A DNA stretch of 64,000 bases, taken from positions 6,624,001 to 6,688,000 of the forward strand of contig OY761556.1 in assembly GCA_963664705.1 (NCBI GenBank), in the 5' to 3' direction. Below are positions 1-64,000 of the stretch, in pieces. Made by a program: the position numbers and the translations under genes. The DNA comes from Acidobacteriota bacterium (GTDB lineage Bacteria > Acidobacteriota > UBA6911). Each line of letters begins with the position of its first letter. The stretch's first letter is position 1. The notes beneath the pieces are model-generated. The model was not told the origin of the DNA and ran no database searches. It saw only the letters and a program-made list of their open reading frames with translations.

Positions 1-200
1 TGACTCCTGATGTGGGAAATGTAACGTACAGATTCACCCGTTCCTCCGTTTCTGCCAGTCAACCCCTGATCTGTATGGAGTCTATGATAGGCCAATATGG
101 ACCGGGTGTATTTATATTTTCGGACTGGGCCGCTTGTGTCCACCGGAAGCGCTGTCGTCCCGGCTAATACTGCATATCATTTGTCGAGGGTGAAGTCCTT
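1..200 (-). mobile_element. Possible non-coding end of an IS110-family element (transposase would start just outside the window)
   Basis: The minus strand ends in an AGGAG RBS at the window edge. About 200 nt of non-coding sequence contains stems (TACAGAT/ATCTGTA, CGCTT/AAGCG) and abuts a truncated REP-like palindrome. The IS110 assignment is inference. Confidence 0.3.
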
Positions 201-260
201 CGGTGGCTTGCCACCGCGGCTTTTATGGTTTTCAAGAGCGGCAGCAAGCGGCCGCACTCC
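201..260. repeat. REP/REPIN-like doublet (GGAGTGCGG type), left copy truncated
   Basis: CGGTGGC-TT-GCCACCG palindrome plus an inverted copy GCGGCAGCAAGCGGCCGCACTCC. The same GGAGTGCGG motif occurs at 62772-62804. Confidence 0.5.
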
Positions 261-336
261 TCGGTTCCGATTCGGGCGTGTCTTTTACAAATAATACTGT
301 CTGTGGTAGAGGCAGCTTTGCTCTCGCCGGCTTTCC

Positions 337-3300
337 TTAACTGTCGAGTACCTGGAGTGTCATGCGTGTAAGGTCCGATGCCGAGAATGGTTTTTGCAGG
401 AAGTGGAATTCCTGCTCGGGTGCGGCGCTATCGCGCAAGTGATCGGCGGTGTAGCCCGACATATAGATGCATTTGATGTTCGGATACATCACCTGGACTT
501 TCTGGGCAAGATTGCGGCCGTTCATTTCTGGCATGACAACATCCGTAACCAGCAACTGAATGTCGTGCCCATAATCCTGCGCAATCCTGATTGCCTCCAT
601 CGGGCTCCTGGCCTGCAGGACCGTGTGTCCCTCGGATTTGAGTATTGTAGCGGTCAGACGCAGGATTGCCGGTTCATCTTCGACCAGAAGCACGGTGACG
701 GGGTTTCTCTTGATGGCTTCCTGCTCTTCTTTGAGGTGAAGCTCGACTGTCGAACCGAAATCGCGGGGAAGGTAAAGAGAAATGGTGGTGCCTTGCCCTG
801 GGGCGCTTTGGATGTCGATGTGCCCTTCGTTCTGCCGGATGGTGCCATACACCGTAGCCAGGCCGAGGCCCGTTCCTTGCCCGACAGGCTTGGTTGTAAA
901 AAATGGTTCAAAGACATGCTCGAGCGTTTCTTCGTTCATGCCGCATCCTGTATCGGTGACTGAAACGCGCACATAATCCCCGGGCGCAAGCTCCTGGTGG
1001 TGTGTGGAGCAGTCCTTTTGATTGAGTGCACAGTTTGCCGTCTCGATGGTTATCCTGCCTATATCCGTAATTGCATCGCGCGCATTAACACAAAGGTTTG
1101 CGAGAATCTGATCAATCTGGGACGGGTCAATTTTTACGGGCCACAATCCGGCCTCGGGTTTCCATTCAAGCGCAATGTGTTCGCCAATCATGCGTTCGAG
1201 CATTTTTAGCATGCCGGCGATTGTCTGATTGAGATCCAGCACTTTAGGCGTAATGGTTTGCCTTCGAGCAAAGGCAAGCAGCTGGCGCGTCAAATCGGAC
1301 GATCGTTTGGTTGCATTCAGAATTTCCGAGATATTGTCATGAATCGGGTGTGAGGGCGCGACCTGTTTGAGAGCCATCTCCGAGTGTCCCAGGATAACTC
1401 CAAGCATGTTGTTGAAATCATGGGCCACGCCTCCCGCAAGGCGTCCAATCGATTCCATTTTTTGCGCCTGCTGAAGCTGGGCGGCTATTTGGGTCTTCTC
1501 TTCCTCCGCCTGTACCCTTTGGGTGATATCGCGGATCAATACGATAAAGCGCTTTTCCTTGCCGGCTGCGCCGGCCTTGGTCGCGATGGAAAGCTCAAAC
1601 CAGCACCGGCCGGCCGGCAGGTCCAATACATAGGTGGCTCCGCGGTGCGTGCCTTCCGCTGCCGCCTGCGCGATGGCCTTCTGAATAATGCCGGTGGGTT
1701 CCGGGGGAAGGATTTGGCTGACCGTCTTGTTGAGAAATGCTTCGGGCGGAGCGTATAGGGATCCCCAGGCAGAATGGTAGTCGAATATCTGCCCGCGGCT
1801 GTCTACTTCAAACAGCAGGTCTGGAACGGCATCGATGGTTGCCTTGAGGCTGAGATGGGTTTCCCTGAGTTCAGCTTCGGCTTTTTTGCGTTGAGTGATA
1901 TCCCGATCCATTCCACGGTAGCCTTTGAATTCGCCTTTCTCATCGAAAAATGGCACACCGTTTGTTTCCAGGATAACGTCATGACCATCCTTGTGTTTGT
2001 TGACATTTTCCAATTGGAAAAACCGTTCCCTCTTCTCGATAAGCGACAGGAATAGAAAGGCCACACGCGTTGCTTCTTCCGTCGACATAAAGTCAAAGGG
2101 AGTCTTGCCAAGGATTTCTTCGGGTTTGTAGCCCAGGAGATCTTCGATGTGAGAGCTGGAATATGTATAAGCTCCTTGTGCGTCCACTTCCCAAATCCAG
2201 TCATTGGATGATTCGACAATGTGACGAAGGCGCTCCTCGCTTTGCCTCAAAACAAGTTCCGCCAGCTCTTTTTGAGTCTTCTGTTCCAGCTGCCTCAAGG
2301 CGAACTCTAAATTCAAAGTTGCTTCTTCGAACAAGAGGACCTCTTTGCCCTGGAAGAAATCGGGCTCTTCCGCATAAACGCACAGGGCGTAATGGACACG
2401 CGCTCCCTTCCGGATAGGAAAGGCGGCGGTAGAAGCAAAGCCGGCTTCTTTGCAGAACTTTGTGCAATCGGTATTGACGGCGCCGTTGCAGATAATGGCT
2501 TGCTGCTCGCGCAGGACGGCTCCGATCGGACCATGCGACAGGCAAGTATCGCCGCCGGATGATTTCAACCGGTTAAAGGAACCGCTCGCACCTTCCGCAT
2601 AGGCGACCGGTTCCACACCATGAGTTTGGGCGTTGTACCGGCCGATCCAGGCCAGGTTCAGGCGTCCGTATTGCACAAGAATTTTGCAAACGCCGGAAAA
2701 CAATTGTTCGAGCGTCTCCGCGCGTGTAATGAGCTGATTGACATGACTCAGTGCAAGATAAAGCTCATTCAGGCGTTTGATTTCGGCTTCCTGCAATTTT
2801 TTGTGAGTAATATCCAGATGCGATCCGCGAATGCATAAAGCATTCCCGGCATCGTCATATTCCGTCGATGCCTGCGCAAACATCCATCGATAGATCCCAT
2901 CTTTGTGTCGGAAGCGGAATTCGAGATGAAAGCCGAGTTGGTGTTGTTCAATGAGTTGTCTTATCTGCGTAAGCAGCGGGTCGATGTCGGCGGGGTGAAC
3001 GCGGTCATGCCATTCGCGGAAATCATTTCCGATTTCCCAATCTTCGTATCCGATCTGCCGCTTCCATTCGGGTGAATAGTAGACCTCGTTGGTTTTGAGG
3101 TTCCAGTCCCAGAGGCCCACATTGGCAGCTTGAACGATGCGTTGCTGCCGATCGCGGCTTTCCCTTAGATCTTCCTGCGCGCGCATCTGCTCGGTGACAT
3201 TTTCATTGATGAGCATGATGCCGGCCACTTCACCGAGGTGGTTATGCCAGGGCTTAACTTCCCATCGAAGCCATGCAGAAGTGCCATCAGGATTTGTAAT

Positions 3301-3582
3301 CCGGTCGCCCATGGAACGGACCACCTCGCCGTTCAGGCCTCGCCTATGAGCTTCCTTCCATTCTTCCTCCAGCGTGGGGAAAACTTCATAATGCGAGAGC
3401 CCGGCAAGGTCTCTGCCTTCCAGCCCGTATAGGCTTTTCCAAAGGCGGCTTGCCGCGAGATAGCACATGTTGCGGTCAAAAAGGGCCATGCATAATGGTG
3501 TCTGTTCCAATAACAGGTCATATTGCTCCGCAATAGCCTGCAGTTGCTCAAATGTAGCGGTATTGTGCTGCTTGTCTTCCAT
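337..3582 (-). CDS. Multi-PAS/GAF hybrid sensor histidine kinase with C-terminal receiver domain
   Basis: Several PAS/PAC repeats, a GAF domain, H-box AHDFNN, N-box NLCVNARDA, G-boxes DTGCGM and GTGLGL, receiver LLVEDE...DVVMP. Start placed at ATG 3582 (MEDKQ). Confidence 0.93.
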   Translation of the reverse strand: MEDKQHNTATFEQLQAIAEQYDLLLEQTPLCMALFDRNMCYLAASRLWKSLYGLEGRDLAGLSHYEVFPTLEEEWKEAHRRGLNGEVVRSMGDRITNPDGTSAWLRWEVKPWHNHLGEVAGIMLINENVTEQMRAQEDLRESRDRQQRIVQAANVGLWDWNLKTNEVYYSPEWKRQIGYEDWEIGNDFREWHDRVHPADIDPLLTQIRQLIEQHQLGFHLEFRFRHKDGIYRWMFAQASTEYDDAGNALCIRGSHLDITHKKLQEAEIKRLNELYLALSHVNQLITRAETLEQLFSGVCKILVQYGRLNLAWIGRYNAQTHGVEPVAYAEGASGSFNRLKSSGGDTCLSHGPIGAVLREQQAIICNGAVNTDCTKFCKEAGFASTAAFPIRKGARVHYALCVYAEEPDFFQGKEVLLFEEATLNLEFALRQLEQKTQKELAELVLRQSEERLRHIVESSNDWIWEVDAQGAYTYSSSHIEDLLGYKPEEILGKTPFDFMSTEEATRVAFLFLSLIEKRERFFQLENVNKHKDGHDVILETNGVPFFDEKGEFKGYRGMDRDITQRKKAEAELRETHLSLKATIDAVPDLLFEVDSRGQIFDYHSAWGSLYAPPEAFLNKTVSQILPPEPTGIIQKAIAQAAAEGTHRGATYVLDLPAGRCWFELSIATKAGAAGKEKRFIVLIRDITQRVQAEEEKTQIAAQLQQAQKMESIGRLAGGVAHDFNNMLGVILGHSEMALKQVAPSHPIHDNISEILNATKRSSDLTRQLLAFARRQTITPKVLDLNQTIAGMLKMLERMIGEHIALEWKPEAGLWPVKIDPSQIDQILANLCVNARDAITDIGRITIETANCALNQKDCSTHHQELAPGDYVRVSVTDTGCGMNEETLEHVFEPFFTTKPVGQGTGLGLATVYGTIRQNEGHIDIQSAPGQGTTISLYLPRDFGSTVELHLKEEQEAIKRNPVTVLLVEDEPAILRLTATILKSEGHTVLQARSPMEAIRIAQDYGHDIQLLVTDVVMPEMNGRNLAQKVQVMYPNIKCIYMSGYTADHLRDSAAPEQEFHFLQKPFSASDLTRMTLQVLDS

Positions 3583-3954
3583 AGCGGGCCCCTGCTGCCT
3601 TACCTGGTGAAGATTTGCGGGTTTGTGCTGCGCGAGTCGCACAAAGTATTCTCCCCCGCATAGATATGATCGGCTCAAAAAACGGCCTGCGTTAACTCAT
3701 GATTCCCGAAATTTTTTGGTTATGGGCCTTAATTAAAAAAGACTAATCGTTCGATGTGGAGGCCAGATCCTGTTTCACGGCAAATATTTATTGTGTTTAG
3801 CGAAGGGTTCGGGTGATCATGGCTGCAGTTCAATTTAGCAATTGCCGTCACTTGCGTCCTGTAGCGAAGATGTCGCGCGGGTTTATCTATGCTCGATCGG
3901 AAATCGAATGCCCCGCTAACCCTGAATAAATCCGGAAATTCCTATTGAGAGCGT

Positions 3955-5199
3955 ATGAAAAAGCAAACCTATCAGAATGTTATTGCCTTGTTGTTCTCGT
4001 TGACATGGGGGCTTGTACTGTTGGACCGGAATGCTATTTCTTTCCTGTTCCCGGTGCTGATGAAGACTTTCAACCTGAACAATGCCCAAACCGGCCACAT
4101 TGTCATGTATACAGGTTTTGGGTTCGTGATTTCATCTCTCCTGCTGACTCCTTTTGCCGATCGATCCGGGTTGAAGAAGGCATGGCTGGTCCCCGTCATT
4201 ATTCTCTCCGGTGTTTTTTCGGGAGGAACTGCTTTCGCGGGTTCTTTGACCGCGATGCTCATGGTCCGATTCCTGACCGGTTTTGCCGATGGTCCTATCT
4301 ACCCATTGATGAGTTCTGTTCTGAAGGTCCAGGGCGAGCCCAAACGGTTTGCTTCCTATCTGGGAATGATGCAGCTTGCCATAGGCATCATTGCGCAAAT
4401 TATCGGGCCTGCCTTGACCATTCAACTGGCGCTCCGTTTCGACTGGCACTATGCGTTCATTTTTACCAGCCTGCCGACCGTGATGGTGGGAGTTGCGATC
4501 TGGTTTGTTTTGAAGGAAGTAGTTCCGACATCGGAGGTGTTGCCGAATGCCGGTCCGGTAAAGGCCGAGTCCACGATGAAATGGAGCGATTTGCCGAAGA
4601 TATTTGCCTATCGAAACTGCACTCTGTCCTTTATTGCCAATATCCTGGTAATGGTCGGGTTCTGGGGAGTCGTCAGTTTTGGGACAACTTATTGGGTCGA
4701 CGAAGGCGGGCTGACGCTGTCGCAGACAGGGTACCTGGGTTCCATCTCAGGCATCGTGGGGCTGGGGTGGGCTGTGGTGATCCCGATCATCGTTGATCGG
4801 TTTGGGCGAAAACCTTCCGCGTCCCTGTTTACGATCTATATCGCCGCTTCCATGTTTATCATGTATCTGAGCAAAGGGCTGATAGCCCAGATTGCTTACG
4901 TCCTGGTGATCGGCTGCTGCGGATTTGTTTCGGTGCTGTTTGTGGCGATCATTTGCCAGGAATCTGTTCCGCCCGCGATCGCGGCTACGACGACCGCAAT
5001 CGGTATGGCGATAGGAGAGCTGTTCGGCACCGCTATTGCCCCTCGAATACTTGGATCGCTTGGCGATATTTATGGGTTGCGGACCATCTTTCTGGTAGGA
5101 GGGGTCAGCACGGTTATTGCCTTTGTCATTACCTTCTGGCTGACCGAAACCGGAAAGTCAAAACTCGAAGAAGAACCGGCCCTCTCCCTGAGCGCTTAG
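3955..5199 (+). CDS. MFS transporter
   Basis: About 12 hydrophobic segments, with MFS loop motifs ADRSGLKK and VDRFGRK. Confidence 0.9.
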   Translation: MKKQTYQNVIALLFSLTWGLVLLDRNAISFLFPVLMKTFNLNNAQTGHIVMYTGFGFVISSLLLTPFADRSGLKKAWLVPVIILSGVFSGGTAFAGSLTAMLMVRFLTGFADGPIYPLMSSVLKVQGEPKRFASYLGMMQLAIGIIAQIIGPALTIQLALRFDWHYAFIFTSLPTVMVGVAIWFVLKEVVPTSEVLPNAGPVKAESTMKWSDLPKIFAYRNCTLSFIANILVMVGFWGVVSFGTTYWVDEGGLTLSQTGYLGSISGIVGLGWAVVIPIIVDRFGRKPSASLFTIYIAASMFIMYLSKGLIAQIAYVLVIGCCGFVSVLFVAIICQESVPPAIAATTTAIGMAIGELFGTAIAPRILGSLGDIYGLRTIFLVGGVSTVIAFVITFWLTETGKSKLEEEPALSLSA

Positions 5200-5361
5200 A
5201 GAGCAAGTTGTGGCAGTTCAGGTGCGTTGAATTGGCGGCATCGTTCCGGTTTCCTTTTTTACGGAATTCACGAGCCATTCAAAGCGCTGTTATTGCGGTT
5301 GCCACAAACGCATCGATTTCGCCGGGATTCAGCCCTACAATAAGCCCCGGAGGTCTGGGCC

Positions 5362-6810
5362 TTGAATTCGCGTCGCGGCGTTCGGATTATCGTGTCGTTG
5401 GCCGGGCTGGCCATGTTCACGCTGGCGGCGCATGCTTTTCCCGTGAACGCCACCACGGTCGGTTTTGCCTACCTGCTGCTCATCCTGATTGTTGCCAGCA
5501 CCTGGGGATTTATCGAGGCCTTTATTCTTTCAATCGCAGCGACCCTGGCGTTCAATCTCTTCTTTCTGCCTCCGGTCGGCACATTCAATATTGCCGAGGC
5601 GCAGAACTGGGTTGCGCTGTTCACTTTTCTCACAACCTCCCTGATTGCGAGTCGACTCTCGACCAAAGCAAAACGGCGCGCACTGGATGCCATCGAGCGT
5701 CAGCAGGATATTGAAAGGCTGTATTCCTTCAGCCGGGCAATCCTGCTGATCGACAGTTCCGAGTCTTTTCCTGCCCAGTTGATCCGGAAACTGGCGGATA
5801 TATTTCAGTTGAGCCTGGCCGTTCTTTACGAGCGGCGCACCGACACTTTCTACCGGGCCGGCCCGTCGGAAGCGGAAGGTGTTGAGAAACAGCTTCGGGA
5901 CACAGCCCTGAAGGGCACAACGTCCTCCGTGGAGGGATCCTGCACTTTTACCGCCATACGGCTTGGATCCGAGCCGATCGCCAGCCTCGCAATCCAGGGG
6001 AATCGTTTCACCGATTCGGTTCTTCAAGGCATCGGGAACCTGGTGGCCATTGGTTTGGAGAGAGCCCGGGCGCAGGATCTTGCCCACGAAATCGAGGCGA
6101 CGAGGCGAAGCGAGCACCTGCGCACAACGCTGATAGACGCAATGGCTCATGAATTCAAGACCCCACTTACCTCTATCAAAGCGACGACGACGGCACTCCT
6201 GGATGCTCCCGATCAGGCATTGGATGCCCGCGTGGAACTGCTGAAGATTGCCGATGAGGAGACGCAGCATTTAGGAAATTTGATTGATGACACGGTGGCG
6301 ATGGCACGCCTGGATGCCGGTCGCATCAAGGTCAATCCTGAAATTGTGGATATGTTCGAGGTCATCGAAGATATTTGCCTTTCACTCAAAGCGGAATTGC
6401 AGGGTCGACAGCTCGACGTGATCAGGAGCGCCGAGGTTTCAGCTGCGATCTTTGACCGGCGCCTGGTAAAGCTAGCAGTCAAGCAGTTGGTGGAGAATGC
6501 AATCAAATACTCTCCGGTCACGACACCGTTGAAGATTCGTATTGAAAGTGATGATAAACTGCTTGGTGTATGCGTTACGGATTACGGCAAAGGTATACCG
6601 GTGCAGGAGCAGCAACGTATCTTTGAGCGTTTTTATCGAAGTCCTTCGGTTCAGGACCAGATTCCCGGATCGGGATTGGGTTTGAGCATTGCTAAGAGTA
6701 TTGCGCGAGCCCATGGCGGGGATTTGACCGTTTCGAGCCGTCCGGGGGAAACCACTTTCCGGTTGGTTTTGCCTCTCGAGTACAGAGGAGAACATCGTGA
6801 GCGCGGGTAG
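5362..6810 (+). CDS. kdpD: KdpD membrane/kinase part only (4 TM DUF4118, GAF, HisKA, HATPase)
   Basis: FNLFFLPPVGTF TM signature, HEFKTPLTSI H-box, GSGLGLSI G-box. Lacks the N-terminal KdpD/USP domains, overlaps kdpE, and has GGAGGT before a TTG start. Confidence 0.88.
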   Translation: MNSRRGVRIIVSLAGLAMFTLAAHAFPVNATTVGFAYLLLILIVASTWGFIEAFILSIAATLAFNLFFLPPVGTFNIAEAQNWVALFTFLTTSLIASRLSTKAKRRALDAIERQQDIERLYSFSRAILLIDSSESFPAQLIRKLADIFQLSLAVLYERRTDTFYRAGPSEAEGVEKQLRDTALKGTTSSVEGSCTFTAIRLGSEPIASLAIQGNRFTDSVLQGIGNLVAIGLERARAQDLAHEIEATRRSEHLRTTLIDAMAHEFKTPLTSIKATTTALLDAPDQALDARVELLKIADEETQHLGNLIDDTVAMARLDAGRIKVNPEIVDMFEVIEDICLSLKAELQGRQLDVIRSAEVSAAIFDRRLVKLAVKQLVENAIKYSPVTTPLKIRIESDDKLLGVCVTDYGKGIPVQEQQRIFERFYRSPSVQDQIPGSGLGLSIAKSIARAHGGDLTVSSRPGETTFRLVLPLEYRGEHRERG

Positions 6811-7498
6811 AATTCTTGTGGTGGACGATGAGCCCCAGATCCGGCGCGTCATGCGCCCCACGCTGATTGCGGCAGGATATGAAATCGAGGATGCCAAGTC
6901 CGGAGAAGAGGGCATTGAGAAGGTAAACCAGTTTCGCCCGGACCTGGTGCTGCTTGACATCAACATGCCCGGGATGGGCGGGTTGGCCGCCTGCAAGCTG
7001 ATCCGGATGGCGGATAAAAATATCGCCATCATCATTCTTACCGTTCGCGACTCGGAAGCGGATAAAGTAGCCGCGCTGGATGCCGGGGCAGACGATTTTG
7101 TCACAAAGCCCTTCAGTACGCCGGAATTGCTGGCGCGAATCCGCGCGGCGCTGCGCCGGGTACCGGCGCTTCAATCAAATCCGGACCGGATCCAAGTCGG
7201 CGCTCTATCGATTGACTTTGCTTTGCGCACCGTAGCCAATGGCGGCGAGCCCATACACTTGACTCCCAAGGAACTGGATTTGCTGCGGTATCTGACCCAG
7301 CACTGCAACCAGGTTGTGTCTCACCGGGAACTGTTGCAGGCTGTATGGGGCGCGGATTACGGGCGCGAGGTAGATTATCTTCGGGTGTTCATCAAGAATC
7401 TGAGAAAGAAAATTGAAGCGAACCCGGATGCCCCGGAATACATTACCACCGAGCCGTGGGTGGGGTACCGCTTCAACGGCACGCCCGAGCCTTTATAG
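6797..7498 (+). CDS. kdpE: OmpR-family response regulator KdpE
   Basis: Receiver plus winged helix; motifs DKVAALDAGADDFVTKPF, YLRVFIKNLRKKIE, TEPWVGYRF. Lies in the kdp locus. Confidence 0.92.
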   Translation: MSAGRILVVDDEPQIRRVMRPTLIAAGYEIEDAKSGEEGIEKVNQFRPDLVLLDINMPGMGGLAACKLIRMADKNIAIIILTVRDSEADKVAALDAGADDFVTKPFSTPELLARIRAALRRVPALQSNPDRIQVGALSIDFALRTVANGGEPIHLTPKELDLLRYLTQHCNQVVSHRELLQAVWGADYGREVDYLRVFIKNLRKKIEANPDAPEYITTEPWVGYRFNGTPEPL

Positions 7499-7568
7499 AA
7501 TTTTTATAAATCCTCCATAACTTCTTCAGGGTTCCTCTACGCCTTCTTCAGGCCGCGCGTCCTATGCT
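7491..7568 (+). promoter_or_regulatory. Putative KdpE-binding direct repeats and -10 box of the kdp operon
   Basis: TTTATA at 7492 and 7503 (11-bp period, like the E. coli KdpE box), degenerate copies downstream, TATGCT at 7563-7568. Confidence 0.65.
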
Positions 7569-7587
7569 ACTCACGGAGCGTGCGACC

Positions 7588-8049
7588 ATGTCGACAACAA
7601 CAGCTTTTGGAATTTATGCAGACAGCGGGATTGATGAGTCTCTTCCAGCGCCCGCCATTTTGAATATCGGTCTGACCGTATTCGTGCTGTTTACATCCAT
7701 AGACGAGACGCTGAAAGCACTGCGAAGAGCGCAACAGATTGCGAGGCCGGTAGGCGCCCACATCGTTGTAGTGGCGGCACCGGTGATTCCTCACCCGCTG
7801 CAACTTGATCAGCCGCCGGTGTCTTTCGACTTTCTGATCAAGGAATTTGAGGAAAAGGCCGGCGGACATTTGGACAACATACGAATTGCAGTCTATCTGT
7901 GCCGCGATCAAGAGGAAGCACTAAAGCGTGTTTTGAACATCCATTGCCCTGTGGTTATCGGGATCAGTAAGCGTTGGCTCCCAACCAGGGAGGAACGATT
8001 GGCGAAAAGGCTGCTTCGCATCGGGTACGACGTTATCACGGTTTCCTAG
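7588..8049 (+). CDS. Hypothetical protein, probable USP-like fold, first gene of the kdp operon
   Basis: GGAG RBS; alternating beta/alpha pattern (VFVLFTS..TLKALRRAQQIA..IVVV). Fold is inference. Confidence 0.65.
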   Translation: MSTTTAFGIYADSGIDESLPAPAILNIGLTVFVLFTSIDETLKALRRAQQIARPVGAHIVVVAAPVIPHPLQLDQPPVSFDFLIKEFEEKAGGHLDNIRIAVYLCRDQEEALKRVLNIHCPVVIGISKRWLPTREERLAKRLLRIGYDVITVS

Positions 8050-8058
8050 GAGGATCCC

Positions 8059-8142
8059 ATGCTGGACCTGTTCTATCTCGCCGTTGCCGCATGTGTCCTC
8101 GCTGTTTTCTGGGGATTCGCCATTATTTGCGACAGGCTTTAG
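8059..8142 (+). CDS. 27-aa membrane peptide upstream of kdpF (MLDLFYLAVAACVLAVFWGFAIICDRL)
   Basis: AGGAGG RBS, single hydrophobic helix. Absent from the ORF track because of its length. Confidence 0.7.
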   Translation: MLDLFYLAVAACVLAVFWGFAIICDRL

Positions 8143-8152
8143 GGAGAAGTAA

Positions 8153-8236
8153 ATGGATTACATCATTGCGGGGCTTACATCGGCGGCTCTCTTTGTTTAC
8201 CTGGTATATGCGCTTTTGAAACCGGAGCGTTTTTAG
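8153..8236 (+). CDS. kdpF: K+-transporting ATPase subunit F (MDYIIAGLTSAALFVYLVYALLKPERF)
   Basis: YLVYALLxPERF KdpF signature, GGAG RBS, directly before kdpA. Confidence 0.92.
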   Translation: MDYIIAGLTSAALFVYLVYALLKPERF

Positions 8237-8245
8237 GAATCAATC

Positions 8246-10012
8246 ATGACAAGACAGGGTGTTCTGCAGATTGCCGTCTATTTTGTTGTGTTGCTCGTAT
8301 TGACGAAACCACTCGGGGCATTCATGGCCAATGTATATGAAGGGAAGCGGACGTTCCTTCATCGCGTTTTCCGGCCATTGGAGCATTTCATTTATAGGCT
8401 CAGCGGCATTTGCGAGGAAACAGAACAGCGATGGATCCAGTATACCGCCTCGCTGCTGGCTTTCAGCCTGGTTTGCTTTGTCTTTACCTATCTCCTTCAG
8501 CGCCTTCAAGGTTTTCTGCCACTGAATCCGGCGGGGTTTGGTTCAAAGCAGGTTGCTCCTGATTTGGCCTTCAATACCGCAGTCAGCTTCATCACCAACA
8601 CTAACTGGCAATCTTATAGTGGCGAGACAACTCTGAGCTATTTCGTACAGATGGCCGCTTTAACGGTTCAGAACTTTGCCTCAGCGGCGGCGGGAATGTG
8701 TGTTGCCATCGCTTTGATTCGTGGCTTTGCCCGGAGGCAGGTGAGTACCATAGGCAATTTCTGGGTGGATCTTGTACGGAGCATTCTGTATATCCTTCTG
8801 CCTTTGTCTTTGATTGGGGCTCTCCTGCTTTGTTCTCAAGGCGTTATACAGAATTTCAGCCATTCTTCCGCGATAACAACACTTGAAGGGAGTAGCCAGA
8901 TCATAGCGCAGGGCCCGGTAGCTTCCCAGATTGCCATCAAACAATTGGGTACAAACGGGGGAGGTTTCTTTAATGTCAATTCTGCGCACCCATTCGAGAA
9001 CCCAACACCGATTTCCAACTTCCTGGAAATGCTGTTCATCCTTCTGATTCCGGCCGGGCTTGTCTACACGTTTGGGCGGATGGTGAAAGACACGCGCCAG
9101 GCATGGGCGGTGTTTGCCGCGATGAGCCTGCTTTTTCTGGCAGGCGTTTTTATCTGCTATCCCGCAGAACAGGCCGGCAATCCCAACCTTACAAAACTGG
9201 GTGTCCAGGGTGTCCCGTCCAATGCCCAATCCGGTGGCAATATGGAAGGTAAAGAGGTCCGCTTCGGCATTGCGCCGTCCGCGCTTTGGGCTGTGGCGAC
9301 CACCGATGCAAGCAATGGCAGTGTGAATAGCATGATGGACAGCTTTACTCCCATTGGCGGCCTGGTGGCGCTTTTCAATATTCAAACCGGCGAGGTCATT
9401 TTCGGAGGAGTCGGATCCGGCCTCTACGGGATGCTGCTGTTTGCCATTATCGCAGTCTTCATAGCGGGTTTGATGGTGGGACGAACTCCGGAGTATCTCG
9501 GCAAGAAGATCGAGGGAAAGGAAGTGAAGATGGCAATGCTGGCGCTGATCGCCTGTGCGGCTTCCATCCTGATTTTCACTGCAATCAGTACCCATCTCCA
9601 CTTTGCCAAGGGGGGGTACTGGAATCCTCCCGGTGCGACTGCAGCCAATATAGCCAATAGCGGGCCGCATGGGCTTTCGGAAATTCTATACGCCTATTCA
9701 AGCGGTACGGGAAACAACGGCAGCGCCTTTGCCGGGCTAAATGCCAACACGCCCTGGTACAACTTGACCATTGGGCTGGCAATGCTGATTGGGCGTTTTC
9801 TTATCATCATTCCAATGCTTGCCGTGGCGGGGAGTCTGGCACTGAAAAGCCCTGTGCCGGTGACCAGCGGGACGCTACCGACGCATGGTCCTCTATTTGT
9901 CGGGCTGCTTGCCGGGACGGTGATTATAGTGGGCGCCCTTACCTATTTCCCCGCACTTTCATTAACTCCCATTGTCGAACATTTTCTCATGAGCAGCGGC
10001 CGGATGTTTTAA
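8246..10012 (+). CDS. kdpA: K+-transporting ATPase subunit A
   Basis: Motifs [33 protein letters not shown]. Confidence 0.97.
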
Positions 10013-10034
10013 CCGACGCGCAAGAGGAGGATTC

Positions 10035-12164
<2,130 letters not shown>

Positions 12165-12172
12165 GGAGGAAT

Positions 12173-12781
12173 ATGCTGAGACAGATAGTGCCCGCGTTGC
12201 GCATCACCATGGTTCTGACCGTTCTTACCGGTTTGCTGTATCCCGGCATTGTTACCGGCCTTTGCCAGTTGTTGTTTCCGCATCAGGCCAATGGTAGTCC
12301 GGTCGTGGGAAACGGCCGCGTTGTCGGCTCTGACCTCATTGGTCAAAATTTCCGCAGTCCCGAGTACTTTCATCCACGCCCTTCTGCCGCTGGTACCGAA
12401 GGCTATGATGCTTCTTCGTCCGGAGCCTCGAACCTGGGGCCTACCAGCAAGGCTCTGATGGATAGAGTGCAGGCGGATATAGCGAAATTCCGTCTCGAGA
12501 ACCCCGATTATCATGGCCTTATCCCCGCCGATATTGTGACGGCGTCCGGAAGTGGGTTGGATCCACACATCAGCCCAGCCGCCGCGCAGGCCCAGGCCGC
12601 GCGTGTTGCAATGGCGAGAAAGATACCGGTTCCTGAGGTACGGCATTTGATAGATCTAAACAGGGAAAAGCCCTCGCTTGGATTCCTTGGCGACGCACGG
12701 GTGAATGTATTGCGATTGAATCTGGCACTGGATCACCTGCAGTCATCGATTCTTCGAGAGCAAAGACTGAGACGGCCATGA
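12173..12781 (+). CDS. kdpC: K+-transporting ATPase subunit C
   Basis: YFHPRPSA, SGASNLGP, TASGSGLDPHIS; AGGAGG RBS before ATG 12173. Confidence 0.96.
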   Translation: MLRQIVPALRITMVLTVLTGLLYPGIVTGLCQLLFPHQANGSPVVGNGRVVGSDLIGQNFRSPEYFHPRPSAAGTEGYDASSSGASNLGPTSKALMDRVQADIAKFRLENPDYHGLIPADIVTASGSGLDPHISPAAAQAQAARVAMARKIPVPEVRHLIDLNREKPSLGFLGDARVNVLRLNLALDHLQSSILREQRLRRP

Positions 12782-13860
12782 ACCACGAAATGCGACGCAA
12801 GACGCCGGAGGAGCTGCTGCTGGAGCTTCATGAGGAAGAGATGGTTTCCAAAGGCCATCTGAAGATTTTTCTTGGCTATGCATCCGGCGTTGGAAAATCG
12901 TTTCGAATGCTTGATGAAGCGAGACGACGCAAAGACAGGGGCCAGGATATCATCGTCGGTGCCGTTCAACCTGGGGTTGCCGAGGATGTCCAGCGGCTGC
13001 TGGATGGACTCGAACTTGTACCATTGCGACAATACGCCCAGGGCAGTGGTCTGGATGTCCCCGCAATATTGTGGCGTAAACCGGAGGTGTGCGTTATCGA
13101 TGGCCTGGCCTTTACCAATCCACCCGGTGCCCGGAATAAAACACGCTGGCAGGATGTTCAGGATCTGGTGAAAGCCGGGATAAAGGTCATTGGATCGATC
13201 AATATTCAGTATATTGAGGAACTGCGGGAAGAGGTGGAGGCCATTACCGGCAAGCATGTGATCGATACGGTACCGACACGATTCATTCTTGGGGCGGATG
13301 AAATTGAAATCGTGGATGCTCCGCCTGAAGAACCAATGGAGCGATCTCCCGAGCAGCAGCTGGATCTTAATAAACGCCAGGAGCGCTATTGCGCATTGCG
13401 GGAGAGGACCCTCGTGCTTGCGGCCGATGTGGTGGATCATCAGCTGAACGGCTATCTGGAAAGACACGGAATCAGACAGAGCTTTGGTGCCCAGGAGCGT
13501 ATTCTTGTATGCATAACGCCTCGTGCAAATGCACAGGAAATGATCCGAGTCGCTCGAGCTATTGCTGACCGGTTTCATGCCGAGATGATGGTTGCCTATG
13601 TCCGGCAACCCGATTTATCACCTGCGGACAGTATCCTGCTTGAGAATAGGCTTGAAGAGGCCCGCTCCATGAGAGCGCAGATTGAAATTTTGGATGGCGA
13701 TGATCCCGTGAAGACCATTCTTGATTTTGCGCAGGCCAGGGGAGTAACGCAGCTCTTTATCGGTCATACTCAGACCGTGAGGAAGTGGCCGTGGAGTGAC
13801 CCGGTTGAAAAGCTGATCATCGGAGCGCGCGGGATGGATGTGCGCATTTTTCCGCAATAA
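12778..13860 (+). CDS. Stand-alone KdpD N-terminal domain + USP protein (copy 1)
   Basis: Walker A GYASGVGKS, TRWQDVQDL, LRERTL, C-terminal USP domain; no TM or HK domain. Confidence 0.88.
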   Translation: MNHEMRRKTPEELLLELHEEEMVSKGHLKIFLGYASGVGKSFRMLDEARRRKDRGQDIIVGAVQPGVAEDVQRLLDGLELVPLRQYAQGSGLDVPAILWRKPEVCVIDGLAFTNPPGARNKTRWQDVQDLVKAGIKVIGSINIQYIEELREEVEAITGKHVIDTVPTRFILGADEIEIVDAPPEEPMERSPEQQLDLNKRQERYCALRERTLVLAADVVDHQLNGYLERHGIRQSFGAQERILVCITPRANAQEMIRVARAIADRFHAEMMVAYVRQPDLSPADSILLENRLEEARSMRAQIEILDGDDPVKTILDFAQARGVTQLFIGHTQTVRKWPWSDPVEKLIIGARGMDVRIFPQ

Positions 13861-13870
13861 AGAGACGATC

Positions 13871-14968
13871 ATGATCGGAGCTGAGCGCGGAAAACTGAAG
13901 CTGTTCATGGGGTATGCCGCGGGCGTCGGCAAGACCTGCCATATGCTCGAAGAAGGACAGGCGCTCAAAACTCGCGGGATCGATATCGTCATTGGTTACT
14001 TCGAGCCTCATGGCAGGAAAGATACGATTGCCAGGACGGAGGGGTTGGAGTTTGTTCCGAGGATGAAGGTGGCCTATCGCGGCTCGGTTTTCGAGGAGAT
14101 GGATGCGGATGCCATTCTTGCCAGGAATCCCCGCGTCTGCCTCGTCGATGAGTTTGCGCATACGAACGTCCCTGGATCTCCCCGTATCAAGCGCTGGGAG
14201 GATGTGGAGTTGCTGCTGACGGCAGGGATCGATGTGCTGACGACCATGAATGTCCAGCATCTCGAGAGTCTCAATGATCAGGTTCGGCAGATTACAGGTA
14301 TCCAGGTGCGCGAGACAATTCCGGATTGGGTTGTGCAGCGGGCAGTCGAGGTTGTCGTAGTCGACCTGTCCCCGCGCGCGCTGCTTCATCGGCTGGAGCG
14401 CGGTGTTATCTATGATCGAGAGAAAGTGGATCTTGCGCTGCAGAATTTCTTCAGGGAATCAACCCTGGTGGCCTTGCGTGAGCTTGCGCTGCGCGAGACT
14501 GCTCACGAAATCGAATATCGGGTAATCAGAGAGGAGCCGCACTCCAGCGCGGATGCGACGGATCTGGTGTCGGGACGCAGGCATAAAATCCTGCTCGTTG
14601 CCACGGAGGATCCAAGGAGTGCGATGTTGATTCGACGCGCCCGACGCGTCAGTGATTATTTGGGAGCCGAGTGTTTTGCCGTGGCCGTCAAAGCGGAGGC
14701 GGGTCCAATGCCGGACGCAAGACGCCAGGCAATAGAAAAACACCTGGATTTAGCGCGCAATATGCAAATTGAAACGAGAGTCCTGGAAGGCCGGGATGAA
14801 GCTCAAACGCTGGTCGACTTTGCGCGCAGGAATCAGGTGACCCAGATATTCCTTGCCCGCCCACGAGAGAAGCCCTTCCTATGGCAGGAAGGGCTTCTGC
14901 AGAAAGTGGTTCGTCTTGCCAGGGATATGCAAATTGTTATTGTTTCGGACCGGGAGCCGGATATGTGA
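13871..14968 (+). CDS. Stand-alone KdpD N-terminal domain + USP protein (copy 2)
   Basis: GYAAGVGKT, VDEFAHTN, TTMNVQHLESLND, ALRELALR, C-terminal USP domain. Confidence 0.9.
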   Translation: MIGAERGKLKLFMGYAAGVGKTCHMLEEGQALKTRGIDIVIGYFEPHGRKDTIARTEGLEFVPRMKVAYRGSVFEEMDADAILARNPRVCLVDEFAHTNVPGSPRIKRWEDVELLLTAGIDVLTTMNVQHLESLNDQVRQITGIQVRETIPDWVVQRAVEVVVVDLSPRALLHRLERGVIYDREKVDLALQNFFRESTLVALRELALRETAHEIEYRVIREEPHSSADATDLVSGRRHKILLVATEDPRSAMLIRRARRVSDYLGAECFAVAVKAEAGPMPDARRQAIEKHLDLARNMQIETRVLEGRDEAQTLVDFARRNQVTQIFLARPREKPFLWQEGLLQKVVRLARDMQIVIVSDREPDM

Positions 14969-15012
14969 AATTCGTGGCGTAGGCTCAGACCTCTTGCGTC
15001 ACGAATTTCACA
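14964..15012. terminator. Inverted repeat between convergent genes (probable bidirectional terminator)
   Basis: TGTGAAATTCGTGGCG ... CGTCACGAATTTCACA, 16-bp arms with one G-U pair. Confidence 0.55.
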
Positions 15013-15031
15013 AGCCGCACAAACGATGCCG

Positions 15032-17290
15032 CTATTTATCCGATGCCTGCGGCAGGGCCCGATCCTGTTTTTTCGCCGAATGCGCCGAGGTTTCTTTGCC
15101 AAGTTCTTCGATAATAGCGGGGGCCTCGGCGGTCCCGAGCGATGACTGCAGCCTCCTCAACGCGATCCGGACAACATCCCGGTGATGCAGTTCGTGGCCA
15201 AGCCCGCGCTTTGTAAGATCGAGCCACAAGTCGTGCAGCAGTTCCATGTCCTCGGGCCAGAGCCTGGGCGGATGCGGGCCGAGGTTGAAGAACACCTGTT
15301 TGCCGGTTTGCTCGTCGAGGATTTCCAGCGAGAGCTGAGGCCGCGGAGGCGGCAGTTTTTCCCAGGCGTCGCCAAATGCTTTTGCCTGTTCCGCCGGCGT
15401 CATTTTTGCCGATAGTCCCATTACCACGAGAGCGGACTTAAGCCGCTGCGCAACCTCTACAATGGCACGGTTATAGTCTCTGCCGGGGACTACAAGAAGC
15501 TCCACATGTTTACCGGCCTTTTCCGCAACCGATACCACTCTCGTGAAGAGCTGGGCAACCTTGTCAGTGAAGATCTGATCCGTATCGAGAGCAAACCCGC
15601 CGCTGCCGTGTCCGGAAGTGCGCTTGACGGTCAAAGCGACAATGTCCAGCTTTCGGGTGTCGACTCTATCGAGCACCCTCGCCAGATGCCTGAGTTCATA
15701 GGGATTCCGGGCGGCAACCAGAACATTGCCCGGACGCACCTTGATGGATTGATGCGAAAGCATTTCCTGGTTTACGAGCCGGAATTTTTCATGTTCATCC
15801 GAGTGGGCTTTCTTTTTGCGGTTGTAGCGCTCCGACAGGGTAAAAATCATGAAGATGGTGATTGTAAATATGAATCCCCATACGGTTGCCACCTTCTTGG
15901 TAAAGAGGTTGACCACCGCAATTGTGAAAAGAGCCAGCGTAATCAATGCCAGGCCCAGGGGGAATTCTTTTCCTGCAATCCGGAAATTCAGCGGAACTTT
16001 CCACTCCGGTTCTTCCGGCTGCTTGTACCGGAGCACCAGGACCGATAGTCCCTGCATGGCAAAACTCCAGACGATTCCGAAAGCATAGGCATCGCCAAGG
16101 AGCTGTATGTTTCCACGCGTCAGGATAATGGTGACGATCTGCAGGGCTACGATCATCGTTATGAGATTAACCGTTGTCCCGTATTTTTTATGCGGATTCC
16201 GAAACCAGTCTGGAAGCACGCCGTCTTCCGCCACACGGTTCAGCACGCCATTGGATCCGACGATGGCTGTATTCACGGCTCCCGATAGTAGAATGGTGCC
16301 AACCACGACCACAAAGGCATGGAATAGAAGTCGCAGCGGGAGCGGACCGACGACGTTCATGGCCAATCCACCGATCAGGTTGTCGATATAAAGGTGCACT
16401 CTCTCGTTGTCCGGGATGATCATGACGGCGAAGAAGGAAACGAGGGATGTGAACACCAGGCTATAGACAAAAATAATGAAGCCGGCGCGTTTGAGATTCT
16501 TGAGCTTGGGCGAGGCAATTTCACGATTCACCTGGGCCAGGCTTTCTTCACCACTCATGGCCAGTACGGAATGGCCCAAACCGATCAGGATGGCAATCAC
16601 GCTCACCTGGGTCCATGCCGATCCCTTCAACCAGCCTACGGCCTCGTCGGTAAAATGGATGTTCTCGATGGTTGGAAATGGCACGGGATTGAATCCGCGC
16701 TGCAGGACCGTAATGACACACCAGACGATCAGTACCACGACCATGACGGTCGTCAACTGCATAATTCGCAGCGCCTTCTGACTGGATTCATGCATCCCGA
16801 TGATGTTCTTGCGCCAGAAATAGAGGGTGACCAGAATCGTAAAAAACGCCGCGAAATAGGGTGGATTTACTTTGCTTCCGGGCGAATGCAGCAGATCGGA
16901 CGTTTCGTTGATCAGCCCCGCCAGGTAAAGCCCCGCGCTGACTCCGCTGATAGGGCCCGTCAGAATATAGTCGAACATCAGGGCTGATACGGAAAACTTC
17001 GCCAGCGTGCTGCCCAGCGCTTCGTGGACGACGCGATACACCCCGCCGCGAACGAACATGCTGCAGCTCTCAACATAGACAGCCCGGACTGCATAGGAGA
17101 ACAGCATGATTCCGAGGATGAACCACGGTGCCGACTTGCCAAGATATCCCTCGGCAATACCCCCTGCGTAATAGGCAGAGGAGCCCAAATCGCAGAGGAC
17201 AATGGCTGCCGCTCGCCAAAAAGAGATGAACGACAGCATGATGGTGGATGCTACAACCACTTTGTTTACAGAATCGTCTCGAGCTTTCAT
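15032..17290 (-). CDS. APC-family permease with C-terminal cytoplasmic domain (KimA/YdaO-like, probable K+ transporter)
   Basis: About 12 TM segments, DLGSSAYY in TM1, SGEESL in TM6, soluble C-terminal domain, adjacent to kdp. Confidence 0.8.
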   Translation of the reverse strand: MKARDDSVNKVVVASTIMLSFISFWRAAAIVLCDLGSSAYYAGGIAEGYLGKSAPWFILGIMLFSYAVRAVYVESCSMFVRGGVYRVVHEALGSTLAKFSVSALMFDYILTGPISGVSAGLYLAGLINETSDLLHSPGSKVNPPYFAAFFTILVTLYFWRKNIIGMHESSQKALRIMQLTTVMVVVLIVWCVITVLQRGFNPVPFPTIENIHFTDEAVGWLKGSAWTQVSVIAILIGLGHSVLAMSGEESLAQVNREIASPKLKNLKRAGFIIFVYSLVFTSLVSFFAVMIIPDNERVHLYIDNLIGGLAMNVVGPLPLRLLFHAFVVVVGTILLSGAVNTAIVGSNGVLNRVAEDGVLPDWFRNPHKKYGTTVNLITMIVALQIVTIILTRGNIQLLGDAYAFGIVWSFAMQGLSVLVLRYKQPEEPEWKVPLNFRIAGKEFPLGLALITLALFTIAVVNLFTKKVATVWGFIFTITIFMIFTLSERYNRKKKAHSDEHEKFRLVNQEMLSHQSIKVRPGNVLVAARNPYELRHLARVLDRVDTRKLDIVALTVKRTSGHGSGGFALDTDQIFTDKVAQLFTRVVSVAEKAGKHVELLVVPGRDYNRAIVEVAQRLKSALVVMGLSAKMTPAEQAKAFGDAWEKLPPPRPQLSLEILDEQTGKQVFFNLGPHPPRLWPEDMELLHDLWLDLTKRGLGHELHHRDVVRIALRRLQSSLGTAEAPAIIEELGKETSAHSAKKQDRALPQASDK

Positions 17291-17330
17291 TGTGTCATCA
17301 CGTCCTAAATGATTCGTATGCAAACGTAGG

Positions 17331-17387
17331 ATGATACCGCCGCGCAACGTGAAGAATTTGTGGATAATTTATAAAGATTTCATGAAG
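17331..17387 (-). promoter_or_regulatory. Putative KdpE box and -10 upstream of the APC permease
   Basis: Minus-strand 17348-17387 matches kdp promoter 7491-7530 at 31 of 40 positions; TATCAT at 17331-17336. Confidence 0.6.
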
Positions 17388-17515
17388 ATTTGGCTGGGGG
17401 TGCCGGCGTGCCCGAATGGGAGCCGTGAAGGGCGGCAGCTTGCTCCCGCCTGACTTGATGTGCCTGCGACGATGGCTCTGTTTCTCTCAGAACGGCTGAA
17501 CAGCGAAACAATACG

Positions 17516-18319
17516 TCAGATGGGATGGGCGGCCAAAAGATGCCGGATCGCTTCCAGCACGCCTTCGCCGATGGCCATGGCCTTGTCCGAAATGTGCCGG
17601 CAGTCGTAACTGCTGTCCTGGGGTTCGATATCTCCGAGCTTTTCGCGCTCATTGATGGGAATCTCCCGGATAAGCCCTCGGAGCGTTCCATCCATGGCGG
17701 CGCGAACAGGAGTATCGTTTACATAAAGAACAACGTCTCCGGTTTTTACGGTATCTCCGATGGATAGCGCGTGGCGTACGGTGCCCGCATGAGGGGCACG
17801 AAGCACTCTCTCCCAGCTATAGCCCGATTTCACCGATGGCGTCCCTGTGAACGGCTCCGTTAGGCCTTCGTAGATGACTCGACCGAGATTGGGACCTCGA
17901 TTGCTTTCCACGACTGCATGAACGACATCCGGGGCAGAGAAGCCCGGACCGATTCCAATGACGGCGCGTGCTTCGTTTCGGAAGGATCCGAGGTTTCTTT
18001 TTGCCAGGATCGCATCAACGACAACATCCGGTTTTAGTTCAGCAATGATCTTCCATTCGGGATCGATCATCACGCCGATTTGCCTCCGGGTCCAGGCCTC
18101 CGCCAACCCAGCCCGGTCGTGAACCAGCGTTCCCAGTACTCCTTCAACTTCGACCTGCCGCTCGTAAATGGCTTCGCAAAACGAGGCCTGCCTGCGGACG
18201 CAGAGTGGTGCGGCGATCTCAATCATGCAGATGCGCGTCATCTCGGCCATAAAAAGGCGATGCGCAATGCCGGAAGCCATTTCCCCGGCTCCTTTGATGA
18301 CAATCGACACGTCCAACAC
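17516..18319 (-). CDS. yqeB: Selenium-dependent molybdenum hydroxylase accessory protein (YqeB/EF2563 family)
   Basis: IKGAGEMASGIAHRL, DAILAKRNLG, ERVLRAP, ISDKAMAIGEGVLEA. Confidence 0.88.
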   Translation of the reverse strand: MLDVSIVIKGAGEMASGIAHRLFMAEMTRICMIEIAAPLCVRRQASFCEAIYERQVEVEGVLGTLVHDRAGLAEAWTRRQIGVMIDPEWKIIAELKPDVVVDAILAKRNLGSFRNEARAVIGIGPGFSAPDVVHAVVESNRGPNLGRVIYEGLTEPFTGTPSVKSGYSWERVLRAPHAGTVRHALSIGDTVKTGDVVLYVNDTPVRAAMDGTLRGLIREIPINEREKLGDIEPQDSSYDCRHISDKAMAIGEGVLEAIRHLLAAHPI

Positions 18320-18439
18320 TCTTTATTCCTCTTCCAGGCCACCGCTATGGTCGCCTGATGCTGATTGATTGAAAAACCGGATGGTCTTGTGCCTGAGGTG
18401 ATTGGCGGCTATCCTGCAGACGCTCTACCCGCGCGGGCG

Positions 18440-19093
18440 CTACACTGCCTCTTTTTGGTTATGAAAATGTCTCAGAACACCTTGCGACAGGACCTTTTTA
18501 GCGACCTCCTGTGTATTATCGAGGTGCACTTTTCTGGAAAGGACCCGTTTGCTCTGTTCGATGTACACAATGCCCAGGAATGTGGACCAGATGACTTCCG
18601 CCAGGGCTCTGTAATCGCAATTGATGAAAACGCCTTGTGCCACGCCGTACTCGACAATCTTATGGTGGAGGGCGACTACTTTTGCACCCGTTTCGTGAAG
18701 AATGTCCCGCAGTTCGGGTGAGAGATTTCCGATTACATCACTTTGATGCAGGTAATACCAGGCCGTGAAGGTAGTGGGATCCTTTTCATAAAATCGATTG
18801 AAGCATTCCCACATTTTGTCCAGGAGTTGATCCTTTGTGTTTTCGCGGTTGTCATAGGCGTCTCTCAATAGCTCGGCAAAATAATCCGAGTGGGCGACGA
18901 CAGCGCTGACCAGAATCTCCTCTTTGTTTTTGAAATAAAGATAAAGGGCCGCACGGCTAAGCTCGGAGCGTTCGGCGATCTTGTCCATTGTAATGGCATG
19001 ATAACCTTCCTCCTCGTAGATCTTCATGGCGGCGTCGATGGCAGATTCGCGCCGTATCTCCCGTTCCCGTGCTCTTCGTTCCATCACTCCCAT
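18440..19093 (-). CDS. TetR/AcrR family regulator
   Basis: HTH TMDKIAERSELSRAALYLYFKNKEEI; AAGGAGG RBS. Confidence 0.9.
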   Translation of the reverse strand: MGVMERRAREREIRRESAIDAAMKIYEEEGYHAITMDKIAERSELSRAALYLYFKNKEEILVSAVVAHSDYFAELLRDAYDNRENTKDQLLDKMWECFNRFYEKDPTTFTAWYYLHQSDVIGNLSPELRDILHETGAKVVALHHKIVEYGVAQGVFINCDYRALAEVIWSTFLGIVYIEQSKRVLSRKVHLDNTQEVAKKVLSQGVLRHFHNQKEAV

Positions 19094-19222
19094 GCGAAAC
19101 GAAACCTCCTTGTCAGAATGAGATGGAGCCCAATCCATGGATACAGCGCCATCTATGCAAGGATCCTACTCCATTTTAGCCCTGATGAGGTAGTGTAATA
19201 CGCCATTGGGAATCGAGGGCTC

Positions 19223-19594
19223 CTAGGTTCCGGATCCCTCGATTTCAGCCAATCGAGCCTTTACCAGTTTTTGGATAAGCGATGTCGGCAATGGTTTGTC
19301 GAGCGGAAAGCGGATGGTGCCTTTTGAGATGGAATAGCGCTTCAGATCGTCCGCGAGGCTTGCGATGACGGAGGCGCCCGGAAACAGGCTGCAATGATCT
19401 TCGAATGCGGCGAACCAGACCAGGATCTTCCTGTATTTGAAGGCCGGCATACGATAGCTGATTGTTTCTGTGGCGTCCTTGGGCGCTGCGTCTCGAATTG
19501 CTTTGCGAACCCGCAGCAGGGTTGTGCGTGCCGGCTCGGGTACTCCGGCAAGGTATGCGTCGATGGTGGTCGGGATCTGTGTCTGCTTTTTCAT
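19223..19594 (-). CDS. DUF1801 (YdhG-like) protein
   Basis: TIDAYL, ETISYRMPAF, SKGTIRFPLDKPLP. Confidence 0.85.
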   Translation of the reverse strand: MKKQTQIPTTIDAYLAGVPEPARTTLLRVRKAIRDAAPKDATETISYRMPAFKYRKILVWFAAFEDHCSLFPGASVIASLADDLKRYSISKGTIRFPLDKPLPTSLIQKLVKARLAEIEGSGT

Positions 19595-19603
19595 GGTTGT
19601 TGA

Positions 19604-21223
19604 TTACCTGGTCTTGCCGGAAAGAACGTGATTGGGATTTACATTGATTGAGGCGGCAAACGGGTCGTTGGCATCTCCGTACGAAACCATTTTGATGCCT
19701 GTCGGCCGGATGGACGGAACCAGGGCCGCATCGCCTTGATCGATGACCTTCTGAGCTGCGAGCACCATGTAGTCCAGGTATTTGGAGCCCACCGGGCCGG
19801 CATTGTGGCCTGTAAAGATCGAATCATACTGGCCGCCGGCTTTTGTCATGAAATTCTTCAGCACTGCCTGATATTCGTCAACATAAAGGCTTCCGGGTAA
19901 TTGAAGCCAGAGTCCTCCCTGGTTGGACTGGGTGCCCGCGGCGTCTCCTGTGAACAGCAGACGTTTTTCCGGACAGACGAAAACCATGCTGCCCTGTGTG
20001 TGGCCGGGGAGCGCATAGGCTTTGAGCGTTACTCCGCCGAAGTCATATACGTCGCCTTCCTTTATGTCTTTGAACGATGAAGGATCGACCTGTTTGGGGA
20101 GTATCCCGTCATCTTTTCGATTCATAAATACGGTTTTGAACTGATTGGCTGAAAAAGCGTGATCCACATGGCCATGGGTGATGATCAATTCGATTGGGAG
20201 TCCGTCCGCATGTTTTTCGACAATGGTCCGTAGATTCCCCTCGCCCATAGCCGTATCGATGACGGCGACTTTGTTTTTGCCCTTCAGGATATAAGCGCAG
20301 TTATACCCGAAATAATCCCGGATGGTGATGACGCCGGGTGCCGGCTCCGTAAGAGTGTATTCGCTTTTATTCGGCTGCCCCTGAAGGTAAAGGTTCATCG
20401 GGTTATAAATGACGGTGGCGAGACCATAGGTAGATGCCCATCCCGAGCCGCCCAATTTGTAAGGCTTGGCGATGATATCGCCGGAAAACACCCCTTCCGT
20501 TGCTTTCCGCATATCTGAAACATACGATGCCGGCAGCGGCTTATAGTTGGACTGCCAAAAATGGCCGCCATAGATTGCATCGAATTCATGCATCCTGCCT
20601 TCCAGTCTTTTGACCGCTGCCAGGTATTCAACGAGCGGTCGCGTACCGTTGATATGGTTCCAGACGTAACCTGAGCCAATGGCATCGCCTGTGAAAATCA
20701 TCCGATCCTTGGCATCGAGGAATGCAACAGATCCCGGCGTATGGCCGGGTATATCGATGACTTCCAGTTCTTTGCCACCCAATGAGATCTTCTGGCCATC
20801 CGCGAGCGGGAGTGTCTTGGATATATCAAAAGGGACCCGCGATCCGGCGTCCTTCTGAGGAAAGTAGATGGTATCAAATTGGTTGGCCTGGCCCGTGTGA
20901 TCGCCGTGGCCGTGAGTAATCAACACAACCACAGGCAGTTTTGTCAGAGTTTTGATATAGGCTGCCAGATCGCCCGAGCCCATCCCGGTGTCAATGAGAG
21001 CCGCTTTTTCCCTTCCTTCCACGAGGTACATACTGTTCCGGTAGGGTTGGTCCGTTGGTTCCTCGACGTGATAGATCCCCGGGGCAAGTTTGGCGGATGC
21101 GTATCCTTTTTCAGGAGCGGTTCCCGCCAGCTTCGCGGCAGGAGCTTTTTGCTGAGCCAGACAGAAAGCAGTCGAGATGACCGAGAGAACCATAATACCG
21201 GCAACATAAGTGAAACGCTTCAT
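19604..21223 (-). CDS. Secreted tandem metallo-beta-lactamase-fold hydrolase
   Basis: Signal peptide MKRFTYVAG..., two THxHxDH motifs, each followed by PGHT and FTGD; GGAGG RBS. The upstream ORF extension runs through a repeat element. Confidence 0.87.
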   Translation of the reverse strand: MKRFTYVAGIMVLSVISTAFCLAQQKAPAAKLAGTAPEKGYASAKLAPGIYHVEEPTDQPYRNSMYLVEGREKAALIDTGMGSGDLAAYIKTLTKLPVVVLITHGHGDHTGQANQFDTIYFPQKDAGSRVPFDISKTLPLADGQKISLGGKELEVIDIPGHTPGSVAFLDAKDRMIFTGDAIGSGYVWNHINGTRPLVEYLAAVKRLEGRMHEFDAIYGGHFWQSNYKPLPASYVSDMRKATEGVFSGDIIAKPYKLGGSGWASTYGLATVIYNPMNLYLQGQPNKSEYTLTEPAPGVITIRDYFGYNCAYILKGKNKVAVIDTAMGEGNLRTIVEKHADGLPIELIITHGHVDHAFSANQFKTVFMNRKDDGILPKQVDPSSFKDIKEGDVYDFGGVTLKAYALPGHTQGSMVFVCPEKRLLFTGDAAGTQSNQGGLWLQLPGSLYVDEYQAVLKNFMTKAGGQYDSIFTGHNAGPVGSKYLDYMVLAAQKVIDQGDAALVPSIRPTGIKMVSYGDANDPFAASINVNPNHVLSGKTR

Positions 21224-21360
21224 GACGACTGCCTCCCTGGTAAAGACTGACCAAATGCTGACGGATGCTCCATCTTCTACCTTGTCGTAACTCCGCTCTT
21301 CGAGTCCTTCGGCGGCATCAGTGCCATGGAAGTGGCTGTGCTCTTGCCGGCGAGATGCCC

Positions 21361-21626
21361 AATGGCATTTACTTTTTTTATAGTCGTTTTTCTTTCGCAC
21401 CTTCAGGCCTCTTTGAGCCCCGAACATAACGCCGGGCTTGCAAGCTCGTCCGGGGCCACTATCTTTCGCGCCTCCGGCGCTTGGTGTCGATGGAACAAAG
21501 TTCCAGCGCCGGAGGCGCGAAAGATAGTAGCCAGGGGTGAGCGGAGCGAACCCCTGGTAGAATAGTGAAAAAATAGGAGCCCTGAAAGGGCGAAAGAACG
21601 GCAATTGCAAAAAAGTAAATGGCATT
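21361..21626. repeat. REPIN/MITE-like palindrome made of two inverted ~120-bp units
   Basis: Perfect 24-bp IR at 21458-21481/21505-21528; outer ends CATTTACTTTTTT and AAAAAAGTAAATG; internal GCCCTGAAAGGGC and CCAGGGG..CCCCTGG hairpins. Confidence 0.75.
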
Positions 21627-21851
21627 GAGCGAGACGCCGGCGCTCACAGTATAACCGCTAAGCTTCCGGCAACGATGAGTCTGCCGGAGGGATCACATTT
21701 ACATTCATTCGGAGATTTTGCATCTTATCCCCCCGGTTTGTGGTCGCCGCGATTATAATCGAGTTCATCATGAAGCGTCGGCCTAAATAGCCGTCGGATT
21801 CGTCTGTGCTCCCAGTATTTATAAACATGAAGGCGTGTCATCGGATTTGAT

Positions 21852-23024
21852 ATGAAACAGAACGTCCCTCGAGCTGTATGGATGCTTGGTTTTGTCAGCC
21901 TGTTCATGGACATATCTTCCGAATTGATTCACAGCCTCCTTCCGGTTTTTATGGTAGCTTCGCTGTCGGCGAGTGCCCTGGATGTTGGTTTGGTGGAAGG
22001 CGTCGCTGAGGCTACCGCCCTTATAACAAAGGTCTTTTCCGGGACACTGAGCGATTACTTCAGAAAGCGCAAATTTCTCACTGTTTTAGGTTATGCGCTG
22101 GGTGCATTCTCAAAGCCCCTGTTTGCCGTGGCCGCCAGCATCCATGCCGTCCTCGCAGCCCGTTTCATTGACCGCATTGGAAAAGGGATGCGCGGCGCGC
22201 CGAGAGATGCGCTGATAGCAGATCTGACTCCCGAGTCAGCCCGGGGCGCTGCCTATGGCTTACGCCAGTCCCTGGATACGGTCGGTGCCTTTATCGGGCC
22301 CTGCCTTGCCGTGGTGTTGATGATTTTGTGGCATGGAAATGTCCGGAGAGCTTTCTGGCTGGCCATTATACCGGGCTTCATCGCGGTCCTTTTGCTGGTA
22401 TTCGGCGTACAGGAACCGGAAGGGACACTTCGGAATATCGGTCGCGGAAGGCCTGTGCGCTGGAGCCTGCTGAAGGATCTGGGACCGGCATATTGGGGGA
22501 TCGTTGCTATCGGGACTGTCTTCACGCTGGCGCGGTTCAGCGAAGCGTTTTTGATACTGCGGGCCAGGCAGACCGGTTTGGCCGATGCCCTGACACCGCT
22601 CGTGCTGGTTTTGATGAATGGGGTGTACGCAGTCTCGGCTTACCCCGCGGGGCGCCTTGCGGATCGAATGAATCGGCGCGCTCTGCTGGCTGCCGGCATC
22701 GTTGTTCTTGCTTTCGCAGAGTTTTTCCTTGGAGTGGCCGGATCATTGTCGCTTTCCGCTCTAGGGGTTGGATTGTGGGGATTGCACCTTGGGTTGGTGC
22801 AGGGATTGCTATCCGCAATGATTGCGGACGTTGCACCGGGAGATCTGCGCGGAACGGCGTTTGGTTTCTTCAACCTTGCCGGCGGCGCCGCCATGCTGGT
22901 GTCAAGCGCTTTGGCTGGACTTTTGTGGGATAAAATTGGTCCAGCCTCTACCTTTCATGCCGGAGCGGCATTTTCCGTAATCGCGCTCCTGCTCGTAATC
23001 CTGTTGAAGCCCAGGAACCGTTGA
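21852..23024 (+). CDS. MFS transporter
   Basis: MDISSELIHSLLP, DRIGKGMRGAPRDALIAD, about 12 TM segments. Confidence 0.9.
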   Translation: MKQNVPRAVWMLGFVSLFMDISSELIHSLLPVFMVASLSASALDVGLVEGVAEATALITKVFSGTLSDYFRKRKFLTVLGYALGAFSKPLFAVAASIHAVLAARFIDRIGKGMRGAPRDALIADLTPESARGAAYGLRQSLDTVGAFIGPCLAVVLMILWHGNVRRAFWLAIIPGFIAVLLLVFGVQEPEGTLRNIGRGRPVRWSLLKDLGPAYWGIVAIGTVFTLARFSEAFLILRARQTGLADALTPLVLVLMNGVYAVSAYPAGRLADRMNRRALLAAGIVVLAFAEFFLGVAGSLSLSALGVGLWGLHLGLVQGLLSAMIADVAPGDLRGTAFGFFNLAGGAAMLVSSALAGLLWDKIGPASTFHAGAAFSVIALLLVILLKPRNR

Positions 23025-23192
23025 TGCGGTATGGTCGAGAGCGCCGCCGTTCCGGCTAATGCCGCATACTATTTGCCCAGGGAACTTTGAATCGCAATGC
23101 ATATCAGCCCCTGCGGGCCTGGTGCTTCACGTCGCAGAATTCAGCACTATTATTATGCGGCATCAGCGCCATGCAAGCAGCCATGCCAAAAC

Positions 23193-24635
23193 TCACCAGG
23201 AGAAGAGTATTTCAGCCCGCAAAAACGTCATCCCATTGGGATGTGCGTAATAATCCCCTTCCCAGAGTTGTTCTCCCTGCAGGTGTCCGCCGATATTTTT
23301 TGTAAATTGATGTTTGAGCACCGCCTGGAGAAAATGGCCGCGGAAATTTCCGTTGTGGCTGAACAGGGTGGGAGATAGCGCCCTCGTGGGGGAATTCTGT
23401 GGAGCCGCGAGAGCATTGTATACCACGCTGAAGGTTTCCTTTTTGCAGGGCGCAAAGCTCCAGCGCAATCCGACGCGTCCGATGTTGTTCATCTGGCCCA
23501 CGTGCCCGCTGGTTTCAGGGATGTAGGAGTATAGGTACATATCGGTCCAGCGGGGCCATCTTCCCCAGAGGACATCAAACATCTCATCCTTGTCCGGTGT
23601 ATTGGGAGAATCGCCCGTGAGATACTCTCCCACCAGCGCAATCTGGTTTTTTCGCCGGTCGCCGAAAGAATAGTTCAACTTTGATTTGACGCCCCAGGCA
23701 GTGATATCTCTTGTGGCAAGGACTCCATCAACCTTTGCCTTTCTGGATCCGGATTGACGGGCAGCTTCAACGGAGTAATCCAGTTTGTGGGGCAGCTTGC
23801 CGGAGAGTTTTGCGCCGTATGTATAGATATTGGCGTCATCCCCAGGTGTAACCGCGGCATTATTAACGAAAAAGGTTTCCGATGTGTTGTGCTTGCGGAT
23901 GAGATAGACGTCGAATTTTGCGCTCTCCGATGATTTGTTCGAGGCGTACAGGATAAATCCGCGCTCGTTCTGATCGCTTTCAGGATACTCGTCGGAGTTG
24001 CCGATCGTGGGGAGCACTCTTCCCGGAAGGGCCTTATCGTCAAAGTAGATGATATCGAAGGTAGTTCGGATCTTTTCGGCCCTGGCGGTTACGCGTATGG
24101 AATCCAGGTAGGAGGTGAAGGAGCCTTCGTTTGGGGAGGCATCATTTACCAGCCAATAGTCGCCGGGGTCTCCCAGCGAGATATCCTGCCGCCCTGCCGT
24201 AATTGTGATGGGTTTGTTGAAGGCATTTTCCCATTTCACATTCAGGTTATCAAAAATCCCGTAGCGCCATTCAAGCCCGCTTCTCCCGCGATATGCCGCA
24301 ACGAATGCGGGTTGAGCCCATTCTCTGGGCTCTGCGGCTAGCCGAAGATTGAATTTGAGGTTATGGGCCGGAGCGAACGTAGCCCAGACCTTCGTCCGAT
24401 AGCGCACGACGTTCTGTTCGGCGATCGGGTTGTCATGGGTCAGGGTTATGACATTTGAAAAGTATTCATTGCGAACGCGAAAATCAGCGCCCCATTCCAG
24501 CCACATTGTCGGGTGCTTAATCTTCTTGGTTATGGTATCTGTATTCTGCTGCGGGGGAGTGTTGCGCTCCTCTGCACAGCAGCATGTAACGGTAAACAGG
24601 GCAATAAGCCCGCAAAAATAACGCAGTGACCGCAT
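23193..24635 (-). CDS. Alginate-export (AlgE-like) outer-membrane beta-barrel protein
   Basis: Signal peptide, GADFRVRNEY, AGRQDI, amphipathic strands, C-terminal aromatic residue (FSW). Confidence 0.75.
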   Translation of the reverse strand: MRSLRYFCGLIALFTVTCCCAEERNTPPQQNTDTITKKIKHPTMWLEWGADFRVRNEYFSNVITLTHDNPIAEQNVVRYRTKVWATFAPAHNLKFNLRLAAEPREWAQPAFVAAYRGRSGLEWRYGIFDNLNVKWENAFNKPITITAGRQDISLGDPGDYWLVNDASPNEGSFTSYLDSIRVTARAEKIRTTFDIIYFDDKALPGRVLPTIGNSDEYPESDQNERGFILYASNKSSESAKFDVYLIRKHNTSETFFVNNAAVTPGDDANIYTYGAKLSGKLPHKLDYSVEAARQSGSRKAKVDGVLATRDITAWGVKSKLNYSFGDRRKNQIALVGEYLTGDSPNTPDKDEMFDVLWGRWPRWTDMYLYSYIPETSGHVGQMNNIGRVGLRWSFAPCKKETFSVVYNALAAPQNSPTRALSPTLFSHNGNFRGHFLQAVLKHQFTKNIGGHLQGEQLWEGDYYAHPNGMTFLRAEILFSW

Positions 24636-24740
24636 CCCGGACTCCAATGGTGACAAAAAACCAGACAGCTTACACTATAAAGTTAGTGGATGCCACTCCA
24701 TTTTCGTCGAAAATGGGAGATATCCCTATCTGGAGGTAGC

Positions 24741-25706
24741 ATGGAAAGAACCGTAATGACCGTAACCGGTCCGATTCCCCTGGAAAGCTTGGGTCTGACG
24801 CTGATGCACGAGCATTGCACTTTTGCCTATCCGGGATGGTTTGCGGATGAGAGCGTGGAACCTTACAGTCCCGAGAAAGCGGAGGCTGCATGTCTGAAAG
24901 TTCTCGCGGACATTAAGGGACTTGGAGTGCGGACGGTGGTGGATGCGACGGCTGCGGATGTGGGTGGACGGGATCCGCATTTACTGAAGCGGCTGTCGGA
25001 AAAGTCCGGCGTTCACATCATTGCAGCCACGGGGCTGTTTCCTGAAAGCGTGGGAGCAGCCAATTATTACAAGTGGCAATCCGCCATGCGAGGACGAAAC
25101 ATTGCGGAGGACCTTTATGAACTCTTCACCACGGAATTGACAGTAGGGATTCGAGGGTCAGGGGTTAAAGCCGGGATCCTCAAAGTGGCAACAGGCGATC
25201 CCGGGATCACGGACTATGAGGCGGTGGTCTTCGAAGTTGCCGTGAAGGTGGCCAGGGAAAGAGGGATTTCCATCATCACTCATACCGAGGCTGCGACCGT
25301 TGCACCGCTTCAGCAGGATCTTTTCCTCAAGCTTGGAGCGGATCCGGCCAGAATCATGATCGGGCATCAGAATAATTCCGAGGACATCAACTATGCTTTG
25401 AATCAACTGGAGAGGCCCGGTTTTTATCTCGGATTCGACCGCAGCAATCCTCTGATGTCGTCCGCATCGGAGGATAACATCGTCGAACTGGTGAAGCGTG
25501 GATATGGGGACCGCATCATGCTTTCCCATGACTACATTTTCTACTGGCTGGGTCGTTCCGGGAAACTGGATCCCAGGTTTGCCGCCTGGTATCCCGACTA
25601 CATTTTCAAACGGCTGATTCCCAGGATGAATGCAGCCGGCATCACGGAACAGCAAATTCAAAGCATCCTGACCGATAATCCTCGCCGGTTTTTCGGTGGC
25701 GCTTAG
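24741..25706 (+). CDS. Phosphotriesterase-family (Php-like) amidohydrolase/lactonase
   Basis: TLMHEH, LKVAT, ITHT, IGH, LSHD, DNPRRFF; GGAGGT RBS. Confidence 0.9.
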   Translation: MERTVMTVTGPIPLESLGLTLMHEHCTFAYPGWFADESVEPYSPEKAEAACLKVLADIKGLGVRTVVDATAADVGGRDPHLLKRLSEKSGVHIIAATGLFPESVGAANYYKWQSAMRGRNIAEDLYELFTTELTVGIRGSGVKAGILKVATGDPGITDYEAVVFEVAVKVARERGISIITHTEAATVAPLQQDLFLKLGADPARIMIGHQNNSEDINYALNQLERPGFYLGFDRSNPLMSSASEDNIVELVKRGYGDRIMLSHDYIFYWLGRSGKLDPRFAAWYPDYIFKRLIPRMNAAGITEQQIQSILTDNPRRFFGGA

Positions 25707-25727
25707 AAGGAAAGGCTGTCCAGATCT

Positions 25728-27077
25728 TTATGAATGGCACAAAGTGCGCGCTTCGCGGACTCTTTTGCGAATGCGCATGGACAGCAATGCCGCGGCGGCG
25801 ATCAGCCCCGTTAAAAATCCATACCAGATTCCAGGGGCGCCCAGGTGCAAAGTAAAAGCGCATAGATAGCTGGTGCAAAGTCCGATGACCATGTAGGAGA
25901 AGCCGGAGATGAACATAGGGGCCTTCACATCGGCGAAACCCCGGAGGATTCCAAGGCAGACAATCTGGATTCCATCAAATAGTTGAAATAATGCCGCCAC
26001 CATCAGCAGGGAAGCGGCAACATTGATGACATGAACATCCGTGGTAAATACGCGAGGCAGTGCCTGGCGGAAAATGAAAAATCCCAGGCCACACAGGCTC
26101 ATATAGACCAGAACGAGATGCAGCGCTGAATAGGCAACCCTGCCTATTTCATCATAGCTCCCAGTGCCACGCTGGAAGCTGACGCGAATCGTGGTTGCCA
26201 TCGCCACTCCGTTGGCGAGCATGAAAGTGAAACTGGCCAATCCCAGGGCGACCTGATGGGACGCCAGCGGAACAGGGCCGAGCCATCCCATCATAACCGC
26301 ACTGACGGCGTAGGATGCAACTTCGAGGACCAGCTGCACGGCAATTGGAAGGCCAAGGGCAAAGATTTTCCAGATTTCGCGGGAAGTGGCCTTTGCCGTA
26401 TGCAATAACGCAAAATATCTTCCGGTGCTCTTCAGGTAGCTGAACCCTGCATACATGAGCAGCGGCATGGTTGCCCTGGCGGTAAGCGTTGCATACCCGG
26501 ACCCCATCAGGCCCAGCCGTGGAAAGCCCATGTTTCCAAAAATCAAGGTGTAGTTCAGGAAAATATTCAGGGCATTGGCAAAGATCGTTACCGCCATGGC
26601 AATGATCGTGTTGCCCAATCCTTCGCCGATCTGCTTCAGCAATGTGAAAACCAGGAAGGGTATCGTCGATAGAACCAGGGCTCTGTAGAATGGCACGGCG
26701 AGGCGAACGACCTCTTCCGTTTGTCCCATGTGGGGCATTGCCCAGGATATCGACCAAGCGGAGAGTGTAATGGCCGGAACCAGCAGGCCGGTGAGTGCGA
26801 ATCCGCTTTTCATCGTGACCGCGACCTGTAAATCGTCATTCGCTCCCCGGAACTGTCCTACAAGCGGAGTGATTCCCAGAAAGATCCCCAGGCCAAACAG
26901 CATGACAACCATATAGATGTTGTTGGCGAAGGAAGCAGCCGCCAATTCGGCAGTGCCGACACGCCCTACCATGGCCGTGTCGACTAATTGAACGGACATC
27001 TGCCCGGCCTGTGTCAGCACCAGGGGGATGGCGAGCTGCAGCAGCTGTGTGTAATGAGAGTAGTATTTCCGCAACAT
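25728..27077 (-). CDS. MATE family efflux transporter (NorM-like)
   Basis: VDTAMVGRVG, FQLFDGIQ..LRGFAD, about 12 TM segments. Confidence 0.92.
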   Translation of the reverse strand: MLRKYYSHYTQLLQLAIPLVLTQAGQMSVQLVDTAMVGRVGTAELAAASFANNIYMVVMLFGLGIFLGITPLVGQFRGANDDLQVAVTMKSGFALTGLLVPAITLSAWSISWAMPHMGQTEEVVRLAVPFYRALVLSTIPFLVFTLLKQIGEGLGNTIIAMAVTIFANALNIFLNYTLIFGNMGFPRLGLMGSGYATLTARATMPLLMYAGFSYLKSTGRYFALLHTAKATSREIWKIFALGLPIAVQLVLEVASYAVSAVMMGWLGPVPLASHQVALGLASFTFMLANGVAMATTIRVSFQRGTGSYDEIGRVAYSALHLVLVYMSLCGLGFFIFRQALPRVFTTDVHVINVAASLLMVAALFQLFDGIQIVCLGILRGFADVKAPMFISGFSYMVIGLCTSYLCAFTLHLGAPGIWYGFLTGLIAAAALLSMRIRKRVREARTLCHS

Positions 27078-27101
27078 AATTTATCCGGCGGACGCACAGC
27101 G

Positions 27102-27160
27102 CAATCCGTGAGATTCGTGGCTAAAAAGCGAATGCAAGCCGGCCACGATCTCACGAATTG
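27102..27160. repeat. Inverted repeat of 9-mer (ATTCGTGAG-like) units
   Basis: CAATCCGTGAGATTCGTGGC ... GCCACGATCTCACGAATTG; related to the hairpin at 14964-15012. Confidence 0.55.
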
Positions 27161-27176
27161 TACAGGGACAGTGCCT

Positions 27177-28076
27177 TTATTTCGCAGGCATTTTGAAGAT
27201 GTCCGGGAGAGTATTGGGAAAGGATTCCCTGGAGCGGCCGGCCGTCAGCGATTCCGGGACAGCTTTCGCCAGTTCTTCCGGCGTCCAGGTGCCGTCCTTG
27301 GTGATCTTTTTGGCAATCGGTTGCGGCTCCACAAAAATGGCTACGTGTCCGTGCAGAACTTCAAAGATGCATCCGTTAATGTGATCGGCTGCTTCACTGA
27401 CAAGGTATGTTGCGAGAGCGGCCACATCTTCCGGCTTATTGGCCTCGATTAGGGGGTCTCTGACTGCGGGGCCGGGGCCTCGCCAGAGAGCAATCGGACG
27501 AAGGACATTGCAGGTGGTTCCGAAAGGAGCCATTTCTCGTGCCACCGTTCGCGCGAAACCGACAATACCTTCTTTGACCGTTGAATAACTCGCCTGCCCC
27601 GGGAAGCCGAAACCGATGTGCGAAGATGTGCAGAGAATGCGACCATAGTTCTGTTTCTTCATATAGGCAGTCGCAGCTCGCGTGCAATACATCATTCCAT
27701 ATAGATGCGTCTTGATCGTAAGATCCCAGTCTTCCGTTTTGATTTTGTCGATATCCTGGTGCCGGATGATGCCGGCATTATTAATCAGGATGTCGATTCT
27801 TCCGAATTCATCGATTGCCTGGCGGATGATAGAGGCGGCGCCATCTTCTGTCGTCACACTCGCGTAATTGGCGACGGCGGTACCTCCCGATTGTCGAATT
27901 TGCTCGACCACACGGTCTGCGTCATCCCGGCCCGCTCCATGGCCATCGTGAGAGGTCCCGAGGTCGTTTACGACCACGCAGGCTCCCTGTGCTGCAAAAC
28001 TGATTGCATCCGCCCGGCCAAGGCCGTTTCCGGCTCCGGTGATAACGGCTACGCGACCTTTCAGCATGTCTCCCAT
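27177..28076 (-). CDS. SDR family NAD(P)-dependent oxidoreductase
   Basis: TGAGNGLG, NNAG, YSTVK catalytic motif. Confidence 0.93.
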   Translation of the reverse strand: MGDMLKGRVAVITGAGNGLGRADAISFAAQGACVVVNDLGTSHDGHGAGRDDADRVVEQIRQSGGTAVANYASVTTEDGAASIIRQAIDEFGRIDILINNAGIIRHQDIDKIKTEDWDLTIKTHLYGMMYCTRAATAYMKKQNYGRILCTSSHIGFGFPGQASYSTVKEGIVGFARTVAREMAPFGTTCNVLRPIALWRGPGPAVRDPLIEANKPEDVAALATYLVSEAADHINGCIFEVLHGHVAIFVEPQPIAKKITKDGTWTPEELAKAVPESLTAGRSRESFPNTLPDIFKMPAK

Positions 28077-28320
28077 GAAAACTCCTTTCGCGTTGTTGAG
28101 GTAAGGTCGTCATTCGTCCCGGTCAAGCTGGGGTGAGTTTTAGGGACGAGATGATGGGGCATCATCTCGGAACCGCGACGGGAAAGTCCAGGAAATAGTG
28201 CGCGATCATTTTGTGGCGATCCGGGAATAGTTTATTTGAAATATTGAAATATGGGGGCGATGCCTTCGGCATCAAGCGTGGGTCTTGCGTCGGTTCCACC
28301 GCAAAAAGTATACTCGTCGA

Positions 28321-29556
28321 ATGAGCGACATATCGATAATCTCACCCGCGGTGCTGAAGCTGCTCGACAGGGGCGCGATTATTCCCTGTCCCTCCTCTGT
28401 GGAGGTGGATGATTCCATTAACCCTGAACGCATCGCTCCCGGCGTTGTCGTCCACACGGGGAGCCGTCTTTCAGGGGCAATGACTTCGATCGGGCCCGGA
28501 TCGGAGCTTGGCAGGGAAGGCCCGGTTGTGTTGGAGGACTGCCAGCTCGGGCATAAAGTCGAGCTAAAAGGCGGTTTCTTTTCGGGGGCAACATTCCTGG
28601 ATGGGGCTGTGATGGGGAGCGCGGCGCATGTGAGGCCGGGAACGCTTGTTGAGGAGGGGGCCGGCGGCGCTCACGCGGTAGGTTTCAAGCAGACTATTCT
28701 GCTACCATTTGTGACCGCGGGCAGTCTGATCAATTTCTGTGACGCTCTGATGGCAGGCGGAACCGATCGGAAGAATCATAGCGAAATCGGGTCTTCCTAT
28801 ATTCATTTCAATTTCACTCCGCATCAGGATAAGGCGACTGCTTCGCTGATTGGGGATGTGCCGCGGGGGGTTTTCCTGAATCAAGCCCCGATTTTTCTGG
28901 GCGGGCAGGGCGGGCTGGTAGGCCCCGCGCGGATTGCCTACGGTACGGTTGTTCCCGCCGGCTCGATTTGCCGCAAGGATATTCTCGATGAATCGACCTT
29001 ATTCATCCCTGCATTCGTCGCGGGTGCGCCGCGCAAATTTGTTGCCGGAGTCTACCGAGGGATCAACCGAATCATCGAAAATAATTTGATCTATATCGGG
29101 AATCTGTGGGCTCTGCGAGCCTGGTATGCGGATGTGCGGGTGAGGACGATGGCTGTGGACAGCTATGGTGAGGCATGCCATGCCGGAGCGATCGAGAGGG
29201 TAGATTCCGGACTGAAGGAACGTATCCAGCGACTGAAGGAACTGGCCGGGAAGATGCCGTTGTCCCTCGAGCTTGCGTGTTCCAAAGGAGGTGCGGAACT
29301 GCCCCCCGGTGTCCAGGCTCAGCAGCGTGCGTTGATTGATCGCTGGCCCGAAATGGAATCGCATCTCATGGCCGGGCCGCCCTCCGATACCGGGTCTGCC
29401 GAGCGAGATGCTTTCCTGGAAACGTGGAATAACGTCGATGTATCCGAAGGCCATATCAAAGCCATAGGCGCAATTCCGGAACCGGCGCAGAAGGCGGGAG
29501 TTTTGTGGCTGCAGAGCCTGGTGGATTTCGCTGCAACGCTTTGGACGGCTGTATAG
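28321..29556 (+). CDS. GlmU-like left-handed beta-helix protein without the nucleotidyltransferase domain
   Basis: Hexapeptide-like repeats, HVRPGT segment resembling the GlmU C-domain, directly upstream of glmM. Confidence 0.65.
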   Translation: MSDISIISPAVLKLLDRGAIIPCPSSVEVDDSINPERIAPGVVVHTGSRLSGAMTSIGPGSELGREGPVVLEDCQLGHKVELKGGFFSGATFLDGAVMGSAAHVRPGTLVEEGAGGAHAVGFKQTILLPFVTAGSLINFCDALMAGGTDRKNHSEIGSSYIHFNFTPHQDKATASLIGDVPRGVFLNQAPIFLGGQGGLVGPARIAYGTVVPAGSICRKDILDESTLFIPAFVAGAPRKFVAGVYRGINRIIENNLIYIGNLWALRAWYADVRVRTMAVDSYGEACHAGAIERVDSGLKERIQRLKELAGKMPLSLELACSKGGAELPPGVQAQQRALIDRWPEMESHLMAGPPSDTGSAERDAFLETWNNVDVSEGHIKAIGAIPEPAQKAGVLWLQSLVDFAATLWTAV

Positions 29557-29570
29557 ACGGAGAAAAACTG

Positions 29571-30923
29571 ATGGGACGCATGTTTGGGACCGACGGGGTA
29601 AGAGGGGTGGCGAATATTCACCCGATGACCGCGGAAATGGCGCTTGAAATAGGCCGCGCCACGGCATATATCTGCAAAAAACGCTCAAAGCACAAGCCGG
29701 CAATCGTTATCGGGAGAGATACCCGCATCAGCGGACATATGATCGCATCGGCGTTGACCGCCGGCATCTGTTCCATGGGCGTAGATGTACTTCTCGTCGG
29801 CCCGCTGCCAACACCCGGCATAGCCTTTATGGCGCAGAGTATGCGGGTGGATGCCGGTATGGTTATTTCGGCGTCGCATAACCCCTACCAGGATAATGGC
29901 ATAAAAATCTTTTCCGGCGATGGATTCAAGCTTCCGGATAGCGAGGAAGATGAAATAGAAGATTTGATCGCATCCGGCCGGATTCGCGATGTGCGGCCCA
30001 CGGCAGACGAAATTGGCCGTGTTCGGCGCGTCGAGGATGCGAGCGGACGGTATATTGTGTTCTGCAAAGGCACTTTCCCCGGAGATCAGACGCTGGAAGG
30101 GTTGAGGGTTGTGCTCGATTGCGCAAATGGGGCGACCTACAAAGTGGCGCCTGCCGTCTTTTCCGAACTGGGAGCGTCCGTCAGTGCCATCCATTGCAAT
30201 CCCAATGGCATCAATATTAACGAACGCTGCGGATCGCAGCATACCGAAGATCTCAGTGCGCGAACGGTCGAATCCGGGGCGGATGCGGGACTGGCGTTCG
30301 ACGGCGATGGCGATCGGCTTATTGCGGTCGATGAGAAAGGCAATCGGGTCAGCGGCGATCAAATCCTGGCAATATGCGGTACAATGTACAAAGAGTTGGG
30401 GTTGCTGACCAATAACCTCGTTATCGCCACCGTGATGAGCAATTTCGGGTTTTTCAGGGCCATGCGAAAACTGGGCATTCAGGAAGGCGTCAGCAATGTC
30501 GGAGACCGCTACGTACTGGAAATGATGAAGCAGAAGGGAGCTGTTCTGGGAGGCGAGGACTCTGGGCATGTAATCTTCTTGAATCACCATACAACCGGAG
30601 ATGGAATCATTGCTGCCCTGCAGCTAATGTACGCGGTGCGTCGATCCGGGCAGCCACTGTCCGAGTTAGCCAAAGTGGTAGTCCCGTCACCTCAGCAAAT
30701 CATCAATGTAGACGTCAGAAGCAAACCGCCATTGAGCGACATTCCGGAACTGCAGATGGCGGTCCGGCAGGCAGAGGAAGAACTCGGAGACAGCGGCAGA
30801 GTGTTGATCCGGTATTCGGGGACTCAGTCGATGTGCCGGGTCATGGTGGAAGGACCGACAGAAGACCTCACGAATCGCCTGACCCAGAGACTGGCGGATG
30901 TGGTTCGACAGAAGATCGGCTAG
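29571..30923 (+). CDS. glmM: Phosphoglucosamine mutase
   Basis: FGTDGVRG, SASHNPYQDNG, DGDGDR, RYSGTQ. Confidence 0.95.
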   Translation: MGRMFGTDGVRGVANIHPMTAEMALEIGRATAYICKKRSKHKPAIVIGRDTRISGHMIASALTAGICSMGVDVLLVGPLPTPGIAFMAQSMRVDAGMVISASHNPYQDNGIKIFSGDGFKLPDSEEDEIEDLIASGRIRDVRPTADEIGRVRRVEDASGRYIVFCKGTFPGDQTLEGLRVVLDCANGATYKVAPAVFSELGASVSAIHCNPNGININERCGSQHTEDLSARTVESGADAGLAFDGDGDRLIAVDEKGNRVSGDQILAICGTMYKELGLLTNNLVIATVMSNFGFFRAMRKLGIQEGVSNVGDRYVLEMMKQKGAVLGGEDSGHVIFLNHHTTGDGIIAALQLMYAVRRSGQPLSELAKVVVPSPQQIINVDVRSKPPLSDIPELQMAVRQAEEELGDSGRVLIRYSGTQSMCRVMVEGPTEDLTNRLTQRLADVVRQKIG

Positions 30924-30950
30924 AGCGCCGGGCGATGCAGCAGGAGCGCT

Positions 30951-31979
30951 ATGTCCTTTAAGGTCATTGTAACCAGCGATTTTGATCATATGAGTGAAGT
31001 CGCATCCAGTCTGCTGGTTGAGGATATAAACCGGAAGCTCGAATCCGAGCCGGCTTATGTGCTGGGACTGGCGACCGGGAACTCTCCTACCGGCCTGTAT
31101 AAGCACCTTGCCAAAGCCGCCAATACCGGGAAGATCGATTCAGCAAGGCTGATCAGCTTTAACCTGGACGAATACATCGGGCTGGCCGGAGAGAATGCGC
31201 AGCAAAGGGCCCTGAATAACGAGAGCCGCAGTTATTTTATGGTTCAAGAGCTGTTTGGGCTCCTGCGGAATAAATTTCGCGAAGTGAATGTGCCGTGGGG
31301 GACACTGATTGACCAGGATATTTTTGAGGCTGAACTGAAGGCCAATCCCGAAGATTGGGATTATCAGGGAACCGATAAAGGCAAGGCCGTCGTCATCAAG
31401 CGCGATGCCGCATCAGAATACCTGCGGTGGATCCGACGGGAGATTCTGGATGCCTACGAGGAAAAAATCGATAAATGCGGCGGAATAGATCTGCATGTAA
31501 TCGGTGTGGGGAGCCGTGGGCATGTGGGATTTCACGAGTCCGGCATTCCGTTTGAAAAAAACAAAGTGCTGCTGGTGAAACTGGACGAGGATACAATCAC
31601 CAATGCCGTGCTGGATGGGCACTTTTCGAGCAGGGCCTCGTGTCCGCTCTACGCTGTGTCCATGGGGGCCGAGCTGATCTATCGTGCAAAAACAGTACTG
31701 CTTCTCGCAAACGGCGAGAGAAAAGCGAATGCAATTGCCAGCGCTTTGCTTCGTGGGCCCCACTGTTCCGTGCCCATTTCCTATGGACACCTCCTGTCTC
31801 AAAGCGGCGGGCGCATGATTTTTGTCATCGACCGGCTCGCTGCGGCGGGAATTCTGGATAAGACGGATCAACTGCGGAAACATGGAGTCGAACTGGAGGA
31901 TCGCAGTTCAGAGCAGGCAACTGTGGCTGTGGCCGATCTGCTGTTTTCCAGGGATGCGCGCACGGGCAGGATTCACTAA
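30951..31979 (+). CDS. Glucosamine-6-phosphate deaminase/isomerase-like protein with an internal insertion
   Basis: LGLATGNSP, NLDEYIGL, GGIDL, GHVGFHE. Confidence 0.8.
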   Translation: MSFKVIVTSDFDHMSEVASSLLVEDINRKLESEPAYVLGLATGNSPTGLYKHLAKAANTGKIDSARLISFNLDEYIGLAGENAQQRALNNESRSYFMVQELFGLLRNKFREVNVPWGTLIDQDIFEAELKANPEDWDYQGTDKGKAVVIKRDAASEYLRWIRREILDAYEEKIDKCGGIDLHVIGVGSRGHVGFHESGIPFEKNKVLLVKLDEDTITNAVLDGHFSSRASCPLYAVSMGAELIYRAKTVLLLANGERKANAIASALLRGPHCSVPISYGHLLSQSGGRMIFVIDRLAAAGILDKTDQLRKHGVELEDRSSEQATVAVADLLFSRDARTGRIH

Positions 31980-32020
31980 TCAGAACCAAATTTCCCGATA
32001 TCATCTTTTTAAGGATTGTC

Positions 32021-33328
32021 ATGAGCACTGAGATTGCGAACGAAAAGCGAAGCGCTTTTCCTGCGGTTTTCTGGATAGCCAACACCATCGAAATCCTGGA
32101 GCGACTGGCCTATTACGGAATCTATTTCGGATTCGGCATCTACATGGAACGGCTGGGATACACGCGGGCCCAGCTTGGGAACGTTCAGAGCTTATTCCTC
32201 CTGCTTTCCTACGGGATGCCTGTAATATCCGGATCCTTTGCCGACAGGTTCGGCTTTAAAAAGGTGCTCATTGTTTCGTACCTTGCGTATTTGCCTTCTA
32301 TTTTGCTGTTGATGTATACCAAGAGCTATTCGGGAATCCTCCTGACGATGCTCTCGATCGGACTGTCGGCGGGAATTTTCAAGCCGCTGGTAGCCGGAAC
32401 TGTTCGTGCCGTCACCGACAGAACCAACAAGACCCTGGGGTTCGGCATTTTTTACGCCATGGTCAATATTGGAGGGACTTTTGGGCCCATTATCATGGGG
32501 AAACTGCGGGCCATCTCCTGGGACCATGCTTTTATCGCAGCCGCCATTTCCATCTGCTTCATGCTGCTGCTTACCATTTTCTTCTATAAGGAACCGGAAC
32601 GGGAGATAGAGGGAACAACCCTTGGTCAGAAAATGAAGGAGATAGGGATCGCGCTCCGGGATTACAAATTCACCTTTCTCCTCGTTTTGATGGGGTTTTT
32701 CTTTTGGCTCCCCTTCTGGGCATTTTTCAACCTCAGCGCCGTATATGTCGACCGCAACCTTGATACCGTCCGGCTATACGAAAATATTCGAAGCCTGCTG
32801 GGTTCCGGATTTGCCAACTTCTTTTCTTCCGTGGATGAAAAAGGCGTGCGCCGAATCCTGGGCGAAACCCTTTCGAGTACCGGCTACATCATCATTGTTT
32901 TCCAGTTGCTTGTATCTCGAATTTCGGAACGTTTCAGGGCCATGCCCACCTTTCTGTTCGGGTTGATTCTCCTGACGGTAGGATTTGGAGTGATCGGTCT
33001 GGCCGCCGTGACCTTCCCCGCAATTGTGTTCCTGGGCATCTTTATTTTTGCGATCGGTGAAATGGTCTCTTCGCCCCGTATCCAGGAGTATCTCACCTGG
33101 ATAGCCCCAAAAGAAAAAGCCGGGTTGTATATGGGGATGAATTTTCTTGCCACCATGATTGGCGCCGCTTTGAGCGGAATCACCTATACGCGTCTCTCCG
33201 GATACTTCAATGAGCAGGGTTCCCCGGAATACACCTGGTATGTTCTGGCAGTGCATAGCGCCCTGGGGATTATCGCATTGGCGGCCTATACAAAGCTGAT
33301 CGGGGAGTTCAAGGAACAGGCACGATAG
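32021..33328 (+). CDS. MFS transporter (POT/PTR-like)
   Basis: EILERLAYYG (ExxERxxYY) motif, FYAMVNIG. Confidence 0.85.
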   Translation: MSTEIANEKRSAFPAVFWIANTIEILERLAYYGIYFGFGIYMERLGYTRAQLGNVQSLFLLLSYGMPVISGSFADRFGFKKVLIVSYLAYLPSILLLMYTKSYSGILLTMLSIGLSAGIFKPLVAGTVRAVTDRTNKTLGFGIFYAMVNIGGTFGPIIMGKLRAISWDHAFIAAAISICFMLLLTIFFYKEPEREIEGTTLGQKMKEIGIALRDYKFTFLLVLMGFFFWLPFWAFFNLSAVYVDRNLDTVRLYENIRSLLGSGFANFFSSVDEKGVRRILGETLSSTGYIIIVFQLLVSRISERFRAMPTFLFGLILLTVGFGVIGLAAVTFPAIVFLGIFIFAIGEMVSSPRIQEYLTWIAPKEKAGLYMGMNFLATMIGAALSGITYTRLSGYFNEQGSPEYTWYVLAVHSALGIIALAAYTKLIGEFKEQAR

Positions 33329-33523
33329 GCAATAGGCAGTGGGTTGATATGGTTTTTCGGGTATCATTCCGGGGATATTTACCCGAAAGGCACTGAGGGC
33401 CGATACATTTCCACTTGCTTTAGTTGGCTCGCAAAGATAGATATTATAGGTTTTATTGGGAGAACTATCGGTTCGCCGACTGCATTCTCGATCGCGCTAT
33501 AATTAGGAAGAACAGGATTACGG

Positions 33524-34621
33524 ATGGATCAACTTATTACTGCAAACTTACGATCAAGGCCAACCCGCACTCTTATCAGCGTTTTTGCTGTTGCCATGGG
33601 CGTGATTCTCATGCTGGTTATCCAGGGAATAACCTCGGGCACGCTGAATGACACCGTTAATAGAACCTTGGGCGTGGGCGCCGACTTTATACTTCAACCC
33701 AGCGATACGGGCATTCTCTTTGCTTTGGGTTCCGGGAGTCTCCCCGTGAAACTTGGTGAAAAGATCAGTGAAATCCCGGGCGTTGGAGCTGTGACGCCGG
33801 TCCTGACCAACTTCAGTGCGAAGGGGGGCTTTGGATTGGTGTTTGGGATCGACCTGCCCAGCTATGATCGGTTTCCCGGAAGTCTGCAGATCGTGGAAGG
33901 CAAACGGTCGCTTCAGGGGAATGATGTTATTGTGGATCAGTTGTATGCCAGAACCCACAAAGTAAAGCCCGGCATGTCGATAAAAATCAGTGACCACGAA
34001 TTTGTAATTTCGGGGATTTGCCGGGAGGGTGCCGCGGTTCGACAGTTCGTGCCGCTGCAAACACTGCAGGAAATCAAGGAAACGCGGGATAAGGTCAGCA
34101 TATTTTTTATCAAAGCTGCACCCGGTGTGAACCCTGCCGCGCTGGAGGCTGAACTCAGAAAGATTTTTTATGGATATCATATACTCACAGCCAATGATGC
34201 CGCCCAGATGTTGCAGGGAACAAACATCCCGATGCTGAAGGAATTCAGTGTGGCCGTGATTGCGATTTCCATGCTGATCAGCTTCATGGTCATCCTGCTG
34301 GCCATGTATACCACCATTTTTGAGCGCACGCGCGAAATCGGGATTCTCAAATCCCTGGGCGCGTCCCGTGTCTTTGTCGTGAAGATGGTTTTGCGCGAAT
34401 CGGTGTTCATCTGCTTCCTGGGAGTCCTTTTGGGTACGGGAATCAGCCAAATCATCAGAAAGGCTATTACCACGGCATTCCCGACGCTCCAGGTCCAGAT
34501 GAGTCTGAGCCAGATCGGGTTTGCGTGCCTGCTTGGGCTGATCGCTGGAATGCTTGGCGCACTGTATCCGGCAGTCAAGGCCGCTCGCATGGACCCGGTA
34601 AAAGCTCTCAGCTACGAATAG
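33524..34621 (+). CDS. ABC transporter permease (MacB/FtsX-like)
   Basis: ERTREIGILKSLGA, YPAVKAARMDPVKAL, periplasmic domain after TM1. Confidence 0.9.
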   Translation: MDQLITANLRSRPTRTLISVFAVAMGVILMLVIQGITSGTLNDTVNRTLGVGADFILQPSDTGILFALGSGSLPVKLGEKISEIPGVGAVTPVLTNFSAKGGFGLVFGIDLPSYDRFPGSLQIVEGKRSLQGNDVIVDQLYARTHKVKPGMSIKISDHEFVISGICREGAAVRQFVPLQTLQEIKETRDKVSIFFIKAAPGVNPAALEAELRKIFYGYHILTANDAAQMLQGTNIPMLKEFSVAVIAISMLISFMVILLAMYTTIFERTREIGILKSLGASRVFVVKMVLRESVFICFLGVLLGTGISQIIRKAITTAFPTLQVQMSLSQIGFACLLGLIAGMLGALYPAVKAARMDPVKALSYE

Positions 34622-34677
34622 CGCATCCTGAATCCGTACCCCGCTGACGTGCAGCAAGCCCTTGCAGTAAGCCTGCG

Positions 34678-34729
34678 CCCGCCTTTGCTGGAGTTCCGGC
34701 TTGCCGGACAAAGCTCCAGCAAAGGCGGG
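34678..34729. repeat. Long hairpin (terminator or REP-like)
   Basis: CCCGCCTTTGCTGGAG / CTCCAGCAAAGGCGGG arms enclosing TCCGGC-TT-GCCGGA. Confidence 0.6.
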
Positions 34730-34834
34730 TCATTCCTCCAGCCTAACCACCCAATCAGTGCTATAGTTGTTTTTTACTCAAATGTATAATTTTGCAGATG
34801 CGAGTCCAGTTCAACTCGACAAAGGAGTATGCGA

Positions 34835-36031
34835 ATGCGCCATTTCACCAGGATTATCGCGATAGTGTTGATTGCCTTTTCGGCATTGCTTGCAGTCGGA
34901 ACCGTTTTTCCGCAGGAGAAGCCGCAGCCAAAACCTCAAATCCCTCCGGTTACATCGCCGGAAGTCATGTCTGACGGGAAAATAGTGTTCCGGATTCTCG
35001 CGCCCAAAGCCGAAAGCGTGGGCTTGCAGGCAGGAGATATTCCGGGCTTCATGCGCGGCGGCCCCCAGTTCGCCAAAAACGAAAACGGTGTCTGGGAGGC
35101 GACGATCGGCCCAATCGAGCCCGGTGCATATCGGTACACATACATGGTCAATGGAGTCGCCGTTGTGGATCCCAGAAACGCCTCCGTGAGCGAATCCAAC
35201 GGGAATGTGTCGAGTCTGGTTTACGTTCCGGGAGCGAAGTTCATGGATAGCGGGAAGGTGTCGCACGGCGCTGTTGCGACCATCAATTATTTTTCCACGG
35301 CTCTAGGCCGCGATCGACGCATGCATATCTATACGCCGCCCGGGTATGAACTGGGCCAGGCAAAATATCCGGTATTCTACCTGCTGCATGGGGCAGGCGA
35401 TTGTGACGATTCCTGGTCAACGGTTGGCAGGGCTGGATTCATACTCGACAATCTCATCGCGGAGAAAAGGGCCAAACCCATGATCGTGGTAATGCCGGCC
35501 GGGCATACGTCCACATCGTTTGGCATGGGTGCGGGCCGAGGCGCTTCATCCATGGTCGACGAATTTGGCCAGGATTTTGAAAAGGATGTCGTGCCGTATG
35601 TCGAAGGCCACTATCGAGTGCTTCCGGAAGCGCGAAACCGGGCAATCGCGGGATTGTCGATGGGGGGAATGCAAACGCTGAATATCATGGTGAGGGACCT
35701 GAAAAAGTTTGCCTACGTCGGTGTGTTCAGTTCCGGCATTTTTGGCATGGCTCCGAGCAAGCCGGCGGTTTCGGGAGCTTCCGCCGCTCCTGCCCCTGAT
35801 TTCGAGAAGCAGTATGCCGCAGTGCTGGATAACCCTGAGTTGAAGAAAGGGCTGAAACTTTTGTGGTTTTCGACCGGGTCGGAGGATTTCCTGCTGAGCA
35901 CGACCAAGGCTTCAATTGAGATGTTGAAGAAGCACGGTTTTGCGCCGGTGTATAAGGAAAGCGGCGGTGGCCATACTTGGGTCAACTGGCGCAATTATCT
36001 ATGCGAATTCGCTCCGCAGCTTTTCCAGTAG
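34835..36031 (+). CDS. Secreted esterase (CBM48-like domain + alpha/beta hydrolase, CE1-like)
   Basis: Signal peptide, YLLHGAGD, GLSMGG nucleophile motif, GGHTW. Confidence 0.88.
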   Translation: MRHFTRIIAIVLIAFSALLAVGTVFPQEKPQPKPQIPPVTSPEVMSDGKIVFRILAPKAESVGLQAGDIPGFMRGGPQFAKNENGVWEATIGPIEPGAYRYTYMVNGVAVVDPRNASVSESNGNVSSLVYVPGAKFMDSGKVSHGAVATINYFSTALGRDRRMHIYTPPGYELGQAKYPVFYLLHGAGDCDDSWSTVGRAGFILDNLIAEKRAKPMIVVMPAGHTSTSFGMGAGRGASSMVDEFGQDFEKDVVPYVEGHYRVLPEARNRAIAGLSMGGMQTLNIMVRDLKKFAYVGVFSSGIFGMAPSKPAVSGASAAPAPDFEKQYAAVLDNPELKKGLKLLWFSTGSEDFLLSTTKASIEMLKKHGFAPVYKESGGGHTWVNWRNYLCEFAPQLFQ

Positions 36032-36077
36032 GAGTTATGACCGCCGGGAGCGCTGGCGTTCCGCCATAGAAGCGGTT

Positions 36078-36112
36078 TGGAATCTGAAATCTGGAATCTG
36101 GAATCTGGAATT
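36078..36112 (+). repeat. Heptamer tandem repeat (TGGAATC x5, imperfect)
   Basis: Read directly from the sequence. Confidence 0.85.
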
Positions 36113-36170
36113 CTGCCTGCCCTTCCCCTGAAGGCTTGCCAGGGTGGTAGACTTTAGAGAGGAGGCGACC

Positions 36171-37016
36171 ATGGCGATCAGAGCTGTCAGACATATCACA
36201 AAAGCAAAGCCAACACTTGAGGGTGCAGGCGTACACCTTCACCGCGCTTTCGGGTTCGGCAATCCATCGGAGTTTGACCCTTTCCTTCTGCTTGACGATT
36301 TTCGCAGCGATGATCCGAAGGAGTATACGGCTGGTTTCCCATGGCATCCGCATCGTGGGATTGAAACGATTACCTATGTTCTTGCCGGGACGGTTGAACA
36401 CGGAGACAGCATGGGGAATCGAGGCACAATCGGTGCCGGGGATGTTCAATGGATGACAGCCGGCAGCGGGATCATTCATCAGGAAATGCCGCAGGGAGAC
36501 TCTGCGGGCCGGATGTACGGGTTTCAATTGTGGGCGAATCTTCCGGCCGCCATGAAGATGACGCGTCCTCGATATCAGGAGGTCAAGGCAGGAGACATTC
36601 CGATCGTCAGGGAGGCGGATGGAGCTGAAATCCGCCTCGTTTGTGGAAATTATGGGGGGGTGAAGGGTCCTGTCACCAGCATTGCCGCGGATCCCGTTTA
36701 TCTGGACATCCGCATCCCACCCGGTGGTGAGAAGAGAATCGGCGTCGCATCGGATTGCAATGTTTTTGCGTATGTTTTTGAGGGTTCCGGGGATTTCGGC
36801 GACTCCGCGCAAGCGGGCAACCGCTCCCTGGTGGGTTTCGGCGAAGGGCAGGATGTGCAGGTTCGAGCGGGAGATGCCGGGGTCCGCTTTCTACTCTGTT
36901 CCGGAAAGCCTCTGCACGAGACGATTGCCTGGCGTGGTCCCGTCGTCATGAATACGCGGGAAGAACTGCAATTGGCCTTTGAGGAGCTCGACAAGGGAAC
37001 GTTTTTGAAGCATTGA
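36171..37016 (+). CDS. Pirin family protein
   Basis: FPWHPHRGIETIT, WMTAGSGIIHQE, GPVVMN. Confidence 0.95.
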   Translation: MAIRAVRHITKAKPTLEGAGVHLHRAFGFGNPSEFDPFLLLDDFRSDDPKEYTAGFPWHPHRGIETITYVLAGTVEHGDSMGNRGTIGAGDVQWMTAGSGIIHQEMPQGDSAGRMYGFQLWANLPAAMKMTRPRYQEVKAGDIPIVREADGAEIRLVCGNYGGVKGPVTSIAADPVYLDIRIPPGGEKRIGVASDCNVFAYVFEGSGDFGDSAQAGNRSLVGFGEGQDVQVRAGDAGVRFLLCSGKPLHETIAWRGPVVMNTREELQLAFEELDKGTFLKH

Positions 37017-37019
37017 CGA

Positions 37020-37058
37020 TTTGAGGGTGCTTCGGATTTTGTCCGAGGCACCCTCAAA
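37020..37058. terminator. Bidirectional intrinsic terminator
   Basis: TTTGAGGGTGCTTCGGA / TCCGAGGCACCCTCAAA between convergent genes. Confidence 0.75.
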
Positions 37059-37070
37059 ACTGTCCCGGTT

Positions 37071-38603
37071 TTATTTGCAGAGGAAATTTTCCGCGTCGTT
37101 CATACTGCCGGATCCCTTGTATGCAGCCACCTTCGGATATGGGCAAAGAGGACGGGTCATGTCGACGGAGTTGCCCGTTACATGAGATGCGGGGATCTGG
37201 TCCGGTGCGGTACCCGATTCCCTCCAGCGTTCGATCACAGCCATTTTGTTGAACTGGTCGGTGCCGGGTCCTCCGCTGCAGTGCCCCATGCCTGGAACCA
37301 TGAATAGACGGATCCAGTCATCCTGCTTGTCTCCCATTTTTGAAAGTACCCCTTTATAGATGTTCACCGTGTTTCCTGCCGCGATTCCCGGGTCGGCCCA
37401 GCCGTGATACATCAGCAGTTTGCCGCCTCGGGCTTTAAACGCGCTCAGATCTCGCGTGTGTACATCAATGAACCCCGCTTTTTCCCGCGCAAGCGCCGTG
37501 TCCCGATCCAGGTCCCACGTGTGCCAATCCCAGTTGGGATCCTGGTAGGCAAGAATGCGAATACTGTCCAGCGGGAAACTGGAGGGTGGAGAATTGGGGT
37601 CGATTTTTTCGCTCAGAGACGCATATTGCAATTCGCCGCCCAGAGGGAATCCTGTCCAAATGACCTCGCCCTTCCTGGTTTTGATATCGCCATAAATAAT
37701 TGTTGCGGCTTCAACCTGCGCGGGTGTGAGGCAGGAGTCGGAGTCGGAGCCTTTACACAACAGCGCAGCCGGGTCGAATTTGCATTTTTCAGGATTTCCA
37801 ACCAGGCCATCCTTGGCTCCGTCCAGTGCATCGCACGCATTTAAGACGGCTTTGTGCAGAGTCGCTACTTTGGCTGGACTCAGGACATGCCCCGGATCCT
37901 TCCGCAGCCGCATGTTTCGTTCGATATCGCCCGCGTGCAGGTAGAGGTGAGGATTCGCCGGGGCCCCAACGATAGCGCCATCGAAATCCTCCGGATAGCG
38001 CGTGACCTCCATCAATCCCTGCCTGCCGCCCGTGGAGCAGCCGTTGTAATAGGAGAATTTCGGATTGCTGTTGTACAGAGCCACAATCATGGCCTTTGCC
38101 TTCACGGTCGTTTCGTGCAGCGCGCGGTACCCGAAGTCAACGAGCTTTTCCGGGTGTCCCAGGGCGAACATGCCATTGCCGCCGGCATCGTTGGACTTAT
38201 GCCCCGTGTCGGTGGAAGCGGTCGCATATCCCTCCTTCAACGCCGCGACCATGGCCGAATAGCTGATGGAACCTGCCCAGCCGCCGTTTCCGACCACCTG
38301 CAGCTTGCCGTTCCAGGTATCGGCAGGAAGCCAGACTTCGGATTCAATATGGGAGTCCTTGGTCGGGGTTAAAACCATCGCGACCCGGCAATATGCGGGC
38401 AGCGTTATAGCCGGCTGACCCTTGGGGGCGGGTGCGTTTGGAAATGGAGATGGCATGCTGTAGGGACCGGCTGGCACAAATTCGACAGCCGTCATGGAAG
38501 TGTCCGGCAAGGATAGTGTTTTCAGCTTGTCACACGGATTTTGTGCCATGGCTGATGCTGCAACCAATAAGACAAGGGGCAGAAGCAATCTGCAAAATCT
38601 CAT
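37071..38603 (-). CDS. Tannase/feruloyl esterase family hydrolase
   Basis: Signal peptide, GCSTGGRQG, HGWAD, PGMGHCSGG, RPLCPYP. Confidence 0.93.
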   Translation of the reverse strand: MRFCRLLLPLVLLVAASAMAQNPCDKLKTLSLPDTSMTAVEFVPAGPYSMPSPFPNAPAPKGQPAITLPAYCRVAMVLTPTKDSHIESEVWLPADTWNGKLQVVGNGGWAGSISYSAMVAALKEGYATASTDTGHKSNDAGGNGMFALGHPEKLVDFGYRALHETTVKAKAMIVALYNSNPKFSYYNGCSTGGRQGLMEVTRYPEDFDGAIVGAPANPHLYLHAGDIERNMRLRKDPGHVLSPAKVATLHKAVLNACDALDGAKDGLVGNPEKCKFDPAALLCKGSDSDSCLTPAQVEAATIIYGDIKTRKGEVIWTGFPLGGELQYASLSEKIDPNSPPSSFPLDSIRILAYQDPNWDWHTWDLDRDTALAREKAGFIDVHTRDLSAFKARGGKLLMYHGWADPGIAAGNTVNIYKGVLSKMGDKQDDWIRLFMVPGMGHCSGGPGTDQFNKMAVIERWRESGTAPDQIPASHVTGNSVDMTRPLCPYPKVAAYKGSGSMNDAENFLCK

Positions 38604-38674
38604 AATCCTCCTGGCAACTCTATCGATAGATGCGGCGAGTTTAACGCTAAACCATTGGAAGCTTCAAAGATAAA

Positions 38675-38716
38675 GTTGGACGTTGGACGTTGGACGTTGG
38701 ATGTTGGACGTTGAAG
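38675..38716 (+). repeat. Heptamer tandem repeat (GTTGGAC x6, imperfect)
   Basis: Read directly from the sequence. Confidence 0.85.
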
Positions 38717-39027
38717 AGAACATAAGAACAGCTACTTGATAGGGCGTTGGTCATAAATCGGCTGAATTGTAAAAAAAAGTAAACATCCCAAGAAAGGTGA
38801 AACTATTTGGGGGGGTAAACTGTATATGACGGTATGGGCAAGTGAGCGACTGCTCCAGTTGGTTTTTTGTGCCTAGTTCCTGTTGAAACACTTGCCCTCC
38901 TTTCTCGATTTTTCCGTCCCCGGTTGCCAACTCAAGAACTGACAATTGAAAGCGCTCTTTAATTGCGTCCTGACGAATTTGGTATACCCTATATGTCGAA
39001 GGGTTTGCTTCAACCAAAGGAGGAGCG

Positions 39028-40200
39028 ATGTCAGTAAAAAATATAGGGGTTCTGACCGGCGGAGGCGATGTTCCGGGCCTGAACTCCGCCATCAAGGCAA
39101 TAACGGCGGCTGGCTATCACCGGAACATATCAACGGTTGGAGTCCGGCGCGGATGGGAAGGCTTAACCCATCTGGATGTGAACGATCCCGCCAGCCTGGA
39201 GCGGTACATAATGCCGCTCAATCGTGATAATACCCGGACTATCGATCGGACCGGTGGAACAATGCTGCACACAAGTCGAACAAACCCGGCGAAGATGAAA
39301 AGCCTCCCGGAGCACCTGAAGGAAAGCGATTTTCCCAGGAAGGAATCGAAGAAGGGAACGACGTACGATATTACGCGACAGGTTCTGAAAAACCTGGAAA
39401 AGCTCCAGATCGACTGTCTGATCTCGATTGGCGGCGATGACACCCTCAGCTACTCTTCCATACTGCATGATGCAGGAGTCAAGATCATCGCCATCCCGAA
39501 GACCATGGACAATGACGTGCGCAACACCGAGTATTGCATCGGGTTCTCAACCGCGATGACACGGGCTGTCGATGCGATCCAGCGGCAACGATCCACCATC
39601 GGCTCGCACGAACGCATTGGAGTCTTCAGGGTTTTCGGGCGTGATGCCGGGTACACTTCTCTCTATACGGCTTATGTGACCTCCGTACGGTGCGCCATTC
39701 CTGAATTCAAGTTTGATCTCGAGACCATGGTTGAACTGGTGGTCCGCGACAAGAAGGATAATCCCAGCAATTACAGTATCGTAGTCCTTTCGGAAGGTGC
39801 TGAATGGGAAGGGTATCATTTGCGGGAGTATGGCGAAGCCGATGCCTTTGGGCATCGGAAGAAGGCCAATGTCGCCGAGGATCTCGGGGATGAAATCCGC
39901 AGGATAACCAGGCAGGAAACGGTTATCAGCGACCTGACCTACGATCTGCGCAGCGGCGAACCGGACTTCCTGGACAAGTTGATCGCCGGAACATTTGGGA
40001 ATATGGCCGTCGAAGCTATTGCCGACGGAAAAAGCGGATTGATGGCATCCATCACCAATGGCTGTTACCGCATGGTGCCGATCCCGGACGGAAAGCTGGG
40101 GCCGAGACATCTTGATGTCGATTCCATGTACGATACCGATCAATACCGCCCCAAGTTCAATAATAAAGAAGGCCTGCCTGTTTTTCTGACCAGAGTCTGA
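39028..40200 (+). CDS. PfkA-family 6-phosphofructokinase, probably PPi-dependent
   Basis: TGGGDVPGLN, GGDDT, PKTMDND; AGGAGG RBS. Confidence 0.9.
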   Translation: MSVKNIGVLTGGGDVPGLNSAIKAITAAGYHRNISTVGVRRGWEGLTHLDVNDPASLERYIMPLNRDNTRTIDRTGGTMLHTSRTNPAKMKSLPEHLKESDFPRKESKKGTTYDITRQVLKNLEKLQIDCLISIGGDDTLSYSSILHDAGVKIIAIPKTMDNDVRNTEYCIGFSTAMTRAVDAIQRQRSTIGSHERIGVFRVFGRDAGYTSLYTAYVTSVRCAIPEFKFDLETMVELVVRDKKDNPSNYSIVVLSEGAEWEGYHLREYGEADAFGHRKKANVAEDLGDEIRRITRQETVISDLTYDLRSGEPDFLDKLIAGTFGNMAVEAIADGKSGLMASITNGCYRMVPIPDGKLGPRHLDVDSMYDTDQYRPKFNNKEGLPVFLTRV

Positions 40201-40299
40201 CGAAATTCGTTGGGCGCATCAATCGGGGATTTCCCGCTGGTTTCCCAGCTTCAATTGCGAAAACTGGTGAACGAGCGGGATGTCCCCAATTTTGTGAAT

Positions 40300-41577
40300 A
40301 TGGAACAACTATCCTCCCATGAAGTGGTTGTGATGCTTCTTGGCGCTGCCACCCTGTTGACCTGTGCCAGGGTGTTGGGCGATGCAGCAAAACGGCTGAA
40401 CCAGCCTGCCATTGTTGGGGAGATCCTTGCCGGAATACTCCTCGGTCCAACGGTCATGGGCACGGTTGCCCCCGCGGCAAGCGCCTGGCTCTTTCCAGCG
40501 CATGGTTCCAATGCCGTGGTTCTCAACGGTCTGACAACGTTGGCCATTTCGCTTTTTCTTCTGGTAGCGGGGATGGAAGTCGATCTTTCGACTATTTGGC
40601 GCCAGGGGAGGGCGGCTTTTATGGTTGGGACGGCCGGCGTGGTCTTCCCATTCATTCTGGGCTTTGGAGTTGCCTGGCTGGCTCCGCGCAGCCTGCTGGC
40701 AGACCCTGGTTCCAACCGGCTGGTTTTTGCCCTCTTCATTGCGGTTGCCCTTTCCATTACAGCACTTCCCGTGATTGTCCGAATCCTGATGGACCTCAAT
40801 CTTTATCGCAGTGAATTGGGCATGGTCATTGTCGCTGCGGCCGTGTTCGATGACATCGTGGGTTGGATCGTTTTTGCGACGATCCTGGGGATGATGGGAG
40901 CCGCCTCTGGCAATGGCTTAGCAATTGGACACACGATCGGGTTGACCCTCGGCTTTACCCTCGTGATGTTGACCGTTGGGCGTTGGCTGGTCCATCGCGC
41001 GTTTGCATGGCTGCGCGCACATACCGCGCGATCCGGCGCGATCCTTGGTTTTTCTCTGTCGTTGGGTCTCTTCGGAGCGGCCTTTACGGAGTGGATAGGG
41101 ATTCACGCCATTTTCGGCGCTTTTCTGACCGGCGTGGCGATTGGCGATTCTACCCATCTGAAGGAGCATACCCGTTCGACGATGGGCCAGTTTATCGGCT
41201 TTATTTTCGCACCGCTATTCTTCGCCAGCATTGGTCTGCGGGTCGACTTCTCCGCCCACTTCAGCCTCCTCCTGGTGTTAATCATGCTGGGCGTTATCCT
41301 GGTCGGCAAGATACCAAGCTGCGCCATGGGTGCTCACTTTGGCGGTTTGCCCTGGCCGGAATCCTGGGCGGTGGGTTTCGGCATGATGGCCAAAGGGACG
41401 ATGGGTATCATCCTGGGGCTGTTGGCTCTGCAAAAGGGAGTCATTAGTGAGACTTTGTTTGTTGCCATTGTGATCACATCCCTGGTGACCTCGATGATCG
41501 CCGGTCCACTGATGCAGTGGGTTTTGAAAAGAGGGCAGCCTGGGTCTGCAAAAAAGCGAGCGGAGAGTCAGGCCTAG
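40300..41577 (+). CDS. Cation:proton antiporter (CPA2)
   Basis: GEILAGILLGP, SITALPVI, FDDIVGW, FFASIG. Confidence 0.9.
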   Translation: MEQLSSHEVVVMLLGAATLLTCARVLGDAAKRLNQPAIVGEILAGILLGPTVMGTVAPAASAWLFPAHGSNAVVLNGLTTLAISLFLLVAGMEVDLSTIWRQGRAAFMVGTAGVVFPFILGFGVAWLAPRSLLADPGSNRLVFALFIAVALSITALPVIVRILMDLNLYRSELGMVIVAAAVFDDIVGWIVFATILGMMGAASGNGLAIGHTIGLTLGFTLVMLTVGRWLVHRAFAWLRAHTARSGAILGFSLSLGLFGAAFTEWIGIHAIFGAFLTGVAIGDSTHLKEHTRSTMGQFIGFIFAPLFFASIGLRVDFSAHFSLLLVLIMLGVILVGKIPSCAMGAHFGGLPWPESWAVGFGMMAKGTMGIILGLLALQKGVISETLFVAIVITSLVTSMIAGPLMQWVLKRGQPGSAKKRAESQA

Positions 41578-41585
41578 GAGGGAGT

Positions 41586-41972
41586 TTACGGAAGGCCTAT
41601 GGCGGTGCTGGAGGTGATATTGGTAATGACCGGGAGTGCATTGGTCAGGGCTTTCCATCGCATTTGAAGGAATTTGTCGCCCTCTTCTCCGCCATATCCA
41701 TTCTGCGCCAGTTCTCCGGATTCATAGAGGTGAACCAGCCGCTCTTCTTCTTCATTAGCCGGTTCAGGTTTGATGGCCTGTCTTTGGTAGAGCACATCGG
41801 CGAGAGCAATGAATCCGTTTTCGAGATCGCTCCTGTCGGCCCGCTCTCCTTCGGAGGCGAGGATCATCATTCGGCCGTATGCCTCCTGCACCATGTCCGC
41901 GATGGAAACTGGACCCGCCACCAGCATTTTGTTCATCAGCTCACTCATGTTCATGTAGTTGGCAATTCCCAT
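41586..41972 (-). CDS. Hypothetical protein
   Basis: ORF with GAGAGG RBS and a normal globular composition; no recognised motif. Confidence 0.6.
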   Translation of the reverse strand: MGIANYMNMSELMNKMLVAGPVSIADMVQEAYGRMMILASEGERADRSDLENGFIALADVLYQRQAIKPEPANEEEERLVHLYESGELAQNGYGGEEGDKFLQMRWKALTNALPVITNITSSTAIGLP

Positions 41973-42026
41973 CGGTTTATTTTCCTCTCTACTTTCAGGC
42001 GCTGGGAGCCTCGACGCTCCCGGCAA

Positions 42027-42281
42027 TCAGAAACAATCGCAACTGATCAACTGTCCGCCGCATTTCGGACAGTGCTCATTATCGCAGTTGGAATGGTGTT
42101 TTCCACCCGGTACCACGTTGCAGTCCGGACAGCGGTACCAGTTCGGCAAATGGAGCCTTTTGGGATCGTATGGTATGGGTCGAAGGACCGTTCCGTCCGG
42201 AAATTGAACCTGGGTGTTTGCCTCACAGGTTGTAACCTCGGCATCGGTAATCTCTTTATGACAAAGCCTGCAAATGGTCAT
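42027..42281 (-). CDS. Small Cys/His-rich putative Zn-binding protein
   Basis: GGAGGT RBS; CxxC, CPDC, HHxxC, CPKCGGQLISCDC. Confidence 0.75.
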   Translation of the reverse strand: MTICRLCHKEITDAEVTTCEANTQVQFPDGTVLRPIPYDPKRLHLPNWYRCPDCNVVPGGKHHSNCDNEHCPKCGGQLISCDCF

Positions 42282-42365
42282 TATACCTCCGCGGCTGGTT
42301 TAATCGCTGGAGCGACCGATGCAGCCCCATTCGACGAGCGGTTATTGTGGATCCAGTGGGAAAAT

Positions 42366-42398
42366 GGATGCGGGCATGAAAGTTTCATGCCCGCATCC
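42366..42398. terminator. Perfect 16-bp inverted repeat downstream of coxG
   Basis: GGATGCGGGCATGAAA-G-TTTCATGCCCGCATCC. Confidence 0.6.
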
Positions 42399-42444
42399 GG
42401 GAACAGTGCAGAGCGATTGATGCGCGGGTCCGCAGTGGAACGAA

Positions 42445-42906
42445 CTAAGCGCCGGCTTCGCTGGTCTGAAGCTTTGACTGCAGATTGGCCGTGAACTCGT
42501 CGCCCACTTCCTTTGCCTTGGCGCGCATGATTCTTTCACCGAAGGTGGCCAATCGGCCGACCAGCGATACATTCGCCATGTAGGAAACTTCAACGGTGTT
42601 CGGAGCTGTTTCATTCAGCTTCACTTCGATTTCGGTCGAGAAATTGCCGAGCTTGGTAACGTCGGCGCCTCTTCCAACCGCCTTGATGTAGTTCGGCGGA
42701 CGTACTTCTGTCAGCTTCGTCGTGAATTTCAGCTTAACTTTGAATGGTCCTACGCGCTGTTTGACGACGCTTTCATAAGTTTCCGCGTCGATGGCTTCCA
42801 TCATTTCGGTGCCGGGCACGCAGGTGCCGAGCGTCTTGGGATCCAGCAGTGAATCCCACACTTTCTGAATGGGGGCTTTCAGCGTAAATTGCCCGTCAAT
42901 AATCAT
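42445..42906 (-). CDS. CoxG/SRPBCC family protein
   Basis: VWDSLLDP..CVPG, VGPFKVK, GRLATFG; AAGGAG RBS; follows the Mo-hydroxylase genes. Confidence 0.88.
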   Translation of the reverse strand: MIIDGQFTLKAPIQKVWDSLLDPKTLGTCVPGTEMMEAIDAETYESVVKQRVGPFKVKLKFTTKLTEVRPPNYIKAVGRGADVTKLGNFSTEIEVKLNETAPNTVEVSYMANVSLVGRLATFGERIMRAKAKEVGDEFTANLQSKLQTSEAGA

Positions 42907-43051
42907 TGGTATGACTCCTTTCGGTTTCGGCCTGGTTCCTCGAGGCCGTGCAGGACTGTCGCGGAACGATGTCGGCCGCAAGAATCTTCAGATTGATTGC
43001 GGCTGCCTGCAGTTATGGTGTTTTGCGGAGCGTTCGATGATATTTGCGCTT

Positions 43052-43089
43052 AAAAGCTCCAGTCACCGAGTCCGCTCGGTGACTGGAGC
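43052..43089 (-). terminator. Intrinsic terminator
   Basis: GCTCCAGTCACCGAG / CTCGGTGACTGGAGC stem followed by TTTT on the minus strand. Confidence 0.75.
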
Positions 43090-43103
43090 CGGTGTTTTCG
43101 GTC

Positions 43104-43331
43104 TTAGCCTTCGGTGACTTCGGCGGCCTCGGTTTTCAGCACGTCGGCCAGGGCCTGGTAGCCCTTGTTTCCGAACTCGGTGACCTGAGCCTTGATCAAG
43201 GATGCATAAGAAAGGCCCTGAGTCTTCAGCCATTCTTTGTGTTTCTTGTCGGTCTGGCCCAGATAATGCCGGGCCAAATCAAGATGATTGGAGCAAATCT
43301 TGCGACACATCGGACAACGATAATTAGCCAT
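43104..43331 (-). CDS. Small C2H2-like zinc-finger protein
   Basis: AGGAGG RBS; CPMC...LARH...H; directly after the Mo subunit. Confidence 0.75.
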   Translation of the reverse strand: MANYRCPMCRKICSNHLDLARHYLGQTDKKHKEWLKTQGLSYASLIKAQVTEFGNKGYQALADVLKTEAAEVTEG

Positions 43332-43344
43332 ATATAATTTCCTC

Positions 43345-45654
43345 CTAGTACGCTGTCTGCGCAGCTGCTTTTGCTTTCTGGTCCTTTTCCTTAACCGCCT
43401 TCAAAACCTTTTCCGGTTTCAGGACGTTGCTAAAGAATTCGGCACCGACAGCTTGATATACCGCATTCGCCAACGCGGGGGCTGCGGGCGCGATCGTCGC
43501 TTCGGCAGCTTCCTTGGCGCCAAACGGTCCGTTGGGTTCAAAGGTGGGAACTTCCAGGATCTCAATTTCCGGCATGTCGCGAGTCCGGAGGATTTTATAA
43601 TCCACGAATTCCGGGTTCAGAAGCATGCCCTGATCCATCGGCATCTCTTCACAGAGACCATAACCGAGTCCCATGTGAATCGATCCTTCCACCTGGCCGC
43701 GTGCGCCCAGCGGGTTGATGATCTGGCCGGAGTCATGAACCACCAGAACATCCTGTGCGGTTACGTGACCGGTTTCACGGTCGACTTTGGCTTTGATGGC
43801 CATGATTCCCATGCCGTAGGCAGGCGAAATCATGCCTTTGTTATGAGGTGTGTAATGGCCGGTTCCAGTCAGAGGCACGCCGTCATTGGCCCTGATTGCA
43901 TCTTTTACGAGGTCGTAATAGGAGAGTCCCCGTTCCGGGCGCAGCTCAAGGTAGATCCTGTGGTCTTTGGCAATGAGGTCGTAGGCGATATTTTCGCCCA
44001 GCTTCAGCCTTGCGATATCGACGAGCTTCTGTTTGACCTGTGACGCGGCATCCTTAATGGCATTGCCGTTCATCAGGGTCTCGCGGCTGCCCCACGCGCC
44101 GAGATCGGTGTAGGCATGAGCGGTGTCCCCCATGTGCAGGCGGATATCCTTGATCCCGATGCCCAGCTCTTCCGCGCAGATCATGGCGGCTACCGTGTTG
44201 TGCCCCTGTCCGCAATCGGCTGCCTGGCTGTACAGATCGACCGTTCCATCGTAGTTCACCTTGATGTGAGCCGAGGAATAGGCGTACGGAGTATCGATCC
44301 AGTTGAAGATACCACCGGACATGTAGGCAAATCCGCAATATCCGATACCTTCATCCTTTTCGAGTTTGGGCCATTTTTCCTTGACCCGCACTTCCATCTT
44401 CTCGATGCAGGGCTGGATCCCGCAGCTTTCAAATTTATACTGGCCGGGAGCCGTGTAGCCGGGAGCCACCGCATTGATCTTCCGGATCTGCAGCGGATCA
44501 ATTCCCAAATCCTTGGCAGCTCTGTCCAACTGGGTTTCAGCACAATACTTGGCCGGAACGGCTCCGAAACCGCGGATCGAGGTGCCCCATACGATGTTCG
44601 TGTATGTACGAACGCCGTCGTATCGGTAATTGGGGATCTTATAAGGCATGGTGATGAACGTGCCGGTCAGATAGAGCGTCGTGGCGCCCAGGCCGGTGAA
44701 TGCGCCTCCATTGGTGATCGTCTTCACTTCAAACGCGACGATCTCGCCCGTCTTCTTCAACCCGACCTTCAGGGCCATGTGTTGGGCGGTGCGGTGTTCC
44801 GTGGTGGTGAATTCTTCGTCTCTGTTGAAGACGATCTTGACAGGTCGCCCGGTCTTCATGGAGAGGATGGCCGCGTTGGTGGCATCCGGCATGGTGGAAT
44901 TCTTGCCGCCATAGTGGCCGCCGACATGCGGTTTGATCACGCGGACGTCGCCTTCGCGGATTTTCAATGCTTCCGCCAGGTTCTGCTGGACGAAGTAAGG
45001 AGATCCAGTGGAGGTCCATACGGTCAACCGACCCGTGCCTTTGTCGTAGCTGGCGATGGTGTTGTGCACTTCCATCGCGCAGGGATGAGCCGCTTCGAGA
45101 ACGTACCGATCTTCACGAACGTAATCCGCCTGGGCAAATCCTTCGTCCACGTTGCCCCATTCAATGTGGCGCGTCGCGTTGATGTTGCTGGGGAAGTCTT
45201 CGTGAACCATCGGCGCATCGTCTTTGATGGCTTCAATCGGATCGAAAACGGCCGGCAACGGCTCATAATCGACTTCGATCAAATCCAGAGCCTTTTCGGC
45301 AATCTCTTCAGTCGTAGCCGCAACGGCAGCCACGGGGTCACCGATGAAACGGACCTTGTCGGTCGCCAGAGCCGTCTGATCGGCCAGTTCGCGGAAGCGT
45401 CTCCACAAGCCCCATTTTCCGCCCGGGGTGTCTTTCGCGGTGATGATGCATTTCACGCCCGGCAGTTTTTCGGCTTCGCTGGTGTTGACGCTGACGATTT
45501 TTGCATGCGGATACGGGCTTCTCAGAAGCTTGCCGTACAGCATATTCGGCAGGGTAATGTCGATGGCGTAGGCCGCTTCGCCCGTAACCTTCGCAGGTCC
45601 GTCGACGTTGGGTGTCGGTTTACCGATGATGGAATATTTGGAATTCTCGCTCAT
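43345..45654 (-). CDS. Xanthine dehydrogenase family molybdopterin-binding (large) subunit
   Basis: LRSPYPHA, GGHYGGK, RGFG, GQG, GPFGAKEAAE; ATG overlaps the upstream stop (TAATG). Confidence 0.95.
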   Translation of the reverse strand: MSENSKYSIIGKPTPNVDGPAKVTGEAAYAIDITLPNMLYGKLLRSPYPHAKIVSVNTSEAEKLPGVKCIITAKDTPGGKWGLWRRFRELADQTALATDKVRFIGDPVAAVAATTEEIAEKALDLIEVDYEPLPAVFDPIEAIKDDAPMVHEDFPSNINATRHIEWGNVDEGFAQADYVREDRYVLEAAHPCAMEVHNTIASYDKGTGRLTVWTSTGSPYFVQQNLAEALKIREGDVRVIKPHVGGHYGGKNSTMPDATNAAILSMKTGRPVKIVFNRDEEFTTTEHRTAQHMALKVGLKKTGEIVAFEVKTITNGGAFTGLGATTLYLTGTFITMPYKIPNYRYDGVRTYTNIVWGTSIRGFGAVPAKYCAETQLDRAAKDLGIDPLQIRKINAVAPGYTAPGQYKFESCGIQPCIEKMEVRVKEKWPKLEKDEGIGYCGFAYMSGGIFNWIDTPYAYSSAHIKVNYDGTVDLYSQAADCGQGHNTVAAMICAEELGIGIKDIRLHMGDTAHAYTDLGAWGSRETLMNGNAIKDAASQVKQKLVDIARLKLGENIAYDLIAKDHRIYLELRPERGLSYYDLVKDAIRANDGVPLTGTGHYTPHNKGMISPAYGMGIMAIKAKVDRETGHVTAQDVLVVHDSGQIINPLGARGQVEGSIHMGLGYGLCEEMPMDQGMLLNPEFVDYKILRTRDMPEIEILEVPTFEPNGPFGAKEAAEATIAPAAPALANAVYQAVGAEFFSNVLKPEKVLKAVKEKDQKAKAAAQTAY

Positions 45655-46223
45655 TATGCCCCCTTCCCTGACTTCGCCGTCTGCGCCCACTTTTGCGCGG
45701 TTGCTTTGCCCGGCAATTTCATTGCAGCCTCTTTCTGCGCTTCCTGATTTTTCTGCGCCTGCAGGCGCTTTGCCGCGTCCTGGACGGCTTCGATAATCAT
45801 GTTGTAGCCGGTACAACGGCAGATGTGGCCATCCAGCTGTTCCTGGATCTGTACCCTGGTAGGATCGGGATTCTCATCCAGCAGGGCTTTGGTCGCCATG
45901 ATCTGGCCTGATGTGCAGAATCCGCACTGGAAAGCCCAATTATCAACAAATGACTGCTGAATCGGGTGCAACTGTGTGCCCTGCGCGAGTCCTTCGACCG
46001 TCAGAACTTCCTTGCCGTTTACCTGCATTGCCAGAATGGAGCAGGATTTGACCGCCTTGCCTTCAATGACGACGGTGCATGCTGCACAGGAGCTGCTGTC
46101 GCACGCCTGATGCGTACCCTTCAGCCCCAGGTGTTCCCGGATTACCTGAACCAGAAGAGTCTTGGGTTCGATAAAAAGCTCGTGCGACTCCCCGTTCACA
46201 ACTATGTTAAACTGCTGTTTCAT
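45654..46223 (-). CDS. 2x[2Fe-2S] small subunit (CoxS/XdhC-like)
   Basis: CDSSSCAAC...SC, QCGFC, CRCTGY. Confidence 0.95.
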   Translation of the reverse strand: MKQQFNIVVNGESHELFIEPKTLLVQVIREHLGLKGTHQACDSSSCAACTVVIEGKAVKSCSILAMQVNGKEVLTVEGLAQGTQLHPIQQSFVDNWAFQCGFCTSGQIMATKALLDENPDPTRVQIQEQLDGHICRCTGYNMIIEAVQDAAKRLQAQKNQEAQKEAAMKLPGKATAQKWAQTAKSGKGA

Positions 46224-46247
46224 AACGTACCCCCATTTGTCCTAGAA

Positions 46248-47135
46248 TTAGGCCTTCTGCGCTCTTTCCAAGGCTATCTTTCCAACTCGTCTCACCAAGG
46301 TTCCCGCCAGTTCCTTCTTGTATTCCGCGGATGCTTCAATGCCGGATACAGGGCTGGTTTCTTCTGAAGCTACTTTCGCTGCCTCAGCAAGCACCTCATC
46401 GGTGATCTTCTTCCCAATCAGAACGGCTTCCGCCTGCTTGGCTCTGAGCGGAGCGGTAGCAACGCCGCCCAACCCGATCCTGGCATTGGTGCACACTTCT
46501 TTTTTCTGATCGAGGGTGATCAACACGGAGGCGGATGCGAGGGCATAGTCTCCCTGCATCTGGGAATATTTTGTGAAATAGACGCCGGTATTCGGCGGCA
46601 GGGCAGGAATCGAAATTTCAGTAGCCATCTCGCCAGGCTGGACGGTGGTTTCGAAAAAGTCCAAAGCGAACTCTTCGGCATCAACCACTCTCTCTTCGCC
46701 TTTGCTGGCTACCTTGATTTTTGCATCCAGCGCAATCAGCGGCGGACCGGGATCGACGGCAGGATCTGCATTGCAGAGATCGCCGACGACTGTGCCCCAG
46801 TTTCGCGTTTCAACGGAGGCAACGTTCTCTTCCATCTCGCAAAGCACGGCGTACTTTTCCCGAACGATCGGTGACAGCTCGAGAGACCGGTGCGTGGCAC
46901 AGGCACCAATCTTCAACCCTTCCTTCGGATCGAAGGTAATGTAATCGAGATCGGCAACATTCTTGATGTCAATGATGTATTCAGGCGCGATCAATCGGTG
47001 CTTCATCGCGGTGTTCAAAGACTGGCCACCTGCGATGATTCTGTATTCATCGTCTTTGTGTTGGGAAAGCAGTTCAAGCGCTTCCTCAACCGTTGTTGCA
47101 GGTAAATATTCAAAATCAGTGGTAATGGCCTTCAT
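46248..47135 (-). CDS. FAD-binding medium subunit (CoxM/XdhB-like)
   Basis: AGGQSL, RNWGTVVGDLCNADP, ASAEYK. Confidence 0.93.
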   Translation of the reverse strand: MKAITTDFEYLPATTVEEALELLSQHKDDEYRIIAGGQSLNTAMKHRLIAPEYIIDIKNVADLDYITFDPKEGLKIGACATHRSLELSPIVREKYAVLCEMEENVASVETRNWGTVVGDLCNADPAVDPGPPLIALDAKIKVASKGEERVVDAEEFALDFFETTVQPGEMATEISIPALPPNTGVYFTKYSQMQGDYALASASVLITLDQKKEVCTNARIGLGGVATAPLRAKQAEAVLIGKKITDEVLAEAAKVASEETSPVSGIEASAEYKKELAGTLVRRVGKIALERAQKA

Positions 47136-47534
47136 TTGAGCTTGACCCCCTTATCTTTACAGTTTGTTTCTCTCCCTCAAGGGCGGCAAAGGAAGCAGCA
47201 ATCACCTGTCATGAAGAGAAAAAAGAACGGAGAAAACTGCATGATTACTTGATTCCCCGGTGTGCTTCCCTGTTTCCATTTTGGATAATGCCGGATTACA
47301 TCAACTACAACGCTTGCCCGGATTTTGGATAGATTGAGGGATTCTGCTATAAGCGGAGCTATTCAATCCGGGGATTTCTACACACATCTCCTAACATAAT
47401 AACAAGTTGGCTTGCCCTGTCCTCGGTTCGGGGTGTTTGCTGCATTCCAATCTTCTGTCCCCCAATATGGGCAATAATCAGTTTACTAATGAATTAGGTG
47501 CCTGCGAGCCATCATAAGGATATAGCTTAGCTGG

Positions 47535-47765
47535 TTAGGAATTAACCACCAGATACCCGGTAGAGCATTGATCGCACTTGACGATTTTTGCAGCGGCGGG
47601 GTAGCCCATGCTTTCGAGCGGGCCAGTGAGCTTTGTGCTGTCTCCTCTATAATGATCCTGGAAGCAGGCATTGAAATGCCGTCCCCTATAGAGGGAGCAA
47701 TTAATGCACGCTCTGCCTGAGAGCGGGCACTTTACGATGTTCTTGGACACCTTGCGTTTTACCAT
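47535..47765 (-). CDS. Small Cys-rich hypothetical protein
   Basis: GAGAGGT RBS; CPLSGRACINCSLYRGRH..C and a C-terminal CxxC. Confidence 0.65.
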   Translation of the reverse strand: MVKRKVSKNIVKCPLSGRACINCSLYRGRHFNACFQDHYRGDSTKLTGPLESMGYPAAAKIVKCDQCSTGYLVVNS

Positions 47766-47928
47766 AACTACCTCTCTAAATCTAAAGAAACGCCTCATCT
47801 TAGAAAAACGAAGTTGAGACTGTCAATACAATAGTTTCACTCTACGGAACTGCCGATCTGCTTCGCTTTGCGGCAGTAACAACGAGCTTTCAATCCTGAT
47901 GCTGCGCTTGCTAATTTCCGGGCGTGTG

Positions 47929-47944
47929 TGCATAAATCATGCCA
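47929..47944 (-). promoter_or_regulatory. sigma54 (-24/-12) promoter
   Basis: TGGCATGATTTATGCA on the minus strand with canonical GG-N10-GC spacing, pointing at the Mo-hydroxylase genes. Confidence 0.65.
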
Positions 47945-47947
47945 AGT

Positions 47948-48398
47948 TAGATCCAGCGTCTAAGTGTTTATCACAAAGTCCAGTTTTTTTCCACGAATAA
48001 CAGTTTTCTTTTTTGTCATAGATTTGAGCATATGCTCTTGTCGTCATAGATCCCGTGTATGAAATAGACTTGCCGTCTAAAAACTGGTCGTGATGATTGT
48101 ACATAAAAACCAACCCAGGCGCGGTCTGGAGACGCTATTGATACAAAAGGCATCCCGTCTTTAAACTGGATTATTTGTCCACAAATCTATCATCTCCTCC
48201 AGAAAGGTTGATAAAACAAATTTCCTATAGCGATCAAAAAGCATCGTCCGCAGAATTCCCACGCTCCGTTTCCAGCCGCATGAAGCTTCCCCGGAATCCT
48301 CGTTCAGGCCGCCGGCCAGGTGGAATTCGACCCCCTGCGATCATTATTCGAAAGAAAAATAAAAGGCGGATTTGGAGCAATAATAGATTTGACGTCTA
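47948..48398. promoter_or_regulatory. Three copies of the palindromic motif TAGAY-N5-GTCTA
   Basis: Copies at 47948-47962, 48065-48079 and 48384-48398. Confidence 0.55.
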
Positions 48399-49000
48399 AA
48401 CATTCGTCACGGGATCCATTTTATTATGAACATTATACATATGTTTTTCTTCATTGATCTGGACATGCCATCCAAATAGTCCCGGTTCCGGTGTCTCAGC
48501 ACCCAAGGCTTTTCCCTTGACAACACCGTTCCATCTGGTGGAATGTAATCCGCGTTGTTTGGGGTCGTAGTAGGAAATTGCCATGGCACGGTTGCCGGTC
48601 AGCCCGTTATGGCGGCCTGGTTTTTTTGTAAAATTTCCATGACAAAACAACCGCTGATTGGGTTTTCGGCCAGCCTTACCGAATCCCCAGTGTTGTTGGG
48701 CATTATCTTAAATGAAGCGAAGGAGTCGAACTCTACCGGGACCGGATCAGGTTTTGTTATTCAAGCGGAAGATCCTCCCGGCCTTAAGCTGAAATCGTTT
48801 GGCGGCGAATGGTTGTAGATTTGAATGTTACTCGTTTTATTCAGTAATAGTAAATCAGATGAAGCAATGAACAACCGCCACTAGGTTTCAATGCCACGTT
48901 ACCACGCGCGCCGCACGGTTCTAGTCTGTCTGCTCATTCTGTTCTATGCGAAGTTGTCCGGGAGACAGAACAGGGCCGCCGATGCGGGAAGGAGTCTACA

Positions 49001-50962
49001 ATGATTGTAGGAGTGATAGGCTCGGGTTCAATCGGACCCGACCTGGCGTATGGTTTCCTCTCTTCCCTTGCAGCGGGGGAGGGGGGGAAGGTGTACCTCC
49101 TCGATATTAAGAAGGAGGCTTTAGACGCTGGAGTTGCACGTATCGAAGGATACATCGGCAAAGCCCTGGCACGCGGTCGTATGAGCCAGAAGGCCGCCGA
49201 AGCCACCCGCGCAGCCCTTATCCCGACGATGGAGATCAAAGACCTCGCGGGCTGCGACTACGTTCTTGAGGCCGCAACAGAAGACCTCAAAATCAAGAAA
49301 GTCATTCTCAAAAATCTGGAATCGGTCGTCCGCGCGGATTGCCTGATCGGCTTCGCCACGTCCGCAATTCCAAGAGCCTGGATTGCCGTAGATGCCGCGC
49401 ACCCGGAACGGTGTTTTGTGAATCATCCGTTCTACCCGGCATGGCGCGCGCTCCCGATCGAGGTCGTTTCCTCCGGCGATGCTGCGCTGACCAAAAAGAT
49501 GATGGATGTAATGCAGACGCTCGGAAAGGTGCCGATCGCGACGGCGGATGTCGTCGCTTTTGCTTCCGATGACGTATTCAGCAATTACATTGTTGAAGCG
49601 GTGCGCATTGTACAGGAAGGGATTGCAACCGCTCCCCAGGTGGATCAGATCGTCAATAACGCGATTGGCGGCGGTGGGCCGCTCAACGTGATGGATCTGA
49701 CCAACGGCAACGTGCTGGTTGTGCACATTCAGGAGTTGATGCAGGAGGCTTATGGAGAGTGGTTCGCGCCGCCGGCATTGCTTGTGAAGAAGGGCACGGA
49801 CAGATGGCGTAACCCGAAGGGACCCGAGGATACAACCTACACAGCGGAACAAGCAAAGCAGGTGATGGATCGAATCCTCGCCGTTCTGCTCGGTCGCGCC
49901 TACGCTGTCGCCGAAAACGGCGTATGCGATCCTTCGGATCTGAACTGGCTCCTGAAGTTCTCTCTGGGCTACAACGAGGGAACGCTGGACCTCGGCAAGA
50001 AGCTTGGCGCCGACAAAGTGGCCGAGCTTTGCCTGAATTTCCAGAAAAAATTCCCCAGCTTCCCGGTTCCGAAATGCGTAGTCGAGAAGAAGCTGCCGGT
50101 TTATTACCGTGATGTCACGGTTGCCCGTGATGGCGACATCGCCGTGGTTGCGGTTCGCAGGCCCGAGTCCAAGAATGCGCTCTGCATGCAGGCCGTTCAG
50201 GAACTCAAGACTGTGTTCGAATCGCTGGAAGCCGACGCAAGCGTCAAAGGCGTTGTATTCACAGGCTTCGGTGGCGCGCTTTCCGGCGCCGATGTCAATG
50301 AATTCACTACTTTGACCACTCGTGAAGAGACGCTGGGCATCTGTTTCAAGGCTCATCCCGTGCAGAAATTCATCGCCGGCATGAAGAAGCCCGTTGTCGC
50401 GGCCGTGGATGGTCCGGTCATGGGCGGCGGCGCGGAATTCTGCATGTCCTGCCATGCCCGCGTGGTCGGTCCGAACCTGGTTTTCGGACAGCCTGAAGTC
50501 AACCTCGGAATCATTCCCGGATACGGCGCCACGCAGCGCCTGCCGCGCATTGTCGGCGTGGAAAAAGCTCTCGAGCTGCTGCGGACTGCCCGCTCCATCG
50601 GTGCCAAGGAAGCCTGCGAAATCGGCTGGGCAACCGGCAAACCTGAGGCAGACTATATCGGTGCGGCCAAGGCTCTCATCCGCGAACACCTCGCAGGAAA
50701 AGTGAAGCTTGCCTCCGTCAACCCGGCTCCCATTGCGGTTCCGGACCAGATTCCCAATGTTGAAATCGGCCACCGGTCTTTGGTCATCGACAAGATTCTG
50801 GTCAATGCGGTCAAACAGGGATTGCGACTCCCGCTCGACGAAGGACTCAAAGTCGAGGCGAATGCTTTCGCCGACTCCAAAGTGACGGTTGATGCGGACA
50901 TCGGTATCAAAAACTTTTCCCAGAACGGCCCGCGTACACCGGCCGCCTTTATCAACGAGTAG
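49001..50962 (+). CDS. 3-hydroxyacyl-CoA dehydrogenase / enoyl-CoA hydratase fusion (HAD-ECH order)
   Basis: GSGSIG NAD-binding motif, EAATEDLKIK, then a crotonase domain with GGGAEF and QPEVNLGIIPGYG. Confidence 0.92.
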   Translation: MIVGVIGSGSIGPDLAYGFLSSLAAGEGGKVYLLDIKKEALDAGVARIEGYIGKALARGRMSQKAAEATRAALIPTMEIKDLAGCDYVLEAATEDLKIKKVILKNLESVVRADCLIGFATSAIPRAWIAVDAAHPERCFVNHPFYPAWRALPIEVVSSGDAALTKKMMDVMQTLGKVPIATADVVAFASDDVFSNYIVEAVRIVQEGIATAPQVDQIVNNAIGGGGPLNVMDLTNGNVLVVHIQELMQEAYGEWFAPPALLVKKGTDRWRNPKGPEDTTYTAEQAKQVMDRILAVLLGRAYAVAENGVCDPSDLNWLLKFSLGYNEGTLDLGKKLGADKVAELCLNFQKKFPSFPVPKCVVEKKLPVYYRDVTVARDGDIAVVAVRRPESKNALCMQAVQELKTVFESLEADASVKGVVFTGFGGALSGADVNEFTTLTTREETLGICFKAHPVQKFIAGMKKPVVAAVDGPVMGGGAEFCMSCHARVVGPNLVFGQPEVNLGIIPGYGATQRLPRIVGVEKALELLRTARSIGAKEACEIGWATGKPEADYIGAAKALIREHLAGKVKLASVNPAPIAVPDQIPNVEIGHRSLVIDKILVNAVKQGLRLPLDEGLKVEANAFADSKVTVDADIGIKNFSQNGPRTPAAFINE

Positions 50963-50976
50963 GAGGGACAGCGACT

Positions 50977-52260
50977 ATGGCCAAAGAAAAATCAATTGTC
51001 GTTCTCGATGGCGGCCGCCGGCTGCCTCGGGCAGACATACTGCACAACAATAAGGGCCCTGGGCTCTTTACCCGATTTACCGCTACTCAACTTGGCGGAC
51101 TCGCCGTGAAAGCGGCTTTGGATCACACCCCGATCGACAAAAAGCTGATCGGCGGCGTGGTCATGGGGATGGCGGCGCATAGCCATCGCGACTCCATCTA
51201 TGGAGCGCAAGGGATGAAATGGCGGGCCGGCATCGGTTTCGATGTTCCGGCGCTGACCGTTGCCCGTATCTGCGGCAGCGGAGCAGAAGCGATTTCGGTG
51301 GCCTCCGAAATGGCTCTGGCGGGATTGCGGCATGACGAGGCACGCCCATTCTATATCGCGGGCGGTGCCGAGAGCATGCAGTACCCGTTCTCTCTTTACA
51401 ACATGCGCGGCAAACAGGTAGGAACTTCCGTTCAGAAGTACGGTCCTATCGACAGCAAGTCTCTCCCTCCCGGAACCGCGATCCAGGATGCACTCATGAT
51501 GTGCCTGTATGATCCGAGTGCTCAGATGGCGATGTCCAATACCGCCGAGGAACTTGGACGACGGTACGGCATCACCCGCGAGGAGTGCGATCGCTTCGGC
51601 TATCGCTCCCACGTGAATGCCAAAGCCGCCCGGGACGCCGGATACTTTGACGAAGAGATTGAGCCGGTCCTGGTTGAAGGGAACGGATCAACCGCTCCGA
51701 TTACCGTCAAGTACGACACCCATATCCTTGAAAATCCATCCCTGGAAGGCATGGCAAAACTGCCACCCGCGTTCGAGGCAAATGGTGTGATCACGGCCGG
51801 AAATGCCAGTGCTGTCGTCGACGGCGCGGCTGCCATGGTGCTCGGCCTGGAATCGGATGCCCAGAAGTACGGTCTGAAGCCTCTGTGCCGGATTATCGGT
51901 TATGGGCTCGCCGGTGTGGAATCCAAGATCATGGGAATCGGCCCGGTCCCTGCGACCCAGAAAGCCCTGGCAAAGGCCGGGATCAAGGGTGAACAGGTCG
52001 ACATCGTCGAAATCAACGAAGCGTTCTCGCCGCAGTCTCTGGCTTGCGCCCGCGATTTTGAAAAGATGGGAATTGACCCGGAAAAACTGAATCCTATGGG
52101 GAACGCCATCGCCCTGGGCCACCCGCTCGGTGCAACCGGTGCCATCCTGACTCTGACCTGCGCTTATGCCCTCCGCCGCAGAAAACTGCGCTACGGAGTG
52201 GTGACCATGTGCATCGGAGGCGGGCAAGGTATCGCTCTGGTCCTCGAATCGATCCACTAA
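50977..52260 (+). CDS. Thiolase (acetyl-CoA acyltransferase)
   Basis: ICGSG, NEAF, GHPLGATG, CIGGGQG. Confidence 0.95.
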   Translation: MAKEKSIVVLDGGRRLPRADILHNNKGPGLFTRFTATQLGGLAVKAALDHTPIDKKLIGGVVMGMAAHSHRDSIYGAQGMKWRAGIGFDVPALTVARICGSGAEAISVASEMALAGLRHDEARPFYIAGGAESMQYPFSLYNMRGKQVGTSVQKYGPIDSKSLPPGTAIQDALMMCLYDPSAQMAMSNTAEELGRRYGITREECDRFGYRSHVNAKAARDAGYFDEEIEPVLVEGNGSTAPITVKYDTHILENPSLEGMAKLPPAFEANGVITAGNASAVVDGAAAMVLGLESDAQKYGLKPLCRIIGYGLAGVESKIMGIGPVPATQKALAKAGIKGEQVDIVEINEAFSPQSLACARDFEKMGIDPEKLNPMGNAIALGHPLGATGAILTLTCAYALRRRKLRYGVVTMCIGGGQGIALVLESIH

Positions 52261-52319
52261 TTGCGGATTTCAGATTGCGGATTGCGGATTAAACTGATTT
52301 ATAATTCGCAATCCGCAAT
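52260..52319. repeat. Heptamer-repeat hairpin (ATTGCGG units with inverted CCGCAAT units)
   Basis: Read directly; sits at the thiolase stop codon. Confidence 0.75.
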
Positions 52320-52375
52320 TTTTATCTCGTGGATAATCCGATGGTTTGGCACCAGGGTGCTCCCTCCGGTGCAAA

Positions 52376-52467
52376 CAGGATTGAATGGCACACTCCAAAG
52401 GTTGCCGGTTGAAACTAAGGCATAAGAAATAACCTGATAATTTGGATGATGTTCTGATAGATTCCTG
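52376..52467 (+). ncRNA. Candidate Acido-Lenti-1/Bacteroidales-1-type structured RNA
   Basis: CAGGA/TCCTG closing stem with blocks TTGAATGG, GGTTGCCGGT and TGATGTTCTGATAG, which I recall from this motif class. No covariance search was run. Confidence 0.55.
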
Positions 52468-52653
52468 AAAGGCTGAAAGAATAAAGTAGGCTGTTAGTGT
52501 TTGGAATTTGCGAATCGAGGACAGGTGCGAGGCGTCTGCTATCCTGGTAACCTCATCGTTGTTACTGCCGTATTCCCGTGCAGCCCGATTTCCAAATTCA
52601 TGACTTTCGATACGCTCCGCACCGTATCCGGTTTGGGCGCTGTTTGAATTTAT

Positions 52654-52714
52654 GATTGACGATTTGCGATTGACGATTGAAAAGCCTCCAATCGTGCATC
52701 GGCAGTAAATCAAT
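52654..52714. repeat. Heptamer-repeat hairpin (GATTGAC units with inverted CAATCGT)
   Basis: Read directly from the sequence. Confidence 0.7.
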
Positions 52715-52746
52715 GTCGCCTGCGAGAACAACATTAAGGAGGAAAG

Positions 52747-54204
52747 ATGATAAGTAAGGATGAGCTGGCAAAAATAGTTGGCAAGGAGAACGTGAGCGAT
52801 GCTCCGGAAATGCTGCTCAAGTACTCCAAAGACCGCAGCCTGGTTCCTCCGGGGATGCCCGAATATGTGGTCTGTCCGACAAGCTCGGAAAAAGTGAGCG
52901 AGATTTTGAAGTGGGCCAATACGAACAATGTGCCCGTCGTTCCGGTTTCTTCAAAGGTTCATTTTAATGGCGGCGCCATTCCGAAACAGGGCGGCGTTGT
53001 CATGGACCTGTCCAACATGAACAAAATTCTTGAAGTCGACGAAGACCTCAAGAAAGTCCGCATTGAAGCGGGCGTCACCTGGGGACAGTTGCATACTGTT
53101 CTGGCCGAAAAGGGCCTGCGCGTCCCGATGCCATTCCTGCCTCACGCAGACAGGTCTGTGCTTTCCGATTATCTTGACCGGGAAGTTCCGACCAACACCG
53201 TGTACGATTACGGCGAACCCATGCAGGCGTTCGAAGTCGTATGGCCGACCGGCGATGTGTTCCGCCTTGGTTCCGCCAGCGTGAACGGTTATCCCGATTC
53301 CGGTTCTCACGGTGGAAACCCCTCCGGTCCCGGTATCGATTTTTATCGTTTCGTGCAGGGAGCCCAGGGAACCATGGGTGTTGTGACCTGGACCAACCTG
53401 AAGGTGATGTACACGACGGCTAAAGACAAAGTATTCTTTGCCGCTATCGATGATCTGGCCTACGTGCAGGAATTCCTCTACCGGCTTCTGCCCCGCAGAG
53501 TCGGACAGGAAGTCGTCCTTCTCAACCGGACCGACCTGGCCACGATTGTTGCCGAAAATTTCCCGGCCGACTTTGAACGGCTGCGTGCAACTCTGCCTCA
53601 ATGGACACTGGCCATCGTGATTTCCGGCCTGGCTCGACGCCCCGATGAGAAGATTGCGTACGAAGTGAAGTTCCTCAAGGAACTGGTTCAAAACGAATAC
53701 CGCAAGATCACGATCGATGAAGCGCTGCCCGGATTCCCGGGACTCGGCGGAAAGCTCCTTTCATTGCTCCGCAACCCGTATCCTGCCAATGTGCCTTTCT
53801 GGAAGGATCGCTGGAAGGGGGCTTCCCAGAGCCTGTTCTTCATCGCCCGTCCGGAAAAGACTCCGAAGTTTGTTGAGATCGTTGAGGCTGTTGCCCCGAA
53901 ACACGGATACCCGGTTGCCGACATCGGAAGTTACATCCAGCCCATCGAGCACAACCGCGGTTGCCAGGTGGAATTCTCCTTCTTCTATGATGAGAATGAC
54001 GCTGCCGCCAAGGCGCGCATCGCTGCTCTCTACAAGGATGCGGCCCGCGCTCTGATTGCCGAGGGCGCTCTCTTTACCAGACCCTATGGCGATCTGGCGC
54101 CCATGGTCTACGAACGCGCTGCCAGCTATGTAATGGGGCTCAAACGGACGAAGAAGGTTTTCGACCCCAACAACATCATGAACCCGGGCAATTTGTGTTT
54201 CTAG
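52747..54204 (+). CDS. FAD-binding oxidoreductase (VAO/PCMH or GlcD-like fold)
   Basis: EAGVTWGQL, GAQGTMGVVT, FDPNNIMNPG; AAGGAGG RBS. Confidence 0.9.
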   Translation: MISKDELAKIVGKENVSDAPEMLLKYSKDRSLVPPGMPEYVVCPTSSEKVSEILKWANTNNVPVVPVSSKVHFNGGAIPKQGGVVMDLSNMNKILEVDEDLKKVRIEAGVTWGQLHTVLAEKGLRVPMPFLPHADRSVLSDYLDREVPTNTVYDYGEPMQAFEVVWPTGDVFRLGSASVNGYPDSGSHGGNPSGPGIDFYRFVQGAQGTMGVVTWTNLKVMYTTAKDKVFFAAIDDLAYVQEFLYRLLPRRVGQEVVLLNRTDLATIVAENFPADFERLRATLPQWTLAIVISGLARRPDEKIAYEVKFLKELVQNEYRKITIDEALPGFPGLGGKLLSLLRNPYPANVPFWKDRWKGASQSLFFIARPEKTPKFVEIVEAVAPKHGYPVADIGSYIQPIEHNRGCQVEFSFFYDENDAAAKARIAALYKDAARALIAEGALFTRPYGDLAPMVYERAASYVMGLKRTKKVFDPNNIMNPGNLCF

Positions 54205-54214
54205 GGAGGCGACG

Positions 54215-55507
54215 ATGCCAACAAAAGTAAATTTGGAAACAACTGATCTGAATAATTATCGATACGACATGAGCCGCTGCATCAAATGCAAAGGCTGCTA
54301 TTGGGTCGAGCACACCTATATGCCCGGCACGAAGTTCAGCGTTCGCTGCCCCAGCAACTACTGGAACGATTTCGATTCCTACGGCGCCTTCGGGAAAATG
54401 CGAATCGGCACGGGTATGGTTGAAGGAAAACTCAACTGGACGCCGACATTGCTCGAAATTGTCTATGCGGATCCTCTTTGCGGCGCCTGCGACGTAGGCT
54501 GCAAGAGAAACCTCGATCTCGAAATCGAACTTTCTCTCGAAGCTATGCGCGTAAAGGCCGTCCAGGATGGCGTCGGCCCTATGCCGGCCCATAAAAAGAT
54601 CGCCGAAAATATCGCGGCTACGCATAACCTGTTCGGCGCGGCTCATGCCGACAGGAAAAGCTGGGTGACCAGTGATATCCAGGTTGCGGAAAAAGCGGAC
54701 GTACTCTATTTCGTCGGATGCACCGCATCCTACACGAACAAGGAAATCGCCCGGGCCACAGCCAAAATTCTCAACGCGACCAAAACGCCTTTCATGCTGA
54801 TGCCCGATGAATGGTGCTGCGGCAACACGCTGCAGTCCGTCGGCATGCTGGATGAAGCCCGCGCACTGGCGCAGCGCAATATCGAGATGGTGAAGAGCAC
54901 CGGTGCGAAGACCGTTCTGTTGTCCTGCGCCGAAGGCTACCGGATGTGGAAGGTTGAATATCCGAAGCTGCTCAACATCGCGACCTCCGACCTGCCGTTC
55001 AAGGTCGTCCATCTGACCGAATTCGCGGATGAAGCCCTCAAGAACGGTTCGCTCAAGCCGGTCAAAGCCGTCAACAAACGGGTGACCTATCACGATTCCT
55101 GCAGCATCAGCCGTCTGGCCGATCCATGGACACCCTGGAGCGGAGAACGTGGCTGGATGGGAACCGTTACCCCGCCGCTGAAACGCCGCCGTGGAACCAA
55201 GGGATTGTATGCGCAGCCGAGAAACGTGATCAACGCGATCCCCGGCGTCAGCTTTACTGAAATGATCCGGACCAGAGAAAACGCATTCTGCTGCGGTGCA
55301 GGACGCGGAGCGCAAGCCGCCTTCCCGACACTCGCTTCCACATCCGCGAAACACCGGATGGAAGAAGTGAAGGAAGTAGGAGCCGAAGTCCTGATTTCTG
55401 CATGCCCGTGGTGCAAAAACAACTTCGCGAGTGCCGTGAAAGAAGACGGCAACAGCGTGACGGTGATGGACTTCTCTGAACTTATTCTCGCTTCGTTGGA
55501 CGTATAG
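54215..55507 (+). CDS. Fe-S / CCG-domain protein (GlcF/HdrD-like)
   Basis: CIKCKGC, CGACDVGC, two CCG domains (WCCG; HDSC..CCGAG..ACPWC). Confidence 0.92.
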   Translation: MPTKVNLETTDLNNYRYDMSRCIKCKGCYWVEHTYMPGTKFSVRCPSNYWNDFDSYGAFGKMRIGTGMVEGKLNWTPTLLEIVYADPLCGACDVGCKRNLDLEIELSLEAMRVKAVQDGVGPMPAHKKIAENIAATHNLFGAAHADRKSWVTSDIQVAEKADVLYFVGCTASYTNKEIARATAKILNATKTPFMLMPDEWCCGNTLQSVGMLDEARALAQRNIEMVKSTGAKTVLLSCAEGYRMWKVEYPKLLNIATSDLPFKVVHLTEFADEALKNGSLKPVKAVNKRVTYHDSCSISRLADPWTPWSGERGWMGTVTPPLKRRRGTKGLYAQPRNVINAIPGVSFTEMIRTRENAFCCGAGRGAQAAFPTLASTSAKHRMEEVKEVGAEVLISACPWCKNNFASAVKEDGNSVTVMDFSELILASLDV

Positions 55508-55517
55508 GAGGAAACTC

Positions 55518-57197
55518 ATGGCCATAGTTAAAGAAGCATATAAAGCACTAGAAACTGTTGTCGGAGCCAAATACCTGTCCGACGATCCGGTTATTTGCGA
55601 AGGATACCGGTCCGGCCCGGCCGGCTACGAAGCGGGCACTGGGTATGAACGCGTGATGACCAAGATACCGGGCGCCGTGATCATGCCGAGGACGACGGAA
55701 GAAGTTCAGAAGATTGTCAAGATCTGCGTCCGTTATACTATTCCGTACGTTCCCTACAGCACCGGTTTTTACGGACCGCGCTCTCACCCACACATTGAGA
55801 ACGCGCTCCTCGTCGACCTCAAGCGCCTGAACGATTTCGAGTTCGATGAAAAACACTGGTATGCCACTCTCGGGACCGGCGTTATCTACTCGCAATTCCA
55901 GGAAGAATGCCTGAAACGCGGCGGATACGTTGTCATCGGCGGCGGCGGCGCACAGGCGTCCGTCATTGCCAACCTGATCGGTGATGGCTGGTCTCCTTTG
56001 AGCCATAGAATCGGTCTCCCGCATCGACGCATCCTGGGAACCGAGATGGTATTGCCCGATGGCGAAATCCTGAAAATGGGATCGCTGGCTGTCGGCGATG
56101 ACTGGTACTGGGGCGACGGTATCGGTCCGGATCTCCGCGGCATCCTCCGTGGTTACACCGGACTGCGCGGCTGCCTCGGCATCGTCACCAAGATGGCCGT
56201 GAAGGTGCTCCCGTTCCAGCCGGAAAAGCTCGTGCCCACAGGCATCGCGCCCAACACCGCGCTGGCACTTCCGGAAAAGCGGGTCAAGTGGATCAACTAC
56301 ATCATGCCCAGCAAAGACGCCCAGGTGAAGGCAATGTACGAAATCGGCAAGGCCGAAATCGGCGGCGCGGTAACCAAGGTTCCTCTATTCTGGCGCCACA
56401 TCGCAAAAGCGGAGTGCAAAGAGGATTTCTGGGAGACATGGCTGAAGGAAACGCCGCAGACTGTGGCTGATTTCCACATCGTGCGCGTGCTGCTCATCGG
56501 CTTCACCAATGAAGAACAGCTCACGTATGACGAGAATGTCCTCAATGACATTATGTTGGAATTGGGCGGCCAGGCGCGCCCGACAAAGCCCAGCGACGAA
56601 TCCTGGATCAAGAACGCAGATTCAGCCGGCATGTGGCTGATGTGCGGATCCTATGTATCCGTCGACTACGTTATCGAAACTCTAAAACAGGCCACGGAAC
56701 ATGGCCCGGTCTATGCGAAGCTGAAAGAGAAGTACACGCCTCCGCTCATGCCGGATCATGGCGATCCGGGTTGGTTCCAGAGCTTCGAACTCGGATACCA
56801 GGGCTATTCCGAATTCCTCATTTACTGGGATCAGGACGAAGATACGACGGGCGTCGATCACTTCTATCTTGAGACATCCAAGATGAACATCGATCACCGT
56901 TTCTATACCGCCCTGATCGGACCGCATCAGCCGATGTACCTCACCGGCCCGATGTACGGCCCGAACTACCATGAATGGATGATCCGGATTAAGGATGAAT
57001 TTGATCCGACCTGGGTTTGCCATCCGCCGGTACCGTTTGCCCACGATGAATTCGTGGAACGCGCACCCTGGATGCAGGAATTGAAAACCTGGAAAACTCC
57101 GAAGGAATATCCGTATCCGGAGTGGTTGAAGAAGCAGATGGCCGTGGAGACCAAAGCCTTCAAAGCAAGTTTGAAACCGGCCAAGGCTAAGAAGTAG
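55518..57197 (+). CDS. FAD-binding oxidoreductase (VAO/PCMH-like fold)
   Basis: PRTTEEVQKIVK, EMVLPDGE..GS, GPDLRGI..GCLGIVTK, KDEFDP. Confidence 0.88.
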   Translation: MAIVKEAYKALETVVGAKYLSDDPVICEGYRSGPAGYEAGTGYERVMTKIPGAVIMPRTTEEVQKIVKICVRYTIPYVPYSTGFYGPRSHPHIENALLVDLKRLNDFEFDEKHWYATLGTGVIYSQFQEECLKRGGYVVIGGGGAQASVIANLIGDGWSPLSHRIGLPHRRILGTEMVLPDGEILKMGSLAVGDDWYWGDGIGPDLRGILRGYTGLRGCLGIVTKMAVKVLPFQPEKLVPTGIAPNTALALPEKRVKWINYIMPSKDAQVKAMYEIGKAEIGGAVTKVPLFWRHIAKAECKEDFWETWLKETPQTVADFHIVRVLLIGFTNEEQLTYDENVLNDIMLELGGQARPTKPSDESWIKNADSAGMWLMCGSYVSVDYVIETLKQATEHGPVYAKLKEKYTPPLMPDHGDPGWFQSFELGYQGYSEFLIYWDQDEDTTGVDHFYLETSKMNIDHRFYTALIGPHQPMYLTGPMYGPNYHEWMIRIKDEFDPTWVCHPPVPFAHDEFVERAPWMQELKTWKTPKEYPYPEWLKKQMAVETKAFKASLKPAKAKK

Positions 57198-57219
57198 TAT
57201 TTTTACCCCTTGTTGGACC

Positions 57220-57259
57220 AAGCCCGGACTGTGTTCCCATAACGCAGCCCGGGCTTTTT
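57220..57259 (+). terminator. Intrinsic terminator
   Basis: AAGCCCGG...CCGGGCTTTTT. Confidence 0.8.
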
Positions 57260-57296
57260 GCATTTATGGCCCACACGAGGCGCCCCCGTCCCGCCC

Positions 57297-57403
57297 AATG
57301 CCATTTACTTTTTTCGGGTATCTTTCTTTCGCCCCTGGCGGGTCCTGGCGGGGCTTGTTGATTCTTTGGTCGAGAACCAGGGGGTGCTGCGCTGCAGCCC
57401 TGG
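57297..57403 (+). repeat. Single degenerate copy of the repeat unit at 21361-21626
   Basis: Starts AATGCCATTTACTTTTTT, then TTCTTTCGCCC and CCAGGGG..CCCTGG. Confidence 0.65.
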
Positions 57404-57434
57404 AACCGGACTTGACCGAAATAGTAACCCCGTT

Positions 57435-57700
57435 AACCGCAAAGACCTCGAAGACCGCAAAGAAAATATTTTTGAAGGCTTTGCGGCTATCATTCTCGCC
57501 AGATCATACGCCGGATTCCATCCTTGATGCTTCAACATTAGGCACCACTGACAAACGGACTCCAGCAATCCTGGCGCTGTATGGATTGCCACCGCTGAAT
57601 CGACAATATAATGCGCAACTTCTTTCCTATCCAGTACACTGTCTCATTGCCCAGCGGCAAATGAGCAAAAATCTTTGCGGTCTTCGCGGTCTTCGTGGTT
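57435..57700. mobile_element. MITE-like unit bounded by 29-bp inverted ends made of 9-mer repeats
   Basis: 57435-57463 matches the reverse complement of 57672-57700 at 26 of 29 positions. Confidence 0.55.
57490..57634 (-). pseudogene. Internally deleted GxxExxY-family gene remnant
   Basis: EVAHYIVDSAVAIHTAPGLLESVCQWCL joined out of frame to NVE..IKDGIRRMIWRE*, matching the two ends of GxxExxY proteins. Confidence 0.75.
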
Positions 57701-57898
57701 CAAATATAAAAACTAAGCAACGCCGTTTATTTATGAAACCTGGTCGGTGAAAGAGGTCAAGCAGTTCCCGATGATAAATGCTGTGTTTGGGGAATATTTC
57801 CCTGATCAGGGAATTAGTTCTGCCACGTGATTCTCTTTGGACATTCAGTAAACTGACATATAGATAGGTTTCCATCTTTTTTCAAAATGTGAAATTCC

Positions 57899-57914
57899 TG
57901 GCATACTCCTTGCA
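57899..57914 (+). promoter_or_regulatory. sigma54 (-24/-12) promoter
   Basis: TGGCATACTCCTTGCA, 66 bp upstream of the Crp/Fnr gene. Confidence 0.7.
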
Positions 57915-57980
57915 TTTAAAACCGCTGTATCCGTGGAATCTTGTTTTTTAACGATAACCCTGCGTTTCAAGGAATAGCGC

Positions 57981-58679
57981 ATGAATACAGCGACTCCTTT
58001 GCCCTTTAACCTGCGACCCCCCGAGGCGACAGAGCAAGAGCCGACCGCGGCTTTGTTTGAATACATGGAGCAGCGCTTTGGCGATGCATGCACACAGCTC
58101 AAAGTAAAACGGAACACAGTCATCTGTACGCAAGGATCAAGGCCCTCGTGTCTTTATTTGATTAAACAAGGGGAGGTCTTATTAACACGGCTGTCGCCTG
58201 ATGGCCGTGAGACTCTGATATCCATTTTGGGACCCGGCGAATTTTTTGGTGAAAGCTCTCTTTTAAGCGGGACCGCGGTTACATTCAGTGCCGGTGCAAC
58301 AAGGCGATCAGTGCTGCTGCAGCTGCCTGACAGAAAATTCAGACTTTTGCTGAATGATCCTCAGGCTTGCCGCACGTTGCTGGAAGCCATAGCCAGGCGC
58401 TGTGATGACGCCTGGACTCAAATGGAAGTACTTGGATGCACGCACGTTCGTGACAAAGTGCGGTCCTGCCTTCTCTGGCTCTCCGGTAGAATCGGCGTAG
58501 AGACCGGCGACGGCGTCCGCATTGACCTCAACCAGACTCAGCTGGCGCGAATGGTCGGCTGTGCCCGCGAGACACTCAGTCGCGAGGTGAGCGAGTTGAG
58601 GAAGTTGCGAACGATCGATGTGCGCCACAGCAATGGACGAAAATCACTCTTCGTCGTCAATCCGAATGGTCTGAGCTGA
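57981..58679 (+). CDS. Crp/Fnr family transcriptional regulator
   Basis: GPGEFFGE cNMP-binding fold; HTH QTQLARMVGCARETLSR. Confidence 0.92.
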   Translation: MNTATPLPFNLRPPEATEQEPTAALFEYMEQRFGDACTQLKVKRNTVICTQGSRPSCLYLIKQGEVLLTRLSPDGRETLISILGPGEFFGESSLLSGTAVTFSAGATRRSVLLQLPDRKFRLLLNDPQACRTLLEAIARRCDDAWTQMEVLGCTHVRDKVRSCLLWLSGRIGVETGDGVRIDLNQTQLARMVGCARETLSREVSELRKLRTIDVRHSNGRKSLFVVNPNGLS

Positions 58680-58706
58680 TCCTTCCGGCCTATCGGGCTT
58701 CAAGCC

Positions 58707-58736
58707 ACAGGTTGCAGGTATGAACCTGCAACCTGT
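58707..58736 (+). terminator. Hairpin downstream of the Crp/Fnr gene
   Basis: ACAGGTTGCAGGT-ATGA-ACCTGCAACCTGT. Confidence 0.5.
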
Positions 58737-58834
58737 AAACCCATGCCATTTTTCTCCGAGTCTTCCTCAAATATTTTCCTCTCCCCCCTTCTGGGTTTGG
58801 GCTAAACTCTACACTCTTGTTCTGGAGGAGTTTC

Positions 58835-59017
58835 ATGAGTTCAAAAAGCCTTACGGTTACCTGTCCAATATGCGGCCGAAAAAATGATCACCCGGTGGAA
58901 TCTCTGGCAGAAGGGAAAATTATGGAATGCCCTTCCTGCAAAGTGAGACTCAATCTGCATGGCCACATGTGGGAGGAGATAAAGGCCGATCTGGAGAAGT
59001 TGGACCAGGAGGCTTAG
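58835..59017 (+). CDS. Small zinc-ribbon protein
   Basis: GGAGGAG RBS; CPIC...CPSC. Confidence 0.75.
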   Translation: MSSKSLTVTCPICGRKNDHPVESLAEGKIMECPSCKVRLNLHGHMWEEIKADLEKLDQEA

Positions 59018-59066
59018 CCGATACGGCGCGCCACCGCTTCCCGCGAATTGTGCGAAGGAGACATTC

Positions 59067-59597
59067 ATGATCCTGACTCGTGACCGCATTTTGGACGCAG
59101 TGAAAAGGGGCGATGTCCAAATCGATCCATTTGATGAACGGGCACTCGATGCCGCATCCTATGATCTGACCCTGTTTCACCAGATTCGCGTTTTCATCGA
59201 AGGGCTTAACGAGATCGACCTGATGGATATTGCGCAGGACGCGCATAACCTGATGAAGATTACGCGGCTGGTGTCTATCCCGGAAGGCAGCTACTACCTT
59301 CTAAAGCCGGGTGAACTCGTTTTGGGCATGACCGTGGAAAAGCTGACGCTGGCGCCCAATATTGCCGGGTCGCTGGAAGGCCGAAGCCGATTCGCGCGCA
59401 TGGGCTTGATGGTCCATGTCACGGCAAGTTTCCTGCAGCCCGGAATCAACGGTACCCGACAGGTGTTTGAAATCTTCAATGCCAGTCGCAATGCGATCAA
59501 GCTGCGATCCGGCGTCCGCATCGCGCAGGTGGTGTTCGAGCGGTGCGAAGGGAATGCCGTCTACAAAGGAGTCTTTTCAAGGCAGCGCAAGCTGTAA
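59067..59597 (+). CDS. dcd: dCTP deaminase
   Basis: ASYDLTL, EGRSRFARMGL, trimeric dUTPase-fold motifs. Confidence 0.85.
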   Translation: MILTRDRILDAVKRGDVQIDPFDERALDAASYDLTLFHQIRVFIEGLNEIDLMDIAQDAHNLMKITRLVSIPEGSYYLLKPGELVLGMTVEKLTLAPNIAGSLEGRSRFARMGLMVHVTASFLQPGINGTRQVFEIFNASRNAIKLRSGVRIAQVVFERCEGNAVYKGVFSRQRKL

Positions 59598-59796
59598 CCG
59601 CCTCAAGCCTTTAACCCCCGATACCCTTTCAATGCCGTGGACCGCCACCTTGGCAAGAAGTGCGGCATGGAGTACGCTTAGGATAGACTGGATTTGGAAG
59701 TGACCGCATTGCTTGTGCTGCTGTCATCATGGTTTCCCCCCTTCTGACTGCAAAAGCGATGGATCGGGAGGGATTGTAGTACCCATGGGAAGAACC

Positions 59797-60270
59797 ATGA
59801 ATGCAGAATCCTGCGCGTATCGACCGATTGAAATACTTCTGGTGGAAGACAACCCCGGCGATGTGGAGTTGACCCGCGAAGCACTCGAAGCGGCGAAGGT
59901 TTTCAATCGGCTGCATGTTGTCGACGATGGGGCGGATGCCGTAGATTTTCTTTATCGACGGGGTAGATTTGCGCAAGCACCCAGGCCCGATATTATCCTT
60001 CTCGATCTGAACCTGCCAAAGAAAGACGGACGCCAGGTGTTGGCCGAAATCAAGGTGGATGCCGGACTGGCTCAGATACCTGTGGTCGTGCTCACAACAT
60101 CCCAGGCGGATGAAGATGTTTTCCGCGCCTATCAGCTGCACGCAAACTGCTATGTGACCAAGCCGGTCGACTTCAACCAGTTTCTGCACATCATATCCAC
60201 CATCGAGGAATTCTGGCTTACGGTCGTCAAACTGCCGAGGCATAACTCCGAAAGTCAAGGAGGGTTTTAA
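59797..60270 (+). CDS. Single-domain response regulator (Rcp1-like)
   Basis: [28 protein letters not shown]. Confidence 0.92.
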
Positions 60271-62756
60271 TGGAGGAAATTCTCCATATCCTGTTGGTCG
60301 AGGATAATCCGGCAGAAGCATTTCTGCTGCAGGAATCGGTCGCGCAGGTGCAGAATCCGCCTGAAGTCATTCATGCCGAACGGCTGGATCAGGCGCTGAA
60401 GTTTTTGAAAGAAAAACCGATAGATGCCGTCCTCCTGGACTTGGCCCTGCCGGACAGCGAAGGGTTGTCAACGCTGGAGAAGGCGAACGCTGCCGCAGAC
60501 TACCTCCCCATTATCGTTTTGACCGGGCTCGAAGACGAAGCCGTTGCGATTGAAGCGGTGCGCAAAGGCGCGCAGGATTACCTGCTCAAAGGGCAGTCAG
60601 GCGCACGGCAGCTGATGCAGACCATATACCACGCGGTTGAACGCAAGCGGCTGGAAAGAGCGGTTTCCCAGGCTGCCCAGAAGAATCTGTTGCTGGCAGA
60701 GGCGTCTGCCGTAGTCGTGGGACAACGGGACTTGAAGGGATTGCTTGAAAAAGTGGCCGATGCGGCACGCGAGTTGACTGAAACACGCATCTGCTGCACC
60801 GGTGCGGGCTATGTCGACGGCCAATTTCGCATCCGTGCGGTATCCTGTTCGGCAGAGTCGTCTGATGGAGCTTTGAGCGGATACGGTTGCGATGGAGCCT
60901 ACCTGGGGCTTTTTGAACAGCGGGAAACCGTGCTTTTGTCCGCGACGGAGTGGAGTGAATACTGCCGACAGCGGGGCGTATCCGCCGAATTTGCCGGCAC
61001 AAACGGTTTCCTGGGCGCGAGGCTGGTGGATGCCGGCGGCCGTTCCGCCGGCGTAATCGTTGTCAGCGACCGGATGCAGGGCGGTGAGTTCAGCAAAGAA
61101 GATGAGGCATTGCTGAGGCAGTTAGCGCTGATCACATCGCTGGCGATGCAGCATATTGATTCGCGAACCGCAGCCGAGGCGGCCAGCATAGCCAAAAGCC
61201 AGTTCCTTGCCAATATGAGCCACGAATTGCGCACTCCCATGAATGCGATCCTGGGAATGACAGACCTGGCGCTGAATGAGCCGTTGCCTCCCTCCGTGCG
61301 GGATTGCCTGCAAACGGCAAGAGAATCCGCAGATGTCCTGCTGGAGCTTCTGAACCAGATTCTCGATCTGTCGCGCATCGAAGCGGGCCGTTTTGAACTT
61401 GAATCGACGGAATTCAGCATTCAGAAAACAGTCGAACACGTGATCAAGACTTTGCGAGTCCGGGCCAGCGCAAAGGGACTGGCCTTGATTTACAACCTGC
61501 CATCCGATGTGCCTGAGACCGTATCTGGAGACCCGCTGCGCTTCCGGCAAATTTTGATGAATCTGGTGGATAATGCCATCAAGTTTACGCAGGCCGGAAG
61601 AATTGCGGTGAAGGCGGAAATCCGCGAACAATCCAGGGGAGCGGTGACTCTGGAATTCATGGTGTCGGATACGGGCATTGGAATCTCTCCGGAGGATCAG
61701 AGCCGTATATTTATCGCGTTTACCCAGGCGGACGCTTCCACGACCCGCAATTATGGCGGGACTGGCCTGGGGCTCACGATTTCTCGCAAACTGGTTGAGT
61801 TGATGAACGGGCGGATCTGGGTCGAGAGCAAACCCAATCGCGGCAGCACATTCCATTTCACCGTCCGGCTGAAAGTACACGAGGGCGCGGCAACACAAAG
61901 GGATGAGCGCATGATTCCGCCTCGATCCGGAGTGTCCCGGCGCGCACTTCGCGTGCTTTTGGCCGAGGATACTCCCACCAATCAGAAGCTCGCCGAGTAT
62001 ATTCTTACCAGGCGGGGACACCGCGTTGAAATCGCGCAGAATGGACAACAGGCATGGGACATGCTGCAGCATTCCAATTACGATATCGTGTTGATGGATG
62101 TTCAGATGCCGGTCATGGATGGATTTCAGGCCACCGCAAAAATTCGAGCCTCTTCAGATCCGATAAAAGCGCAGATCCCGATTGTCGCCATGACCGCACA
62201 TGCGCTGAAAGGGGACGCGGAGCGCTGTCTGGCTGCGGGCATGGACGCCTATGTGAGCAAGCCAATCCAGCAGGAGGAATTTATCGAAATTGTGGAGGTC
62301 CTTGGAAATAGCGAGGAAGAACCACCCGCCGCAGCCTTGCAGCTTGTCTCAAACAGACCCCCGGAAATTGCAGAAACGCACGGGAAGGACGGGATGGTTT
62401 TTGATCTCAACGAAGCTGTCAGCCGGTGTTTCGGGAAATACGAATTCTTCCTGGAAATGGTCGCCTGCTTTTTCTGCGAAACGGATGACATGTTCCGGAC
62501 CCTGCGGGAAGCGCGAGCGCAGGAGAATGCGGAAGAAGTGAGAGCTATTGCGCACCGAATGAAAAATACCATTGTGTATCTCGGCGCCCGGCCCGCAACC
62601 CAGGCTATTCTGGAGGTGGAGAAGACAGCCAAGAACAAGGCGTTCCCGGAATTGGATCAGGCATTGAGTTGCCTGGACGCTGAACTGGAAAGGCTCAAGC
62701 AGGCTCTGGCGTCTTACCGGGGGCAGGATTCAAAAAAAACAAACTTGAGAGTTTAG
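60270..62756 (+). CDS. Hybrid histidine kinase REC-GAF-HisKA-HATPase-REC-Hpt
   Basis: SHELRTPMN, NAIKFT, GGTGLGL, two receiver domains, AHRMK Hpt motif. Confidence 0.93.
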   Translation: MEEILHILLVEDNPAEAFLLQESVAQVQNPPEVIHAERLDQALKFLKEKPIDAVLLDLALPDSEGLSTLEKANAAADYLPIIVLTGLEDEAVAIEAVRKGAQDYLLKGQSGARQLMQTIYHAVERKRLERAVSQAAQKNLLLAEASAVVVGQRDLKGLLEKVADAARELTETRICCTGAGYVDGQFRIRAVSCSAESSDGALSGYGCDGAYLGLFEQRETVLLSATEWSEYCRQRGVSAEFAGTNGFLGARLVDAGGRSAGVIVVSDRMQGGEFSKEDEALLRQLALITSLAMQHIDSRTAAEAASIAKSQFLANMSHELRTPMNAILGMTDLALNEPLPPSVRDCLQTARESADVLLELLNQILDLSRIEAGRFELESTEFSIQKTVEHVIKTLRVRASAKGLALIYNLPSDVPETVSGDPLRFRQILMNLVDNAIKFTQAGRIAVKAEIREQSRGAVTLEFMVSDTGIGISPEDQSRIFIAFTQADASTTRNYGGTGLGLTISRKLVELMNGRIWVESKPNRGSTFHFTVRLKVHEGAATQRDERMIPPRSGVSRRALRVLLAEDTPTNQKLAEYILTRRGHRVEIAQNGQQAWDMLQHSNYDIVLMDVQMPVMDGFQATAKIRASSDPIKAQIPIVAMTAHALKGDAERCLAAGMDAYVSKPIQQEEFIEIVEVLGNSEEEPPAAALQLVSNRPPEIAETHGKDGMVFDLNEAVSRCFGKYEFFLEMVACFFCETDDMFRTLREARAQENAEEVRAIAHRMKNTIVYLGARPATQAILEVEKTAKNKAFPELDQALSCLDAELERLKQALASYRGQDSKKTNLRV

Positions 62757-62771
62757 AATTCGGAATGGGAG

Positions 62772-62804
62772 CCGTTGGAGTGCGGTGCCACCGCACTCCA
62801 ACGG
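62772..62804. repeat. Perfect 16-bp palindrome, GGAGTGCGG REP-like
   Basis: CCGTTGGAGTGCGGTG-C-CACCGCACTCCAACGG between convergent genes. Confidence 0.75.
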
Positions 62805-62847
62805 GCTTCGTCCCTCGAAGCATTAGGCGAGACGGCAGCGCTCCCCG

Positions 62848-63999
62848 TTATTTTTCCAACACTTCATCTATCGTCACCAAATCCACCAGCCCCCGGCAGC
62901 CATACAAAACAGGAAGTATTTGTTCCGGAGGATATTTCCGGCGCAGAGCCGCTACTTTCTCCGTGCCCGCGCGGTAGGCGGGTAAACACATTCGGCCCAG
63001 AAGGGGATGCCGCCCCCAGGCTCCCGACAGCGATTTTGCCCGCTCTTCCGAAACGAGATAATCCCGGCGCAGCACCGCCGCGACCGCTCCCTGCTCCATG
63101 CCCTCCTGCCAAGTGAGCCAGGAAGCCTGGTTCTTGGCGTCGTCCTGAAGAAGCGCGAGGAGTACACCAATCTGCAGATCGGGTGCCGGGAGTTGATCCA
63201 CTTCGGTGACTCCATAGGCAATCAGGATTGCGTTGTTGGCCAATCCCTCAAACAGAGAGGCCGCGAGCGTATTCATCGTCAACACCGTGGCCTCAAATCC
63301 AACCTTCTCCCTTTCATACAGGTTCTGCAGAAATGCAAATGTTGTGACATGCCCGGGAACCACCTCGTGGCTGACGAGCTGCTGAAATTCAGGAACGGCT
63401 ATATGCAGTGATGCGTTGATTTCATAGCTGGCTTCGTATTCGGGGCTTCCATCAGCCCTTCGTGCCCGTCCCAGATAGTTCATGGATCCGGAAAACCACG
63501 CGCCGGTGATCGGCAGAAAGCGGATGTTTGCCATGGGCACCGAGTGAAAGGCCTTGGGAAGATGGGGTAACAGATTTTTTCGCGTCAACTGTTCCAGTTC
63601 GGCAATAAATGCGGAACCCAGAGCTGGGATAGAGCTGGTAGGAGTTGCGCGCTCCGCACGCCACGCATCCGCGGCCGCACACAATTCATCGCTGCCGGAG
63701 GAGGGATATCCGGCGCGATCCAACAATTCACGCACGCGCTTGCGTTTTGCAGAAGGATGGGAGGGTTGAGGTGCTGATCCCGTTGAGGCAAGGACGCATT
63801 GTTCATAGGAAACCCTGGGGCCTTTTCCGAGGCGTTCCATTGCGAGATCCCACATAACTTTAAAGCAGGGGATAAGACCTTGCAGATACGATCGTCTCTG
63901 CCGGGGAAATGCTTCGGCCTGTTCCGCCAGATCCTCGATGGCTCCCCGCACATCGACCACGTCAAGGAAAGATTCAATGGCGCTCCGGTCCAGCCTCTT
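62848..63999 (-). CDS. Hypothetical zincin-like protein (HEVVPGH motif, DUF885-like), 5'-partial
   Basis: The frame stays open to the window edge; HExxPGH followed by a downstream FEGLA. Confidence 0.7.
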   Translation of the reverse strand, partial: KRLDRSAIESFLDVVDVRGAIEDLAEQAEAFPRQRRSYLQGLIPCFKVMWDLAMERLGKGPRVSYEQCVLASTGSAPQPSHPSAKRKRVRELLDRAGYPSSGSDELCAAADAWRAERATPTSSIPALGSAFIAELEQLTRKNLLPHLPKAFHSVPMANIRFLPITGAWFSGSMNYLGRARRADGSPEYEASYEINASLHIAVPEFQQLVSHEVVPGHVTTFAFLQNLYEREKVGFEATVLTMNTLAASLFEGLANNAILIAYGVTEVDQLPAPDLQIGVLLALLQDDAKNQASWLTWQEGMEQGAVAAVLRRDYLVSEERAKSLSGAWGRHPLLGRMCLPAYRAGTEKVAALRRKYPPEQILPVLYGCRGLVDLVTIDEVLEK

Positions 64000-64000
64000 T

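Follow-up and report, generated by a model that had tools for sequence, protein, structure and literature searches.

In full-length KdpD of Escherichia coli, the N-terminal kinase module is tethered to the K+-sensing TM/GAF region, and phosphorylation of KdpB is abolished by the E110A and D109A substitutions, according to the passages on these mutants in PMC11018627. How the kinase is switched on was stated to be open in the paper that discovered the KdpD serine kinase. A split form, in which the histidine kinase (HK) and the N-terminal module are separate chains with the module encoded downstream of kdpC, has already been published, including for Acidobacteriota (Silberberg et al. 2024, PMC11018627); the table of that article gives it for 31 of 37 species of the phylum. 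The Supplementary Data also hold a single-chain class, "KdpD domain, Usp domain x2", with 86 species, 80 of them Bacillota, and a term search of the main text returned no discussion of this class. Soluble kinase-USP architecture and a genomic diadenylate cyclase, both present in the genome analyzed here, are likewise found with the short KdpD/Usp protein of Deinococcus geothermalis and the USP domain of Staphylococcus aureus KdpD, which are c-di-AMP responsive (PMC11018627, PMC8214093, 7JI4).

We analyzed a window of 64,000 nucleotides from an acidobacterial genome, which contains the following features.

5362..6810, + strand: HK, the C-terminal half of KdpD, a membrane histidine kinase with TM, an inferred GAF, DHp with His263, and CA
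6797..7498, + strand: kdpE, OmpR-type response regulator (domain search)
7564..8049, + strand: orf161, conserved small protein, with homologues at 38 of the 80 related loci
8059..8142, + strand: hydrophobic ORF of 27 aa upstream of kdpF (ORF call; no Pfam match)
8153..8236, + strand: kdpF (PF09604, E 2e-11)
8246..10012, + strand: kdpA (domain search)
10035..12164, + strand: kdpB, with TGES at 180-183 and DKTGT at 334
12155..12781, + strand: kdpC (domain search)
12778..13860, + strand: D1, KdpD(N)-USP protein without the catalytic Glu, overlapping kdpC by ATGA
13871..14968, + strand: D2, KdpD(N)-USP protein with canonical Walker A and B (ORF-finder start 13838)
15032..17347, - strand: APC-superfamily permease with distant similarity to KimA, transcribed towards D2

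ORF and domain annotation of the window gives the order HK–kdpE–orf161–kdpFABC–D1–D2, all on the + strand. Coordinates and domains agree with the initial annotation, which had described a KdpD in three parts, with the HK lying upstream with kdpE and two N-terminal-plus-USP proteins following kdpC, the first overlapping it. That annotation did not mention the two small ORFs ahead of kdpF, the APC permease, or the Cys of D2 described below. As in the published split systems, a TM/GAF/DHpCA kinase with its phospho-His is on its own chain (the GAF by alignment only), KdpE is present, and a KdpD/Usp gene follows kdpC; unlike those systems, the window has two KdpD/Usp genes, one of which lacks the catalytic Glu. 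The three genes together supply every domain of E. coli KdpD, with two departures: the kinase module is untethered, and there is an extra, degenerate copy of it. The new part is therefore D1, as the HK/ASK split itself is published. The HK carries the Pfam domains DUF4118, HisKA and HATPase, aligns with residues 403-880 of E. coli KdpD (the TM-GAF-DHpCA half; reference sequence from its annotated record, whose numbering is followed for E. coli residues), and matches positions 404-884 of the PRK10490 profile. Its GAF is inferred from the alignment to E. coli KdpD alone; Pfam made no GAF call at E ≤ 0.01.

The likelier start of D2 is the ATG at 13871, 10 nt past the D1 stop (13858-13860). D1 and D2 are 33% identical and are the only PF02702 matches in the genome. 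The ATGA coupling and the 10-nt gap suggest that kdpC, D1 and D2 form one operon. A promoter/terminator scan gave a chance-level result, and Rfam at gathering thresholds gave no match across the window, hence no ydaO riboswitch. Assembly error was ruled out as the cause of the two-gene layout, because positions 12100-15100 are matched without difference by contigs of two public runs (possibly the source of this DNA) and because relatives keep the same two genes. With orf161, Pfam and NCBIfam searches gave no match; its neighbors in the Atlas are unnamed Acidobacteriota clusters, and one more distant set with Usp on 15% of its members provides a lead that the protein is possibly USP-like. The 27-aa ORF is a possible extra small membrane peptide.

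D2 reads as an intact kinase module. Its Walker A motif is GVGKT (G25-K32-T33 of G-x5-GKT) and its Walker B motif VDEFAHTN (D104, E105), with the Glu present in 69/69 of the family sample. It shares with E. coli KdpD the equivalents of G36/K37/T38, D109/E110 and R190, and retains H58, R60, R185 and the lid. The KdpB TGES sequence had been reported as intact and is so at residues 180-183, where Ser183 corresponds to E. coli Ser162; it is also intact in all 77 readable related KdpB proteins. We predict that D2 acts as the serine kinase by which KdpFABC is turned off. In the window's D2, Cys34 occupies the position of W39, the adenine-contacting aromatic in KdpD, which is aromatic in 67 of 69 relatives, and this residue may weaken the protein. 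For W39/R190, the mutant passages of PMC11018627 report an effect for the double mutant only.

The motifs of D1 are GVGKS and IDGLAFTN, and both copies read as first described. The Walker A motif conforms to G-x5-GK[T/S] (G33-K40-S41), with the Lys in 78/78 closest relatives. In Walker B, D108 is followed by G109, which stands at the position of E. coli E110. This position is Gly in 62, Glu in 3, and Ala, Pro and Ser in 2 each of the Terriglobia set (n = 71), such that the catalytic Glu is absent in 68/71; among the closest relatives (n = 78) the counts are Gly 67, Glu 8, Ala 2 and Gln 1. Both K37 and D109 (E. coli numbering) are retained in all 78. The lid motif occurs in 0/71 D1 versus 69/69 D2 proteins of the Terriglobia set; F42 and R189, the counterparts of the adenine pair W39/R190, are present in the window's D1, but the segment that follows (E. 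coli 191-200) is deleted. Also lost are E61/H63/R65, R163 and D168; like the lid, these never vary among active copies, and a role in substrate contact is plausible. Both D1 (221.7 bits) and D2 (340.8 bits) score below the cutoff of 550 for NCBIfam NF038185 (KdpD-like non-kinase potassium sensor). A predicted model of D1 alone has a pTM of 0.48, and the structures recovered with it are 2R8R and 7JI4 only.

It is very unlikely that D1 is instead active in its own right, as a kinase or ATPase that acts on another substrate or has a rearranged site completed by a partner. The invariance of Walker A and D109 would fit such an activity, as would the replacement of E61 by Gln and of S149 by Glu, each invariant in 78/78. 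The D1 family is moreover not uniformly dead, because the Glu is retained on some D1 branches (8/78 closest relatives and 3/71 Terriglobia sequences), and the halves of two fused proteins discussed below (P0154/P0155) lack complementary parts. Yet the Glu, essential in E. coli KdpD, is missing from most D1 proteins, and D2 appears complete on its own.

The loss of several catalytic motifs could also mark D1 as a decaying, functionless duplicate. The best 120 D1 matches listed are 60–100% identical and mostly ∼360 aa, and the D1 alignment conserves length and has 50 invariant columns in 118 sequences. Over the 37 least-saturated of 3916 pairs, D1 has a median dN/dS of 0.13 and D2 one of 0.10, which provides the purifying selection on D1 that the initial annotation had set as a test. 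In trees built on subsets (78 of 202 rows; 79 chosen rows), D1 is a well-supported clade across several Acidobacteriota groups. These selection and distribution data, together with the retention of D1 when it is unlinked from D2, effectively refute decay.

Of 80 loci, 76 have D2 after D1; the remaining four break off immediately behind D1. It had been proposed that a fused ORF in close relatives would speak against two separate modules; two unfused genes are kept in 76/76 informative loci, and since rarer D1/D2 fusions favor a partnership, that criterion points the wrong way. Among 251 evenly drawn genomes of Terriglobia, 72 carry D1 or D2 and 69 carry both, and KdpA was found in 69/71 genomes of the D1/D2 set. 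Operon hitch-hiking accounts for much of this co-occurrence; D1 and D2 are unlinked in six of the 69. Taken together, the comparative data support D1 as a pseudokinase-like partner of D2, conserved, under selection and hardly ever found in its absence.

The unlinked genomes bear on two other roles for D1. It could be a non-catalytic partner of the membrane HK that gives an ATP-level or USP-ligand input to transcription, with D2 alone as the pump kinase. We consider this unlikely: D1 adjoins HK-kdpE in two of these genomes (L164, L166), but D2 does so, and not D1, in three others (L159, L161, L163). Furthermore, D1 is absent from single-copy split systems, and the longer D1 matches listed include D1-D2 fusions and no D1-HK fusion, a weak negative. 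Alternatively, D1 and D2 could act separately on KdpB, with D1 a non-catalytic competitor or reversible inhibitor at the A domain and D2 phosphorylating. The apparent translational coupling of D1 to kdpC agrees with this, and where the two genes are unlinked, D1 has remained beside kdpABC in four genomes out of six (L158, L160, L162, L168). We nevertheless regard separate action as improbable, given that D1 has lost E61/H63/R65, R163, D168 and the lid, with their inferred substrate role, and that the fusions and a USP-dimer model favor direct pairing.

With regard to the fusions, D2 and D1 are cleanly fused in that order in P0149, and its two halves fall inside the D1 and D2 clades. P0154 and P0155 form a fused family with halves sister to D1 and D2, in which the Glu is missing from the D2-like half and complementary parts are absent from the two halves; P0180 and P0182 resemble fusions of the P0149/P0154/P0155 type. 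Four other candidates (P0115, P0148, P0150 and P0153) were rejected, as the D1 or D2 match is lost at the junction and they look like frameshift artifacts.

The Bacillota-type tandem KdpD-Usp proteins offer a further comparison. Like D1 and D2, this class has a mutated Walker B in the first module and a canonical one in the second, but on one polypeptide, whereas in the window D1 ends at its own stop codon (13858-13860) and D2 has its own start. We collected 50 full-length ORFs, 45 of which lie directly after kdpC; the Glu is absent from the first module in 47/49 and present in the second in 49/49. In the tree of 79 chosen rows, both tandem modules group apart from D1 and D2, so the dead-plus-live arrangement of Bacillota appears to have arisen by a separate duplication. 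An AlphaFold model of one tandem (pTM 0.78 across a disordered linker) packs the modules via a USP dimer, and its two USP domains jointly match tandem-USP structures (Z ∼20–21, rmsd 2.9–4.0 Å, ∼245 residues). The model is uncontrolled and concerns a protein that evolved separately, and its packing may stem from resemblance to USP and KdpD dimers of known structure.

The two USP domains differ in their pockets. In D1, C245, T247, R249, Y274, Q277 and G329-H330-T331 are conserved, and the D1 USP profile matches c-di-AMP-bound S. aureus USP (7JI4) at E 1e-8. The D2 pocket is degenerate (V254, A283, A340), variable in 69 relatives, and departs from the motif, beta-2 Tyr and beta-4 Gly. Features that D1 shares with the Deinococcus and S. 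aureus USPs are a small residue in beta-1, the Tyr of beta-2 and the conserved Gly of beta-4 (G329); the genome also has a diadenylate cyclase (PF02457, E 3e-43). In contrast to those proteins, the pocket and the catalytic residues reside here on different proteins, and C-x-T-P-R replaces the published motif (A/G/C)-x-S-x-S-x2-N plus Y/F. Against that motif C245 and Y274 fit, T247 is conservative, and R249 and A252 are misfits (Ser246 to Arg and Asn249 to Ala), so D1 does not fit it strictly.

The D1 motif is intact in 30/35 genomes with a diadenylate cyclase versus 3/35 without, using a motif chosen after 34 of the genomes had been inspected; in genomes fetched after that choice, the counts are 12/17 versus 1/14. 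Comparison of cyclase-positive with cyclase-negative genomes shows the largest differences in D1 at positions 277, 249, 247 and 331, which fall in loops that contact c-di-AMP in 7JI4. With kinship controlled, only 3 independent pairs on well-supported branches are available and the link is not significant (p 0.5–1). A cyclase match is present in only 36 of the 71 genomes that carry the D1-D2 pair, which excludes c-di-AMP as its general input.

The APC permease is a possible accessory to the D1-D2/Kdp system. Against a KimA orthologue, its profile has a probability of 95%, covering D126, T130, E268 and Y421; the residues matching KimA D117, T121, E233 and Y377 are present, and D53/Y60 were matched to D36/Y43 by eye only. 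PDB sequence searches with the permease matched no transporter. In some Terriglobia a homologue forms an in-frame fusion with D1, seen in 23 protein clusters of ∼1090 aa and in loci L099, L100 and L112. This was probably one event, because the fusions are closely alike and every named one comes from Candidatus Angelobacter. The permease lies within the kdp cluster in L040, L073 and L210, and is convergent on D2 in L035 as in the window. On this evidence, D1 could serve as an adaptor between D2 and a KimA-like potassium transporter, the transporter being a co-sensor or second substrate. This too is improbable as the main role of D1, as the permease is near D1 in only 5/80 loci, the fusion is probably a single event, and two further close paralogues in this genome lie in unrelated contexts; the adaptor would also be compatible with a D1–D2 heterodimer as a lineage-specific addition.

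We favor direct pairing, and put at about 60% the reading that D1 and D2 heterodimerize, with D2 as the kinase of KdpB and D1 as the sensor, its ligand probably being c-di-AMP. An ancestral KdpD/Usp homodimer would have turned asymmetric after duplication, catalysis passing to D2 and regulation to D1, the likely dimer partner and signal sensor of D2. In this cyclase-bearing genome, c-di-AMP bound to the D1 USP at high K+ would stimulate D2 across the USP-USP interface, D2 would phosphorylate the TGES serine and the KdpFABC pump would go off, with the separate membrane HK and KdpE governing transcription. The initial annotation had suggested such an active/pseudokinase pair, and the comparative evidence supports a partnership of this kind: D1 is conserved, selected, mostly Glu-less, and nearly always accompanied by D2, and fused forms exist. 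Its description of the pair as genetically uncoupled from transcriptional sensing is overstated, as both HK and kdpE belong to this gene cluster and are read from the same strand. A stronger version, which we hold only tentatively and think rather doubtful, has an obligate pseudokinase-kinase heterodimer that binds c-di-AMP only on the dead subunit, via a non-canonical T-P-R/G-H-S pocket, and thereby activates the live one across the USP-USP interface; the asymmetry would have arisen at least twice (two genes in Acidobacteriota, one chain in Bacillota), and the potassium signal would in some lineages reach D1 from a KimA-like transporter coupled to it.

Kinase/pseudokinase and half-active heterodimers, in which a catalytically impaired paralogue is selected beside an active one, are known in general; the fold here differs in being that of a P-loop atypical serine kinase. 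Literature searches on KdpD duplicates, pseudokinases, heterodimers and tandems, within journals outside subscription, gave no listing that describes this pair or a characterized equivalent. In the supplementary entries of PMC11018627, Paludibaculum appears with the D1-type protein only, scored "Walker AB: Yes", and Solibacter with the D2-type only. Our results correct such annotation, which takes D1-type proteins for functional kinases and assigns a single module to genomes that have this layout. Because the catalytic site and the ligand pocket belong to separate proteins, either one can be altered by mutation while the other is left intact. Finally, the repeated evolution of dead-plus-live pairs suggests that one active site per dimer suffices, which may extend to homodimeric KdpD.

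The kdp genes of the window lie on the + strand in the order described in the initial annotation, with the histidine kinase and kdpE ahead and two KdpD(N)-USP genes, D1 and D2, after kdpC:

5362-6810, +, HK, a separate membrane histidine kinase corresponding to the C-terminal half of KdpD (aligns to E. coli KdpD 403-880)
between HK and D1, +, kdpE, orf161, a 27-aa ORF, kdpF, kdpA, kdpB and kdpC, in this order
12778-13860, +, D1 (PF02702)
13871-14968 (ORF-finder start 13838), +, D2 (PF02702)
15032-17347, -, APC permease, convergent and next after D2

D1 and D2 share 33% identity and are the sole PF02702 copies in the genome. The motifs ascribed to them are present in the window sequence, as is the KdpB TGES claimed to be intact (residues 180-183). 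Gene spacing is what suggests co-induction of D1 and D2 with the pump. The small ORF after kdpE, orf161 (7564-8049), has no family match and is possibly a stand-alone USP-like protein; it precedes kdpF in 38/80 related loci (best 80 of 592), and a homologue adjoins an APC permease in L171 and L210. The 27-aa hydrophobic ORF immediately 5′ of kdpF (8059-8142) may encode an additional membrane subunit of small size. YqeB (17516-18319, -), of selenium-dependent molybdenum cofactor biosynthesis (TIGR03309 above cut-off), bears no relation to the kdp cluster.

The N-terminal domain of KdpD phosphorylates KdpB Ser162, and this is abolished by D109A and E110A and nearly abolished by W39A/R190A (PMC11018627; E. 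coli KdpD numbering is used for the kinase site). The same source (Silberberg et al. 2024) gives the KdpD/Usp + TM/GAF/DHpCA split as the commonest form in Acidobacteriota, the phylum of the host (31/37 species), and its supplement holds a "KdpD domain, Usp domain x2" class of 86 species, 80 of them Bacillota, in which some rows carry the remark "First domain mutated Walker B"; searching the main text by term turned up nothing on this class. In its species table Paludibaculum has just a D1-type protein, scored as having Walker AB, and Solibacter just a D2-type. A fused form with one module lacking the catalytic Glu (dead) and one having it (live) is thus already tabulated, and a description of a dead and live pair as two genes was not found in the text, supplement or searched table rows. 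The hypothesis of the initial annotation is borne out in part by residue patterns, selection, co-occurrence and fusions. Its HK/KdpD-Usp split was known before, and the HK lies in the same gene cluster rather than genetically apart.

D1 represents a genuine protein family. The best 120 D1 matches listed are 60-100% identical and mostly ∼360 aa long, and in the neighbourhood survey that had been proposed for the three-part layout, D1 is followed directly by D2 in 76/80 loci (best 80 of 592 confirmed D1 loci), the remaining 4 stopping after D1, with kdpABC genes in view at 66/80. Within the window's class, 27/137 genomes have a match, 25 of the 27 having two or more. Across 251 evenly drawn Terriglobia genomes, where clear score gaps set off D1-type and D2-type matches, 72 hold D1 or D2 and 69 hold both, in agreement with an extraction check; of the exceptions, two lack a full D2 match and one has just a partial D2. 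D1 and D2 sit at separate loci, in several arrangements, in six genomes. Across the phylum more broadly D1 is rare, occurring in 5/401 sampled genomes plus one broken locus, the others having full-length or single short KdpD; genome G024, marked unpublished, is counted only in the phylum tallies. In the tree, a strongly supported branch separates D1 from D2, with similar internal groupings on both sides. The purifying selection at issue in the initial annotation is seen in D1, with a median dN/dS of 0.13 versus 0.10 for D2 (37/3916 pairs, D1 pS under 0.55; comparisons involving the window itself are saturated).

The surroundings of the pair vary. A separate ordinary single KdpD/Usp accompanies it in L131, G632, G556, G690, G696, G684, G749 and others, and in several genomes with such a protein the pair lies away from kdpABC. 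A BBP2 (PF07642) outer-membrane porin gene sits between kdpC and D1 in L043 (1635-3002), L053 (722-1831), L069 (8672-9997) and L158 (7766-9154) and, judged by size and signal peptide, in many other relatives; it is absent in the window. A domain scan of L052 places a class I methyltransferase gene (∼225 aa; 8531-9208) 3′ of D2, and similar ORFs follow D2 in other Terriglobia loci (L056, L070, L095, L096, L103 and L104). The many frameshifts across kdp genes in L035, L036, L040, L046 and L092 are likely sequencing errors, which can mimic fusions or pseudogenes.

The kinase sites of the two proteins differ. Among the closest relatives (78 D1 and 76 D2, a few D2 rows being damaged reads), all 78 D1 retain D109 and the Lys of Walker A, and the E110 position holds G in 67, E in 8, A in 2 and Q in 1. 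The E61 position is Gln in all 78, H63, R65, R163 and D168 are missing, and the stretch beyond R190 has been deleted. In the evenly drawn Terriglobia set, which has five genomes in common with the first, E110 is kept in 3/71 D1 versus 69/69 D2, and the lid motif in 0/71 versus 69/69. Retention of the Walker A Lys and D109 with loss of E110 and the lid argues that D1 probably still binds a phosphate-bearing ligand without having the base for serine activation. Two points count against this view: the Glu is retained in some early-branching D1, and the window D2 carries Cys at the W39 position, which is aromatic in 67/69 relatives.

Fusions speak for a pairing of the two modules. Among longer relatives, P0149 is a clean D2-D1 fusion, P0154 and P0155 form a fused family whose halves are sister, on long branches, to D1 and D2, and P0180 and P0182 are additional D1-like/D2-like fusions; four other apparent D1-D2 fusions were left out as probable frameshift artefacts. 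In P0154, P0155 and P0157 the Glu of Walker B is found in the D1-like half; the D2-like half has lost this residue but kept the lid, a pattern that may reflect a composite site or double decay. For the Bacillota-type tandem, a single chain with two KdpD-Usp modules (one cluster is named Gottfriedia solisilvae), 50 full ORFs were recovered from 80 metagenome loci, 45/50 of them just 3′ of kdpC; in readable cases the Glu is absent from the first module in 47/49 and present in the second in 49/49. At the Bacillota-type loci L248, L256 and L257, a lone 380-aa KdpD-Usp ORF takes the place of the tandem after kdpC. In a quick-search, unrooted tree the tandem's modules group together (support 90), and the branch that holds them is distinct from D1 and D2 (support 99); this points to an independent duplication that likewise turned Glu into Gly. 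Of 23 two-module proteins picked from the 50%-identity library, 18 have a single lid motif, 4 have two, and 1, which is truncated, has none; asymmetry is thus the usual result of module doubling. When one tandem was modelled with AlphaFold (53 sequences), pTM was 0.78 across a disordered linker versus 0.48 for D1 alone, and the two USP domains of the model jointly superpose on tandem-USP structures, 3LOQ and UspE among them; this packing is uncontrolled, belongs to another protein than D1/D2, and may echo solved dimers.

In the USP domains the pattern is reversed, with the D1 pocket kept and the D2 pocket degenerate. The published c-di-AMP pocket comprises A242, S244, S246, N249, Y271 and G329 (Dutta et al. 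2021, PMC8214093); the D1 profile aligned to a c-di-AMP-bound USP structure places C245, T247, R249, A252, Y274 and G329 there, a partial match that does not satisfy the strict c-di-AMP motif, and D2 lacks the pocket Tyr and Gly. A diadenylate cyclase is present in the window's genome and in only 36/71 D1-bearing genomes, one weak match having been excluded. Of 35 cyclase-positive genomes, 30 have an intact D1 motif (T247, R/K249, G-H-S/T), against 3 of 35 cyclase-negative ones; the motif was picked after 34 of those genomes had been seen, and among those fetched later the counts are 12/17 versus 1/14. The four D1 positions with the strongest cyclase contrast are all in pocket loops, and the same comparison found no comparable signal in D2. 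Controlled for kinship, the test is not significant; since kin are non-independent and just 3 independent pairs fall on well-supported branches, the cyclase-motif link is no more than a lead. In cyclase-negative lineages D1 is retained for a purpose other than c-di-AMP.

The permease is distantly similar to a KimA orthologue by profile comparison, with matches to D117, T121, E233 and Y377, whose roles are described (PMC6994465), and has a long cytoplasmic tail. Fusions of a similar permease with D1 make up 23 protein clusters, the in-frame examples including Candidatus Angelobacter proteins of ∼1090 aa (L099, L100, L112; P0123-P0145), and such a permease also lies within a few kdp clusters. 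Because it is near D1 in only 5/80 loci (best 80 of 592) and two paralogues lie elsewhere in the genome, making three close paralogues in all, it is probably a lineage-specific accessory.

Taking the kinase function of the KdpD domain and the established c-di-AMP control of a short KdpD from published work, we infer that D1 and D2 form a heterodimer in which D2 would phosphorylate KdpB and D1 would pair with it as the regulatory partner, a reading from sequence to which we give roughly a 60% chance. With less certainty, c-di-AMP may be the ligand that D1 binds in the window's genome.
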